NCBI GenBank assembly: GCA_002633005.1
Contig: NMRA01000257.1
Span: forward strand, 154,731 to 218,730
Length of the DNA stretch: 64,000 bases
Source: Phoronis australis
Taxonomy: Eukaryota; Animalia; Phoronida
Direction: 5' to 3'
Below the pieces are notes generated by a model, which was not told the origin of the DNA, searched no databases, and worked only from the letters and a program-made list of their open reading frames with translations. The position numbers and the translations under genes are program-made. Positions 1 through 64,000 of the stretch are shown one piece after another. The stretch's first letter is position 1. Each line of letters opens with the position of its first letter.

Positions 1-337
1 CATTTACCCCAAAAATGGAATCATTTGCCGCACTAAAATGTCGCAAGGAGAATCAATACAATTTTTGAATGGAAAATGTTCGTATAGGTTCAAAAAACTG
101 CATGCTGACTGCATTCTTTTATCGTGTTTCTAGGGCGGACCCGGCACCACCTAAATCCGTGTCTCATCCTGGGGTTCAGTATAAATTGCACAGCAATTAT
201 TGATGTCATGTCTAGTATTTGCTGAGATACCAATCAGATAATATCGGGCACTGTGCGCGGTTGAAATCCCGATCTATATTGCACCTTACTGGCGGAATTA
301 ATCAAAATACGTGTCTTGAAATTGGTCAGACACTTAC

Positions 338-514
338 TAACAGATTCATGAGAGCAACAGGCATCATGAACACAAAGATACCACTGAGAATATATCCGTC
401 CACGCCAAGTGTGTTGGAGGAAGCGTTCTTAATGAAGGTGTCTTTAAAGTTCACCTCACCAACGGACATGGAGAAGGTCGTTAAGATGGTATTCACAGTG
501 CCCGTAAAACTTGT
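338..514 (-). CDS. TRPA1: TRPA1-like exon: pore helix, selectivity filter and S6
   Basis: ttctttcag|ACA...TTA|gtaagt; TSFTGTVNTILTTFSMSVGEVNFKDTF...IFVFMMPVALMNLL resembles TRPA1 TFSMMLGDINY...IVLMNLL. Confidence 0.93.
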
Positions 515-3500
515 CTGAAAGAACAAATTGCAGTGTAATACTACAAGTGAAGTAATTATTCAGAGCTTTTTGTCCAGTAGATTGCATGGTGCAGGTACAT
601 GAAGACAAAAAGTTCCAATAAACACACATCAGATGAACCAATTAGGTCGATAGTAAGATCATTCGAAATACCGGTGAACTTTAACTTCTTGTATGTCCCA
701 GCTTGCTGCTGATGACTAGCAGAGACAAAACGCACATTGGGAAGGCCGACTACGGCTTCGTGAACGTTTGTTGTCGCTTCTAATTAGACGTTCTATCAGG
801 ATTCTTGTAGAAATTTCATCGTTTTGCAACGGAATTATTGGTACTGCCATGGAATGGCTCAAATACAGACAGAGTACAAATCATACACTCTCCACACAAA
901 CCATGCAGTATGATCCATAATAAAATTGTTTTGCTATCGATGAATTAAAGTAGCCGCTGTACCTCAATATCCCTAAATATAACACCAAAGGCGCTCGCGA
1001 ATGCCATCACAAACAATATCCATACGGCGGTAGCCTGTAAAATGAAACGAGAGGTTTTAGTATGCATGGCTCAATAGGACGATAGAGAAAAATATCACGC
1101 GATTTATACGATATCCATTTCAGAACAGTGATATTATGTATCATAAAAGTATACTAGGCGCTTGAATCTTAAAGGAGATACATGTAAAAATCTTTCAGAG
1201 GTGTATTTGCGCATTCAAAGCAACATTTTTATAAGTGTGTGAATGTTATTGGCCGTCTTGACGAGTTAGAAAACAAATTTCCCTCTAATAAGGAACACTG
1301 AGACACGACCACTTTTCGAGCGTCATGTAGACTAATTTAACAACTAGTGTTATGGACGTTGTTTGACTTCTTATGCAATTCATAAGAATGTATCTCTAAG
1401 ACTTTAAAAAACCAGCTCGCCAACGCCTTGTTTCAACATTCAACTTAAAAGAATCGATTTAATTTGAAAAGCTCGATTTAATCGAAAGCATCGACTACAT
1501 ACACATTGGGTTCAATTTCCACGTCGAGGCAGTCAAATTTTTAACCATTTCACTAAAAGCTTAACTTTAACTAAACTGTTTTCATTAGGACAAGTTGACA
1601 TCATAGTTATGCCTCAAATACATATCTGAAGCTGACTTGATACTCTTAGCAACCATTCCTAGTTGAATTGACGAATTTGGTCTCCCTGACATGGTGTCTC
1701 AGTAGTTCACTAGTCGACATAGGCGCACTGGATTTTGCTGTGTGTGTGTGGGGCGGGGGGACATATGATATATACATTAGTTTACCGGCCTGATTTTACT
1801 GGCCATACACGGGGGACACCTCCGGACACGACCATTGGAGAACTGTGGTTGCCCATCCCTCCTTGCGACATTATAAACCCGACATTTTCCTACCAGATGC
1901 TGTTTGGTTGAAAATTGATATCGATTTCACCGAATTTCGCATCAAATTTTCTTGAAACATAGTTCATTTGCGCAAGCTCATAAATACAAAAATTTGAAAG
2001 CAATGAACACTTCACATCATTTCAATTCTTGCATGTTGGGGTACAAGATTTTCTTTAGTTTAAGTCCTTATTTCTCAATGAGAATTCTTTCAGTGATTCT
2101 AGAGGGCATGCGAACAAATGCCGTACAATGGGCACCAGAACCGTAAACCATCATGGAAATCGAGGTATTCCATGAAGGTTTTGGCGTGTCCCCAAAAATT
2201 TTTTCGCAATTTCGGGGTCTTACCGTAGTGAATTCTGGTGCATTCCAGTGGCAGCCTTTTCCGTTTTAGAGTTAAACTTGCATGAAACTAATCAACAAAA
2301 CCCTCATTTACCGCCGTCAATACATGTATCTTGTCCATATTTGTGCCTGCCAAACCTTATGATTGTTCTTAAGTGTAGAAAGAAGTAGACTGCCAATTTT
2401 CATATGTCTGATCCTTCGTATCTTTGTAACTTACAGCTTTTGTTTTTTTAATGTTGAAAGCTGTTCATTTTTTCTGATGTTAGTTTAAACAAGTGAAGCA
2501 CCAACATTTTTTGTCAATTCGGACTATTTCATCCACCCTAGAGGTCAAAATATTATCTTCTTGTACCTTCAGTGAAGCTGATAAGCAACTCTCCAAACAC
2601 ATCGTTCACGATGGACTATGGGCGCATATCAAGGCTTATCGTTGCTCTCATTAACGTTAGATGCTGTGCTGCCCAATTTTTTTCTTCTTTTGCCCTAAGT
2701 TCTCTTAATTTATGTCCACATCCAGGGAGGCAATTTCACCCTTCATGTCCCTCCAAATACGCCTATGTTGGTCGGTAGAACTCTTGTCCAAAATGCGAGT
2801 TACCCCGTTTTTGAGCTCAATTTTCATCAGTCGTGTCAGGACGGTGTAGAATTTATTGATTTACCTTCAGTAGTGTGTGGAGAACTGTAGTGAACATGAT
2901 GACGTATATTCCGATGGAGTCCAGTCTAAACAAAAGTAAGCAAAGTCAATTATACGAGACTGCATCAAACTCTCTCACTGTACACAACTAAAAGCTGCCA
3001 TTAACAAGTTTCTGTCAAAAAATATCGTCTGATTTAGACGCCTTGCCATTACAAAATTTTTGCCAAGTTGTTCTTGGCTAGAGAAATACTGGCTATTAAC
3101 AGGAAGACATTAATTGATAATGTCTTCCTGATATTCTGAATTACTGCACGAGATCAGGGTCAACTGGAAAGTTGGTTGGACAGGCAGGGTCATTATATTC
3201 CCTAAGAGTATGACCTTAAGCACAATAGCTGCATTGCCGATACTGGTGATACATAGGGGTAGGAATGACCAGTATCGTGTTGTCCAGGGAAAAGGGAGTA
3301 TTTGAATGTCATGGCTTTAATGATGGTTGGCTTGTTCTTAGTCCAGATATCCAATGATGGAATAGAAATGTTTGCATGTTGTACTCCATGTGAATAATGA
3401 GACGACTGACTTGGAAGTGTTGACGGACAAAAAGCGATCAATATGTCTTTGAGTGTGCCGCTACTAAGAGTCAAATGCATTTTCAAGACAGTGTCTTATT

Positions 3501-6500
3501 ATTATTTCTACATGCAGAATCTCTAACTGGCGTCGGTGCCAGCTCCAAATGTCTTCTATTTTCCTTTAGCCAGTAAGCAACGAGCGTAACATTTCTATAT
3601 GAGGTGCTTCCACGAGATACTGCTGCTGAGAGACAGGGTCCAATGAATGGAATATTCACAACTGTAGGACTACATGTAGAAAATGCGTGCCAGTGATAAA
3701 TGCTGAACGTGGTACCATGCCATCTGTCAACTGTTGACCCAATTTGTATGAGAATTTAGGTACCGATGTACTTATTTTCGGTGTCGTCTCCACCTCGACT
3801 TTACCGATATCATTTATAAACGGAAAAAGTATATGACACCCGATAGAATTGAGACGAATACCTGGCAGTTTCTCGCACATGTACACCACCACTCGCTGTT
3901 CCTGTATGGTGTGAAAAGCCGAAATGCAAGACAAGAGGTTTCCATCTAGGCCATACTAAAAAAAGTTTGGTTAAAAGTCTGATGAGTGGCTAGAACACCT
4001 AGCTTAAGTCAAGTACATCGTCTGACTGATCATCGTTTCCTAGATCGTGTATGGTTAGGGTCAGTTCAGATTCACCAACATTGAATAGTTTCCACGTAAA
4101 AAATCCCCCTGTCGTCCAGAATGTGGCAGTGGTGACTAGAGGTCAGCCATGTATGACTTTGGAGAAAGTGCAACCTCCGTGCTCTCAATACTTGAGAATA
4201 TGAATTGCGTTGAACTTCAACGGGTTTACTAGCAAGATGACAGAAGCTAATGATAACTAAAAATGTGCCGATGGAAACAGTTGATTCCCGTGCCGTCTGC
4301 CAGAAAAGTCTGTGGATACATCGTCTGTTCTAGTGGATTTGTTTACATTCAGCGTGTTCACGAGCTTTCAGACGCCATCGGTAGATGATAGCTGAGAAGG
4401 AGTAGCTATATAAGCGCAGAGACTCATGTCTGGGTAGGTGCATGTACACGTACTCACAGGTGAAGAATGGTCGTTGGTTCTAGTGATCGTTTAATAGTTT
4501 CGGAGATGCCAAACGAGTCTTTTCTCTCGGAATTTATCATAGTGTAATATGGTTTGCTTGAGCGCCCAATAGAAAGAACTCAGACAGAGAAATAGCACGT
4601 AAACGCTTGAAGCCTGTCCAGTCTCTGTTTCGTGGCCATATCTCGGGGGAATTACTTTTACGTCACGGGATACTGTGTCACAGATAGTGCACAATTGTTG
4701 CAAACTGTGGCAAGACATTTGCCAGCAGTAGTAACTGTGGAAGTGTGGGTTTGGCCCACTTCCGAGGTCCTCTGCAACGTTTCATTAAACCTATTGTTTA
4801 ATAGATTGAAAGAAATAATCGATAACCTGCCCCCCTAAACATAGGGGATGCTGATTCGAGAGTAGGTATGGCCTTTCCAACCTTTCACGACTACGAGTGA
4901 TTCTGCACTGTTTACGAAGAACATGCGAGGCTCGTGGATTGACTTTTCTGGAAGCACGAGACCACGGTTTCGTCTACCAACTTGGATATTTTATTTAGTA
5001 GAATAAACAAATTCACGTGCGTTTCTCATATAAGTTGAAGGGAAATAAACAAACAAAACAAACATTGGTTATAGCGCTATCGTGGTGTTGTTGTAATGCC
5101 AGCGGCTTTGTAACAATTAGCGCCATTTGCAGGAGGTGTTGAACAACAAACAGACTTGTCCCGCTTCGTTACCCGACCTACCCTATAACAACTGCTGCAC
5201 TTCTTTCGCACACGGCGTTGTCGCTGTGTTTTCAGGACTCAAGTGTCACACACTGTAGGTCTATGTTCCCTCAATTTGTCATACTTGGATCTCAAGAAAG
5301 ATTGAAAAACTCTTAGAGAATCAATGGTTAAGTCGAAAACCTCACCTCCTCAAGTACATAATTAGATTGATCCACGAGAGGAAGACGAATATCCAGCCAG
5401 CTCGCCACTGTAGCACACATGGTATCTGAGAGGGTGGCACCATAAACACCATACTGCTCACTAGCAACGCCAGGTGAAGCAAGTTGTATTGGTCTAGGAA
5501 TGAGTCTAGGCCCTGGTGTCATAAACAGAAACATCTTAGCCCTTGAGACTAGTAACATCATCATAGAATAGATAAAGTGCTTATCAAATTCGTAATATTA
5601 AACCTAAACTAAAACTGAATAAAACGTATGTAATGTCACTTACCCGAAAAAACATAGAGGTAAGTTTTCCGATGGCATTCAAACACACGAGAACAAATAA
5701 CATGATGGAGTGCTGGAAAATTTCACTCGTCTCCATCGAGAAGGATTTCTGTGGTTGGCCGTTCTGCAACATAACATTTCGTTGAAATATGTTTGGAGCA
5801 TGCGTGAATGTTCCGTTGGTCGAACTGATCGTGCCTATGTTACCAACGCTGTGATTGACTGTGTGAACAATTAGGTGTACCCATTTCCTTTTATAATAAG
5901 CATGACAAAATGACGCTGTAATTTGCAGTTTTGTTTTCGTTAGTCTTATGTTGGACGAAGATCCTCTACATGTGCGTGACCCTGGACCTCTAGAAGACGG
6001 GTCTTTACTAGACTCATTTTGAGATCACCAACTAAAAAAATAAAAACGCCCGTCTTAATCAATTTCACTAAGGTCTTCATGTTTGTTTTTGTTTTTTTTT
6101 TGGAAATATGCACAAAAGCAGACCCGGCTCGTAAGAAATATAAATCTTGCATCATTTTTCCTTCCACGTATTAGGTGGATTTTCTTTTTTGAAACAGTGA
6201 GCTACAAAAAATGCCGCACCACCGACTCGAACCAACAACAAACCAGAACCAACTATGCTGTTTTGGTTTTTAAATAAGTTTGATGCATTAGAAATAGCAA
6301 ACTTTTTGATAGATCACATGAGCTGTTAATCCGGCAATGAATACGATGGCTCACAATACAGTTAATTCCCTTATTTAGCTCACCTGTATGTAATACTCGA
6401 CAAGAGTTGAGTTAAGTCTCTCAGACTCATTTAACACAATAGGGCATCCGTTTACGGCATCTACGAGGCGAGATTTGTAAGGCAGCATCTTCAGCAAGTA

Positions 6501-9500
6501 GGAATAAGACAGCAGAACGAAGAGTAAGAAATTAAGAAAATTGATGGTAAAGCCAACACGGCCAAATCTTCGCCTGAAACAAAATGTGCAGAAAAAAAGT
6601 AACTTGATAAAAACGAGCCGCGCAAGACACATTAAAACGGCTTTCAAATCATTTATCCTGTTAGAATTGGTCTCATAATTATTCTTGGTCAGCTTTATGT
6701 TGATTTCTGGAGCTAGGAAAGAACTAGTAAGTCGTTATTACTTTGGGAAAGGCTTTACAAGTAGTATTGTCATAGTGTGTTATTTTATGTGCAGATAGAG
6801 CATGTTCGCAAGCTAATAACAAACTGCCAGTTATTTAGAGCCCAGGTGGCGCTGCTCATACGAAAAAGGGGGAAGAGGAGACCACTTTACAGTGATAAGT
6901 GGCCTGAATGAAACGTAAGTTCCTTTGTCAAAAAGCGAGTCGTTTTAAACGAAGAAGTTGGAAAAATTGAAGACCATTGGTTACTGAGCGTGTCGGCGTT
7001 GTGAAACTTAAATCCCACACAGAGATTTCGAGTTTTTTTACAGTAATTTATAACCGTGTGACTTGTGACCATTTGCGGCGACGAGTTCTTGCTTCGTGTC
7101 ACACAGTGAACAAATAAGACTTACCATTTGTGAGCCATCAGTGCCTGGCATAACGAATGAGAGAGAAGGTGTTCTCGCTTGTATTTCACCATAGTCTGCA
7201 ATGTTAAACAGTTACGTAACTTGGGAAAACTTAATATTTACTTATATAAAGTTATTCACGGAATCATTTTTTTCAAATTTAGCTATGATTAACCAGTATA
7301 AACGTGATACATCTTCTATGCAGCTTAGAACTACTGCTGCATATATAATTTCCCGTCTTTATCCTCAATCATTTAGGAAAACTCCGATTAATGCAGGTTT
7401 TCTTTTGTGGAATAGTTTATCACTGGAACTTAAAGTATTGTAACCAATGTATCTCTTTTTAATGTAATGGTTGAAATTGTGTTAAATAAATGATAATCCA
7501 ACCCCTGCCCCAACTAAATTACGTTTATCGCATGATTTGTTAACCAACTGAGAGCAGGGTTATACCTCAACTCACGAAAGTTCTATCATGATTTTACCAA
7601 CTGTACTCATAAGAGTATCTGTAGTGCAGCTAATAGTAATGCTCACTAATTGCTCACATGCCTTGTCTATAATGTTGAACGTGAACGGCACTTTCACAGC
7701 CTCCAATCCAATGATGAGATTTGGTTTCATTTTCATAGCCTTAACAATAAGCATGAAAAACTGACTTTTTAATTGTTACAAGGTTTTATTTTAAAATCTT
7801 CGTGGTTTCGTTTTTAAACGACATAGAAAGCAAGTGATTCAATTTCTAAGCTGTGCTGTGCTTTTTGTTGTTTCATTCTTTTTTGTTAATATAGGTGTGT
7901 TAGTCCTTTAATGTCGTTATTTTAGTTATTTTCTTTGTCGGAGTTGATTATTATAATTTTACATAACATGACAATTTATCGCCATGTATAAATGAAACTA
8001 GATATAATGATTGGTTTTCTAGGCTACTACCTTGTACTATTATTGTACATGACAAACACAAAATGCACAGCGTTTGCTAAGAAAGTCCGCGGACCTGTGT
8101 TCTTACAGCTGTCAAACATTTTCAGTCTTACCATCAAGGCCCAGTACTTCCTTTTCTTGCAACAAGCGTCATCTGGTGGTGGATCCACATAATCGAAACG
8201 ACACATCATCTGAAAAACAATGAGACTTCTATAATCGAATAGCGCACAGTCTCAGCATACGTCCATATGTCGGAGACTCTTAAAAGAGTCTCCGACATAT
8301 GGATTTTGACTATCTTTTTAGCGCCTACTGAATGTTTGAGGTGTACATGTAACTGGGAACCAATTGGTGCCCATTTGAGTAACTAGTGTTAGTTCATACA
8401 TTGAAGCATGTCAAGGTTATGTAGAGCCTTAGAAAAATGTCCAAATTTTGCTAATTTCGGAAAATCGTATTTCAGGTGAAACTTTCACATAATATACTTT
8501 ATGCAATGCTCTCAAAAACGAGTTGTAGGAGTTGTTTTTAAAGTGTTTCGCTTTTGCACGAACATTGTCAGAATAGGACTTTTTGATTTGCATGAAAAAA
8601 TCAAAAGTTGCACCTAGTCAAAACGAAATGACATTTTGGAAGACTGTAACAGCACTTTTAAGATTTTGTTGTAAAAATTATTTATCATTTAATTGATACC
8701 ACTGTTTTGTTCATTGACCCGACTCATGATAGATTGGTATGAAGTTAAAAATTGAAGTCTGCAAGCTTTCTATTTTCAGAAAATATATGCATATACTATT
8801 ACGAACTATACATGCACATACTATTACAAACTATACATGCACATACTATTACAAACTATACATGCATATACTATTACAAACTATACATGCATATACTATT
8901 ACAAACTACATGTATACATGCGTATACTATTACAAACTATACATGCATATACTATTACAAACTATACATGCATATACTATTACAAACTATATATGCATAT
9001 ACTATTACAAACTGAATTTCTAGAGTTTTGTAGACATTTGACTAAATGCACAGATTTCTCTATAAACTCCAACATAATCTTAACTACCGTGGAACTGCTC
9101 GTTATGAACTGTCGATTTTACATAAATGGCAAGACAACATGAGATACAAATCAACCACATAAAACTAAGTACAAATTACCGTTGATGTTGAGTCATTTAG
9201 CTGCATGCAATGGTTTAGCACAACTTCTGCACCTTCCGGTGTATACTTGATGAGATTTTCCATAGGTGTGAATCCCTCTCTGTCTCGCACCGACATCGCC
9301 TTTTCCCAGCTGTGAACGTATAGCGTTAGTGAAAAATATATTTTTTATCGATGTCATACATAATCCCATCAACTCTACATCCAGCTATGATTAGAGACCA
9401 GTTTCCGCGTGGTCTTCATTTTCGTGGTTGTGGGGTGTTTCCATAGAAGCGATTAACGGAACGTGTTCCTCAAATAATTCCCTTCCAATGGTTGCCTTTT

Positions 9501-12500
9501 CGGACAAAATTCCTATAAAAGGTTTGCCTTCGATTTAATTCAGTACAAAAGGGTCACTCTGGGAGTTTGAAACTCAAAATGAAGGTCTTCATATCAACTT
9601 TGCAAATTACAGAAGGAGACGATGACTGCAATGACAGCGAAGATAACTTTGTGCAATTTAAATGCTACTTCAATAAGTTTTCACATTTCTGGAGGCGTTG
9701 CAAAAAGAATCTAACGGGAAAGTAAATTACAATAAAGGTTTAAGCGCCTTCATGTGAATGAAAATGACGCAAAACTAACGGATATTGTCCGACTACCTTG
9801 TGTGGTTCAACAGTGCAACAACAGCATCTGTCATTTGATGTTTAATGGCTCTGTCTAACGCAGACTCTCCAGCACTGTTCTTAATGGTCACGTCAGCATG
9901 ATGATCAAGTAACAACTGGACAACTGCACCATGTCCCTCGTAGCAGGCGTGATGAAGGGCGCTGTTCTGCAAAAAAATCGCTCGCAGTGGCATAATGTAC
10001 ACAAGTATGATAAAACGCTGAAAAATGCCAAAACGCAGTTACTGGTAATTAATAAAACAGTAAGAAAAGGGTAGCAAAAAGGGCCTAGACGTGTCGTCCT
10101 TGTGGATTTCTTCAGTTTTAAATGGTTGTAAACAACAGCCGCGGTGTACACCAAAATAAAACAATAGTAGCATGTGCAAGAAAGGACGGGGACACTACAG
10201 TGGGGAATTAGTTAGAGGATTGAGGGAAAGTGGGCTATAGATTGACAAACCTCGAGATAATATGGTAAATCCGACATCGCAGTTTATACCGTGAGTGTGA
10301 GTTCGATAGTTTTATGTTTGACTTACTGCTTCCTGCAAAAGTGTATCTCAGGGAGACGCCTGGCCATCATCAGGGCAACAAGGTCGTCGTCCACTGACGG
10401 GAACCCTGAGTTGAAATGTTTTCCTGTAGGCACACCAACGTTGACGTTTTTGATAGTTTGACGGTAGCAATGCATACGTTGCCTGACAGTGCAGAAAGTC
10501 TCAACAATGACCACGATAACGGGCATCTGCGGCAACGATTACAAAAATCCCGAGCTTTCACAGCTGTAATTATCAGAAACCATGGTGAAAAAATGGCCGT
10601 GCTTGCAAGTCATACATCTATAGTTTTATCACACGATTACGTTCCGGTGTGACTCTCTCGTCCGCCGGCGTCATTGGAGGTGAAGTATTTTCAACTGATA
10701 GAGGTTTGCCGGAAAACTAGTATGGGAATGTTCAGAAATACACCCCAAAGAGACGTGTTCCTAAGTAACGGTAGTGATGTCGGATTTGCTAATCGTCTTT
10801 TACTGTCTTTTACTACATGCATTATTTCGGAGATTAGGGACACATTCTTGGAAAGAAAACGAGATACGTCACGGACGATAGACTAAAATGGCTTTTTTAT
10901 TGGTAGCGGTAAAAGAAAGTTTGAGGTCACAAAATGTTGTCAATTGGGTCGTATGTCATAGGCAAAACCAGGTAAAGTTCAGTAACGCTAGGACCTACGC
11001 TGGGACCTCGCTAAACCTAGCCAAAATCACGACGTGTTCTTATTTACGGTAATATCTCGTGTAATCACACGAAGTCTTGCTTTTTGGCGAGGTCCCGGTA
11101 TTACTGAACTCTACACATGTTTGTTTAGAACTTCTGCATTACTTCCTAACCTTGATTTTATCCAGTGCGTCTATTGAAGGCCCGTTGGCTAGCAGTGTCT
11201 TAACAATCGAGCCGTGCCCGTTACACGCAGCAGTCATCAACGGCGTTATGTAGTTTTCATCCCTAGTCAAAAATAACAAAAGAGACATTGTTAATAAAGA
11301 TTTTAACATTCAGTAAGGATAGTATGCGCGTTTGTACAGCTTTCTTATCTGTACAACAATCAACTATGACCAATCAGATAACATTCTTATATAGTACCAA
11401 GTCTAAGTATAGTTTTGAAAACCGCTCGGTATACCAAGATGCTTATAGAATCACTGATTTCCTTTTAAAATTGGGCAGCGTTCCTCTTCATCCAACAGCG
11501 ATCCCGCATGAGAATTATTTTTCTAAATTTTTTAGAACTTTATTTTTTATTAATTAGTCTACTCACCTTGAGCTCAAATCTGCCCCGAACGACAGAAGGG
11601 TTGCAACGCACCGTTCGTGGCCGTTCTTACAAGCAAGGGAGAGAGGCGTACTTCCGTCGATGTCACCGTCATTAATTTCAGCCACGCCCGCGGAGAGCAA
11701 AATTTCTAAACACTCGTCGTGACCGGCCCTTCAAGTAAACCATTGTAATTTTGAAGTCGGTCCATAAATACGCAAAACGTACCGCGAGTGGCGTAGATGA
11801 AGTAATATATCCCACGAGACATTATTCCGTGGAATAATGTCGAGTGGGTTATTAAATCATCAACGCCAATCGAGGTACATTTTGTATTTATCCCATACGC
11901 TTCGAATTCCTAAGTTTCTTTCATTTTTTCGGCAGATTTTTAAAATACTTCACCCAGGCTGTTCCCGTGGCGGATCACATCTAATCCTACATGTATATAC
12001 CTGCGCGTTAGGCTGCAAGTTTTCTCTAGTGAAACAAACAGTTTTAAATGTAACGATTTCGTATTTGAAAAGAAATAACAAGGATGAAAACAACGATAAT
12101 TGTGCATTGAATTTGTAACATTTCCTGACAACAGCATTTGATATTGTAGTTACCGAGGAATCGGCGCCTGAGTTGCAGACGATACAATATTTAGCAATTG
12201 AAAACTAAGACAGAGGTGTCATATAATTATCAGTTTTGTACCACACGTTACGTTTGGGACCTGATTGCATGTTGAGTGTTATGTATACTGCTGCAATTGA
12301 ATTACTTTAAACTATTTTCGGAAAGTTTGATGATCGATCCGGCTAAAGACGTCGAGTCAACATTGACCAACCTTTTGAACTTTCCATGTCAGAGGTAACT
12401 GTTGAACGGTAGTGCGGGAGGTGAATACGAAAAACAATATTACATGGTCGTATTACACTCGACTGATTCAATGCGTATGGGATAATACTATAAGATTCTA

Positions 12501-15500
12501 CCGTATTCTGCTCAGAACAAATACCGTATGTAACAGACAATTCCTAAGCACTATTCTCACATACTCACTTGGAACAAAATAGAAGTTGAAGTTGACCTAC
12601 TTGGACAAGAGCGGAAGTTGTTAATGGGTGTAAACTTATGGCATCCTCATGGTTGAAGTACACTTTTTGAAATCTGAGTTGTAGCTTACGACGAGCAGTC
12701 TTTTAGAAATGAGTCGTCCTTAAACTAAGAAAACGATTCCAAGGTTCTTCCATATAGGTACACGAGGAAGTGAAAATGAAAACATATTGTTCTTAAGGTA
12801 CACCTTTTACGTTAAGGTCTCTCATAGAATACGGTCCTTAATGTCTTTGCAACATTATGAAAATCGTTAAGGCCAGGTTATGCCTAAAATCATCCTTGCG
12901 ATGCATTTGTTGTGTTTGAATACGGAATCATATTTGATCTTAAGATTGCTTATGCGCGGACGTAGAATACCCGAATAAACTAGCCAAGTTAATTCTTCAT
13001 AAACATAACGATTACGCGTTTTAGATAAGATGTATTGCAATAAAGCACAACATCACTCACAAGCACAAACATTAAAGCATTCATTTCTCACCATCAGCTG
13101 ATAACCATTTCGATAGATCGTGTTTGATACATTTAGAACATCTTAGCTGAAGAAAAGGCAAGCTTAATGCTTGATCTAATTTTGCTTACTCTGCCGCCAA
13201 GTGCAAGGGCGTTTTCTCTTCAAAGTCTTTGGCATCCGAAGAGGCAAAATGCTCCAGTAACGCTGTTACGATTTCTCCTTGGCCTAACTGAGAAGCCACG
13301 TGTAAAGCGGTTTGTTCGTATCTGTTAGGGACCTCCAGCAGACCACAATTTACTCGCTGAAAACAGTGCGAAATAGTTAAACTGTATGTAGCTCGTATTA
13401 CTGCACGATTTTCTTAATTATTTCCTAGGAATACGACAGGTCCACTTTAAACGAAGCTTTTTCTATTCCCTCAAGAAAAGATTGGGAACGTGCTTAGATC
13501 CTTAAAGATGTTATTTTTGAGGATCTAAGCACGTTCCCAATCCGTAAGCTATTGTTCGAATATTGTTCCAACTTAAAGAAAGCTTGGAAATCTAACTGTC
13601 CTCAGTCGAATCAGTTGATTGAACGACTATATAGCACTTTGTCACAAGCTATCACATATATTCTCGAGTTTGACTAGTTTCCTTAACTCCTGTGAAATTC
13701 AATGGGGCGAATAGTGATACAATCAACTTACATATGCAGTCTGGTATGTTTTCGATAATAAGAAAGATAAATATAGAGTCACTGAAAGTTACCTTATTTA
13801 TCTCGTTGATGAAATACATTGATGTGTCGTTACAGTTGCTCTCGATAGCCAAGTGAAGACACGTTCTGTTTTGGTCATCTACACTTGTAATGTGCGCGCC
13901 ATGTGATAACAAGAACTCTGCCGACTCTTTGTGACCGCTTTGAGCAGCCCATAAACATGGCGTCATTGAGTTAACGTCTTTCGCGTTGATTTGAGCTCCG
14001 TGATCCAACAACAACTTCATTACTCCACAACTTTCAAACATTGACGTCCTAATTTGAACAGAAACGAAAACGTTCGCGATGCTTACACCTTCAAAACTCA
14101 GAAATCATGGTAATACAAATGATCATCTGCGCGATGATCAAGCTGGACACAAACAAAATAGCTCAACATGAATCACAACTTTCTGCTATTTCAGTTTCAT
14201 TACTGATGTCATTTTTTAACTTTGATACACAATGAGAGTAAACTGTACTTTGAATATTTAATTTTATTCCAAGCTCCTAATCTAGGGACTACTATGCTCG
14301 TCCGGGTTACCGCCCATGCTCGGCTTACCGCCCTCTCCCTGTTTTTTAGATTTACAATTTAAGCGCCCTGGGCGGTAAACCGGACGAGTAAGGTAAGCTC
14401 AAGATAAAATGATGTGACAGAGAAAATAACAATTATAGTGAAATAAACAAAGTCCAGACAGGTGAGACCTGCAGGATATTTGGTAACGAATGTCTTTTGA
14501 CATGATAAACACTGAGAGGCCAGAAAGTGTTAACTTTACCTGTGCAGCGGAGTCATCATATTTTCATCCACCGCGTCTACTCTCGCCCCTTGGCTTATCA
14601 ACATTGATGCGATGGAAATGTGATCGTGAATAGCAGCTACGTGTAGCGGGGTCCACATGTTTTCCTTAACGATATTTGTAGAAAATTTAATCAAATGCAT
14701 TGCATGTATGAAGGTTCTACGTTATTTTATATAAAGCAGCAGGTTCTATCAAAAGCTATATTGATCTAGACGGTTTACAGTTATGAATTCGGTCGTCTGG
14801 CAAGTTGTGCTTTGTCACGGCGAGTTACTTCAGTCGCTAAGGCAGTGATACCAAACAATTTACTGAAGGATGCGATTGTAACTTCACGAAATTGCCGTTT
14901 TGGAAGACCAAAATCGCCGCATGGAGAACGAGTACATTATTGGTTTTACGACCGAATGCGTTTGCGGTGTATTATTTTTGGATGGTATAGACTTCTTGGA
15001 GTTACTAGATTTAGATCACAGTTATAAAACAACCAAATTCGTTGTATTTTTGTGATTTTAATACAAATTGCCAAATGAATTATCTCAGTTGTCTGTCAGA
15101 CATCTACGGTGACCACCTGTTATCAAGTGAGATTTCAGTGACTTCGCGGCAGCTGCAGGTTTCCGTTAAGTTTGTTGCTGGGCTTGTCGATAATGTCAAC
15201 CTAAATGTGTACCTGTTGTTAATTTGCCGCGCAACGTACCGGCGTTGTCAGCTCATGTTGTGTAAAAGTTATCAATGAATGTCAAGTACAGTATAAGTCG
15301 AGAAACAAATAAAACAACGTTTGTCCCACAAAACAAGACTCGGCCGTAAATAACCACCTGGTAATATACGGCAAAACGCGACATCTTTTCCAAAATGTAT
15401 AGTGATCGATTGTTCCTTTTTCCATCTCAATCGCCTCCTGCCAGTTTTTCAAAATCTCTCCACAGGGCGTCGGGTGACTGTGTTGTGCGTGAACTTTGAA

Positions 15501-18500
15501 TCCTGGTTAATCTCAAGATCGCGTACAATGCGTGAACTTGGCATTGACTATTCATTTGGGCAATCAGGTGAAATTTTTTATTCAGTGTGAAGAATTTTTG
15601 TAATTATTGGCCTCCTGGTCACCCATTTTCAACCTTTATCGTAACTTGTGCTAAATAATCCAATGCAAACACGAAAAAATAAATAAATTTTACGCTTTTA
15701 AGAAAAAGACATACATTGCAATGAAAACCTTTAAATTTTATGAACGTTTTATTTTTGTAATTGATTTTTGCGCACATGATTTCGGACAAACGCAACACAC
15801 ACAGTTGTCTGCTCCTGACACAGTTACAATTCCGAAGCAAGTTTACGAAAAATTCGCACGTCTTGGAGTATACTGTTAGTTTATATTCAAGTAAGCCCAT
15901 GCCTGTCTAACATTTTTAAAAACGCTCATTATCCTTTCATATGGATGCAATCAGTTTTCTTGTACAAAAATATTTGCATATGGCCTGTGTTCACCCTTGT
16001 TAAATCGACTTGCATATCGACGAATCTGGAAACAACAACTCACAGCTATCATTACGAAAGTTGTATAACTTTTATTTTTCCACTTAAAAGAAGTGCGTAT
16101 TGTCCCACCTTCGTTGCTTCCGCGTCGGCGCCATGACAGAGGAGTAGCTTGACTACTTCTTCGTTGCCATTCCCCACAGCTACATGTAGAGCTGTCTCCC
16201 CTCCATTGTTCTTTGTATTGACATACTGCGCAAGGCTAATTCCACGTCTTTCGACTAGTAATGGAAGAATAGTGAAGAGGTGGAAAATCGTGAAAATTAC
16301 AATAAAGGCAATGATGACGCTGTAATTACACTGTAATTAAAAGTACTGATTAATCATGGTAGTAGTTTAATAACAATTATCAGTGATATATCCATTCCTG
16401 TATCTAAACCTGGATCTGCGCTCTTTGACTTAATCCATACCTGCGCCAGCGCTAATCTGCTTTAAATTTTGTCTACGGGTAGCTGAATTCCGATCTCGCG
16501 TAGTCACAGTTTCCCAAGCATGCCGTTATGTAATCTTTTTGTTCAGCAATTGGACAGCAATAATTGTTTTTGAAAATTCAAAAAGCACAGGAATAACCAT
16601 TCAAGTTTATTACAAAAACCCATTTATAAATATCAAAATGAAGCTTTGAAAGCGACGTGGGTTTGAATCAAAAGTGGCAAAATAGAGATTAGGAAGGCAT
16701 TTGGTTCGCACACGGATTCAACGAAATGCAAATTTTATAAAAACTGCAAACTGTATAACATTGGGATAGTCCTGTGGTGCATGAATGAGTGTACGTCAAT
16801 AAATGAAATTATGAATGGCTTTATTAAAGGCGAAGGCAACCTTTTTTATGTCACTTTTAGCAAAAATAAGGTTCGTTGATTATCCCAGACACATCTTTCA
16901 CTTAATTACAGCTTTTCGTAATTTGATTAATTTCTCGTCCTCTACTCCGGAAGTGACGTTTTGGGAGGCAAGAGTTTCGCGCCAATTTCTTTTCATAATA
17001 GTCTGACTGTGAGAGCAGTCGAGTCAGTCATTGTTCTACCTCGTTTGTGATAAGTTCGGTCGTCGTTTGCTTTTGTTTACAAGTCAGTCAACATGCCACG
17101 CTGTTGCTGCGTGCCGGGATGTACTCATTATCGTCTCACACGCGGTTTGGGTACCTTGCGTCGCTTTCCGAAGGATGACACACTTTGCCATACTTGGCTA
17201 GCTCGTTCATGTGAAGAACGCAGCGCTACCCGTCCACGCAACGTACAAAGCAATGGAGGGTTACCGAGTGTGTGGCAAGCATTTTCTGCCGTCAGATTAT
17301 GACAGTTATGTACGCTGAATTGATGGAAGTCCCTGCGAAACAACGCCTGAAGAAGGGTACCATACCGTCGCTGTTGATTCCCGGCAGTGCCCCGTCGTCA
17401 ACCCCGAGAAAGGCGTTTTTTAAGCGAGAAGCGTCGCGAGGTGTGGCCACTATATAGTGACTGGAGGCACTTCATCTACTGTTACCCGTGCCTCCGAACG
17501 TACCCCATTGCGTGCAATTCCGGGAACTAGCAGTGATTTGCCCTGTGCTGTTGTCTCTAGCCCAGAGCCTGTAAGCAGCCCTGCAGCGATGTTGAGTAGT
17601 GGGAGTGAATACAGGCCCAGTTCGACACCCAGTGAAGAGGACAGTTCGTCATCCAATGAACAGATCGGTGAGCCTAAGTTTGATAAGTTTATTGTGGACT
17701 TGTATTGGAGCTATTTGGAAGGTGCCAGGTGTGTGGCGCGGGAGTCACACGGCGGGATATAAGCAGTTTGGGGGCTCAGATCACCCTCCAGTGGGAGTGT
17801 GTCGCGGGACACTCGGGCAAGTGGGACAGTTCTTCCTCCTCTGTACGTGAGACGATAATGAGTACACCCCAGTATGCAGCAACAGCGTGGCATGTTGACT
17901 GACTCGTAACCAAAAGCAAACGACGACCGAACTTATCACAACCGAGATAGAGCAATGACTGACTCGACTGCTCTCACAGTCAGACTATAAGAAAAGAAAT
18001 TGGCGCGAAATTCTTGCCTCCCAAAACGTCACTTCCGGAGTAGACGACGGGTAATTAATTAAAATACGAAAAGTAGTAAATAAGTGAAAACTGTGTCTGG
18101 GATAATCAACGAACTTTATTGTTGCTAACAATGACATGAGAAAAGGTTGCCTTCGCCTTTAAGTATACTGCTTCTTGTATGGAGCTCTAACAGCTTGATG
18201 CCGGCTGATGGTCAATGGCGTCCCGTGGAGCACCACTGATTCCCACTACGCGCGACGGAATATAATCACTAGACAATAAAGGCATAAATTTAGTAGAGGT
18301 TACATAAGAAACCAGTGCATTTGTGTCAGTCTCAGTTTCGGTGTCAACCATGGGGAAAATGATAAACATGATTTTTTTTCTGAAATAAAAAATTGTGTAG
18401 AGCGCAATAATCCCCAAATGATGCAGGTCCTTATTTTACGTTCAACGCAAAAAATGCGTAGTCGTCAATCAAACACAAAGAACCTAACTTCTGAAATTCC

Positions 18501-21500
18501 CAATAAAAAACAGTTTACCTTCGTTGAGAATGTGAGTAACAACTGACCAAAAACCTTCCGCTGCAGCCGTCGCTAGTACAGTGCGCCCACTACTGTCCAC
18601 AGCTCTGAGATCAGCGCCCTGATCCAACTGAAAAGGATGATTTCATTTGACTTGTAAGAAGTAACTTGTCTTTCAAGAAATATCAGAAATCGTGTTTTTC
18701 GTTCGACTACAATTTATATTTTCTACTCCGTTATGCATATTTTGAAAAAAATCAAATTATAATGTATAAGTTGGTAGCTTACATTCGATAACCTGTTTTT
18801 TGTGGGAACATTTTGCTTCTTACGTATCATGGTCACTATATTCATTTTGAGAGAAATATACGTATGCTGCTATTCCAAGTACAAACAATCTCCAGGCACC
18901 AGGACAAAGCTTTTACACTCATCAGCACATTTCCTTCAATAATGAGCATAGCTCATTGACCAGATGAACTCAGTTCACCGGCTCACCGACCGCCGAACAC
19001 GTATTGGACCCCAAAAGCTTCGTCGCTCGGACTCCCAAACCCCGAGATACCCAACCATGTGGAGGAGTGGTCACGAAAAGAGACCTATTTTGGAGGATTT
19101 GGTCCCATAAACACAACTTTTTGTAGGGGTTAATTCCATCAATCGAAACCTTTCGTGAGGATTCGTGGACTCATACGGTACACGAAGAGATGCCACGTTG
19201 GTTGAAAATATAGGCAATAATAAAACACTTCTGTTGCTTTGTGTTGTTGAAAAGAAGAAACTTTTGTAGCCTTCCGTCCCCTAAAGTGAAATCTTTTACA
19301 GGTAATTAAATCGGAAAAAGCACAATTACGTAGGGAAATTAGTCGTGAAAATGTCACCCCATCCACCTGAGGGGCACGTGCCGTATACCTCGATGAGTAC
19401 CTCGTCTCAAATCCCGGATAATAATCATGGCTCGGTGACCCCATGTCCATGTACTGTACATGTACGCGTTTGGCGGTCAACAATGAGTTGTGTTTGCCAG
19501 TTCCGGGAACTAAACGAATTTTTGGGTGTGAAAGCCGAGTCCTGGATGCTGTTTGGAGATTAGTCGCCGCATTCGTACATCAACCGTGTTTGTAAGTGAA
19601 GAAGCCGTAGTTGGTGCAGGTACCTGATATAGGACGTAACATGTGTAGATTACTTACTAAAGCCGTGACAATATCAACGTTGTTCTGAAGGCACGCCTCG
19701 TGAAGAGGTGTGCATCCATCCAGATCAAAACAGTTGACGTCACAACCGTGAAGAAGAAGGCACTGGAATGAAATGCAGCCAGGGTGAGTCATTCCTTACA
19801 GTCAAGGTTACTTTAATGCATCATAACAAGCATCAACAGTACAAGTTCTCATTTTCCACTTTTTAGAATTCCCAGGGCAACCTATTACCTGATCATCTAT
19901 TATATAAAATGCATCGTTTGCACAAACTCCGTCTCCCCCACTCCCCTACAGACCTTCGTTGCGCCCGTTTCGGAACTGCCTTGGTCCCAGGTATTGCATC
20001 GACCCCCTTTTTGGATTCGAGGTGTTCTATTTTTTTTCTCGCGGGCCTTGGTGACGTCAGTCCGTCGGCACAACGGCCTGCCAGTGGGTGACGTCACTCC
20101 GTCGGCTTAATTTCACTCCCTCCGGCTTCCTGCGTCGCGTATATAATTTATCGGGCCTGTCGCCGCCAAAATTAATGATGTCTCATTAAAAAAATTTTAC
20201 TCTTCCTTGAAAAATTAAATTATTTACCCGGGTGTTGGAAAATTGGCGTTCTTCTTTGGGCGCCATTGCGTCACCTATTGGCCAATTTCCATGTTCTTCA
20301 ATCAACTGTGAGGTTGCTTACATGTCATAACAGTTGGAAGTGGTTTCATTTCGTTACAAGTTTTTACTATTGTAATACCAGAAAACCTAATTTCAGAACA
20401 AACTCTCGAGAGTTATCGCACAATTTTAGGAAACGGCGTGTACGTGCGCGTGTCACGAGTATCATCACTGTTTTCAAAACGACCCTGACGACAGAAAGTT
20501 CCTTTGTTACAAAAGGCAGAGAATTGCAAAATATAACGTCTATTAGATTTTTTTACTTCTACCAACGACTGTAACGGGCAAGGTGAATGTCGGTTCATTC
20601 CCAGATTCTGCATGCATCCCTGCAGGTTGTTATCTCTACTAGTNGCGTCACCTATTGGCCAATTTCCATGTTCTTCAATCAACTGTGAGGTTGCTTACAT
20701 GTCATAACAGTTGGAAGTGGTTTCATTTCGTTACAAGTTTTTACTATTGTAATACCAGAAAACCTAATTTCAGAACAAACTCTCGAGAGTTATCGCAAAA
20801 TTTTAGGAAATGGCGTGTACGTGCGCGTGTCACGAGTATCATCACTGTTTTCAAAACGACCCTGACGACAGAAAGTTCCTTTGTTACAAAAGGCAGAGTA
20901 TTGCAAAATATAACGTCTATTAGATTTTTTTACTTCTATCAACGACTGTAACGGGCAAGGTGAATGTCGGTTCATTCCCAGATTCAGCATGCATCCCTGC
21001 AGGTTGTTATCTCTACTAGTTTCAACACGAAGTGGCGAGCTGAGCACCCGGGTAGTGTGCAATTATTTCGTCGTCTAAACCGAGCTCTACACACAGCTAC
21101 CTCAGTCGCTGTATGTTGACGATAACACGGGTAACGGCTAGTACCTTTTAATGCAGGAAGTTTTTGTTTAATTAATATCTTAACTCACGGTGTTCAAAGG
21201 TATGAATACAGCCCTCTAATGGAAAGAACAACTTTCAAATCAATACTTCACACTCTGGGTTCAACAGCCATAGGCAAATCGCAATGTTCTCAATGTTTCC
21301 CGACCAGACGAGAAAAAGCCCATATGGCAGCTGTATTGTTTGCTTGTATACTTACAAGTATTGAGAACTGATTTTTTTTGTTTACCCATTAGCGCAGGCT
21401 TTTTCACTTTCCGTATAACAGTAGGGATTATGGATTTCTACGATTTTCAAAGTTATCTTCATCAAAATTAAACGAAGCATCAAGATCAATCTCACTAATT

Positions 21501-24500
21501 TCTATATTTCCTGTATGTCAGAGGAAACAACTTAAAACCAATTTTAGGTTTTTTACACAATAACATCTTTCTTATTTATGACACGAAATTTCGCTTGGTT
21601 GGTAATTTCATCGGTTTTCTTCAGGTGTTGAAAACGCTCTCAGTCATGATGGTACCGGTGACAGTAAACCACTTTGTGGTGTATAAAACACATTTAACCA
21701 CAATTAGAGGCGCGGTCTCGTATTTTTTCGATGAGATTGAATACAGTATTGATCTGCTCCAAGTTAGTGTTTTTCAAAAAAAGTACCTGAACAGGACAAG
21801 TACAAAACTAATAACGAACCTTCACCAAGGAACTTCCTCCTCGCCTAGAAGCAATGTGTAGTGCTGTTTTTCCTTTGTCGTCCTTCACGTCTGGATTAGC
21901 TTTCGCTCCAAGAAGAGCATTTAGAGCGTCAATGGACCTGAACTTACAAGCCACATGCAAAGGCGTGTAGCCGTCTATTCCCTGAATGTCAACATTTGTA
22001 CACGTAGACAACAGGATGTCCATTACAAATACCCTGGAAATGCACAGACGCATAAGCATCAACACAACGGTCTCCTTTTTTAATTTAAGAAACATTCATA
22101 AAACCAGGGGTTATATATGTCATGAAACCGAATTGTGATATCTAGGCTTACGATGATAAAAGTGCTGACTGAAATTGAAGTTAGTGGAAGTTCAGGAATG
22201 ATTGGAAGAAGAATGCTTAGCACACGCCCTAAATAAAACTTAGATTGTACGTGTGCTGGGTGCAGCACCAGTTTTATTAAGGGGTTGTTTACTATAAGAT
22301 AATACTTAGTTAGACTACCAGAAACAAAAATAAGCTCCACTTTGCTTCTTGAAGGACTCACTTAGTTCAAGTGTCGGAATGAATTTGCAATCTGCAAAGA
22401 GTAGATCTACGTTTGTCATTTTCATATCATTTTTATAACGGATCTGACCTCGTCAGTGCGCATTCAGCCAACAGTCGGAATATCGGAGCTTTCAGTAATG
22501 CCTGGTTTGTTATCGTTATATCGCTCGGAGATGTATTAACGAACACGAATTTAGTGCGCAAGCGAACGTCAAGTAGGTAAGTAATGCCGCGAATTCAACG
22601 AAGTTCTGTTTTTGACAAAATACAACACCTTGCAGGCCTGCCTGTGTCAGTTCATTCCCATATTTGAAATAAGTCAGCTGTCAAATGCAATGCTGCATTT
22701 TGTTTTTGTCTGATGCTGATAGCCCTCGCGTGCATTTTAACTGCGACAGAGTAGCTCCGGAAGCCAGAGATCACTTTTGAGCGAAGTTATACTGAAAATC
22801 ACAAAACTCAGCATGTTCAGACTTACCTGTCAATGAATTTAATTAGATGTCCACTAATCCTTTAATCTTGCAATTAAATTAGATTCATTCCTATCAGTGG
22901 TGTAATTTACTTGGCCACAAGTTAAAATTTGTCAGTTGACAGCATTGTTTTGTTACGGCCAGGGTCTGGTGACCCATAATTTGCATATAGACAAAAAATG
23001 AATGTGAGATTGTTGTTGGTTTTTATATCCAATTTATTATTCGCAGGTAACTTTTTCCAAACACATCGTTTATAATGGTTTATTTAACTAATCAAAAGGT
23101 AGGCCTAAATCTGTTGAGCGTTCCCATTACAATGAGGCCATCGCCTGTACTCAGGTACATGAACACCACAGACTCTCTACTCATGTACATGTACTATGCA
23201 CATTTTCAAATGACCAACTTAATTCGTTGTCAATTATCAACTATGGATAAGTGACACTTGATGAATGAAATAAATTGTGTTTGTACGCTAATGGACATTA
23301 CAACCGGTTCTCAAAACCGAATTGGCTTGTATTGACTTTCACGTGCACAATGGCAGACGTCACTATCCGCATTAGTGTCGTTGCCAACCGACGGAGGCAC
23401 AGTGAGTGCTTGTTGCTTTATCAGTGAACGTGTTTTGACAGTGATAAGACCGTTAGTAATGAAGCAGAACGAATGTCCTTTCTGTAAATTATAGACAAAA
23501 TAAAAAGAATTGTTAAAAATCAGTCACTCCTACCGTAGCCTACGAAAGAGGTAAATTAACAATGACGCCAACACAAGGTTTTCGACTCATTTTGGCATTT
23601 TTTATTGAAACATAAATAAATGACAATACATTAAGCTAATAATATTTAGGCCAGAAAGCAAACCATTATATCCAGACTTCTAACCATTAAACAATGACTT
23701 ACTTTAATAAAATGTAATATTGAGAAAAAAAAACAAGAAAACAAAAAAGGAAAATCATAAGGTAATGAAGGAGAACATGTTAACAAGAGAATAATATACA
23801 AAAACATAAACAAAACAAAACAGAAAACTAAGCGTAGTTCCCTATTAAAATGTTTAAAAATAAAATCACTAGGATTTCCAAGTTGTGATTCAAATTGTGA
23901 CAACCATATCACTGAAAACTAGTTTTTTCATGCCTGTTACAAAGATTTTGAAAATGTACCCAGATATGATCGTTGTATTATAGGTTGCGAAAGAACTGTA
24001 CACGCTCAGCATTGTATACGGGTCATGAAAGAAAAGTAGTGAACATCATGACTATTAATTGCACCACAAGTACATTTATTAGACAATTTGACAAAATTAT
24101 GATAGAACTTTTGTGAATTGAGGTACAACTCCGCTCACAATTGGTTAACGAGAATTTCTTTTTCACGCAATAAACATAATTTAGTAGAAATGACTTAAAC
24201 TTGACAATTATTAGGCTACTTTAAGTTCCAGAGGTAAACTATTTCATAAATAGAAAATCCTACATAAGTCTCAAGTTTATGACATGGGCTAAACCTCTTG
24301 GACATTTTGTCAGAATCCCGAGGCTTGCCGAGTGGGATATTACTTCATCTACGCCAATCGAGGTACGTTTTGTATTTATCCCATACGCTTCGAATTCCTA
24401 AGTTTCTTTCATTAAGTTTTCGGCAGATTCTTTGAATGCTTCACCCAGACTGTTCACGAGGCGGATCACAACAGTTTTAAATGTAACGATTTCATACTTG

Positions 24501-27500
24501 AAACGAGATAAAAAAGATGAAAACAAAGGTGATTGTACAATGAACTTGTAACATTTCCTGAAAATAGTTAAATAACAACAATATTTGATATTGTAGTTAC
24601 GAGGAATCGGTGCCTGAGTTGCATACGATGTAATATCTAGCAATTGAAAACTGAAACAGAAGTGTCATATAATAAACAGTTTTGTTCCAGATGTAAAGTT
24701 TGGGTCCTCGTTACAAGTTGAGTGTTTTTCCACTGCTGCAATTGAATTACTTTGCTCTATTTTTGGAAAGTTTGATGAATGAACCGCGACGTCGAGTCGA
24801 CATTGACCTACCTTTTGAACTTTCCAGAGGTCACTGTTGAAGTAGTGCGGGGGTGAATACGGAAAATAATATCACATGACTGTATTACACTCGACAGATT
24901 CAACGCGTATGGGATAATTTTCATCGATAACTTCATAGAAATAGATTATCAAGTGCTGTTTCCGTAGCAGGGAGGGGGGGGGAAGTCCAGTCGAGAGAAC
25001 CAAAGACTTTAATTGCACTATAACCCTAATTGACAGCTCCTGCCACACAAACAGCAGGTTGGTATGCTACAAAAGTCTATTGAGCTTACAAAGTGTGGTC
25101 AAATTAGTGTTATTATAAATAATATATGCATAGTCAGTATGAGGAAGAATGAAAGAGTTATTAATAAAGTCTAAGTGGCAAATAGAAATATCGAAAGGTT
25201 TCTGAAGAGGTTGAGAAGTTATTAAATATTTGAACACATTGACGATTCATTGTGAGTACAGGATCTACTTGAGCAGAACACCCAAATGGTTAACTGGCAC
25301 TCTTTGAGCAATGGTAGTCATTCAAATACAGTCGTGGGAGTTTGTCAATATTGTGTAGATTTTTGCGAAAACGTCATGTCGTAACTTTTGGACTTAGCTT
25401 TCCCAAATGAACAGTAAATAAATCAAGGTCCCTTTTTAAAAGACTTGCACCTTCTGAATAAGAAAAAATATAAGTATAATCAGCATATAAAAACTCTTAT
25501 AGTACAGTACACCAGGTAGATCATTAATGAATACCAGAAGAAGCAACGGTCTCAATACATTGCCTTGTGGTGCACCAGCACTGGCGTATCCAATTGGCGA
25601 TTCACCAGAAACAACTCCATGCACACGAACTGCATAGGTTTTATTTAAAACATACGATTGAAACAAACTCTACACAGTTCAACCGTTCCACTTATTCCAT
25701 ACTTACGAAGTTTAAATAATAGACGATCATGAAGCACCATATCATTTCGGTTAATTAACCTCGAAGAGAGTTTCACTCTGTTAAAATTATTTTACTAAAC
25801 AGTCATGGTTTGAAAACTATTAATTTGAAGTTCGAAAGCGTAGCAACAAAAATGTATTGGTGGGCAACGTAAACGTAAAAAAATTAAATCGTGTCACAAT
25901 TTTAAAACGCTCAGCGCACATTACAGAATATTGTTCTGGAATGGCTCGAATCTGTGTTAGGGTTTTTACATAGGCCTAACGTACATGAATTCTCAAACAT
26001 TTTGAGTGCTCGAAATCTCTGTTCTAAGCTTTGTGCCATTTCGCTAATTCCACTGCGGGTACTAGTAGCAGACAAGTTCCAGGTACCCATAGGTAGGTCT
26101 AAGACCATGTTATTTTACATAACTCAAAGAGCCTCTTCCGTTTCGCTGTCTTTATTCCTGCAGTCCAAAACAAAAAGTGAATAGCGCACTTTTCCGTTTC
26201 GATCCGCTGATGTGGACATGAAGTCTACTTATTAGAAAATCAAGGCACCAACGCCAAATTCACGTCTACGGGTTTTGTGAGTTCATTTTAGTCTAGTAAC
26301 TAACTTTAAACTGAGACCAGTTATAATAACTGGTCTCAACTCGTGGGCCATGAGCATAGGCCACATTTTTAGGGGTGCAATTTTGTTTTGAAAGTCATTT
26401 AAACTAATTGTCAGAATATAGATTGACACAGTTTTAGTTTTATTGGGTTTTTGTTCTGTTTGTATTATTGATTTGCATGATGACCTCTGGGGTCAGTACA
26501 GTGATGGTGTAATTTGTTTACTACAGAGTAGTGTGGAACTTTCTAGAAGACTCTAGTATGTCAGTGATTAATGTAGTCTGGAATATTCTAGAGACTAGTA
26601 TATGTTATTGTTTGTAGAATGATTGGGTAGATTCCGAAAAGTTCTAGAATGTGCTTGAATTGGTGAAAAGTTCTAGAACGTTGCATGATACTATGAATAC
26701 CCAGACGTGGGTTTTTGACAGGCAGCTAAGCAGTTAAGGAGTTAAAAGTTGAAAACCAGTTAGTTACAAGAGAGTTACAGTTGATTTGCTGAAAGTGTCT
26801 CAGAAGTTCATCGCAAGTCAAGGCTACGCAGCACTGGCTGGAGCGTAGAACAGACATAACATCGGACGTTTTGTTTGAGTAGACTTATGAACGTACGATC
26901 GAGATTAATGAAGTGATTAACCCGAACCACTGGTTCGAGTTCTTCAGTCTATCGTCGCACCGAAAGCTATTAGCACCGGTTGGTAACCACCTGCGCCCAC
27001 CCACACACAGGGAAAAACGTGACACTAATTAGCTGACATACAATAAGCATATTAGAAGTGAATGACCTGTTATATCTCGCGGCATAATGAAGAGAGGTGT
27101 AACCGTTATCGTCGAGCTCTGTCGCTGTCTGTGGGTTTATTTTCATATACCTTTCTACAGTTGCTGTCTCTCCGTCGCGAATGGCCTGTAAAGTATATCG
27201 CGGTCGTATGTACTCTTGTGGACAGCTAAAGCACAAAAAATGTATTCAACAGCAGATGAGAAATAAAAGAAACAAAACGGATTTTGTGGTTCTGCAACTG
27301 TGGCAAAGATACTAACCTCAAAAGGTCTACCTCATCCACCAATAATCCTTAAAATGTGCCTTTCGCCCGTAAAGAAAATGTCCCTTAAGCATGTATATTG
27401 GTGTGACTGGTTGGACGTGTACATTTAAGGCCTAAACATTTAGAAGCATGCTCTCTCTGCTTCTGTTTAGCTTAGGTTATTCAAGACCCAAGAACAATGA

Positions 27501-28489
27501 CCACATTTTACTAACTTTTGAACATCATATCTCAGAAATAACCGATCTGATTCATATGAAACTTCAAGATATTATGTTTTATGCCCCTTTCTCCAAAATG
27601 TTGTTACGGTTTATTTTTGAATTGTTGTATTTTTGAATGAAAGGCTTTCAAATATTGAGCTTTCACGCTTTTCGTGAAAATTTTAAAGTTGCACAAAAAG
27701 AAAACGAAATGATTGATTAGAAAACTGTATGTTCTTGAACATGTATCAAACAAAATTTGGTCTTGTTATTGATAACGTCGTTTTGCTATGAATTTACCTT
27801 TCTTTTTCCTAATTTTATTAAAAACACGTGATCAGGTGACCCAATAGACAAAAAGTCAAAAATTTTGTTCAGGCATTCCATTTTCTGAAACTGTATACGC
27901 TCACTGATATGTGGATAAGTATATTGAAGTCACGTGCGCTGTTTTCAAATTCGCAGTTTCACGGCTGCCAGCCCCAATAAACTCCCTAGTCGCATTTTCT
28001 TGAATTGCTGATGCTTTTGATGTTCTTGTTTGTAACGGGGGATTGAATCCTGTCACAAGGAATATTTAGATACCTATTTTATGAGAATAAAAGGTCGATC
28101 TCATTCAATTTCTGTTTTCTAGCGAAATCATGATGCAGCTTTGACATAACCCTGAGACGACCACAAATCAATGCAGTTTAAAGTTATTGTCAACTGATGC
28201 TCTTTAACACAAAATCAAATGTTTTCACTGACAAACGTTAATCGATGAAGAATCACAATTTGATTATAAAACGTTTTATATGATCTTTGGACATGAAATG
28301 AACTGTATATGGCTATGTTAATTGTAGCCACCTGGTTAAGTTTACCTGAGCAAGTGGTACTGTCGGCAACTCTCCAAACATCTCAATTTCTGCGACGCCA
28401 TTGCCACCTTTCCGTTTCTTCCTTGTCTTTAACATTGCCGCCAGGCTTACAGAGTGAAACGCCAAATTTTGGCGGCCGTGGTGATACAT
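338..28489 (-). CDS. TRPA1: TRPA1-like transient receptor potential cation channel (multi-exon, 3' end outside window)
   Basis: 21 exons joined by GT-AG introns in consistent phase (2895 nt, 965 codons): 28489-28346, 27185-27067, 22033-21820, 19762-19658, 18627-18519, 16254-16109, 14664-14540, 14048-13793, 13356-13190, 11728-11567, 11262-11151, 9966-9797, 9309-9180, 8209-8132, 7195-7125, 6573-6384, 5763-5644, 5512-5346, 2925-2865, 1034-963, 514-338. Encodes about 17 ankyrin repeats, the TRPA1 linker (TPMENLIKYTPEGAEVVLNHCM; MVKYKREHLLSHSLCQALMAHKW), S1-S6, pore TFSMSVGEVNF and S6 MPVALMNLL. Confidence 0.93.
963..1034 (-). CDS. TRPA1: TRPA1-like exon: S5
   Basis: ttttacag|GCT...GAG|gtacag; ATAVWILFVMAFASAFGVIFRDIE. 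Confidence 0.88.
2865..2925 (-). CDS. TRPA1: TRPA1-like exon: S4-S5 linker
   Basis: ttgtttag|A CTG...AAG|gtaaat; (R)LDSIGIYVIMFTTVLHTLLK resembles TRPA1 RFENCGIFIVMLEVILKTLLR. Confidence 0.9.
5346..5512 (-). CDS. TRPA1: TRPA1-like exon: S3-S4
   Basis: caccag|GGC...AG|gtgagg; GLDSFLDQYNLLHLALLVSSMVFMVPPSQIPCVLQWRAGWIFVFLSWINLIMYLR (QW..G....W.N...YL motif). Confidence 0.9.
5644..5763 (-). CDS. TRPA1: TRPA1-like exon: S2
   Basis: ttgcag|AAC...CGG|gtaagt; NGQPQKSFSMETSEIFQHSIMLFVLVCLNAIGKLTSMFFR, hydrophobic helix, phase 0/0 fits neighbours. Confidence 0.85.
6384..6573 (-). CDS. TRPA1: TRPA1-like exon: pre-S1, S1 and S1-S2 loop
   Basis: tttcag|G CGA...CAG|gtgagc; (W)RRFGRVGFTINFLNFLLFVLLSYSYLL...; two N-x-S/T sequons (NES, NST) in the extracellular loop. 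Confidence 0.88.
7125..7195 (-). CDS. TRPA1: TRPA1-like exon: linker helix-turn-helix
   Basis: ttgcag|ACT...TG|gtaagt; TMVKYKREHLLSHSLCQALMAHKW resembles TRPA1 AMVQNNRIELLNHPVCKEYLLMKW. Confidence 0.92.
7210..7495 (+). mobile_element. Degenerate LINE (CR1/L2-like) 3' fragment
   Basis: ...LRTT...QSF...AGFLLWNSLSLELK resembles the SF...G..LWNSLP C-terminal motif; AATAAA follows. Confidence 0.4.
8132..8209 (-). CDS. TRPA1: TRPA1-like exon: coupling-domain beta/A-loop region
   Basis: tttttcag|ATG...ATG|gtaaga; MMCRFDYVDPPPDDACCKKRKYWALM (matches YNFKYLQCP...LTALN region). Confidence 0.85.
8783..9013. repeat. 25-bp minisatellite (about 9 copies)
   Basis: Unit atgcatatactattacaaactatac. Confidence 0.95.
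9180..9309 (-). CDS. TRPA1: TRPA1-like exon: linker
   Basis: ttcacag|C TGG...ACG|gtaatt; WEKAMSVRDREGFTPMENLIKYTPEGAEVVLNHCMQLNDSTST. Confidence 0.9.
9797..9966 (-). CDS. TRPA1: TRPA1-like exon: last ankyrin repeats
   Basis: tttttgcag|AAC...AG|gtagtc; NSALHHACYEGHGAVVQLLLDHHADVTIKNSAGESALDRAIKHQMTDAVVALLNHT. Confidence 0.92.
10973..11113. mobile_element. MITE-like repeat
   Basis: Imperfect TIRs taaagttcagtaa...ttactgaactcta; right half recurs at about 38140-38214. Confidence 0.5.
11151..11262 (-). CDS. TRPA1: TRPA1-like exon: ankyrin repeat
   Basis: actag|G GAT...AAG|gttagg; DENYITPLMTAACNGHGSIVKTLLANGPSIDALDKIK. Confidence 0.9.
11567..11728 (-). CDS. TRPA1: TRPA1-like exon: ankyrin repeats
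   Basis: ttgaag|G GCC...AG|gtgagt; AGHDECLEILLSAGVAEINDGDIDGSTPLSLACKNGHERCVATLLSFGADLSS. Confidence 0.9.
11763..12485. mobile_element. Interspersed repeat with long sub-terminal palindrome and TTATCCCATACGC inverted repeats
   Basis: Second copy at about 24329-24917, colinear; inverted 13-mers at 11888 and 12473; imperfect palindrome 11763-11892. Confidence 0.7.
13190..13356 (-). CDS. TRPA1: TRPA1-like exon: ankyrin repeats
   Basis: ttttcag|CGA...GA|gtaagc; RVNCGLLEVPNRYEQTALHVASQLGQGEIVTALLEHFASSDAKDFEEKTPLHLAA. Confidence 0.92.
13793..14048 (-). CDS. TRPA1: TRPA1-like exon: ankyrin repeats
   Basis: attag|G ACG...AAG|gtaact; TSMFESCGVMKLLLDHGAQINAKDVNSMTPCLWAAQSGHKESAEFLLSHGAHITSVDDQNRTCLHLAIESN... 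Confidence 0.92.
14290..14395. mobile_element. Small TA-flanked MITE (Tc1/pogo-like TACCGTA-type ends)
   Basis: About 27-bp imperfect TIRs tactatgctcgtccgggttaccgccca / tgggcggtaaaccggacgagtaaggta; related left end at 63952-64000. Confidence 0.6.
14540..14664 (-). CDS. TRPA1: TRPA1-like exon: ankyrin repeats
   Basis: gttaag|GAA...AG|gtaaag; ENMWTPLHVAAIHDHISIASMLISQGARVDAVDENMMTPLH. Confidence 0.9.
16109..16254 (-). CDS. TRPA1: TRPA1-like exon: ankyrin repeat
   Basis: tactag|TC GAA...AAG|gtggga; ERRGISLAQYVNTKNNGGETALHVAVGNGNEEVVKLLLCHGADAEATK. Confidence 0.9.
16828..18158. mobile_element. Non-autonomous Kolobok-type DNA transposon with THAP-domain transposase remnant and 312-bp inverted arms
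   Basis: TTAA at 16824-16827 and 18159-18162; AGG...CCT (RR..YY) termini; arms 16828-17139 and 17847-18158 are reverse complements (about 90% identical by eye). Internal frameshifted THAP (MPRCCCVPGC...RFPKD...W...RVCGKHF...LKKGTIPSL) and a KFIV..LELFGRCQVCG...ECVAGH..W zinc motif. Confidence 0.85.
18519..18627 (-). CDS. TRPA1: TRPA1-like exon: ankyrin repeat
   Basis: ttttcag|TTG...G|gtaaac; LDQGADLRAVDSSGRTVLATAAAEGFWSVVTHILNE. Confidence 0.9.
19658..19762 (-). CDS. TRPA1: TRPA1-like exon: ankyrin repeat
   Basis: ttccag|TGC...TTA|gtaagt; CLLLHGCDVNCFDLDGCTPLHEACLQNNVDIVTAL. Confidence 0.92.
21010..21141 (+). mobile_element. Possible short non-autonomous Helitron
   Basis: A|TC start (tctctactagt) and ...cacgggtaacggCTAG|T end; sub-terminal hairpin degenerate. 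Confidence 0.4.
21820..22033 (-). CDS. TRPA1: TRPA1-like exon: ankyrin repeats
   Basis: tttccag|G GTA...AAG|gttcgt; VFVMDILLSTCTNVDIQGIDGYTPLHVACKFRSIDALNALLGAKANPDVKDDKGKTALHIASRRGGSSLVK. Confidence 0.92.
24329..24917. mobile_element. Second copy of the TTATCCCATACGC-bounded repeat
   Basis: Colinear similarity to 11840-12485 in the same orientation. Confidence 0.7.
25200..25745 (-). mobile_element. Degenerate CR1/L2-group LINE reverse transcriptase fragment
   Basis: HDRLLFKLRKYGISG...; GAPQGNVLRPLLLLVFINDLP matches the [21 protein letters not shown] RT motif; frameshifted. Confidence 0.8.
26342..27005 (+). mobile_element. Possible solo LTR carrying heat-shock-element arrays
   Basis: Imperfect (c)GTGGG...CCCACA ends, repeated TTCTAGAA motifs then a TATA-like tatgaata; no TSD found. 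Confidence 0.3.
26536..26683. promoter_or_regulatory. Cluster of heat-shock-element-like nGAAn inverted arrays
   Basis: GAActTTCtaGAA (26536), GAAtaTTCtaGAg (26581), TTCcgAAAagTTCtaGAAtgTgCttGAA (26632), AAAagTTCtaGAAcgTTg (26666). Confidence 0.5.
27067..27185 (-). CDS. TRPA1: TRPA1-like exon: first ankyrin repeats
   Basis: tttacag|GCC...AG|gtcatt; AIRDGETATVERYMKINPQTATELDDNGYTSLHYAARYN; phase 2 matches exon 22033. Confidence 0.87.
28346..28489 (-). CDS. TRPA1: TRPA1-like putative first coding exon
   Basis: Acceptor ttggtag at 28491; ATG 28489 (alternative ATG 28435); ends ...TVPLAQ|gtaaac in phase 0 and joins AIRDG to form the ankyrin-type PLAQAIRDG helix. Confidence 0.65.
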
Positions 28490-30537
28490 TCTACCAAGAG
28501 AAAACTTGAAATTATTGTGAAATTCGAAACTTCTGAGCATTCATCGTTTAGCCTTACACAGAGGAGAAATGACGAAGTCGTTTAATTTCACGCAGAGGAA
28601 AAAGTTAAATAATTATGTTTGACGCGAATGGTAAATTGTAATTGGTGTAATAAATTACAGAAAAAAGTATTTGTGCATTCCGCGGGCAATCCACGCTGCA
28701 ACGATGTTACAGAAAACAATAAGAACTCCCGCACGTTACCTCGACGTGTTTTGAACGTGAACGATTCCATCAAACTTTTTTATACTTACCCGTTCTCTGC
28801 ATGACTTTACAACCTAATCTATTTCAACCAATGAATGCCGCTGCTGGACTAATCGATTGATCGCATCGTTTAGCGTAATTTTATGTTGTCACTCCTAGAT
28901 ATTTGGCCGATTGATTTAAGGATTCTGCCTCTAGAGATGACTGAGAGTTAAGGTTGTGCAAGCTTTGAAAGGTCATAATATAAACAAAATTTCCACATAG
29001 TCGCAAATATCGATACGAGGCTAAAAGTAAACAGATATCACAAACACAAAGCTCATGTATTAATGTATGTATAACAATGCGTGTTTGATTTAAAAACAAC
29101 ATATTTTTTTCGTCATGTTTGTTCATCGTCTCAAATTTCGCGTAACAGTTACTCTGATCTTTAACCGATCTTCACTGGTGGCGAAATAGATGAGCTACTT
29201 TGCAGGCTAAAACGAATTAAAACTCTTGCGTTTTGGCCAAGCAGACGAGCTGTCCGCGAAGGTGCCATTTTCGCCAATGATTAGAACAACGGCCTTTTGT
29301 CACTGCGCATGTGTATGTTTGGGAGTAAACGACTTGGCTACAAATGTGCTACCGAAAATGTCACCAGTTTTGGTGTAACTCAAACCTCCAACAAAGTCCC
29401 GACAAAATCGTTTACTGACATCACTGATGCTTTTGTTATTATCGAAATACGTCATCCATAATGCCTTAACTGGTCACCACGAGGGCCTTGCAAAGAACCG
29501 AAAGTGTTAGCAGAAATACCAATTTTTCAGGCAGTTTGTGAATAGGATATTGGTGGACATTACTGAAATGGTTAACATTCGAGCTACGGTGCGACACAAT
29601 ACGTGACATGTTCGGTTTGGTTCACAATAGCTAGCCATTAAAGAAAGCAGTCTCCACATCATTACCTGGCGCCCAATTCTAAATTCACTTGACCAACTTA
29701 GAACATGCAGGCGATCCAGATATGGCAACAGCCGAGGGCATAAAATAGGGCGGAGCTACTCTTACTCGGATAAATATGCTTCCATGCAATTTGAGTTCGG
29801 TTGGAAGCTAAAGACTACACCAGTATCAGAATTATCATATATGCTTATTGATGAAAAATATGTTCAAGCACGATAGCCCCCGAGACAAGGTCACATAAAT
29901 AAAGTGGGGCCTTTTTTCTGGCAAAACCATAAAAATGAATAATGGACACCACACGTATTCCACGGCTCCCTCTTATTCTGACATCATTGTTGAGACACCC
30001 GACCATCCGATAGTACAGAGACGCTGAAGGAAAGCAGTACAGCACACTACGTTATACAAATAACACTGATAGACTTTTATTTCCCAGTATTGCCAACTTG
30101 AATATCGACCATCGACGACTCAAAGAAACTCTTCAGTATTTATTGGCCAACCCAAAACATACAAAAATGCCACATGTACGCATTACCTGTGAGTTGCCAA
30201 GTTGCCAGTTCATTAGACCACAATTCTATATCTGATCAAGGATCTCAGCATTGTTTTAGACCCCAAAGTACTCGGTTAACATTTGAAAATGCATTGACTG
30301 GTGAAAAGCAGCGAAATGCTGACGTGACCCTCGAGTTGAGTTCAGCATGTTCAGTTTTCAGTGTTTTTCACGTGCGACTTGGCCATAGCTTTATCCGTGG
30401 TTGAATAAAAGTATTAGTTAGGCGGGGGTGTCAGGGGGTACTTGCCCCCACAGTTGGGCAAAAATTAAGGAAAAATAGGATTCAACAAGAAAAAATAGGA
30501 CAGTGGAGGAATAGCTATTTTAAATTAAAAGAGAACA

Positions 30538-30783
30538 CATGCGCGCACCCAGCCTTCAATATGGGGGGCTCGAATTCCTGTCTTTGTGGACCTCTTGGTA
30601 ACAAAAAAGTGGGCGGATTAAAAAAAAACTGGAGCACCACTGCGAATTGCGCGTTTGCGCATGTTTGATAAACTTATGCCTCATTTTCTCGGACTTTTGT
30701 CTCTCAGAGGCGGACCTTTTTGCCCACTTTGCCAAATGGGGGGCTCGTTCGAGCCCCCCGAGCCCCTCCTGGGTGCGCGCATG
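30538..30783. mobile_element. MITE with CATGCGCGCACCCAG TIRs and 5-bp TSD (hAT5-like)
   Basis: TIRs at both ends; GAACA on both flanks; same family reversed at 63447-63686. Confidence 0.8.
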
Positions 30784-31516
30784 GAACAGCAGAAATCTAC
30801 TCAGCATGTGTCTGTGAACTGACAACTAGTGGGTCATCTGCCACACGCAAACAGTGGCTTGGGAGAAGGAAACATCGAGTCACGTTCAAATTGTTAAGTG
30901 GACTATTTACCAGAAAGGGAAATTGATCAAATTTTGATAACGTTATTTTTACCTCTTATAATATGTGTGTACGAGCGTTTTCGATGACTGTCTATCAAAA
31001 ACCGTATTTTGCGATTGAAAAACGACAAACGAAAATTGAAAACCTTTCGGCGATCACATTATTTTAACGTGGGAGACGGGGTTGTCTGCCTTACTCTGCA
31101 CATACAGCCAATGGCGTGAACAAAAAATACAAGGATGAGATCACGTTCAAATTTCTAAAGGTTTTTTTACCAACTGTGCCATGAGTAACGTCTCATTATT
31201 GTTGAGCGCCGACCAGTGTACGCGAGTGTTTCCGATGACTGCTGGTCAGAAACTTTCCTATTTTGTGGTTGAAATTTCCAAAGAAAAAACGAAGAGAGGC
31301 TTTTTGCTCAGGATGTATCGTTATTGTGTCACTAGCAAAAGTTTTCTTTCTTATCACAAGCGGGCGCTGCGAAGGAAGTGCAACTCCTTTCCTCTCTGAC
31401 ACAGCGCCACCTATACTGAATAGTGGCCAGGTGGAAACATGATGAATGACGCACGTGTGTGGGCTTCAATGCGGAAGTATGCCGATCACATCGCCACCCC
31501 TTGCACACGCCTTTAT

Positions 31517-31664
31517 CATGGGCGGCGCAGTACTGAAAAAAGTGGGGAACTATAGCGCCACAGCCCGCTGTGGTGCACCGTCCATAGACAATGAGCTGCG
31601 TAGCTGAAAAAAGCCTGGGGGCCGGACTATAGCCCTCCCAGTCCCCTATGGTGCGCCGCCCATG
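31517..31664. mobile_element. MITE with CATGGGCGGCGCA TIRs and 5-bp TSD
   Basis: TTTAT on both flanks; a shorter related copy lies at 31742-31802. Confidence 0.75.
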
Positions 31665-33784
31665 TTTATGCAGCTTGCTTGGGCTTAAGCTACTGGATCG
31701 GGGTTCCATTGATTTTGTTTACTGTGATCACTGCCCTTTTTCATGGGCGGCCGGGGGGGGAGGCTATAGCCTCCCACTTTTTTTAGTACTGCGCCACCCA
31801 TGGTTTTAATAAAATGCAACTACTCAAGTCAAAGGTGGTCGCCATCATATTTGGTAACTTAAACTGAAAGGGGTTTCCCAGATTTCTACCAATGGGAATG
31901 ACTGAATGTTATGATTTTATTTCGCCAACAAATGAAAGGCCAGATGTTGTTTAAAAACAACATTCGACAGTGCTACCTTTCGTAGCAATGTGATCTTTCG
32001 ACCTAATAAGAGTATGACTCCAAAATGAAATTCGGTAATGCGCCAGGGAACATCTGTTAGACATATATGCGTGTGCTTTAGATCAAACTGAGAAAACGTT
32101 GGAGAGTAAGACACTGCGAATCGCATCATTCACTTCTTGTTTGAAACGGTAGCCGGTTTTTGTCAGTCTTGGCAAGTACAGGGACTTCTCACCCACAGGA
32201 GGCGTCCATTTGAAGAGTACTCCCAGCAGCTTGATCGTGAACTGAAAATTCTACTCATAGTCCCGTAATTTCCAATTCATATCAAAATGCCGGAATATTT
32301 TTTCTCGGGCATCGCGATCAGGTCAGTGAACACCAAATACTGTTTAGTTAACATAGAAAATTTTCCCGATCAGCTACCGGTGTTGATTTCTTAGAGTAAC
32401 CGAAGTTCTGAGTTACAACACCCATCCAGACATGTAACTCAAGTCACCAACAGGCAATGCGGACAAGTTCTGCCTTGTGAATTCGCATTTTTAGAGTTGG
32501 CCAACCCCCTAAATACACTTAATGGTTTCGATATTGTTGGTGATATCTGCGATCAAGTTCATAATCTCGTTAAGGAATAACTATAGGAGACGATTTTATT
32601 GGCGTAAGTTGGGTTAATTCTTGTTTCGGTTTTTGTCCGCTAAATACTGAGGAAATGCAGTTTTGAAAAATAATGACGGTTGACTTAATGTTCTGAAATA
32701 AAGTTGAGTTTTACATTGTTTCCAGGAAACATAATATGTGGGATTAAAAGACCACCATTTGATGATGGATTCAGTACGTGAAGGTGGCAGGGTTGTATTG
32801 ACGCAGAGACTTTCAGCTTTTTCATGAAGTTTGTGATTATCCCTGCCGGAAAGAAGCTTCGATCGCATGTCAAGCCTGTGAAAGTAGGGGTGATCGGCGA
32901 TAGCAGTAAGTGGTAAGTAGGCGCCCAAAGCCCACCGTATCAAGTCGAATACTGAACGTAACTTACGGTGCGTAGGCGCTACGTTCAAATGCCAAAAGGT
33001 GGTTGGCTGTGCCTACGTGCGCCTACCCCACTACAGTACTGGCTAACGAATAAAAGTATAAAAATAGTTATCCCGGATAGACTTCATGAAGAATGGCCGA
33101 TCTTGCAAAGTCCAAGGGTGCTGGACGCGAAACCACCGTACTCTTAAGGTCACCTTAATCTAGCGTCCCATTCACAATACACATAAATCCGATAACTTAT
33201 GAAGCCATCTTAGCGTCACGTAAGTAATATTAGTCGAGTTCACCTTATCTCTGAAGCGTTGGAAAAAACTGTCGCGATGTGATTCTTTTTAAAGGAAAAT
33301 TATTATTATTGTTTAATTTGGCATTGTTAGTGTTTTATGAATATTAGTAATATTGTTGTTGATTTGTTAGACACTTTTATGTTATTCCATAATAATTCAG
33401 TAATAAAGACCATAGGTCCATTGAACTAAAGCATAACATGTAACCTACTGAGTGTAGCAAGCTATCACGGAATGGAAAAAGTTAACTAGTTAGCATCATC
33501 ACTCGTTGACAGTAATCTATTGAACTTGAAAACAGACGGAAATTACAGTAGTACACTTCAATATAATTTTCTCTCAATTTAAAATATTATCACAGCTTAG
33601 AAGGAAATGGTACTTGTCTTCAACCACACTGGACGGTTTAGAATTGACACACTTTATTTGACCGATCCAAGTTCAAGTGCTTGCCTACTTCAATCATGAG
33701 ACTGTGGCCAGAACAACGTAACGTGCCATGAATATAATTTGAGCACGTGTATATTCAAGCTTTTTTCAAATTGAATTCCCTTTT

Positions 33785-33946
33785 CAGGGTCGGATCCAGG
33801 ATTTTTATTTAGGGGGGCCAGGGCAGAATATTAGCCAGAGGATTTTGCCCGTCAGACGGCGCACCCCCGAACTGCCAAATGAAATCTGGGAGAGTTTTAG
33901 GGGGGGGGGGGCATGGCCCACTTGGCCCCCTCTAAATCCGCCACTG
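33785..33946. mobile_element. MITE of the CAGTGGCGGAT TIR family
   Basis: cagggtcggatccagg ... taaatccgccactg; TSD not preserved. Confidence 0.6.
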
Positions 33947-34866
33947 CAATTGATTTTCATTATTACTCTCAATTACTCTCAGCACTTAGTCTCCATCCTT
34001 GCAGATCTCTTATATTTGCAGAAAAGTATTTTCATTATGGTGCGGAGTATGAAAATATCTCAAAAAAATTACTATTTTTATCATCAAATAACTTATTACC
34101 ATGTATGCGCATTTTCAGGCCCATGCACCTTCAACTGAGTTGCATTTTCAAGAATTTCTTGGGTTCAGCGCATGTCCCTACGTCAAAGTTCGTCCTTGTA
34201 ATAGTTGCGAGTCTTGAGCAAGGCAGCTCCGGTAAACCGTTAACGAGAGCCACATGCGAGGATATTTTGGGTCGTCTTGACGACTATATGTATATGTACT
34301 GGGTTTTGTTTTGTAAAATTATAGCCTTGTGCGACTGACAAACCGGCTTCGGGTCACGGTATAGTTGTGGTGGCTGGAAAATTAGGCGTTTCCGGGGCTT
34401 CAGTGTTATCCTCACAACGTGTCACGTGTCTATAGTCGGGACTAGCCATAAAACCCATGAAACCATGGGTCGAATCGGTGCCTTACCAAAGTGATTACTA
34501 GTAGTCCGCGGCAAGCGCCGGTTTATCTCCGCCCGGGAGTCAACGCAAAAAAATCAAGTAGGCCTAAATGCCAAGCGAACATTTCTCAGTGTTTTTGATC
34601 AATGGATTTCATTTCCTCTGTTACCCTTTCTCGGAAACATTGTCTCTTTGTAGAATTTTAGAGGACTTGCGAAATGTGGACTCTGTGGGTTTCCACGACC
34701 GTATCATGTTGTTTGCCAGTTCACAACTGAGGCCGACCTGTTGACGAGACGCCCGGTCTCGCCACATGGTGAATGCCCGAGAGTGCATGCGGTTCGGGCA
34801 CAGGTTGTTGACCTATTCAGACTTTGACCTATTTTACTTTGTGAGGACTTGAAACACGTCGAAGAA

Positions 34867-34945
34867 ATGGCGTCAAAAAAATCGAACTCTACAAGCTTCA
34901 TGATTGCCGTTGACGGAAGTAAACATGCGGAAGAGGCTTTTAGAT
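34867..34945 (+). CDS. USP-1 exon 1
   Basis: MASKKSNSTSFMIAVDGSKHAEEAFR T|gtacgt, phase 1. Confidence 0.88.
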
Positions 34946-37900
34946 GTACGTAAAGAAAGAACTTTAAAGCCAGACTTGGTGCTTATTACGTAATTGTACT
35001 TAACGAGTTTCCTTGATGATGTTTGTACTGCCTGTATGTAGGCTATTGCTCGGTGACTGCCCTGCTGCTTTGCCTGGCAGTTACAGACTACAGTGTACAT
35101 TATAATTTATGTGTGTGTTTGTGCTGCGCTTTTTATCAACAGCTTGAAGGTGTCCATCTAAGGCGTTTAGTCCTGCAACAAAATGACCTTGATAGTTTTA
35201 TCCAGGGAAAGGCATAATTTGACAGATTACTTCGTACCCAAGTCAACTCCTGTATACCTTGGACAGTCAGTACTACAGTAGTGACCAGTGTCTCTTCTGA
35301 CCTGTTGAGGCTGTGTGGCCATCCCATTGGCCTGGTGGGTCACTGGTATTGACAAGGTGCCTGCAGGCATGTACCAAAAATTGCGGGTGGTACTTTCAGC
35401 AAGTTTTGCGGGACCCGCGTGGGGCAATTTTTGGTACACTCCTAGGGGCACCTTCACTTTGTCAGTGAGTATGAGTACCCCCTGGGCTCGTAGGCCTTCC
35501 CTTCCATATGCCAGAAGCTTAATTTTCTGCAGCCTATGCCTCACACTGATTAAACCATCAAAGTCTTGCTGCCATATAAGTACTTTTTGCACATAAAGGG
35601 ACTAGGAGGCCGTTGATGTCTTTATAACTCTTCTCCTCTCAAACAAATATAGTTCTGCAATTACACTTTTTCCAAACAGTTCCTCATTCATGCAGTTGCC
35701 CAAATTGATAGGTGACTATGATGTCATATGGATTTCATTTGTTTAATATATTTCCCACATTTCTTGTTTTGGGACGCTCTAAATGTAGTTAATAAAAGTG
35801 GTGTTCTCCTCAGATGACATATTAAGAAGTCTTCTTAACAACTGTTGTTCCTTTTTCTTGTTAGAAAAAAATCAATATTGCATTCAGTTTATATTTCTGT
35901 GGAAGAGAATAATCCGCATAGACTTTGAGAAAGGTTTTCATTGTTTTGATGAATTCTCAACTCATGTTCAAGAACACTAGTTCAACCAAGCTAAGGCACA
36001 CACACCAGTGAATGCAACCTTAATGCTAAAAGTAGTACCTTGCTTATCTAAACAATTTATTCCATCTCAGTAACTTACAAATTGATAATCGTTTTATTGT
36101 TTTTTTGGATCAACTGGTCTCTGTTGCGTGGAAACGGACTGAACTCATCATGTAGTAAAAACGAATGAAATGAATGCATACCAAAAACAGATTGGTGGCA
36201 CTAGGCTGTCCAGGCAGTGTGTGCATAGTCCACACACATAGTTCAGTCACGAATGATTGAAATACATGCATGTACGGACTAAGCAGTGTGGCTGTGACCC
36301 ACTAACCATGGAACACAAAGACCCAGACAAAGAGTTGGTCTGTTAAATACATCAGAAACATTGTGATGATTCCCACATTGGTACCCGTATAACAGTCAAA
36401 TTGCATTGTAACGTAGCTGATAAAGGTTGGCTGGCTTAAAACCTTCCATTCCTCTTACTTCCAAACCCGCTATACTGTACATAAGTTGCCTTGGTTACAA
36501 ACTTTGGTTGCAACAAATACCGTGTGTTGTAATTTGGTTCGATTGTTATTTCCAAAAATAGGAAAAGATCATATAATCTGTTTAGGAGCTTTGATTGCAA
36601 ATAGCTAGGGACTACTGCATGCTTTTTTCACATAAATTGCATATCAGGCTATTCTCTTGTCATCAATTTCATGAGGTCTGCCTCAAGTACTTTTAACTTG
36701 AAATAGAAAAGCTTATCGAGACATTGCGTTTATCACAGTCTGTCACGGACTTTGTCACAGACTTTGTCACAGACTTTGTCACAGACTTTGTCACAGACTT
36801 TTGTCACAGACTCTGTCACAGACTCTGTCACAGACTCTGTCACAGACTCTGTCACAGACTCTGTCACAGACTCTGTCACAGACTCTGTCACAGACTTTGT
36901 CACAGACTTTTGCTGGTGTTTCAGACTACTATGCTAAGCTTCATTGTCCAGTGAACAAAGTACGAGTTGTACATGCAGCTGAAGTGCCAAGCCGAACTAC
37001 ATATACCTACAATGGAAATATACGTAAGCCAGTTGGAATGTTGTGATTCTTATTTCAGATTATTACGATAAAATCCATCGCCAAGGAAACCAAGTGAAGG
37101 TGGTACACGCTGCAGAAGTACCTAGCCGAACTACTTACTCGTATAGTGCTAATATACGTAAGGCTTGTGTGGCTTTGTACCCTCCATAGTAGTAGTACGC
37201 TTTAAAACTACTATTTCGCAGCTGCACAAACTGTCGCAATTCTCAAATTGCTATAATTTGTGTAAATCTTTAATGCACACACCAATAATAATTTGCGTAA
37301 ATTTTCAAAGCACACACCAAATTGCTTTAATACTGCAATACTCGTTAATTTCCGTATGACATTATCATGTACGACTGCATTTCAAAATAAAAAGACAAGC
37401 TTTCCAAGGTTTTTCCCACCAAATCCCCCTCGGCACTTACAACTATTTTTCTTAAGCTTTAAACCCTGCAGACATAGAAGCTTGATTGTCCCACCTCTGC
37501 TGTGTTCTTGTAAAACTGACTTGACTGACAAAACAGCAACTTAGTAATAATTAGTTAGGAGAGTAGTGAGTCCTTTTGGCCACTTTTGGTTGGCTGATAC
37601 ATGTACATGCAGCATTTATCATTTCCAGTAACACACTTTTAGCCACTCACATATTCTTACCATGAATTTAAGATGAATGATTGAACATTCATGTGTAACA
37701 ATTCACTTGTACCTTTTTCAGCACCTATGACGATACCCGAATCTGAGTGGCAGAAGGTGTTAGCTGATCACATGACACACATTAAGAAACTGGAGAAGAA
37801 GTACCAGGAGATGTGTGCGAAACAAGAGGTAATTGTAACAATCCAGGCCGGGCCTCTAACTATGGTTGTGATTCACTGTGAGAACTAGTTTGCCATTTTC

Positions 37901-39520
37901 ATGAGATTTTCAGTTGTAACTTGCTTATCGTTAGTGTTTCTGTGGTGGTAAGATAAGGAACTATAGCCGACTTTGTGATCGGGAATTTAGCATTTCAACA
38001 CATTGAACATCAAATGCAAGCTTGGAAATGTTTTGGCCTTTATTCAACTCCCCACATAGAGCTGTCGCCTTCACAATCCACTGGGGTGTCGTCACTGTCA
38101 TGTATTTTCTGAGGAGAATCTAGCCAAATAAAAATACATGGCAATATCTTGCGTAATCTCGCAGTCTTGCTTTTTAGCGAGGTCTTAGCATAGGTCCTAG
38201 CGTTATTGAACTCTATCCAGTACCTACCCAGGGATTATATGGTTCCAATCTATTCTTGCTCATGATTGGTCATAGAAATGATGTTGAGTAACTTAGCAAC
38301 AAAAGCTTGCCCTCCTAACATTGTAATTGACTTTTACTTTTAGTTTCATGCTGATTTCTATGGGGTGAGGCAACAGCAGTTCTCATCTCACTGTTTACTT
38401 AAACTGTGCTGCTGTTAGTTCGAAGTAAATGCCACCTCTGATGTGACTCCTGTCAGGATAGTCAACTCATGTAACACACTTTGCACACTTAAAATTAATC
38501 TGAGAGCTGCCTGCACTGTGTGACTGATGGGTGTATTTAGTATTTATTTATTATAGTGACAAGTACAACTAAATCAAACAGTTATAGTTATAACATTCGT
38601 AAGAAAGATAAGTACCCAGCCCAGTTGGGCTTATTAGTCACTTTAACCAAAAGCAGACTTGATATATTTGCCAAATTGCCTAGGGAAATACTGAAATAGC
38701 AGTTTTAACGTATCTAATTTACTGAAATGTACAAAGTTCGGGATTTGAAGTGAAACATTATTAAACAGAATAGACCTATGTGAGTTATAAAGAGAACAAT
38801 CAAACACAAAGTGTACCTCATCCTCCACAGAGCCAGAGTCACAACACAAGCAAAGTCTTTCACTTACAGGATTGTTTACATAACGACCAGTTTCCAAGTG
38901 CAATGTCTTGCTCTAAGCTGAGCCAGAAGAGATTGCTAGGAACGAGATAGATTAATCTTTACATACGGCTCAGTTAAAAACTCGTGCTTAAATAAAATGT
39001 AGGTTCTTAACTTAGGTTTAGTTACAACAGATTCAGCCCAAGCATGTATGGGCATGATGTATAATTTAACTACCTCAACACTATCGTTAGCATTTTTGTA
39101 TTAATTTTATATTTGAATACCATTGTCTCAACATTATTGTTAAGTATTTGTATTGTTTTGTTTGAAGAATAAATGGTAAAAAGGTCATACAGTCAGGAGC
39201 TTGATTGTATTTTCGACTTTCATAAGGCCTACTGGAGGCTGGAATGAAACTAGTATTGTCTGTGCGCTGTTATAGCTGTGGTGCTTAAACACACATCAGT
39301 CTTTTGATCCTTCCTCTTCTAGCCCCCATGTGAAGTTGAGACAGTCCACACGAGTCACCCTGGTGCCGGACTAGTCCATTATGCCAAGGACCATAAGGTG
39401 GATCAGGTCGTCATTGGTACCCGTGGAATGAACACATTCCGACGCACATTCCTGGGCAGTGTCAGCGACTATGTACTTCATCATCTGCACAAGCCTATCA
39501 CGGTTGTCCCAGCTCCATAG
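34867..39520 (+). CDS. Universal stress protein (USP/UspA family), ATP-binding type, 160 aa, with alternative exon 2a/2b
   Basis: Exons 34867-34945, [36925-37023 or 37059-37157], 37722-37828, 39323-39520. N-terminal IAVDGSKHAEEAF, VVHAAE strand, C-terminal VVIGTRGMNTFRRTFLGSVSDYVLHH with intact G-2x-G-9x-GS motif. Confidence 0.92.
36739..36910. repeat. 12-bp minisatellite (about 14 copies)
   Basis: Unit ctYtgtcacaga, ending 14 nt before the USP-1 exon 2a acceptor. Confidence 0.95.
36925..37023 (+). CDS. USP-1 exon 2a (putative mutually exclusive)
   Basis: tttcag|AC...C|gtaagc, 99 nt, (Y)YYAKLHCPVNKVRVVHAAEVPSRTTYTYNGNI. Confidence 0.78.
37059..37157 (+). CDS. USP-1 exon 2b (putative mutually exclusive)
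   Basis: tttcag|AT...C|gtaagg, 99 nt, (Y)YYDKIHRQGNQVKVVHAAEVPSRTTYSYSANI. Confidence 0.85.
37722..37828 (+). CDS. USP-1 exon 3
   Basis: tttttcag|CA...GAG|gtaatt; PMTIPESEWQKVLADHMTHIKKLEKKYQEMCAKQE. Confidence 0.88.
38540..39050 (-). mobile_element. 3' end of non-LTR retrotransposon ORF2 (CCHC-type C-terminal motif)
   Basis: KPKLRTYILFK...EPY; LHLETGRY...RLCLCCDSGSVEDEVHFVFDCSLY; AATAAATAAATA tail on minus strand near 38541. Confidence 0.75.
39323..39520 (+). CDS. USP-1 exon 4 (terminal)
   Basis: cttctag|CCC...TAG; PPCEVETVHTSHPGAGLVHYAKDHKVDQVVIGTRGMNTFRRTFLGSVSDYVLHHLHKPITVVPAP*. Confidence 0.92.
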   Translation, partial: PPCEVETVHTSHPGAGLVHYAKDHKVDQVVIGTRGMNTFRRTFLGSVSDYVLHHLHKPITVVPAP

Positions 39521-40131
39521 AGAGAAACATGCCATGCGCATCACATTGTGCCATAGTGTTTCGTAGTTATAAAGGGTTTTCATAAATTCTGGAAATGGAT
39601 GGTGTGGTATATTGCCTCATTTGTATAGCTTTCACCTTCGGTATCTTATTGCTCTTTAGTAAAGGCTTAACTCCAGAATTGGTGCCATAACTTAATCTTT
39701 CACCAAGTAATCATGAAGTACAATTCTGACAAGTTACGACTATTGCCTTACAGGTCTGTGTTAAAATATAGGGTTTAGTCTTACTTTATGTTTTGTTATT
39801 CTGATAGCTTTGGCTGGCATTTCTTGTTTGATTTTTAAAGATGTATTTGCATGCCCCTAACTGTGCTAATCTATATCAGGGACTAAACGAGGATGCTATT
39901 TTAACATAATCTACACTTAACAAATTGCAGTTGTATTCATTGAGAACTTGTAAAATGTGAAAACAAAAAAAATCTGCAAATAAGTGACCTTTGCACTAAT
40001 GACGTAACATGAAAACTCACATAACCCGCATCATGCAGTGTTATTTCCCAACACCACGTCACGATACTCACTGGATAGGGTCCAGTGATTTACAACGGTT
40101 CATTTTCGACACAAAACTCATTCTTAAAAAC

Positions 40132-41289
40132 CATAGGCGGATTTAGGGGGGGGCCCCCCCCCTTGGCTGCGAAAAAATAAAACAGCAAGAGCGTAGGGAA
40201 ATGTTGAGATTATTAATTAACCCCGGTAATTAAAATTATACGGATGAAACAAAGATTTAAATGTGTGCAGANTGTGTTACTTCGTGACTATGAAGGAAAA
40301 GTTCCAAGTAGAAATTTGTTTCTGGCATTCTAATGCTGTGCTAATCTCGTATGTTGGTAAATTTGTTTTTAATTCTATGTTTCTGTGGTGCTTTAAGCAA
40401 CTGGTGTATAGGATGTGCTTGTATTATGAAGATTACTCACATTTTGCCCCTAGCCTATTGAGGAGACAAGGACCATGCCTTTCCATTTTGCAAAGTACAA
40501 CATACTACATATATGCCCTCTACTGGCCACTTTATGGTACCAATAAACAACCCTAGAAGGATACCGTATGCGGTGCAATTGTGGGCGCTTTTCAACGCTC
40601 TGCGTTGCTCTTGTTTAAAGAAAATGGAACCTGAGTGACCTGTGAAAGAACAGAAGCTGCTGGTAAGATGTGAATTTTGATCGAAGCCTCAGTGAATCGC
40701 TCAGAAACTCATAATTCTCTATTTCTCAAACCTTAACTTAAGACGATTTCCAAAGCAATCCCGTCATTATTGCCAACACGAAAAACGGGTTTGGTCTTTT
40801 GGGCATTTGAAGACTATTTTAAATACAACAAATTTGTTAAGAACCGATTGCACAAAATATAAGACGTGTAATAAGCGTTACAAAAAGAAGTAGGTTTCGC
40901 GCGCAAACGCAGTGGACCATAAACAAGTGAAGTAGGTCTCTCATTATGAGATTAGTAGTTAAGTCGTGGTGGTGTAGTGGTAAAGCACGCGCGCTCTATC
41001 CGCCAGGTCATGAATTTAAGTCCCTGCTATTTGCCGTTTTTCCTGTTAGACACGTTCTCCCTTTTTTCTTTTATTTTTTTGCCTCTTTTCCTGGATAGTA
41101 GTTCAGGAATAAAGGAAAATGCTCGATTTTTAGAGGAAAAAACAGAAAAATTTCCTGAGCGGGAGGGGAGCCCCACTCCCGACCTTCCCCCATTCGGTGC
41201 TATGCGCATCTACAATCGTGGATTGCGCAAATGCTTACTGAGCCGGACAAAATGTTGCCCCCCCTTGTGATATCCTAGATCCGCCACTG
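40132..41289. mobile_element. Non-autonomous hAT5-like element (about 1.16 kb, spans an N)
   Basis: cataggcggatttagg ... cctagatccgccactg TIRs; AAAAC on both flanks. Confidence 0.7.
40963..41028 (+). pseudogene. tRNA-derived (SINE-head-like) sequence
   Basis: Box A-like TGGTGTAGTGG and degenerate box B (atttaagtcc) at tRNA spacing; no intact cloverleaf. Confidence 0.4.
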
Positions 41290-41482
41290 AAAACATTTGG
41301 AAATTTCAACCTACTTCATATTCACATGGTCACTGTATTGTGCGTTTCTAATTTATTTGATTAAGCAATCACAGAAATACGGAGTTACTGCAAGTTTGTC
41401 GTCGTGAAAAGGCCATTTTACAGTGTGTGTTATTATATAGACATGTGTTTTTAACTAAATGGAATTGCCTCCTTGCCCTCTA

Positions 41483-41630
41483 CGGTGGCGGATCAAGGAT
41501 TTTTAAAAGGGGGAATGGGTCGTATCAAAGATTTAAAAAGGGTCCAAATCAACAGTTTGAAAATTCTAGATTTAACTAAAATCAAGGGAAAGGGGGATCC
41601 GGACCCCTTTACCCCCTGGATCTGCCTATC
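41483..41630. mobile_element. MITE with 5-bp TSD (same TIR family)
   Basis: cggtggcggatc ... gatctgcctatc; CTCTA on both flanks. Confidence 0.7.
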
Positions 41631-44279
41631 CTCTAGACGCTTAGTAGTGGTGCCACGTTGCTACTTCAATGTCTCCCATTCAGAGATGACTTGGACTAAA
41701 ATGGAAGCCGGTGCTCGATTTGTGTAATTGCATCTCGCCAATGCGATCTCAGATGGTGTTTGGCGTTCTGGGTAAAATCCCGAATCGCCACGAAGTCGCC
41801 ACAGCCCGGCGGTAGCTGGAGACAGGAGGACTTCACACTGTTGAGTGGAAAAAGTTTAAGTGTGCAATTCTATTGTAAATCACCTTCTAATGAAGGAAAG
41901 GGGCATATCATACGTTGTTCAATCTTCGGTTTTCGTCCTTAGGGGGCCCGGTACTAAAGGGGGCGCAATGACATTTAATTAAAATTTGGAGTACAACATC
42001 CTTCTAAAGTCATGTTTCATGTAAATCACCCCTCAAATTAACTTAAGACATCGAAATGTCTGCGGTTATTAACTAAGACACCTCCTAATTAACGACCAAT
42101 TAACAAAGTTTAACAAAACTTCGTTTGCAAAAAATAGTTCAGCAACTGAGACGCGATTTCCCTGGCGTTTGTTGATATAACGAGGGTTTTTGGTTCTCTA
42201 GCGATAAGAAAACCCTCAAAAGGAACAGTTACTTGTATAAAAGAGTAAGTGCAACAATTTCGATTAATGCTATAGATAAAACAAAAATTCAACTTCAGAC
42301 ATGCAACTTATCGCGTGTCTTGCATGAGGTTGCCGTTAAGTGGGTTTGTCCGCAATACGCTCGTTGTGCACACTGACTTGGAAACGAGATAACACGTTAC
42401 GGGTTGCATACGTAAATTATGTGCACAATGTGTTATTTACATGCAACACATACTGAAAATGCTCTATAGGGAATTCATAAAGTTTGTATTTACGTAAAGG
42501 TGGTGACAGGTCCCTAATAGACCTACTCGGATAATTGGATATCAGTGCATGACAGTGTTTTCCCGTTGAGTGACTTCACCAGACGAAGGGGGTTCTGAGC
42601 GTATGATAACATCTAGCTTCTTTGTTTACTGCCAAGAAAAGTCTTTTGTCAGTTATGACAACAGGCTTATTACAGACCACGTGTGCATGAACACCGTCAA
42701 ACCCAGAATGAATTAGTATACATTCAGAAAGAATAGATTATCGTTACTTCGGTTGCAGTTGGGCGATTTTGGCGATTCAAAAATTAAACATGATCACCAG
42801 GACGAGGATTTCAGAAATGCTACTGGTTTATGTTCGAAAATGTTATAACTTAACTTTTATTTTTAACAGCACAGCACAGTCAGCCGAGCTAGATACGATA
42901 GGCTTGAAGATGAGAGCAATTATCGAACAAAAGAGAGCTTTCCCTCCAACCACGAATGCCAGAATGGAGTTAATCAGCCGTGTAAGATATTGGCTACAAG
43001 AGTAAACTTCACAACTTGTTGTTGGGCTATAGAATCGAACAAGTTGGGAGCAACAGGAAAACGCCGTAATGGACTAATTACAGAAGAATAACAAAATAAT
43101 AAACAAACTGTGCTTTATGTGGTAGCCTACTGCATTAACATTTAATGTTAGTCCCACCTTTTATCTGTTATTTCCAATAAGAAAATGTTTACTGTCGCCA
43201 AACTGACGACATGAGCCGACGGTCTGCCTGGCTGGAGTGCGAAGAACGAGGTTGCAGATAAATATAGAGAATTCAGACGTCTTGATAAAAGTTTGGAAAT
43301 CAAGTTTTGCATTCTTATACGTCATGTTTTTATAACTGCATAATTACTTTTGGTGTAGTGGCGAAAATAATCGTAATCTGCCAAAACGACAAGTTTCGTC
43401 TTTGAGACGGACTCTCCCTTTCCGGTGTTCTTAATGTCGGGTTGGCCGAGGTGCAAGTATATATAGCCTTGAAGTGATTAAGCGTACATAGATAACCGTT
43501 TTTTGACATGAATAAGTCAACACGACGCCACTGGGGTGTATTTTTGGCGGCGTGGTATTGCAAAGTTATGTGATTGTATTTCCTTGTTTTATTGATATCA
43601 ACTGTGGATGTAAATGTATGGTGCGTGTACTAGATCTTAGTCCATTGGTAGTTCACATGTCAGTCGCTGTCAGTTTTTCCTTCTGCCTAGTCGGTTATAA
43701 AATTTACTTATTTCAAGCCGACTGAAAATGTTTTCAAAAAATGATATTGTTATGGAATGCAGTAAACATTAAAACGAACTTACTAAAATCTAAACGTTGG
43801 TTTTTGAGCATGCGTGTTTTAGGGCTTACTAATAGGCCTACATTCAACTTTGATTTCTGACTAGCATTCCAGTAATCGGATACGATTCATGACCCTTTCG
43901 TGAAAACGTTGTTATTCTGTAAACTTTCTGACTTGACGTTACGCACTGTAATAGAATGTTGCACACAGTAAAGACGGCGACAGGTTCACATAAGAAGGTA
44001 TTTTTGCGACAACGCATGCGCGCCGGACACACAAAGTTGTTGGGAAGTTTTCCCCGATACTTTCTCTAACCAGAGAAAACTGTTTTGTTTCGCCTAGCTG
44101 CTTTTCTGTCTTGCTGGTGCAGCTTCACACATTTTTGTGACAGTGACATTTCTTGTCCTGGGGACCATGTACATTTGTAGGTACTTGAGTGAATGAATGA
44201 ACAAATGAATGAAAGGAATGAATTAATAAAATTAATGGATGAAATGAAGAAATTTCTTGCAGATTCCAACGACGCCCAT

Positions 44280-44915
44280 TTACAAAAATACAACAAAAAC
44301 TTTGTTGAAAACGCGATTAAACTTTTTGTTTGAGAGCTTGATACAGAGTCGCTTGTAGTGTCGAAGCAATCTCCTTTCTTCAGGTTTGAATCTATTTAGC
44401 AAAACACCGAGAGACATAACAAACAAACAAATTAAAGCACTAGTTATATTTAGAAACTGCATGTTTCATCATCAGGCAGTGAGTGGAATGAACATATAGG
44501 GAGGGAAATAAACAGTGAAACACACGTGACAGAGGGAAGAGGGCATACTGGCAGGGAATGTGAATGTAACACACGAGAGGAAGCCCACAAGCTTATCGAA
44601 ACAGAGCCAGCGTGCGGTACACACCTATCAGCTGCTCATTCAACACAGGTTTTTTTGGTGACTGATCAATAGCGATTCCACATTCTATAGCCGAAGTGTG
44701 TGAACTGCTGAGCGATAAAACAGATCGTCTATAATGAGAGGATTCACAGAGCGTGCGTCATGGAGCTGAAAATTAGCTACCACCATATGGTGGCTTTGAA
44801 ACATTGGACATTATCATCATTTCTAAGATCTGTTGGTTTATTTTCACAAACCTCTGCCTATTTGCATTGGCACAACGTTTCGGTCAGTCATTTCTCTGAC
44901 CATCTTCCGGTGTTA
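44280..44915 (-). mobile_element. Penelope-like element remnant with hammerhead-like motifs
   Basis: MSLGVLLNRFKPEERRLLRHYKRLCIKLSNKKFNRVFN resembles PLE ORF N-termini; CTGATGA.GAAAC at about 44465-44476 and C(G)GAAGA-stem-GAAACGTT at 44871-44912 on the minus strand. Confidence 0.5.
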
Positions 44916-47900
44916 CAACGTACTTAGAAGAACGAGCGCGGGTGTATGATACACTCATGTTGGCGAACTTTTCCCCTTTTTTCCTTGGCGAGAGCTGGCG
45001 TTGAATACGGAAGACATAAAAGCATGATGTCCAACTTAAAAGTTGTGTAAGTCCTTCCCAACGAGTCTGCAGCCAAAATATGCATCTACAAAGTTATAGA
45101 AACTACCTGTGTGAAAGTGTATGTTTTCTGTTGACAAGGATTTTTAACTTCAAATCAATGTGCCATTAATAGGGTTACGTGACTATATTTTTAGTAAAGT
45201 TTGGCAAAAAAAGAACTATACATTCTTAGCAAAACAATGGTATCGATAATGTTATAGATGTTCGAGATGAAATCTCAAAAATCGCTTTTCGGTTTTCTAA
45301 AATACCCTTTCGTTTTAGTTTTATGCATCGTTTGGATTTTTCTTACAAATGGCACGAGGTCTACTTTAGATAGCTCCTCACGCAAAAGCGGAAGATCTTG
45401 GGAATAATTCTGAACAGCGCTTTGTAGATAAGTGTACGAAGCATAGTATTGAAAGTTTCAGGTAAACTCGATCATGATTCATTTCTAAAATATGAGGTTG
45501 CGAAGTTAGNGCCGGACAAAAATGTTGGCACCCCCTTGTGATATCCTAGATCCGCCACTGATGATACACTCATGTTGGCGAACTTTTCCCCTTTTTTCCT
45601 TGGCGAGAGCTGGCGTTGAACACGGAAGACATTGGACATTATGCTTAAGTTGTGTAAGTCCTCCCCAACGAGTCTGCAGCCAAAATATTCATCTACAAAG
45701 TTATAGAAATTAACTGTGTGAAAGTGTATATTTTCTGTTGACAAGGATTTTTAACTTCAAATCAATGTGCCATTAATAGGGTTACGTGACTATATTTTTA
45801 GTAAAGTTTGGCAAAAAAGAACCGTTTTTACGATACATTCTTAGCAAAACAATGGTATCGATAATGTTATAGATGTTCGAGATGAAATCTCAAAAATCGC
45901 TTTTCGGTTTTCTAAAATACCCTTTCGTTTTAGTTTTATGCATCGGTTGGATTTTTCTTATAAATGGCACGAGGTCTACTTTAGATAGCTCCTCACGCAA
46001 AAGCGGAAGATCTTGGGAATAATTCTGAACAGCGCTTTGTAGATAAGTGTACGAAGCATAGTATTGAAAGTTTCAGGTAAACTCGATCATGATTCATTTC
46101 TAAAATATGAGGTTGCGAAGTTAGGCAAATTTGCAATTTTTCTAGGGTCCTACATAATCTTGTGAACCAATATTGCTAATGCTATATTATTGGAGTAACC
46201 CCAAAAGTGTTTATAGACCTAATTCACGCCGACAGGAGCTCTGTTAGTGCCATTACAGTGCGGAAATTACCTGACATAATTTTAGTGCTTTTCAGACAAC
46301 TTTTAATTAGGATTTTTTACAATAGGACACAAACTTGCTGAGATTCTGGTATTCATCAAATTTTGCACGATTAATTCCGAGGAAATTTTTTCAGGAGGTA
46401 ACTTTTGTTTACTCACTTTAAATCCAAGCCAGACGGCTCTCCTTAAATGACAATACTGCAATCTATGCTTTGACATTTATTGAACTTACTTACGTTATCA
46501 GTCTCACACATGACTTTTTAAGGCCTTTCGATAGGGGTTACGAAACTTCCTGAGATTCTCGATTGCACAAGGCCACAACCGATTGGGATAAATGATTCCT
46601 TTTCTGCAAAAAATGGGATTCTGAAATACTGTAAAGTGGGGACGTTACCAGTGTGGCATGACGTGTTACAACATATTATCAGCCACTACATGTATGTTGT
46701 TTACTGGAGCTCTGCCTTAAGACGGAATTGAACCCACGGCCACAGCGGTCAGAGGCTAACGCTTTGGTAGTAGTGGTAAAACTTAATGTTGCCGTGTATT
46801 ATAAGCTTAAGTAAAGCCATAGAAAAAAATTCCAAACGTCGAAACGTCATATCCCAAATGGCTGGCCGGATTCATATGAAACTTCCACATATGACATCTA
46901 TACTTTAACGCACACTTGAAGGGCTGCTTCCAAACTATTCTGATAACATGCTTTATGTAAACTGTTCTTCATACACCATCAAAATTAGGAGTTTAATGAT
47001 TTTTATGAACAAATCGAAAATTGGGTGTATGAAACGAAAGCAAAATACTATTTTAGTAAATTGCAACTGCGTTTTTGAGATTTGCTTTTGAACAAACATT
47101 ATTTTATATCTGTCACGGGTTAGCCGTTCACAAATATATAATAAGACCAGCAACTGCAGTTCAATCATATATTGTACTTGTACCAACGATTCATCCACAC
47201 TTGACGAACACCGATAAAAGACAGACTCAAACCACGTGGTCTCCTGAGAACCAGTGTGGGCATTTGCTTATCAAAGACTAGCCAACAAATAGCTTAAAGC
47301 AGACGTCACAATAGTCATCAGAATATGAATAGTGATTCGCGCTAATGGGCGAGAGCCCGTCACACCACATATCAAATGAAATTTGGTCGTGCTGTTGATA
47401 CCATTGCTGTGTTATGGGTGTACTTTTCTCTTACAAAAGTCATTGTCACGTGACCCAGTTAGAGGAAGATTAGTATGCAAACTAAAACCAGTCTTCGGAC
47501 ATTTTACTTTAAAAATAAACTTTTGCACAGCTTATTTATGCCGTTTTCTGGCTTAATGCACAGAGTTGTCGATAAGGCCACTACAAATAAGGTAACCAGT
47601 CTCGATTTCTTTTAAATGTGCGGGAACCGGTGATTTCCAATAAAATCTCAAAAGAACAGATTTTGTTGTTGTTTTTTAGCTCTGGTCAAAGCTAATGACT
47701 TCAAAAAGTCTCTCCTACCAAACAAAAATGCCAAAAAGTGTATTCTTTTGTCTCTAATACTGATTGTGTGAGGGTGTCGGTTGCACCCGACTGGGTAGAG
47801 AAACGTCGTTCTTCAATTTTTCTCGTCAATTATTCAATTATTATTTGTGAAATTTCATTAAACAGCGTATTCGGCATAACTGAAAAATTATGAAAAGGCA

Positions 47901-48724
47901 AAGAAAATCGTTTTGAGCCATTCCTATTTTTTGATTTTCCATTAAGCCCATTTTATTCTTCAAGTTTTCTTAAAAGAAATTCTCTTACTGTTCTCAAAAA
48001 CTTCCTCGGACTAGTTCAGTTCAAGTAAATAATAAAGAATTACAAGAAAATGTGTTATATGTTACTGTTTTCGTGGGCTATTGTTTTTTGAGATTAAGCA
48101 AATACGATATATTCAGTCATAACTTCACTGACTATCACATCAAAAAATTGCCATTATTAACGCTGGCACGTCAGATCATTAGATTTCAAATTGAGTAATC
48201 TCGCAAAAATTGACCAAGAAATGAAACTCATTTGAGCGTATTGCTACTACCCGTTAAAAAGGTGAAATGAGATAAACATGTCCAGCGACGAATTGCAGCA
48301 TTACTAAAAGCTGCTGGAAGTGTTTTCCGTGGTTTTGTCAACCAAATTGGAGCAGTGGCAAGCCTACCCTTAATAACGTCATACTTGACTATTTGTCAAT
48401 TAAAGCAGGCCGAGAGATGACGACCAATGCTATAAGTAAACGAATCCTTGTTATCACTGATAACACACGAAGTGATGTTTGGCGCTGTCCTAGTTTTAAG
48501 CTATGAATCAACACTGTTCGGTTACTTTTTTAGTAGACTAGGACATTGTTTATCAAGAACTATAAACTTCCGAAACTGTCAGAGCATGTTATTTTTAGTG
48601 TTTCTATTTTCTCCGAAAGTCCCTTCCGTTCTCGACAATATTCAGCTAACATTACATGTCACAGTTCAATCTCCAGTTGCAAGTATCCCGGACGTATCTC
48701 ATTGAACTCTGAGGTGGAGTCGGG

Positions 48725-48731
48725 GTATATA
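48725..48731 (+). promoter_or_regulatory. Possible TATA-like box of the Rho-like gene
   Basis: TATATAG about 55 bp upstream of the ATG; motif only, no TSS data. Confidence 0.3.
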
Positions 48732-48783
48732 GTCACAACCTCGCCTCTTCAGACCGGTATACGTGCGCCAGAATTTCTCTGTA

Positions 48784-49362
48784 ATGTACGCAAGCTGCAA
48801 GTGTGTAATTGTGGGTGACAGTACTTGTGGAAAAAGCAGCCTTCTACACGTGTACACCGAGAATGAATTCCCTACTCATTACATACCCAATGTTATCGAA
48901 GATTTTTCGTGTGAGATGGAACTGAACGAAACGCAAGTGGACCTGAGTTTGTGTGCGGTGGCCGGACACGAGGAGTACGACCACATAAGAGTTTTGTCTT
49001 ACCCGAACTCCGATGTTGTCGTGGTGTGTTTCTCGATTGACAACAAGAACAGTTTAGAAAATGTTCTTACCAAGTGGCTGCCAGAAACGCGTTTGCACTG
49101 TCCGACTGTTCCGATTATTTTGGTGGGAAACAAAACTGATTTGAGAAGTCGATGTAACAACAACCAACTACATCTTCTCTCGGAAGATGCTGGATTGACC
49201 ATGTCCAAGAAAATAGGGGCTCGTTGTTATTTGGAGTGCTCAGCAAAGTTGAAAACTGGGATACAAACAGTGTTTGAAACAGCTGTTAAACTTGCAATGA
49301 AAGACAGAGCAAAGACTCACCAAAAGAAAAAGTATACAGAACATAGCTGCAATGTGCTTTAA
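48784..49362 (+). CDS. Atypical Rho-family small GTPase, intronless, 192 aa
   Basis: Single open ORF from ATG 48784: KCVIVGDSTCGKS (G1), YIPNVIEDF (switch I), AVAGHEEYDHIRVLSYP (G3/switch II), NKTD (G4), ECSAK (G5), polybasic tail and CAAX CNVL. Confidence 0.9.
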   Translation: MYASCKCVIVGDSTCGKSSLLHVYTENEFPTHYIPNVIEDFSCEMELNETQVDLSLCAVAGHEEYDHIRVLSYPNSDVVVVCFSIDNKNSLENVLTKWLPETRLHCPTVPIILVGNKTDLRSRCNNNQLHLLSEDAGLTMSKKIGARCYLECSAKLKTGIQTVFETAVKLAMKDRAKTHQKKKYTEHSCNVL

Positions 49363-51463
49363 AGAAAACATCTATTGGCGAGCATCTACGTGGCAGTTGT
49401 CAGTCTTTACAGATTTACTCCCCGTAGACCTGCGACACTATGCGTGTAGGCTGTTTGAATTAATTAATAGTGGCGACCCGACGGACCAAACATTCCGACT
49501 GATGCAGTTACTACACCGGCAATGAAAACTAATGTCAGATCATCAACGACAGCATCTGTTTATTTTTTCTACACTTGACAAAACCACTGATCAATCCTTT
49601 GTTTTCAACTATTAATGTGTATATCTCTTTTTACTGTCATTTGACAATCTTTTTTGCCCGTTGGGCAATTCGCTAAGCCATACTATACAGCGCCATCTGT
49701 ACATGTACTGTTTGTTTAAAGCTCAGATATATCTGAGTTTAAAGGCAGATAGCACTGAGCCCCTCCTTGAGGACTCTAGCGCAAAGGCAGCTTCGTGTAG
49801 GACGAAAATGCCCAGCTCGTGACTGTATTGACTTCCTTATTTGGAAAAATCACGTGCGTGAGTAAACTTGCCCGAGTGGGCATAAAAAGGCATTGTCGTT
49901 ACCTGGTGTACATCAACGTGGAATTGTAAGCAAAAACAATTATTGTGTAAAGGGGACCAATTCTGTGCCCAGCCTTAACTGCTGGGAGAGCCAGTTTTCG
50001 TTGTTAAGTTACTCGACGTCATTAATTTTTCACCATTCATGAGGTAGAATAGACCGGTGCTGTCCAGTCTCAACTAGGAACTAGCTTACATGTTCCCACC
50101 CGGCAGTGTCTCGCGATTACATACAGTGGAGTTGATCGATTTACTGTGCGACCAGTTACCACCGTGAAATAACTAGCAGCCTCTACGACGACACTGCAGC
50201 TGGTATACGTGACTTAGTCTGATTGACGCCATCTAATGTCCTGCAATTTTGTTCCCTAATTTCAACAATCAAATACACATATATTTATGTGGCTTGTTAT
50301 TGTATTCAGAATGCACCGTGAAATGTCAAAATGTGAAAAAGATAAACACAGCAAGACAAAAGTAGGTCGCTGAATGTCAAAAATGGTAATCACCGTAGCA
50401 CTGAAATCTGAGTAATAGTCATATTGCCGCCTCCCAGACTAAATCTAAATTAAGTGCAACTATCAGAGATTTTCGATAAAGCGCTTCAGTGCTTTTTCGA
50501 AATTACAATTTCCGTTCAATGAGTGGTAGTTTCTGTTCTACAACCAGTAAGAACATATTTCCCCTGAACAATTTAATTCCGTTCAAGGCATGCGATTTTC
50601 CAATACGAACGTTTTTTGGAAACTTGATTTTGCTGTTCACTTAACGCAACCTGATCATTTCCGGCAACTGGTCGAAACGTTGTTGAGTGCATGCCAGTTT
50701 GTTACCGTGTTGCACAAGTAAATATATAAGTTTATCAACATAGCATTCATTGCGCTGAAGGGTTTCCGTTGAAAATGTTAGAATTTCAGTGTGACACTAG
50801 GTTACCCCCATTTCTAAAGAGAATGACAGCCGTATGTATGGCAAGCCCTAGATTGTGAAATTGATCATTCGCTGTTGCTGTAAAACTTGTTGCATTTACA
50901 TATAGGCCATGTGCCTGATTTCTTTCGCGATTTTTAGAACAAGGCCAACGATGATAAGGCTAAACAATATCTTGCGTGGTGGGACTAAAACGCAGACACA
51001 CTGGCCACGGGCTAGAAATACGTGCACCAGTACGATTTAGTTCTTAGGCGTAAAACGGTGTTTTTAAGAACTACCAAAATGAGAAAAGTTAATGACAAAC
51101 GTGTTAGAGGGAATACGTTCTAAAAATCACCAGTCACATTTGGTTTCCGAAAAAAAGGTTCGAAAGCGCTTTCTGTTGGGGACGATATATTGGAAATTCC
51201 CGCTACTAGTCACAAAGCACAGGTTTGATCAGATTGTCTCAAAATGTTTGTTGAAATAAATACTTCCATTATCGTGATTAATATTTGTGGAAAGAGAACT
51301 TGTTATAAATTTTGTGTATTCGTTACGTGACCCGGAAAACAGAGAAAAGAAAAAATTACAAAACGAAAATTAATTAAGGAACATCATGCTGATGTTTAAA
51401 GTAGCTGGCTAGAACAGGACGGAAACAGCGTGGGTCGTTTTGAATAAACTTGAGCGGACAACA

Positions 51464-51559
51464 GTCTGATACAACGTGCCCTCACTTTGAGAACCAGTTT
51501 GATGCCCGTTATTTAGTGGGGAAAACTGGTTCTCAAACTTCGGGCACGTTATATCAGAC
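51464..51559. repeat. Inverted repeat / MITE-like hairpin
   Basis: 37-bp arms gtctgatacaacgtgccctcactttgagaaccagttt / aaactggttctcaaacttcgggcacgttatatcagac. Confidence 0.75.
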
Positions 51560-54500
51560 CATTACCCTTGAGCGTAGGTGATTCCCATTTTCGCTGCTGC
51601 TTCATAAAGAATTTTGAGGTTATCTCTGGTTAAATTTCTCGTCCAAGTCATGCAGCAAGCCTGTGCGAAACATAACAGTGTAAAAGCCCAGCTCACTTAC
51701 AAATGAATGAATTATTTAGAAGTGGTGCACCCTTCAAGGTATGAACAACTCGGGTTGTGTTTCGTCTTAATAGAACTGGCTGTAACAGTTCTCCTTTGTT
51801 TGGTCTTCCAAGAGTTCTCGGCCACAACTGAAAATCCAAACCTGACGCTGTGACAAAATGCATTGAGATGGCCCTTTAGCCGCCAAGATTGCATATACAT
51901 GTAACTGATAGAAAAATAAACAAAGAGATGCATCTTTCATCACGGTTCGTTTACATTTTACTAGGTTTGCAATATTAACAAGGTAGTGTGTCGGTTCCTC
52001 ATTGAACCCAACCTATCGACAGCCATACTGAAATCGAAAAATTCCGGATCTATGCGGATACTGAAATCAGGACTCGTTCTGTCTCCCTGCTACAGAGATT
52101 GTGCCGGACGGAGGCCTTTGTGTGCTAAGGAGACAACTGAAGCATCGCTGTATCACAATTTTCAAACGAAATTATCAAGACACTTTTGATTCTATTAGAC
52201 TATAAATATTTAGAAGCAAGCGTAATTAGTAAATTATATATTGATTTAATAGTCTTGGATTTGATAATTAAACAGCAATTTTGTGTTCAACTTCTGCAAT
52301 AACAGTACGAGACTTGGTTGAAAATTAGAAACAAATCTATAATTGCGCTTTTTCAACGAGCTAAGTTGTGGCTGTCAAACTCGTTTGCAACGCGCGTAAG
52401 TTTGACATGTTTACCCCTAGCTTTCTTGAATAATTTTACTGGCTCTAGAAAGAAAGGGCTGAGTGATTTTAAATTGATATATCTTTCCATTCACATTTTT
52501 GGCTTGTTTTTTTAAACTATGTCTACATTTCAACATCAAACATTACCGCGTTTTACACTTTACATCAAGTTCAGTTTCGCGTTACATCATGGTGCTTTTC
52601 AATCCACTAAGCTGGTCTCAAAAATTTTCTTGACACGGTAGTTTTTTTTACAATCTAAACAACTGATTATTTTTGAGTAGGACTGATTTCTTGAAATTAT
52701 TTGGTTTGTTCAGAGCCATAAAGAACAAAATCTGTCGAGTTATTTTCATTTTACGAGCGTTTATCGACTTCCAATTTATGGCTTTCTCTCAGTTCGCTCA
52801 TGGTAGCAGCAGGGTAGAGTTTAACGCAACGATCTAGCCAGGACCTTCCTAGAAAAGCAAGACTTCGCGAGACTACGCGAGTTATTGCCGTGTGTTTATT
52901 ATGAGACAACGTGATTTTGACTAAATTGTTCTCCTGTGTATGTGTGATAACAAAAGGCTCCATTCGTGAAAGTGGGCGAGCCTCACTCACCAAGGCGACC
53001 AGTGAAAAGCTGCAGCGGTAACGGCAACACATTTATAATCTCACTACCCGCGGCCTACTAGACTGGTCAGTTCGTAGTAAATGCTCAGTGCTACACCTAT
53101 ATACTCAGGTTAATCAACCATTATTTGACTTTCCAAGAAAGGGACTCGATGCAATCAGGAACGTTTAATTAATTATTGTCCACTTGTACAAAATCAATAC
53201 CAATAGTGGCTGGAACGAGGCTCCATTTAGTTTTGATACACCTAGCTATATATAGTCAGGTTAGTCAACCATCATTTGACTTTCCGAAAAAGGAGTCAAT
53301 GCAATCAGGAAGTTTAGGTAGGCCTACTGTCGGTTTAAACGTTTGTGGCTTGAACCGGAGGCTTCACTAAGTTTTTGCTATTTTATGAAAACAAAAGTAA
53401 TCTCACCATACTATAGTCAGTGCGTGGCATAACAGTGCAACGAACAATTACGCTGCTGGCAATCAAGCAAACGTCCCCAACTTCCTGACCGTATTGGCAA
53501 CTTTATTTGAAAAGTCACATGAGTTGACTAGCTTGCTGGGAACACGGGCATATGTTAGCGGACGAGTGAGGTTATAAATGCGTTGCCGTTACCCTGGAGG
53601 TATCAACATAGACTTAAAAGTAAAAGACAACTATTGTCATCGGGTAACGGCGTGTTGATTAAAGTTGAATAGTCTTAAGCTAAGACCGGAATTATTTAAA
53701 ACCTTTTGCTTGGGCCTCGTGTATGCTGACAAGTACATGACCTTCAAAGTTTGTAAAGGAAACACTATCATCAGTCGTGTTTAAGTGCTTTCAGTTGAAT
53801 TGCTCAAATTATTACTACGAGAGTTGGGTACTAAGTATTTGGACACCAGTTGCCGATAACTGAAATAGCCTACTGCCCATTCAACACGGATGGTGAAAAC
53901 TCGCGTGTTAACTCATTTTAGCTGCTATTTGTTTGTTCAAGGCTGCATAAAAATAACGTCCCTGCTACGAGACACTTATCAATTACTTGTTAATTTAGAT
54001 ATTTAATTCAGTTTTGGACTTGGATCTGTGATGTACCAATACAAAAACATGCACGACAGGTCATTTCCTTATTTAGAGTCACGAGTTAGAAATAATCTGG
54101 CTCTCACTTCCTTTAGAAGTGCATGACCACTGTCTGTATGATTATGAGGTTTACATCGTAATAGTATGAAAAAAATTGCAAATGTATTTATCATGTTATT
54201 ATGTTTTGAGATTTATTACAGTTTTATTTTGTCATCGAGGACACGCCTGCATGCTGGCCGTCAGAAAGTGGCATTGACTGGAATGTCAGTTAAGGGCAAC
54301 CCTTTGAGAACTTGAGTTGGGCTTCCTGTTGATTTATAAAGTTTACAACGTGAACAAGATAACTCATGCAGCCACATATAAGTTTTAAATTGGGAATTTG
54401 ATTGAGAAGCTGAGCAATTCTGGTTTTGAAATTATACGAGTATTTTTGTTTCAGTATTAGGCCTACTTGTTTCAGTATTAGGTCTACCAGGACACATTTA

Positions 54501-54650
54501 TTACAAATTCTCCGCGATCAAATTTATGTACGCCGTTACGTTAACCATGGCTGCAATTTTCCTTTTCAACATTGATGGACAAGTCATTTAGGCTGTCGTC
54601 TGCGATTCTTGTAACTCTCATGGTGCAAGACGTGTAATCACTGATTCTTG

Positions 54651-54777
54651 CATAGGTGGATTTAGGGGGGCAGGGGGCGGCCNATTTTTCGAGCGCCTGT
54701 GCATACAATCGCGCTTTGCTCAATTTTCCGAGGCAACATGTTGGGTCCCCCCTTATGGTATCCTAGATCCGCCACTG
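54651..54777. mobile_element. MITE with 5-bp TSD (spans an N)
   Basis: cataggtggatttagg ... cctagatccgccactg; TCTTG on both flanks. Confidence 0.75.
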
Positions 54778-56509
54778 TCTTGTTAGAATATGCCAGCCTT
54801 CCAAAGATCAAAAATGAGACAGTGTTGTCTGCATGTGTAATTGCGAGAATCGACCATGGAAGACTTCACACCAGCGAAGCAGCGGATCAAACCAGCTTCC
54901 TTCGCGAGATTATTGTGCTTATGGAACTCGGACCTGGCCAGGCCAATAAGAAAGGAAACTTACAGCTACTTGACACTATGGTCAGAATCGAATGGCCGAC
55001 ATAGTTGCATATCAGCGTTTCAATGCACACAAGCACCAGTGATACCGCACCCTTTAATTTTCCGAATTGGCCGTCACCAGCAATTCTCTAGTAAATTAAG
55101 TCAATGACTGACAGTGCCTGCCTAGTGAGAACCAGAATCACTTAATAATAAAAACCACAAGATACAGCAGGATTGTTCATTTATATTTCATAAGGTAACT
55201 AAGGATTGCGCGCTACAGTTCACTTGTCAGTAAAAATTGTACATCTTGAACCATGATTATTTAATCATTTTCTATCAATAGTAGATTATACTCAAAGTAC
55301 ACCAATCTACAGACACATTACAAAAAACAATACACCACATTTACACAGTTATGTAGAATGTAAATGCATGAACCTGAAACCTATTTATCAAAGTCCTCGT
55401 GAACACCATTATCCTATCAAAAATAGTATTAGCTACCAATTATTTACCTAATAGTAATGCTCACAATAACTTCGCTAGCGTCTCTTAGTAGGCTGGTGTC
55501 CAGATATTAACCTTTATTGTAGGATGCATCAAAGCATGTTTAATAAACTGAATGTTTCAACAGAGGCGTTGGCCTTATCACCCTGTTAACCAGAGCAGAC
55601 TATACTTCAAAACAACAGTGACTTATGTTTTCTGCATAGCATCAGATACTCAAAACATATCTTCATCCTCAGTACTTGACAGGGCAGTAGGTGGAATAAA
55701 TTTGTAATGTACATGTAGTCACACTGATGATAATACAATACACTCAAAAGTACATCAATTTACATTTCAAAGAATAATAAACCATCGACTTAGTTAATAA
55801 AGTTGAACATTGAAGTCATTTGCTTGTAACAGTACTTCCCAAAGTCACATTGTGAGTATGTGTTTATCAGTTGTTGCAAAATATATACCATTATTACACG
55901 ACAGCTCGCGTAATGTACTACGAAGAATAGCAAGTTGTGTGATGCGACACTGAATTTACCGTGAAAGGCCATCAGGTTGCTGTTCTAGGCCTTTAAAACT
56001 CTCATCATTGTACGTTGTATTTTTCATAATAAACATTAAAAAGACTGCTGATCGTTATCCCTTGTTGAATTGTGAGATAGAATGAAGATAGATTGTGTTT
56101 GTGGAAACTGTAGCAAGAGAATAAGACTATTCATTTTCCTGCACAACATCAAATAAACATTGAAATGGCACAATGTGAAATTCATTACACAGAGTTCTAA
56201 TAGAAAAGCTTCGAGACCAACACAGAACACAGAAATTTTACCATCTGCCTCAAGCAAAGAATATATTTTAACCTGAACATAAATAAAATCGTTATTTCCT
56301 ACAGTTATGAGAAGTTGGATTCTCATTTAGTCATTAGTAATGGAGTGCACAAGAGACCTTAGGCCAAACATAATTTGCTAAGACGAGTCAACCTTCTAAG
56401 ACTGAACATATTTAGGAAAATTAGAGTGGTTTTAACATTTCAAAGTGGTGCTAACATCTAGAAGTGGTTCTAACATCTCAAAGTGGTTCTATACAACTAG
56501 TGTGTAATG

Positions 56510-56713
56510 TTATTGTTTTGGGACAATTAAAACTGGAGAGCCCAGGTGATGAAGCACATAGTCGCTCGTACTGCCCATGAACGTGCGGCGCAAGGTGTTC
56601 AAGCCACGACTGGCAACTACCACCAAATCCATCTTATTTTTCATGGCATACTCACAGATGTGTTGACCAACACTGGACGAGCCTTCATTCTCCATCACGT
56701 ACTTGAAGCTATT
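56510..56713 (-). CDS. USP-2 exon 4 (terminal)
   Basis: tttgcag|AAT...TAA; contains SRGLNTLRRTFMGSTSDYVLHH. Confidence 0.92.
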   Translation of the reverse strand, partial: NSFKYVMENEGSSSVGQHICEYAMKNKMDLVVVASRGLNTLRRTFMGSTSDYVLHHLGSPVLIVPKQ

Positions 56714-58542
56714 CTGCAAATATAGAAATTCAAATGAATGTTACATAGGCCACATTAACTATGATGTACGTTGGACAAAACAATTCAGAAAGCACTTCAA
56801 TGTCTCAAGTCTTCAAGCAAGGCTTCACTCTCACCCTCAGTATATGCGCATACTTAGGGCCATGCACCTTCATCCAAAACAATGTTTTGCATTTTGGTAC
56901 ACGCTTCACTTATACTGTTAAAAGTTTGAAAAAATGTAAGTTTGGTGTCATTCTAATGCGGTGAACACTTCGTTACTAAAACACCAAAAATTACAATTTA
57001 AACTAGACATGGCATCTTCCTCCTGGTCATGCTATGCAGAGTTTGAACTACTATAATACCTTTACAACTGGTGGGAAAAGATTTCAATTTACATATGAGG
57101 CGGCACTACACCAAACCCTTTGTAATAGCTACAAAGAAACTTCTATTGATTTATTGAGTGACCAATGAATGTAAAGAAGGAAGAAACTGTTTACCTTTAT
57201 TAAGGTTATGCAGGTGACCTTACAGAAAAGTTGGTATATTTAGCCAAATATCTATAACACTATCACAGGTTTCAAATCTTTTTCCGATAGCACAAAGTCT
57301 AGAATTTGATTTTTGGCTTTTACCAGCCTTTTGTTAATAAGGTCACATGACCATTTCTTTTTACTAAAATGAGGCAAAACGGAAATGTACGTTGATAGCA
57401 AAACAATGGTGTCAACAACAAAAATAAGGTCAAATTGTATTTGATATAAATGTTCGAGGTGAAATCTCAAAAATGCTGTTATAGAATTCAAAAGTAATAT
57501 TCTGTTTCCTTTTTATGCACCTAAAAAGTTTTTTCATGAACAAAAATTCTAGTTTTTGATAGCCCCTCATGAAAAAGTGGAACATTTTGAAAACAATTCT
57601 TATCAGCATTTTGAAGAACAGTGTATAAAGCATATTATCTGAAAGTTTCATTTGGATCCAATCGGCAGTTTCTGAGATATGATGTTCCAAAGTCAGCCAA
57701 ATTTTATACATTTTTCTAGGTTCCTTATGTAACCTTAACAGACAATTATTTGCTAAAAATGAGCAAGCTCAAAGGAAAGACTGCATGGCTGAACATGGAT
57801 CACTCAAACAATATGTCTGTTGCAACTCGTTTGATTCAAGTCACCTCAAAAATTTAAAATAAATGAGACAATCCTCTTATCACTCGGAAACCTAACTTCA
57901 TTCAGTGCAAACTTGACTCACAGCTGGAAGTTTAGCATTCCTCAGCAGGCTCGTGTACTTCTCTTCAATATCAGCCTCTTTCTTGTTATGGCCACTCATA
58001 ATTTTGGCCCACTCTTCATGTGGGACATTGAATGGAGCTATAAGAAATTGTAAATGGATTCAGGTTTGACTCTGCACAACTCAAACATGTGGCCAAAAAG
58101 TGAGACATGAAAGTGCCACATGTCATAAACAAACCCAAAAAGTGACGATTTGAGTCAAGAAGTTGCTTAGTTATTGAATAGGAATATGCACTTAAACCAG
58201 CAGTTTCATAACCACACTGTAATTAATCTCACACCATGGCAAGCTTGCTAGCATGTGTGAATCTTAACAACAACACTAGCTAAAAGCACTCCAATCTGCC
58301 AGTGATCTGTCATTGAATGCTGTCTGTTTTTGGCAAATCAATCCTAGAGCTATTTTTACACGGGGAACAGTTGTTACGGTGTGAGTTGTGACAATGATTT
58401 GCTCCACTTAAGTCGCATTTACACGACATGGTCACAAACTGGATCAGCATATTAAGTAATTTACACAAACACTGTCTGCATATGCTCGCATAAACAATAG
58501 CAAACTTTCAAACCATGTGAAATGTTAGCGGATAACTTGTAC

Positions 58543-58574
<32 letters not shown>

Positions 58575-60558
58575 GCTATTGCGCAAGCGCACTGAAATAT
58601 GTTAGTTTCCGCCCAGCCCCAGTTGTGTTTAGACGTGTAGTTGACACTGGAGCAACTGATCGAGTGCAACTCGCTCTACCTCTCACAAATGGGTGTCAAA
58701 AATGGCTGCCGTTGTGTCAACTACCTCTGTCACACACTTGCGCCCAATCAGCTGTTCCGTATTAAATGCTCCGAGAGAGTTCGGTTTTGTAATTGGCAAG
58801 AACAGGGCAGAAAACAAGAAAGAGTGTTTCAATCTTTAATCCAAACACTGCTATCTTAGTTAGTTAAATTACCCACAACAATATTAATCTAAACCTTCCA
58901 AGGAATCACCATTAAAGTCCTGTTTTATGAGACTTACTGCCAAATGAGAGTGCAGGTAGATGAGGTGGTTCAGAAATATGTAGCAGAGTTATGTTTTCCC
59001 CCTCTCGGTACATGTAGGTCAGATAGTCTGCAAAATACAGCAATGTTGATAATTCAAAGACATGTAAAGTTCATATCCCACAAAGATACAGTTACATGTA
59101 TATAAGGGTTACGTTTAACAGAATCCCAGTCTATACCATAGTTGCATGGTTTAACATCCCAGCACGTTTGGCTGAAAGTCCTCCCTAACTTTCCATGTTT
59201 TCCATTTGAATGCTGTAGTATTGCGTATTAGCATCTGGGCACATATTTTTTCAAAACATTTTTGACCCAGAACTTATTCCAAACCAGTTTTGCAAACACG
59301 GAGCTCACTCTTGGTATCAACTGCATGGTATGTTTGACATTTTTTTTATAAATAAACATTGCTTTAACAGTGTCTGTTTCACTTGACAACAATATGAGGG
59401 CGGGACTGGCATCTGCTCTGCTGTTCCTAAAAAACCCATTACGCCGTTCAGGATTTTTAGTGCTTTCAAAGCACATTATCAAATAATTTGCACACCTTAT
59501 GATGACTTGCATTTGGTTAGCAGTAGGTCCCATCAATGGTAAATTAGAGAAAAATTAAATGAAAGCCCATAATAGCTTTTTATATGTATTATTTGGCCAG
59601 ATAGACCGTGAAGATGAAAGACATGGTTTCTTCAGTAACAGGCCTTCCAATATACTGCAGAAAAACAGCAGGTTTAATGAAATAATTTCAATTAACTGAG
59701 CAGAACAGCACTGCCACCTAATCATTTGACTTCAATTGCGTTAATTTCCAGTCATGCTTTCGGCATACCTGTTCTGGTGTTTGCTCATTTCTTTGTGACC
59801 AGACCACCCATTTCCAAAATTTCTGTGTTAACCAGACAGCAAAGCAAAGCGTGTCACCATTTTTCATTCAATTACTTAATTATCGACTGCTTAAGTAACT
59901 GAAGCCATTTCTTTTTTAAATGTCACAGAATAAAGTTGCTAAAAACAAACTTGAAGACAAACATTCTTTGAATCCACATTTTACAAGTATGATACATGTT
60001 TCAAAAATTTGAACTTGCAAAAATGAAAAGATAGGGTTGACAGCACTTTTTAAAAAAATTACGAAGCCATTTCTTGATGTTCCAAAGATTACTAAGTTTC
60101 GATTATTGTTCAAAACACAATTAAAAGGTTACAGAAAAGTATGCGAAAATCTCATTGATTAAAACTAGAGGGAACTATACAAAACACAAAAAGGATCTTC
60201 AGGCCACGACGTGTCAATGTAATGTATCACCAAGCCAATAGAAAGACCTCAGTTTGCATTGAAATGAATACCGGTATACGTAAAACCATACTAGTTGTAC
60301 AGAAAACATTTTTTAATAAAAAAAAAAACACTGCTCTCCATTTTGCCCTAAGCAATAGTATAATTTGAAGACAAAAGAATCATTACGTTTTACTCAATAA
60401 TGAGTGTAGCATTCACAACTAACTGGATAAAGGTCATGCCAAATATTTTCCGCAACATTTTGGTGTACAGAGTTTAAATTCAGTGCCTTGAACTTACAGT
60501 TGAGTGCATGGTCAGCATTGTCACTGTTGTCAACAGCAATCAATATTTGTCTAGCCAT
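56510..60558 (-). CDS. Universal stress protein (USP/UspA family), 156 aa
   Basis: Exons 60558-60498 (MARQILIAVDNSDNADHALN), 59027-58938 (YLTYMYREGENITLLHISEPP...), 58037-57922 (PFNVPHEEWAKIM...), 56713-56510 (...DLVVVASRGLNTLRRTFMGSTSDYVLHH...PVLIVPKQ*); same intron phases (1,1,0) as USP-1. Confidence 0.92.
57204..57734. mobile_element. TTAA-flanked MITE (Kolobok-like GG..CC ends)
   Basis: ttaa|ggtta ... taacc|ttaa; internal similarity to about 27470-27890 (reverse) and about 45170-45509. Confidence 0.5.
57922..58037 (-). CDS. USP-2 exon 3
   Basis: ttatag|CT...GCT|gtgagt; helix homologous to USP-1 exon 3 (P..EW.K...H....E.KY). Confidence 0.88.
58543..58573. repeat. (AT)n microsatellite
   Basis: About 15 TA units. 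Confidence 0.95.
58938..59027 (-). CDS. USP-2 exon 2
   Basis: tttgcag|AC...A|gtaagt, 90 nt, ITLLHISEPP USP strand. Confidence 0.88.
60498..60558 (-). CDS. USP-2 coding exon 1
   Basis: ATG 60558, donor T|gtaagt; acceptor tttcag at 60598 suggests an upstream non-coding exon. Confidence 0.88.
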
Positions 60559-62001
60559 GTTGATGGGGTTTAGTTGTGGTATCTTTAATATTGAGAACTG
60601 AAATAAAAAGTAATCAACTGTCAAACATGTGGACTATAACTCTGCAGGCTGAGCTAATCTTTTCAAGAACAACCACGCAGCACCTGCCCATACATAAACT
60701 TACATTTCAAATTTTCTGGGTGATACACTCAATTATGCCTACACATGCACAAAGGCCAGATAAAAAATTTATTTCACGAAACATGAGTGGACTCCATGAA
60801 AGTTAACAAGTCAATATCATTCTAACTGTGTTTGTTTCCCTGAAGTCCTAACACACAATGTAGATAAACAACAGCTGCAGCTGCAGAGCAGAAGTAAGTG
60901 AAAATACAATGAATCAATTCACCAATACAATACAATACAATATACCAGCAATTCGAGTCTCAAAGTTAACTAGCAACAAGTATTGTTTATTTTGGCTCAA
61001 AATAAGAATGACCTGAAATCCTAAGACTCACAGCCGGGATTCTATGGTAGTTTGTACCAGGTAGACACTTCTCCCAACAGGGCCCTTCCCTCTTCCAACA
61101 TTTAACCCTTCAACTGATAATATATCAGGAATCTCAAAGACATGGCAAAGCTGAAATACCCACCTGTAACAATACCGATAGGCCAAAATATAAAAAATAT
61201 CAAAACAACTTGCACAGATGGGACAATTCCCAACACTGCATTGACTAGGCCACTTCCAGGCCAACTCCCACGTGATATTTCAGCGGATTTCGCCCTCCTA
61301 TAGCCATGTCAATACTTAATCGTATGCCTTTCATACAAGCAAGATGTCCAGCCAACCTCAAGTTTCGAGCACGAACAACTTGTTACTTCCGTAGCCAATT
61401 CTGGCACGAAATTTTTTTGTGTCAACATGCATGCAGGCAACTCTACGCTTACGAGAAAGAAAACTTTTTGTCTGTCACAGCCAGCTCAGCATTTACAGGC
61501 ACCAAAAATTTCTGTTCCCCGAGCCAACTCCAAGCTTGTAGGAGGTGAGCCATGAAAAAATTTTTGTGCCAGTCTGTTGCAGTCCAAACTGATGCCTGCG
61601 ACAAACTTATTTGACGCATTTCAATTTGGCATAGGTTGGTGAGCCAAACTGATGCCTGTGCCAAACTGAAGCTACCATGAGTTCCCAAATTATGCAAGTG
61701 GTTTATGGATATTTTGATGGTAATCAGAACCCACAATTGACGACAATGAGTGCTTACTTATGCATGTTGTGTGGATTAATCACAAGGGGGAAGTGTTCAG
61801 CAAAACTATTACATACCACGCCGCACTCATTGTCATCAATTCCAGTTCTGGGCTGCAACACCCCTAGGCCCTATACCCTAAAACTTTTATCATTTTTTCA
61901 TCTTAGGACATCTGATTTCATATATTACAAACTTTGAAGGAGATTAACCCATCGGCACAGCAGTGGCTATCCTATAGGCCTTGACATTACCACCGACTCA
62001 A

Positions 62002-62264
62002 CTGGCAGTAGACGGTGGTTCTGTCCACAAAAGGCATACCGTCTCTATAGCTGGTAGTAGAGACGGTGGTACTGTCCACAAAAGGCATACCATCTCTATA
62101 GCTGGCAGTAGAGACGATGGTACTGTCCACAAAAGGCATACCGTCTCTATAGCTGGCAGTAGAGACGGTGGTACTGTCCACAAAAGGCATACCGTCTTTA
62201 TAGCTGGCAGTAGAGACGGTGGTACTGTCCATAAAAGGCATACCGTCTCTATAGCTGGCAGTAG
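62002..62264. repeat. 51-bp minisatellite (about 5 copies) with internal 10-bp inverted repeat
   Basis: Unit ctggcagtagagacggtggtactgtccacaaaaggcataccgtctctatag. Confidence 0.95.
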
Positions 62265-63446
62265 CTCCTATGGGAGATTCATACTCCATAAGCTTTTCAG
62301 CGAATTATGCTTCACACTGATTAAAACCTCAAAGTTACATTGTTATGAGTACTTTTTATGCATACTAGTAGAGGGACATCTTACAGCTTGAATAGATTAC
62401 TCGCGGAATCAAACTTTTTCTTCGAGTAGTCCTTCTCTAAGTTGTCCAAATCAGCAAATGGCTATTTTTAACTCTAAGCGCATTTCTGGTAGGTGCAGTA
62501 AAAATAGAAGTGTGCCCTGTGCCAGTTTGCTATTTGGGCAACTGAACGAAGTTCTGCTCAAAGTAAAAGTTTGATTACGAGAGTATTTGTTCTAGTTGGA
62601 AAGAATGATAAGGACATCAACAGCGGCTCCTTAAGGACTGTCCCTCTATGCGCAATGTGACTTCACTGTTTTCATCAGTGTGAAGCATAATTCACCGAAA
62701 AGCATCTGGCGTATGAAGTGCCTGTGGAAGGTTCACCGTCTCTACAGCCACCTAGAGACGGTGAACTGTCAAGACGGAATGGAGTTCAACGCCACGAACG
62801 ATGAACAGCCATACTGCTGCATACGCCGGAATGATTCACGGATGCGAACTTATTGGTATTTGAAGTTTGCAACTTTGACTAGACCAAATTAGCGATGCGT
62901 GGACCATTAAGACATTTTATTTCTGTTAGTTATTACCCCCAGCACTCTAAAACTATACATATGAATGTGGATTACTAGTGCCGATCAATCAACAACACGA
63001 AACGAACAAATATTGAAGCTTGCCAGGCTATCGATCCCCTAGTTCTCCAACTGAACCCAAGTTGCGTGAGGTCTTATGGGCAAAATACGTACACCGATAA
63101 TCGCAACTCTGAAAATGAATTGAAGCAACATTCAACGACTTACTTAAAATCAAATAACTCGTAAGCTTCGCTCCCGCCCCTCGTAACAAGTTTGCCACCG
63201 ACGCGAAAGCCGATCCAAAATGAGCTTATGACCTATATACGGGTCCTTCGAAAAAAGCCCGGATTAGCTAGCAGGCAATGCAGTTTACACTCGTGAACTA
63301 AAGTCGGGTACAACTAAACCTGGCTCATTGACTCACAAACACCGCCCGCACTCATGAAACATGGCTTACATGTATGCATCCAAAACATTTCTCATTGACT
63401 TTTATGACTGAAGTCTGCGAAAAATTAAAAAAAATCATTAGCGGCT

Positions 63447-63686
63447 CATGCCGCGGCGCACCCAGGGCCGGCCGGGGGGGGGGGGGGGGGNCAAAGTGGG
63501 CAAAAAGGTCCGCCTGCGAGAAACAGTAAGGCCAAGAAAATGAGATAAAAATCTACTAAACAAGCACAAACGCGCAATTCACGGTGGTGCGTCCGTTGTT
63601 TTTTTTTTTTTTTAGTAGTCCGCCGGCCCTGGGTCCATAACGTTAGGAATTCGAGCCCCCCATATTGAAGGCTGGGTGCGCGCATG
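63447..63686. mobile_element. MITE, same family as 30538-30783 (reverse orientation, spans an N)
   Basis: gaattcgagccccccatattgaaggctgggtgcgcgcatg is the reverse complement of the left end at 30538. Confidence 0.7.
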
Positions 63687-64000
63687 CCGCGGCTTGATAG
63701 ATATAGTCATCTTTGCCTTTAATCTCGATCCGACTGACCGACTGACGTACATCCGATCTTGTAGTGATCAGATAGCCGACGAGTCCGTCACGTACGCTAG
63801 ATCTGCTTTCCCGCAGCCTGTAAAGATGTCCGTAAAACTTAAGCATTAGTCAGATCACCCTCACTTAATTAAATATCTGGAAGTCTGGACCTTGCCCACT
63901 TACACGGGCAAAAGCCCCGCACTACTGAGCCGTTGTCGATCAGTAGTCATTTACCGTAAACTCACGGGTTAACGTCCATGTCCGGGTTAATGCCCATCCC

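What the first reader, a model, noticed from the sequence alone, without database searches (positions are those of the whole stretch)
36925..37157. Tandem, sterically mutually exclusive exons in an animal universal stress protein gene
Seen: two homologous exons of identical length (99 nt) and phase (1/1), each with a tttcag acceptor and gtaag donor, separated by only 35 nt (37024-37058). The conserved core VVHAAEVPSRTTY differs mostly at synonymous sites (CAT/CAC, GCA GCT/GCT GCA, GTG/GTA, CCA/CCT, ACA/ACT, TAT/TAC). The flanks differ in amino acids (AKLHCPVNKVR vs DKIHRQGNQVK; only 2a has a Cys). Established: very short spacing between duplicated exons can enforce mutual exclusion sterically, as in alpha-tropomyosin-type MXEs. 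Inference: both exons are under purifying selection and produce two 160-aa USP isoforms, one possibly redox-sensitive. I do not know of MXE splicing described for animal USPs. The paralog USP-2 in this window has a single exon 2.
Basis: partly seen in the sequence, partly recalled or inferred. Interest (0 to 1): 0.8.

Follow-up and report, generated by a model that had tools for sequence, protein, structure and literature searches.

The report
Either-or exons in animal stress protein
An invertebrate universal stress protein gene carries two old copies of one exon, and RNA reads show each copy used in about half of the messages and never both together, likely because the 35-base gap between them is too short to splice: a known trick, seen here in a gene family where we found no report of it.

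Summary
Confirmed, with RNA support. Exons 2a (36925-37023) and 2b (37059-37157) are 99 nt each, phase 1/1, 68/99 nt and 22/32 aa identical, 35 nt apart. In 3 of 3 raw RNA runs both are joined to exon 3 (74/47/126 and 74/77/101 reads) and carry exon-1 tails; no 2a-2b joint is listed and intron depth is zero. Synonymous sites are saturated (pS 0.89, pN 0.14): an old duplication under purifying selection. Double inclusion stays in frame, so decay cannot police it; U12 signals and docking-site pairings were not found. Steric block is the best mechanism but is inferred: the organism is unidentified, and some flatworms splice ~32-nt introns. 2b resembles the family; 2a is derived and adds Cys34; redox sensing is untested. 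Single-locus origin was not phased. The mechanism is known from C. elegans 14-30-nt introns; no USP case turned up in five literature searches or in this scan's notes. New member of a known kind.

The parts
34867..34945 (+). USP-1 exon 1, coding part (ATG to phase-1 donor); strand beta1 and most of helix alpha1
   Evidence: its 3' letters are the loose ends of reads at 36925 and 37059
36739..36908 (.). 12-bp minisatellite, 14.1 copies, ending 16 nt before the 2a acceptor; predicted long RNA hairpin that holds the branch-point-like sites of 2a
   Evidence: fold -81.0 kcal/mol, z -4.6; TNAY sites at -47, -35, -23. A role in splicing is untested
36925..37023 (+). exon 2a, 99 nt, phase 1/1; derived copy, encodes Cys34
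   Evidence: joint 37023>37722 in 74/47/126 reads
37024..37058 (+). 35-nt GT..AG spacer that carries the 2a donor and the 2b acceptor; not seen excised, not seen retained; in-frame TGA at 37044 if retained
   Evidence: depth 0 in bin 37027-37056 in 4 of 4 runs, no 37023>37059 joint
37059..37157 (+). exon 2b, 99 nt, phase 1/1; family-like copy
   Evidence: joint 37157>37722 in 74/77/101 reads and one contig
37722..37828 (+). exon 3 (helix alpha2)
39323..39520 (+). exon 4 coding part to stop TAG; Pfam Usp; motif G-2x-G-9x-G-S; 3' UTR continues to about 39800

Best explanation
The gene makes two 160-aa universal stress protein messages by using exon 2a or exon 2b, an old tandem duplicate pair, and the two are likely kept apart because the 35-nt spacer is too short for the spliceosome to excise. 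Shown: both exons are spliced to the same neighbours at 40-60% each, the 2a-2b joint and the retained spacer are absent, both exons are under purifying selection. Inferred: U1 on the 2a donor and U2/U2AF on the 2b branch point and acceptor compete for the same 35 nt, so defining one exon blocks the other; a retained spacer would bring a stop (37044) and be cleared by nonsense-mediated decay. Inferred by mapping to a homologue model: the swap changes 10 residues in the end of helix alpha1, the alpha1-beta2 loop, the start of beta2 and the beta2-alpha2 loop, leaves the nucleotide-facing end of beta2 and the ATP motif unchanged, and so would alter surface or partner properties rather than nucleotide binding.
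For: Joints 37023>37722 74/47/126 and 37157>37722 74/77/101; exon-1 tails at 36925 91/62/133 and at 37059 64/68/90; no 2a-2b joint among 276 reads leaving the 2a donor; the tool does list short skips (a 21-nt one). Zero depth in the spacer. Double inclusion (193 aa) and skipping (127 aa) are both in frame, yet only skipping shows up, in a few reads: the asymmetry fits a physical block. Donor-to-branch distance cannot exceed 33 nt, under the 50-nt criterion of PMC5740500 and the 40-nt floor of PMC4165533 (passages). None of 4 U12 motifs in 34946-37721; 4 of 4 docking-site tests no better than shuffles. Other introns of the two USP genes are 564-1979 nt, and 15 of 15 gaps between coding hits of the TRPA1-like gene are 304 nt or more. 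pN/pS 0.16.
Against: The organism is not identified (best USP relatives 37-39% identical, from cnidarians, nemerteans, annelids, molluscs, flatworms), so its minimum intron size is unknown; a monogenean flatworm has an intron mode at ~32 nt (PMC4040987) and myxozoans go below 30 nt (PMC13644364). Gaps between hits are upper bounds on intron length. Joints under 3 reads per run are not listed, so up to about 4% double inclusion could hide. The three raw runs are one study, 18-19% of each was read. Exon choice was not phased with exon-4 variants, whose share loosely follows the 2b share. No protein evidence. The structure mapping rests on a homologue's model, not on these isoforms.
Confidence: 0.75

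Rival explanations
1. The exons are mutually exclusive, but by active regulation (splicing factors or RNA structure) in an animal that can splice 35-nt introns.
For: Some animals splice introns this short (PMC4040987, PMC13644364). The spacer has a good donor, a TTTCAG acceptor and branch-like A's at -22/-21 and -13. The 2a share differs among runs at the downstream joint (0.50/0.38/0.56, p 0.007), so some tuning exists.
Against: No structure above shuffles across the pair (z -0.45), the spacer (z -0.38) or 4 docking tests. Flatworm USP genes are mostly intronless (PMC5793430), while this gene has three intron positions, the first two matching a clam USP. No leak in 276 reads, while skipping does leak.
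Confidence: 0.12
2. The two messages come from two near-identical gene copies, or from alleles, each locked to one exon.
For: Three variants at 39496, 39563 and 39579 sit at 41-56% in 3 of 3 raw runs and loosely follow the 2b share (0.46/0.57/0.42); the contig run shows only 2b together with the variant letters, in separate contigs.
Against: None of 9 variant shares differs from 0.5, none of 3 differs among runs at p<0.05: plain heterozygosity fits. 2a is itself heterozygous at 36968 in two runs at 58/122 and 44/86, so both alleles of a single locus make 2a. Both exons lie intact on one genomic sequence and are far older (saturated synonymous sites) than any copy pair differing by three letters.
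Confidence: 0.06
3. On function only: the two isoforms do the same job; both exons are kept to the fold because each supplies half of the protein, and the 2a changes are tolerated drift.
For: Changes fall in loops that vary across the family; co-expression near 1:1 in 3 of 3 runs; no relative with the same pair among 49 within-cluster comparisons.
Against: A redundant copy would be expected to decay over a span that saturates synonymous sites (inference). 2a departs from family-preferred residues at 7 of 10 sites, including Arg/Lys to Cys and Gly to Val.
Confidence: 0.3

Closest known systems
C. elegans mutually exclusive exons with ultra-short intervening introns: egl-15 5B/5A (14 nt), let-2 9/10 (30 nt), bet-2, gly-5, gly-6 (PMC4165533, passages)
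   Same: Intervening intron under 40 nt never excised; exon lengths are multiples of three, so decay cannot enforce the choice.
   Different: Other genes and lineage; there the minimum intron size (~40 nt) is known, here it is not.
Alpha-tropomyosin exons 2/3 and the 57 human clusters with donor-to-branch distance under 50 nt (PMC5740500 passages; Smith and Nadal-Ginard 1989 seen only as a cited title)
   Same: Too little room between donor and branch point.
   Different: There an unusual branch-point position does it (details recalled); here the whole intron is 35 nt.
coq-2 exons 6a/6e in helminths, annelids and molluscs (PMC7434440, passages)
   Same: Homologous either-or exons in an invertebrate gene, one family-like and one derived, both abundant.
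   Different: coq-2e remodels the enzyme core and has a proven function; here the changes map to loops and no function is shown.
Oyster alternative oxidase duplicated exon 10 (PMC5589949, passages)
   Same: Duplicated exon (63-66% nt alike) in an invertebrate stress gene, first copy derived, same-length proteins.
   Different: Terminal exon with alternative 3' splice site, stress switch measured; here an internal cassette pair, no stress data.
Metazoan single-domain USPs, Pfam PF00582; MJ0577-type ATP-binding USPs (PDB 1mjh)
   Same: Domain, intact G-2x-G-9x-G-S motif, about 160 aa; a Mya arenaria USP has an annotated isoform lacking the same exon-2 segment in frame (XP_052798679.1 vs XP_052798680.1).
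   Different: The family is described as diversifying by tandem gene duplication and retroposition (PMC5793430); here one exon is duplicated inside a gene.

Membership tests
Homologous mutually exclusive exons | Tandem homologous exons of like length and the same phase | tested here: met
   99/99 nt, phase 1/1, 68/99 nt identical
Homologous mutually exclusive exons | Each exon spliced to the same upstream and downstream exons | tested here: met
   joints to 37722 and exon-1 loose ends in 3 of 3 raw runs; exon 1 was not in the laid stretch, so the upstream joint is read from loose ends
Homologous mutually exclusive exons | Not included together | tested here: met
   no joint listed among 276 reads leaving the 2a donor; spacer depth 0; listing floor 3 reads per run
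Homologous mutually exclusive exons | Both forms come from one locus | tested here: inconclusive
   2a is heterozygous in two runs, but exon choice could not be phased with exon-4 variants
Homologous mutually exclusive exons | Both forms translated | not testable with these tools
   purifying selection on both is indirect support
Steric-interference class | Donor-to-branch-point distance under about 50 nt | tested here: met
   whole spacer is 35 nt; criterion from PMC5740500
Steric-interference class | Spacer below the organism's minimum intron size | tested here: inconclusive
   organism unidentified; other introns and coding gaps in the window are 304 nt or more
Steric-interference class | Lengthening the spacer lifts the exclusion | not testable with these tools
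   needs a minigene
Decay-enforced class | Double inclusion or skipping shifts the frame | tested here: not met
   193-aa and 127-aa products are open
U2/U12 incompatibility class | U12-type donor or branch site on a flanking intron | tested here: not met
   0 of 4 recalled U12 motifs in 34946-37721; donors read GTACGT, GTAAGC, GTAAGG
Docking site-selector class | Competing intronic pairings, usually conserved | tested here: inconclusive
   4 of 4 duplex tests no better than shuffles; conservation could not be tested without orthologous genomes
USP (PF00582), ATP-binding type | Usp domain above Pfam cut-off | tested here: met
   exon 4 alone 59.7 bits vs cut-off 24; isoforms score 169 and 177 bits on a profile of 21 relatives
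USP (PF00582), ATP-binding type | G-2x-G-9x-G-S/T motif | tested here: met
   residues 127-141 in both isoforms; motif as in PMC5793430
USP (PF00582), ATP-binding type | Nucleotide binding and stress-linked role | not testable with these tools
   no assay; sample conditions not given

The most novel reading that the evidence does not exclude
Exon 2a builds a redox-sensing USP: Cys34 replaces a mostly basic loop residue on the same face as Cys91/Cys98, and the share of this form is set by stress or tissue and tuned in cis by the length of the hairpin-forming minisatellite over the 2a branch point. This would be sub-gene neofunctionalisation of an animal USP with a repeat-length dial.
Probability: 0.1. 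Interest if true: 0.65.

Novelty: new member of a known kind. Interest (0 to 1): 0.42.

Why it matters
Animal USPs have no settled function. A natural pair that differs at 10 loop residues and has been kept for a long time points to the surface that matters and gives a clean two-protein comparison. It is also an RNA-validated, very compact case for testing steric exclusion outside nematodes, flies and vertebrates. The splicing mechanism itself is known, and no relative with the same pair was found, so the reach is modest.

Tried and rejected
No whole genome is held, so intron-size distribution, copy number and paralog count could not be computed. Taxon: three protein searches (USP exon 4, Rho-like ORF, ankyrin exon) and one full-library search found no close relative (USP 37-39% over full length, Rho about 50%). 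Run search listed no RNA holder by words; the same-species raw runs were laid instead. Pseudo-exon: rejected (reads, pN/pS). Alleles misassembled in tandem: rejected (2a itself heterozygous; 31% divergence). Third exon-2 copy: none among 50 candidates in USP-1 beyond overlaps of 2a/2b, none among 19 in USP-2. Same pair in relatives: 49 within-cluster pairs from 10 multi-member clusters (20 clusters looked up) showed no block of differences confined to exon 2; these are distant paralogs, so this is weak. Rfam: 0 matches in 34800-39900. The isoforms themselves were not folded; a homologue (P0162, pLDDT 87.6, best matches 1wjg, 3s3t, 1mjh) served for mapping, so Cys distances are open. Earlier scan notes: 2 unrelated by words, none by place or sequence.

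Full report
Observation. The window holds a USP gene on the + strand: exon 1 coding 34867-34945, exon 2a 36925-37023, exon 2b 37059-37157, exon 3 37722-37828, exon 4 coding 39323-39520. 2a and 2b are 99 nt, phase 1/1, each with a TTTCAG acceptor and a GTAAG donor, 35 nt apart. They match at 68 of 99 bases; the best other ungapped match on either strand of the window is 48. 22 of 32 codons give the same residue, 13 of these by a different codon. pS is 0.886 (saturated) and pN 0.142, Fisher p 2e-11; the 13-codon core has 8 synonymous and no non-synonymous differences. The duplication is therefore old and both copies have been held to the protein (inference from these counts). Either exon gives 160 aa; both together give 193 aa and neither 127 aa, all in frame.

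RNA. The run search gave one contig run holding 0.14 of the words and three raw RNA runs of the same species label, one study. All 4 were laid twice; 18-19% of each raw run was read. Joint 37023>37722: 74, 47, 126 reads. Joint 37157>37722: 74, 77, 101 reads and the one contig. Loose ends that spell the end of exon 1 stand before 36925 (91, 62, 133 reads) and before 37059 (64, 68, 90), agreement 0.98-1; exon 1 itself was outside the laid stretch. No 37023>37059 joint and no deletion is listed; the bin 37027-37056 has depth 0 in 4 of 4 runs. The tool lists joints from 3 reads and did list a 21-nt skip elsewhere. With 276 reads leaving the 2a donor, double inclusion is under about 1% if truly zero and under about 4% if two reads per run were hidden. 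A few reads skip both exons: loose ends before 37722 begin with exon-1 letters in X3 (6 reads, median 57 letters) and X4 (23 reads, mostly short overhangs), not in X2. The 2a share is 0.54, 0.43, 0.58 over both joints; runs differ at the downstream joint (p 0.007) but not clearly at the upstream one (p 0.07). Sample conditions are not given. The contig run shows only 2b, which is presence, not absence.

One locus or two. Position 36968 in 2a is heterozygous in two runs (58/122, 44/86; synonymous) and fixed in the third, so 2a and 2b are not alleles. Against a clean reading: three variants in exon 4 and the 3' UTR lie at 41-56% in all three raw runs and loosely follow the 2b share; none of 9 shares differs from one half and none of 3 differs among runs at p<0.05. 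Ordinary heterozygosity explains this, but I could not phase it; I leave 0.06 for two copies or allele-locked choice.

Mechanism. Decay cannot enforce the choice because both exons are multiples of three. No U12 motif (four recalled patterns) lies in 34946-37721. Folding of the pair and of the spacer is no better than shuffles (z -0.45, -0.38) and 4 of 4 docking-site duplex tests are no better than shuffles. What remains is the spacer's size. PMC4165533 (passages) reports that C. elegans intervening introns of 14 and 30 nt were never excised, puts the floor near 40 nt and notes that all such exons are multiples of three, as here. PMC5740500 (passages) uses a donor-to-branch distance under 50 nt and finds 57 such human clusters. 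In our spacer that distance is at most 33 nt; branch-like A's lie at -22/-21 and -13. I infer that U1 at the 2a donor and U2/U2AF at the 2b acceptor cannot sit together, so defining one exon blocks the other; retention would add a stop at 37044 and is not seen. That skipping leaks while joining does not fits this. The open point is the organism. [quoted passage not shown] This genome does not look compact: the six other introns measured in the two USP genes are 564-1979 nt and 15 of 15 gaps between coding hits of a TRPA1-like gene are 304-5006 nt (upper bounds). Flatworm USP genes are mostly intronless (PMC5793430, passages), while a clam USP isoform pair differs by exactly the exon-2 segment. 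This is indirect.

Protein. Exon 4 matches Pfam Usp (59.7 bits) and the G-2x-G-9x-G-S motif is intact. Nearest full-length relatives are 37-39% identical and come from several invertebrate phyla. On a profile of 21 relatives 2b scores 177 bits and 2a 169; at the 10 differing sites the 2b residue is commoner at 7, the 2a residue at 2, neither at 1; Cys34 stands where 16 of 21 have Arg or Lys and none Cys. By alignment to a model of relative P0162 (fold matches 1wjg, 3s3t, 1mjh), exon 2 covers the end of alpha1, the alpha1-beta2 loop, beta2 and the loop before alpha2. The end of beta2 that faces the nucleotide in MJ0577 (contact recalled; alignment) is the same in both exons. By topology Cys34 would be on the same face as Cys91 and Cys98 of the constant exons; that is inference, the isoforms were not folded. 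Redox sensing is untested.

A lead. A 12-bp minisatellite (14.1 copies) ends 16 nt before the 2a acceptor, is predicted to fold into a long hairpin (-81 kcal/mol, z -4.6) and holds all three branch-like sites within 60 nt of 2a. Near-palindromic repeats fold well by construction, and 2a is well used, so this is only a possible dial.

Known or new. The splicing type is well known. Close analogues in invertebrate stress or hypoxia genes are coq-2 (PMC7434440, passages) and oyster alternative oxidase (PMC5589949, passages). For USPs: 'universal stress protein' with 'mutually exclusive exons' gave 1 paper, on rice blast (listing only); others (3,966 papers, 20 listed; 151, 20 listed; 4, 3 listed, none opened; 171, 25 listed, none of these with the USP term) showed no animal USP case in their listings. 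A USP review mentions alternative splicing once, for rice (PMC10003552, passages); the flatworm USP paper has no 'splic' word. Foret et al. 2011 was seen only as a citation. Supplementary catalogues of splicing events were not opened and may list such a case. The scan's notes hold nothing on this DNA or look-alikes.

Verdict. Real, RNA-supported mutually exclusive exon pair; steric block likely (0.75); new member of a known kind; interest 0.42.

Noticed in passing
window 60558-56510 (-): USP-2, 156 aa, exons 60558-60498, 59027-58938, 58037-57922, 56713-56510; same three intron positions, single exon 2; first Gly of the ATP motif is Ala. Converges tail to tail with USP-1.
   Followed up: partly
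window 39441-39483: Reads of another expressed USP paralog, not in this window, lie on the conserved motif stretch in all four runs.
   Followed up: partly
window about 27200-330 (-): Multi-exon TRPA1-like gene: ankyrin repeats followed by channel segments, at least 16 coding hits.
   Followed up: partly
window 48790-49362 (+): Intronless, divergent Rho-like GTPase ORF, about 50% identical to its best relatives; top-scoring hits are ~320-aa Rho proteins of molluscs and other invertebrates. Possibly a retrocopy.
   Followed up: partly
window 36739-36908: 12-bp near-palindromic minisatellite just upstream of exon 2a, predicted long hairpin over the branch-point region.
   Followed up: partly
window 38112-38211 and 38512-39050: Dispersed repeats in intron 3 attract divergent reads on both strands; the first gives opposite-strand joints like a palindromic element.
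   Followed up: no
window 20267-21020; 8783-9013; 62002-62264: Two copies of a 377-bp unit (98% alike), a 25-bp and a 51-bp minisatellite.
   Followed up: no
proteins P0404 and P0006 (Mya arenaria): Annotated isoforms X1 and X2 differ by in-frame loss of the 27-residue exon-2 segment, like the rare skip form here.
   Followed up: yes
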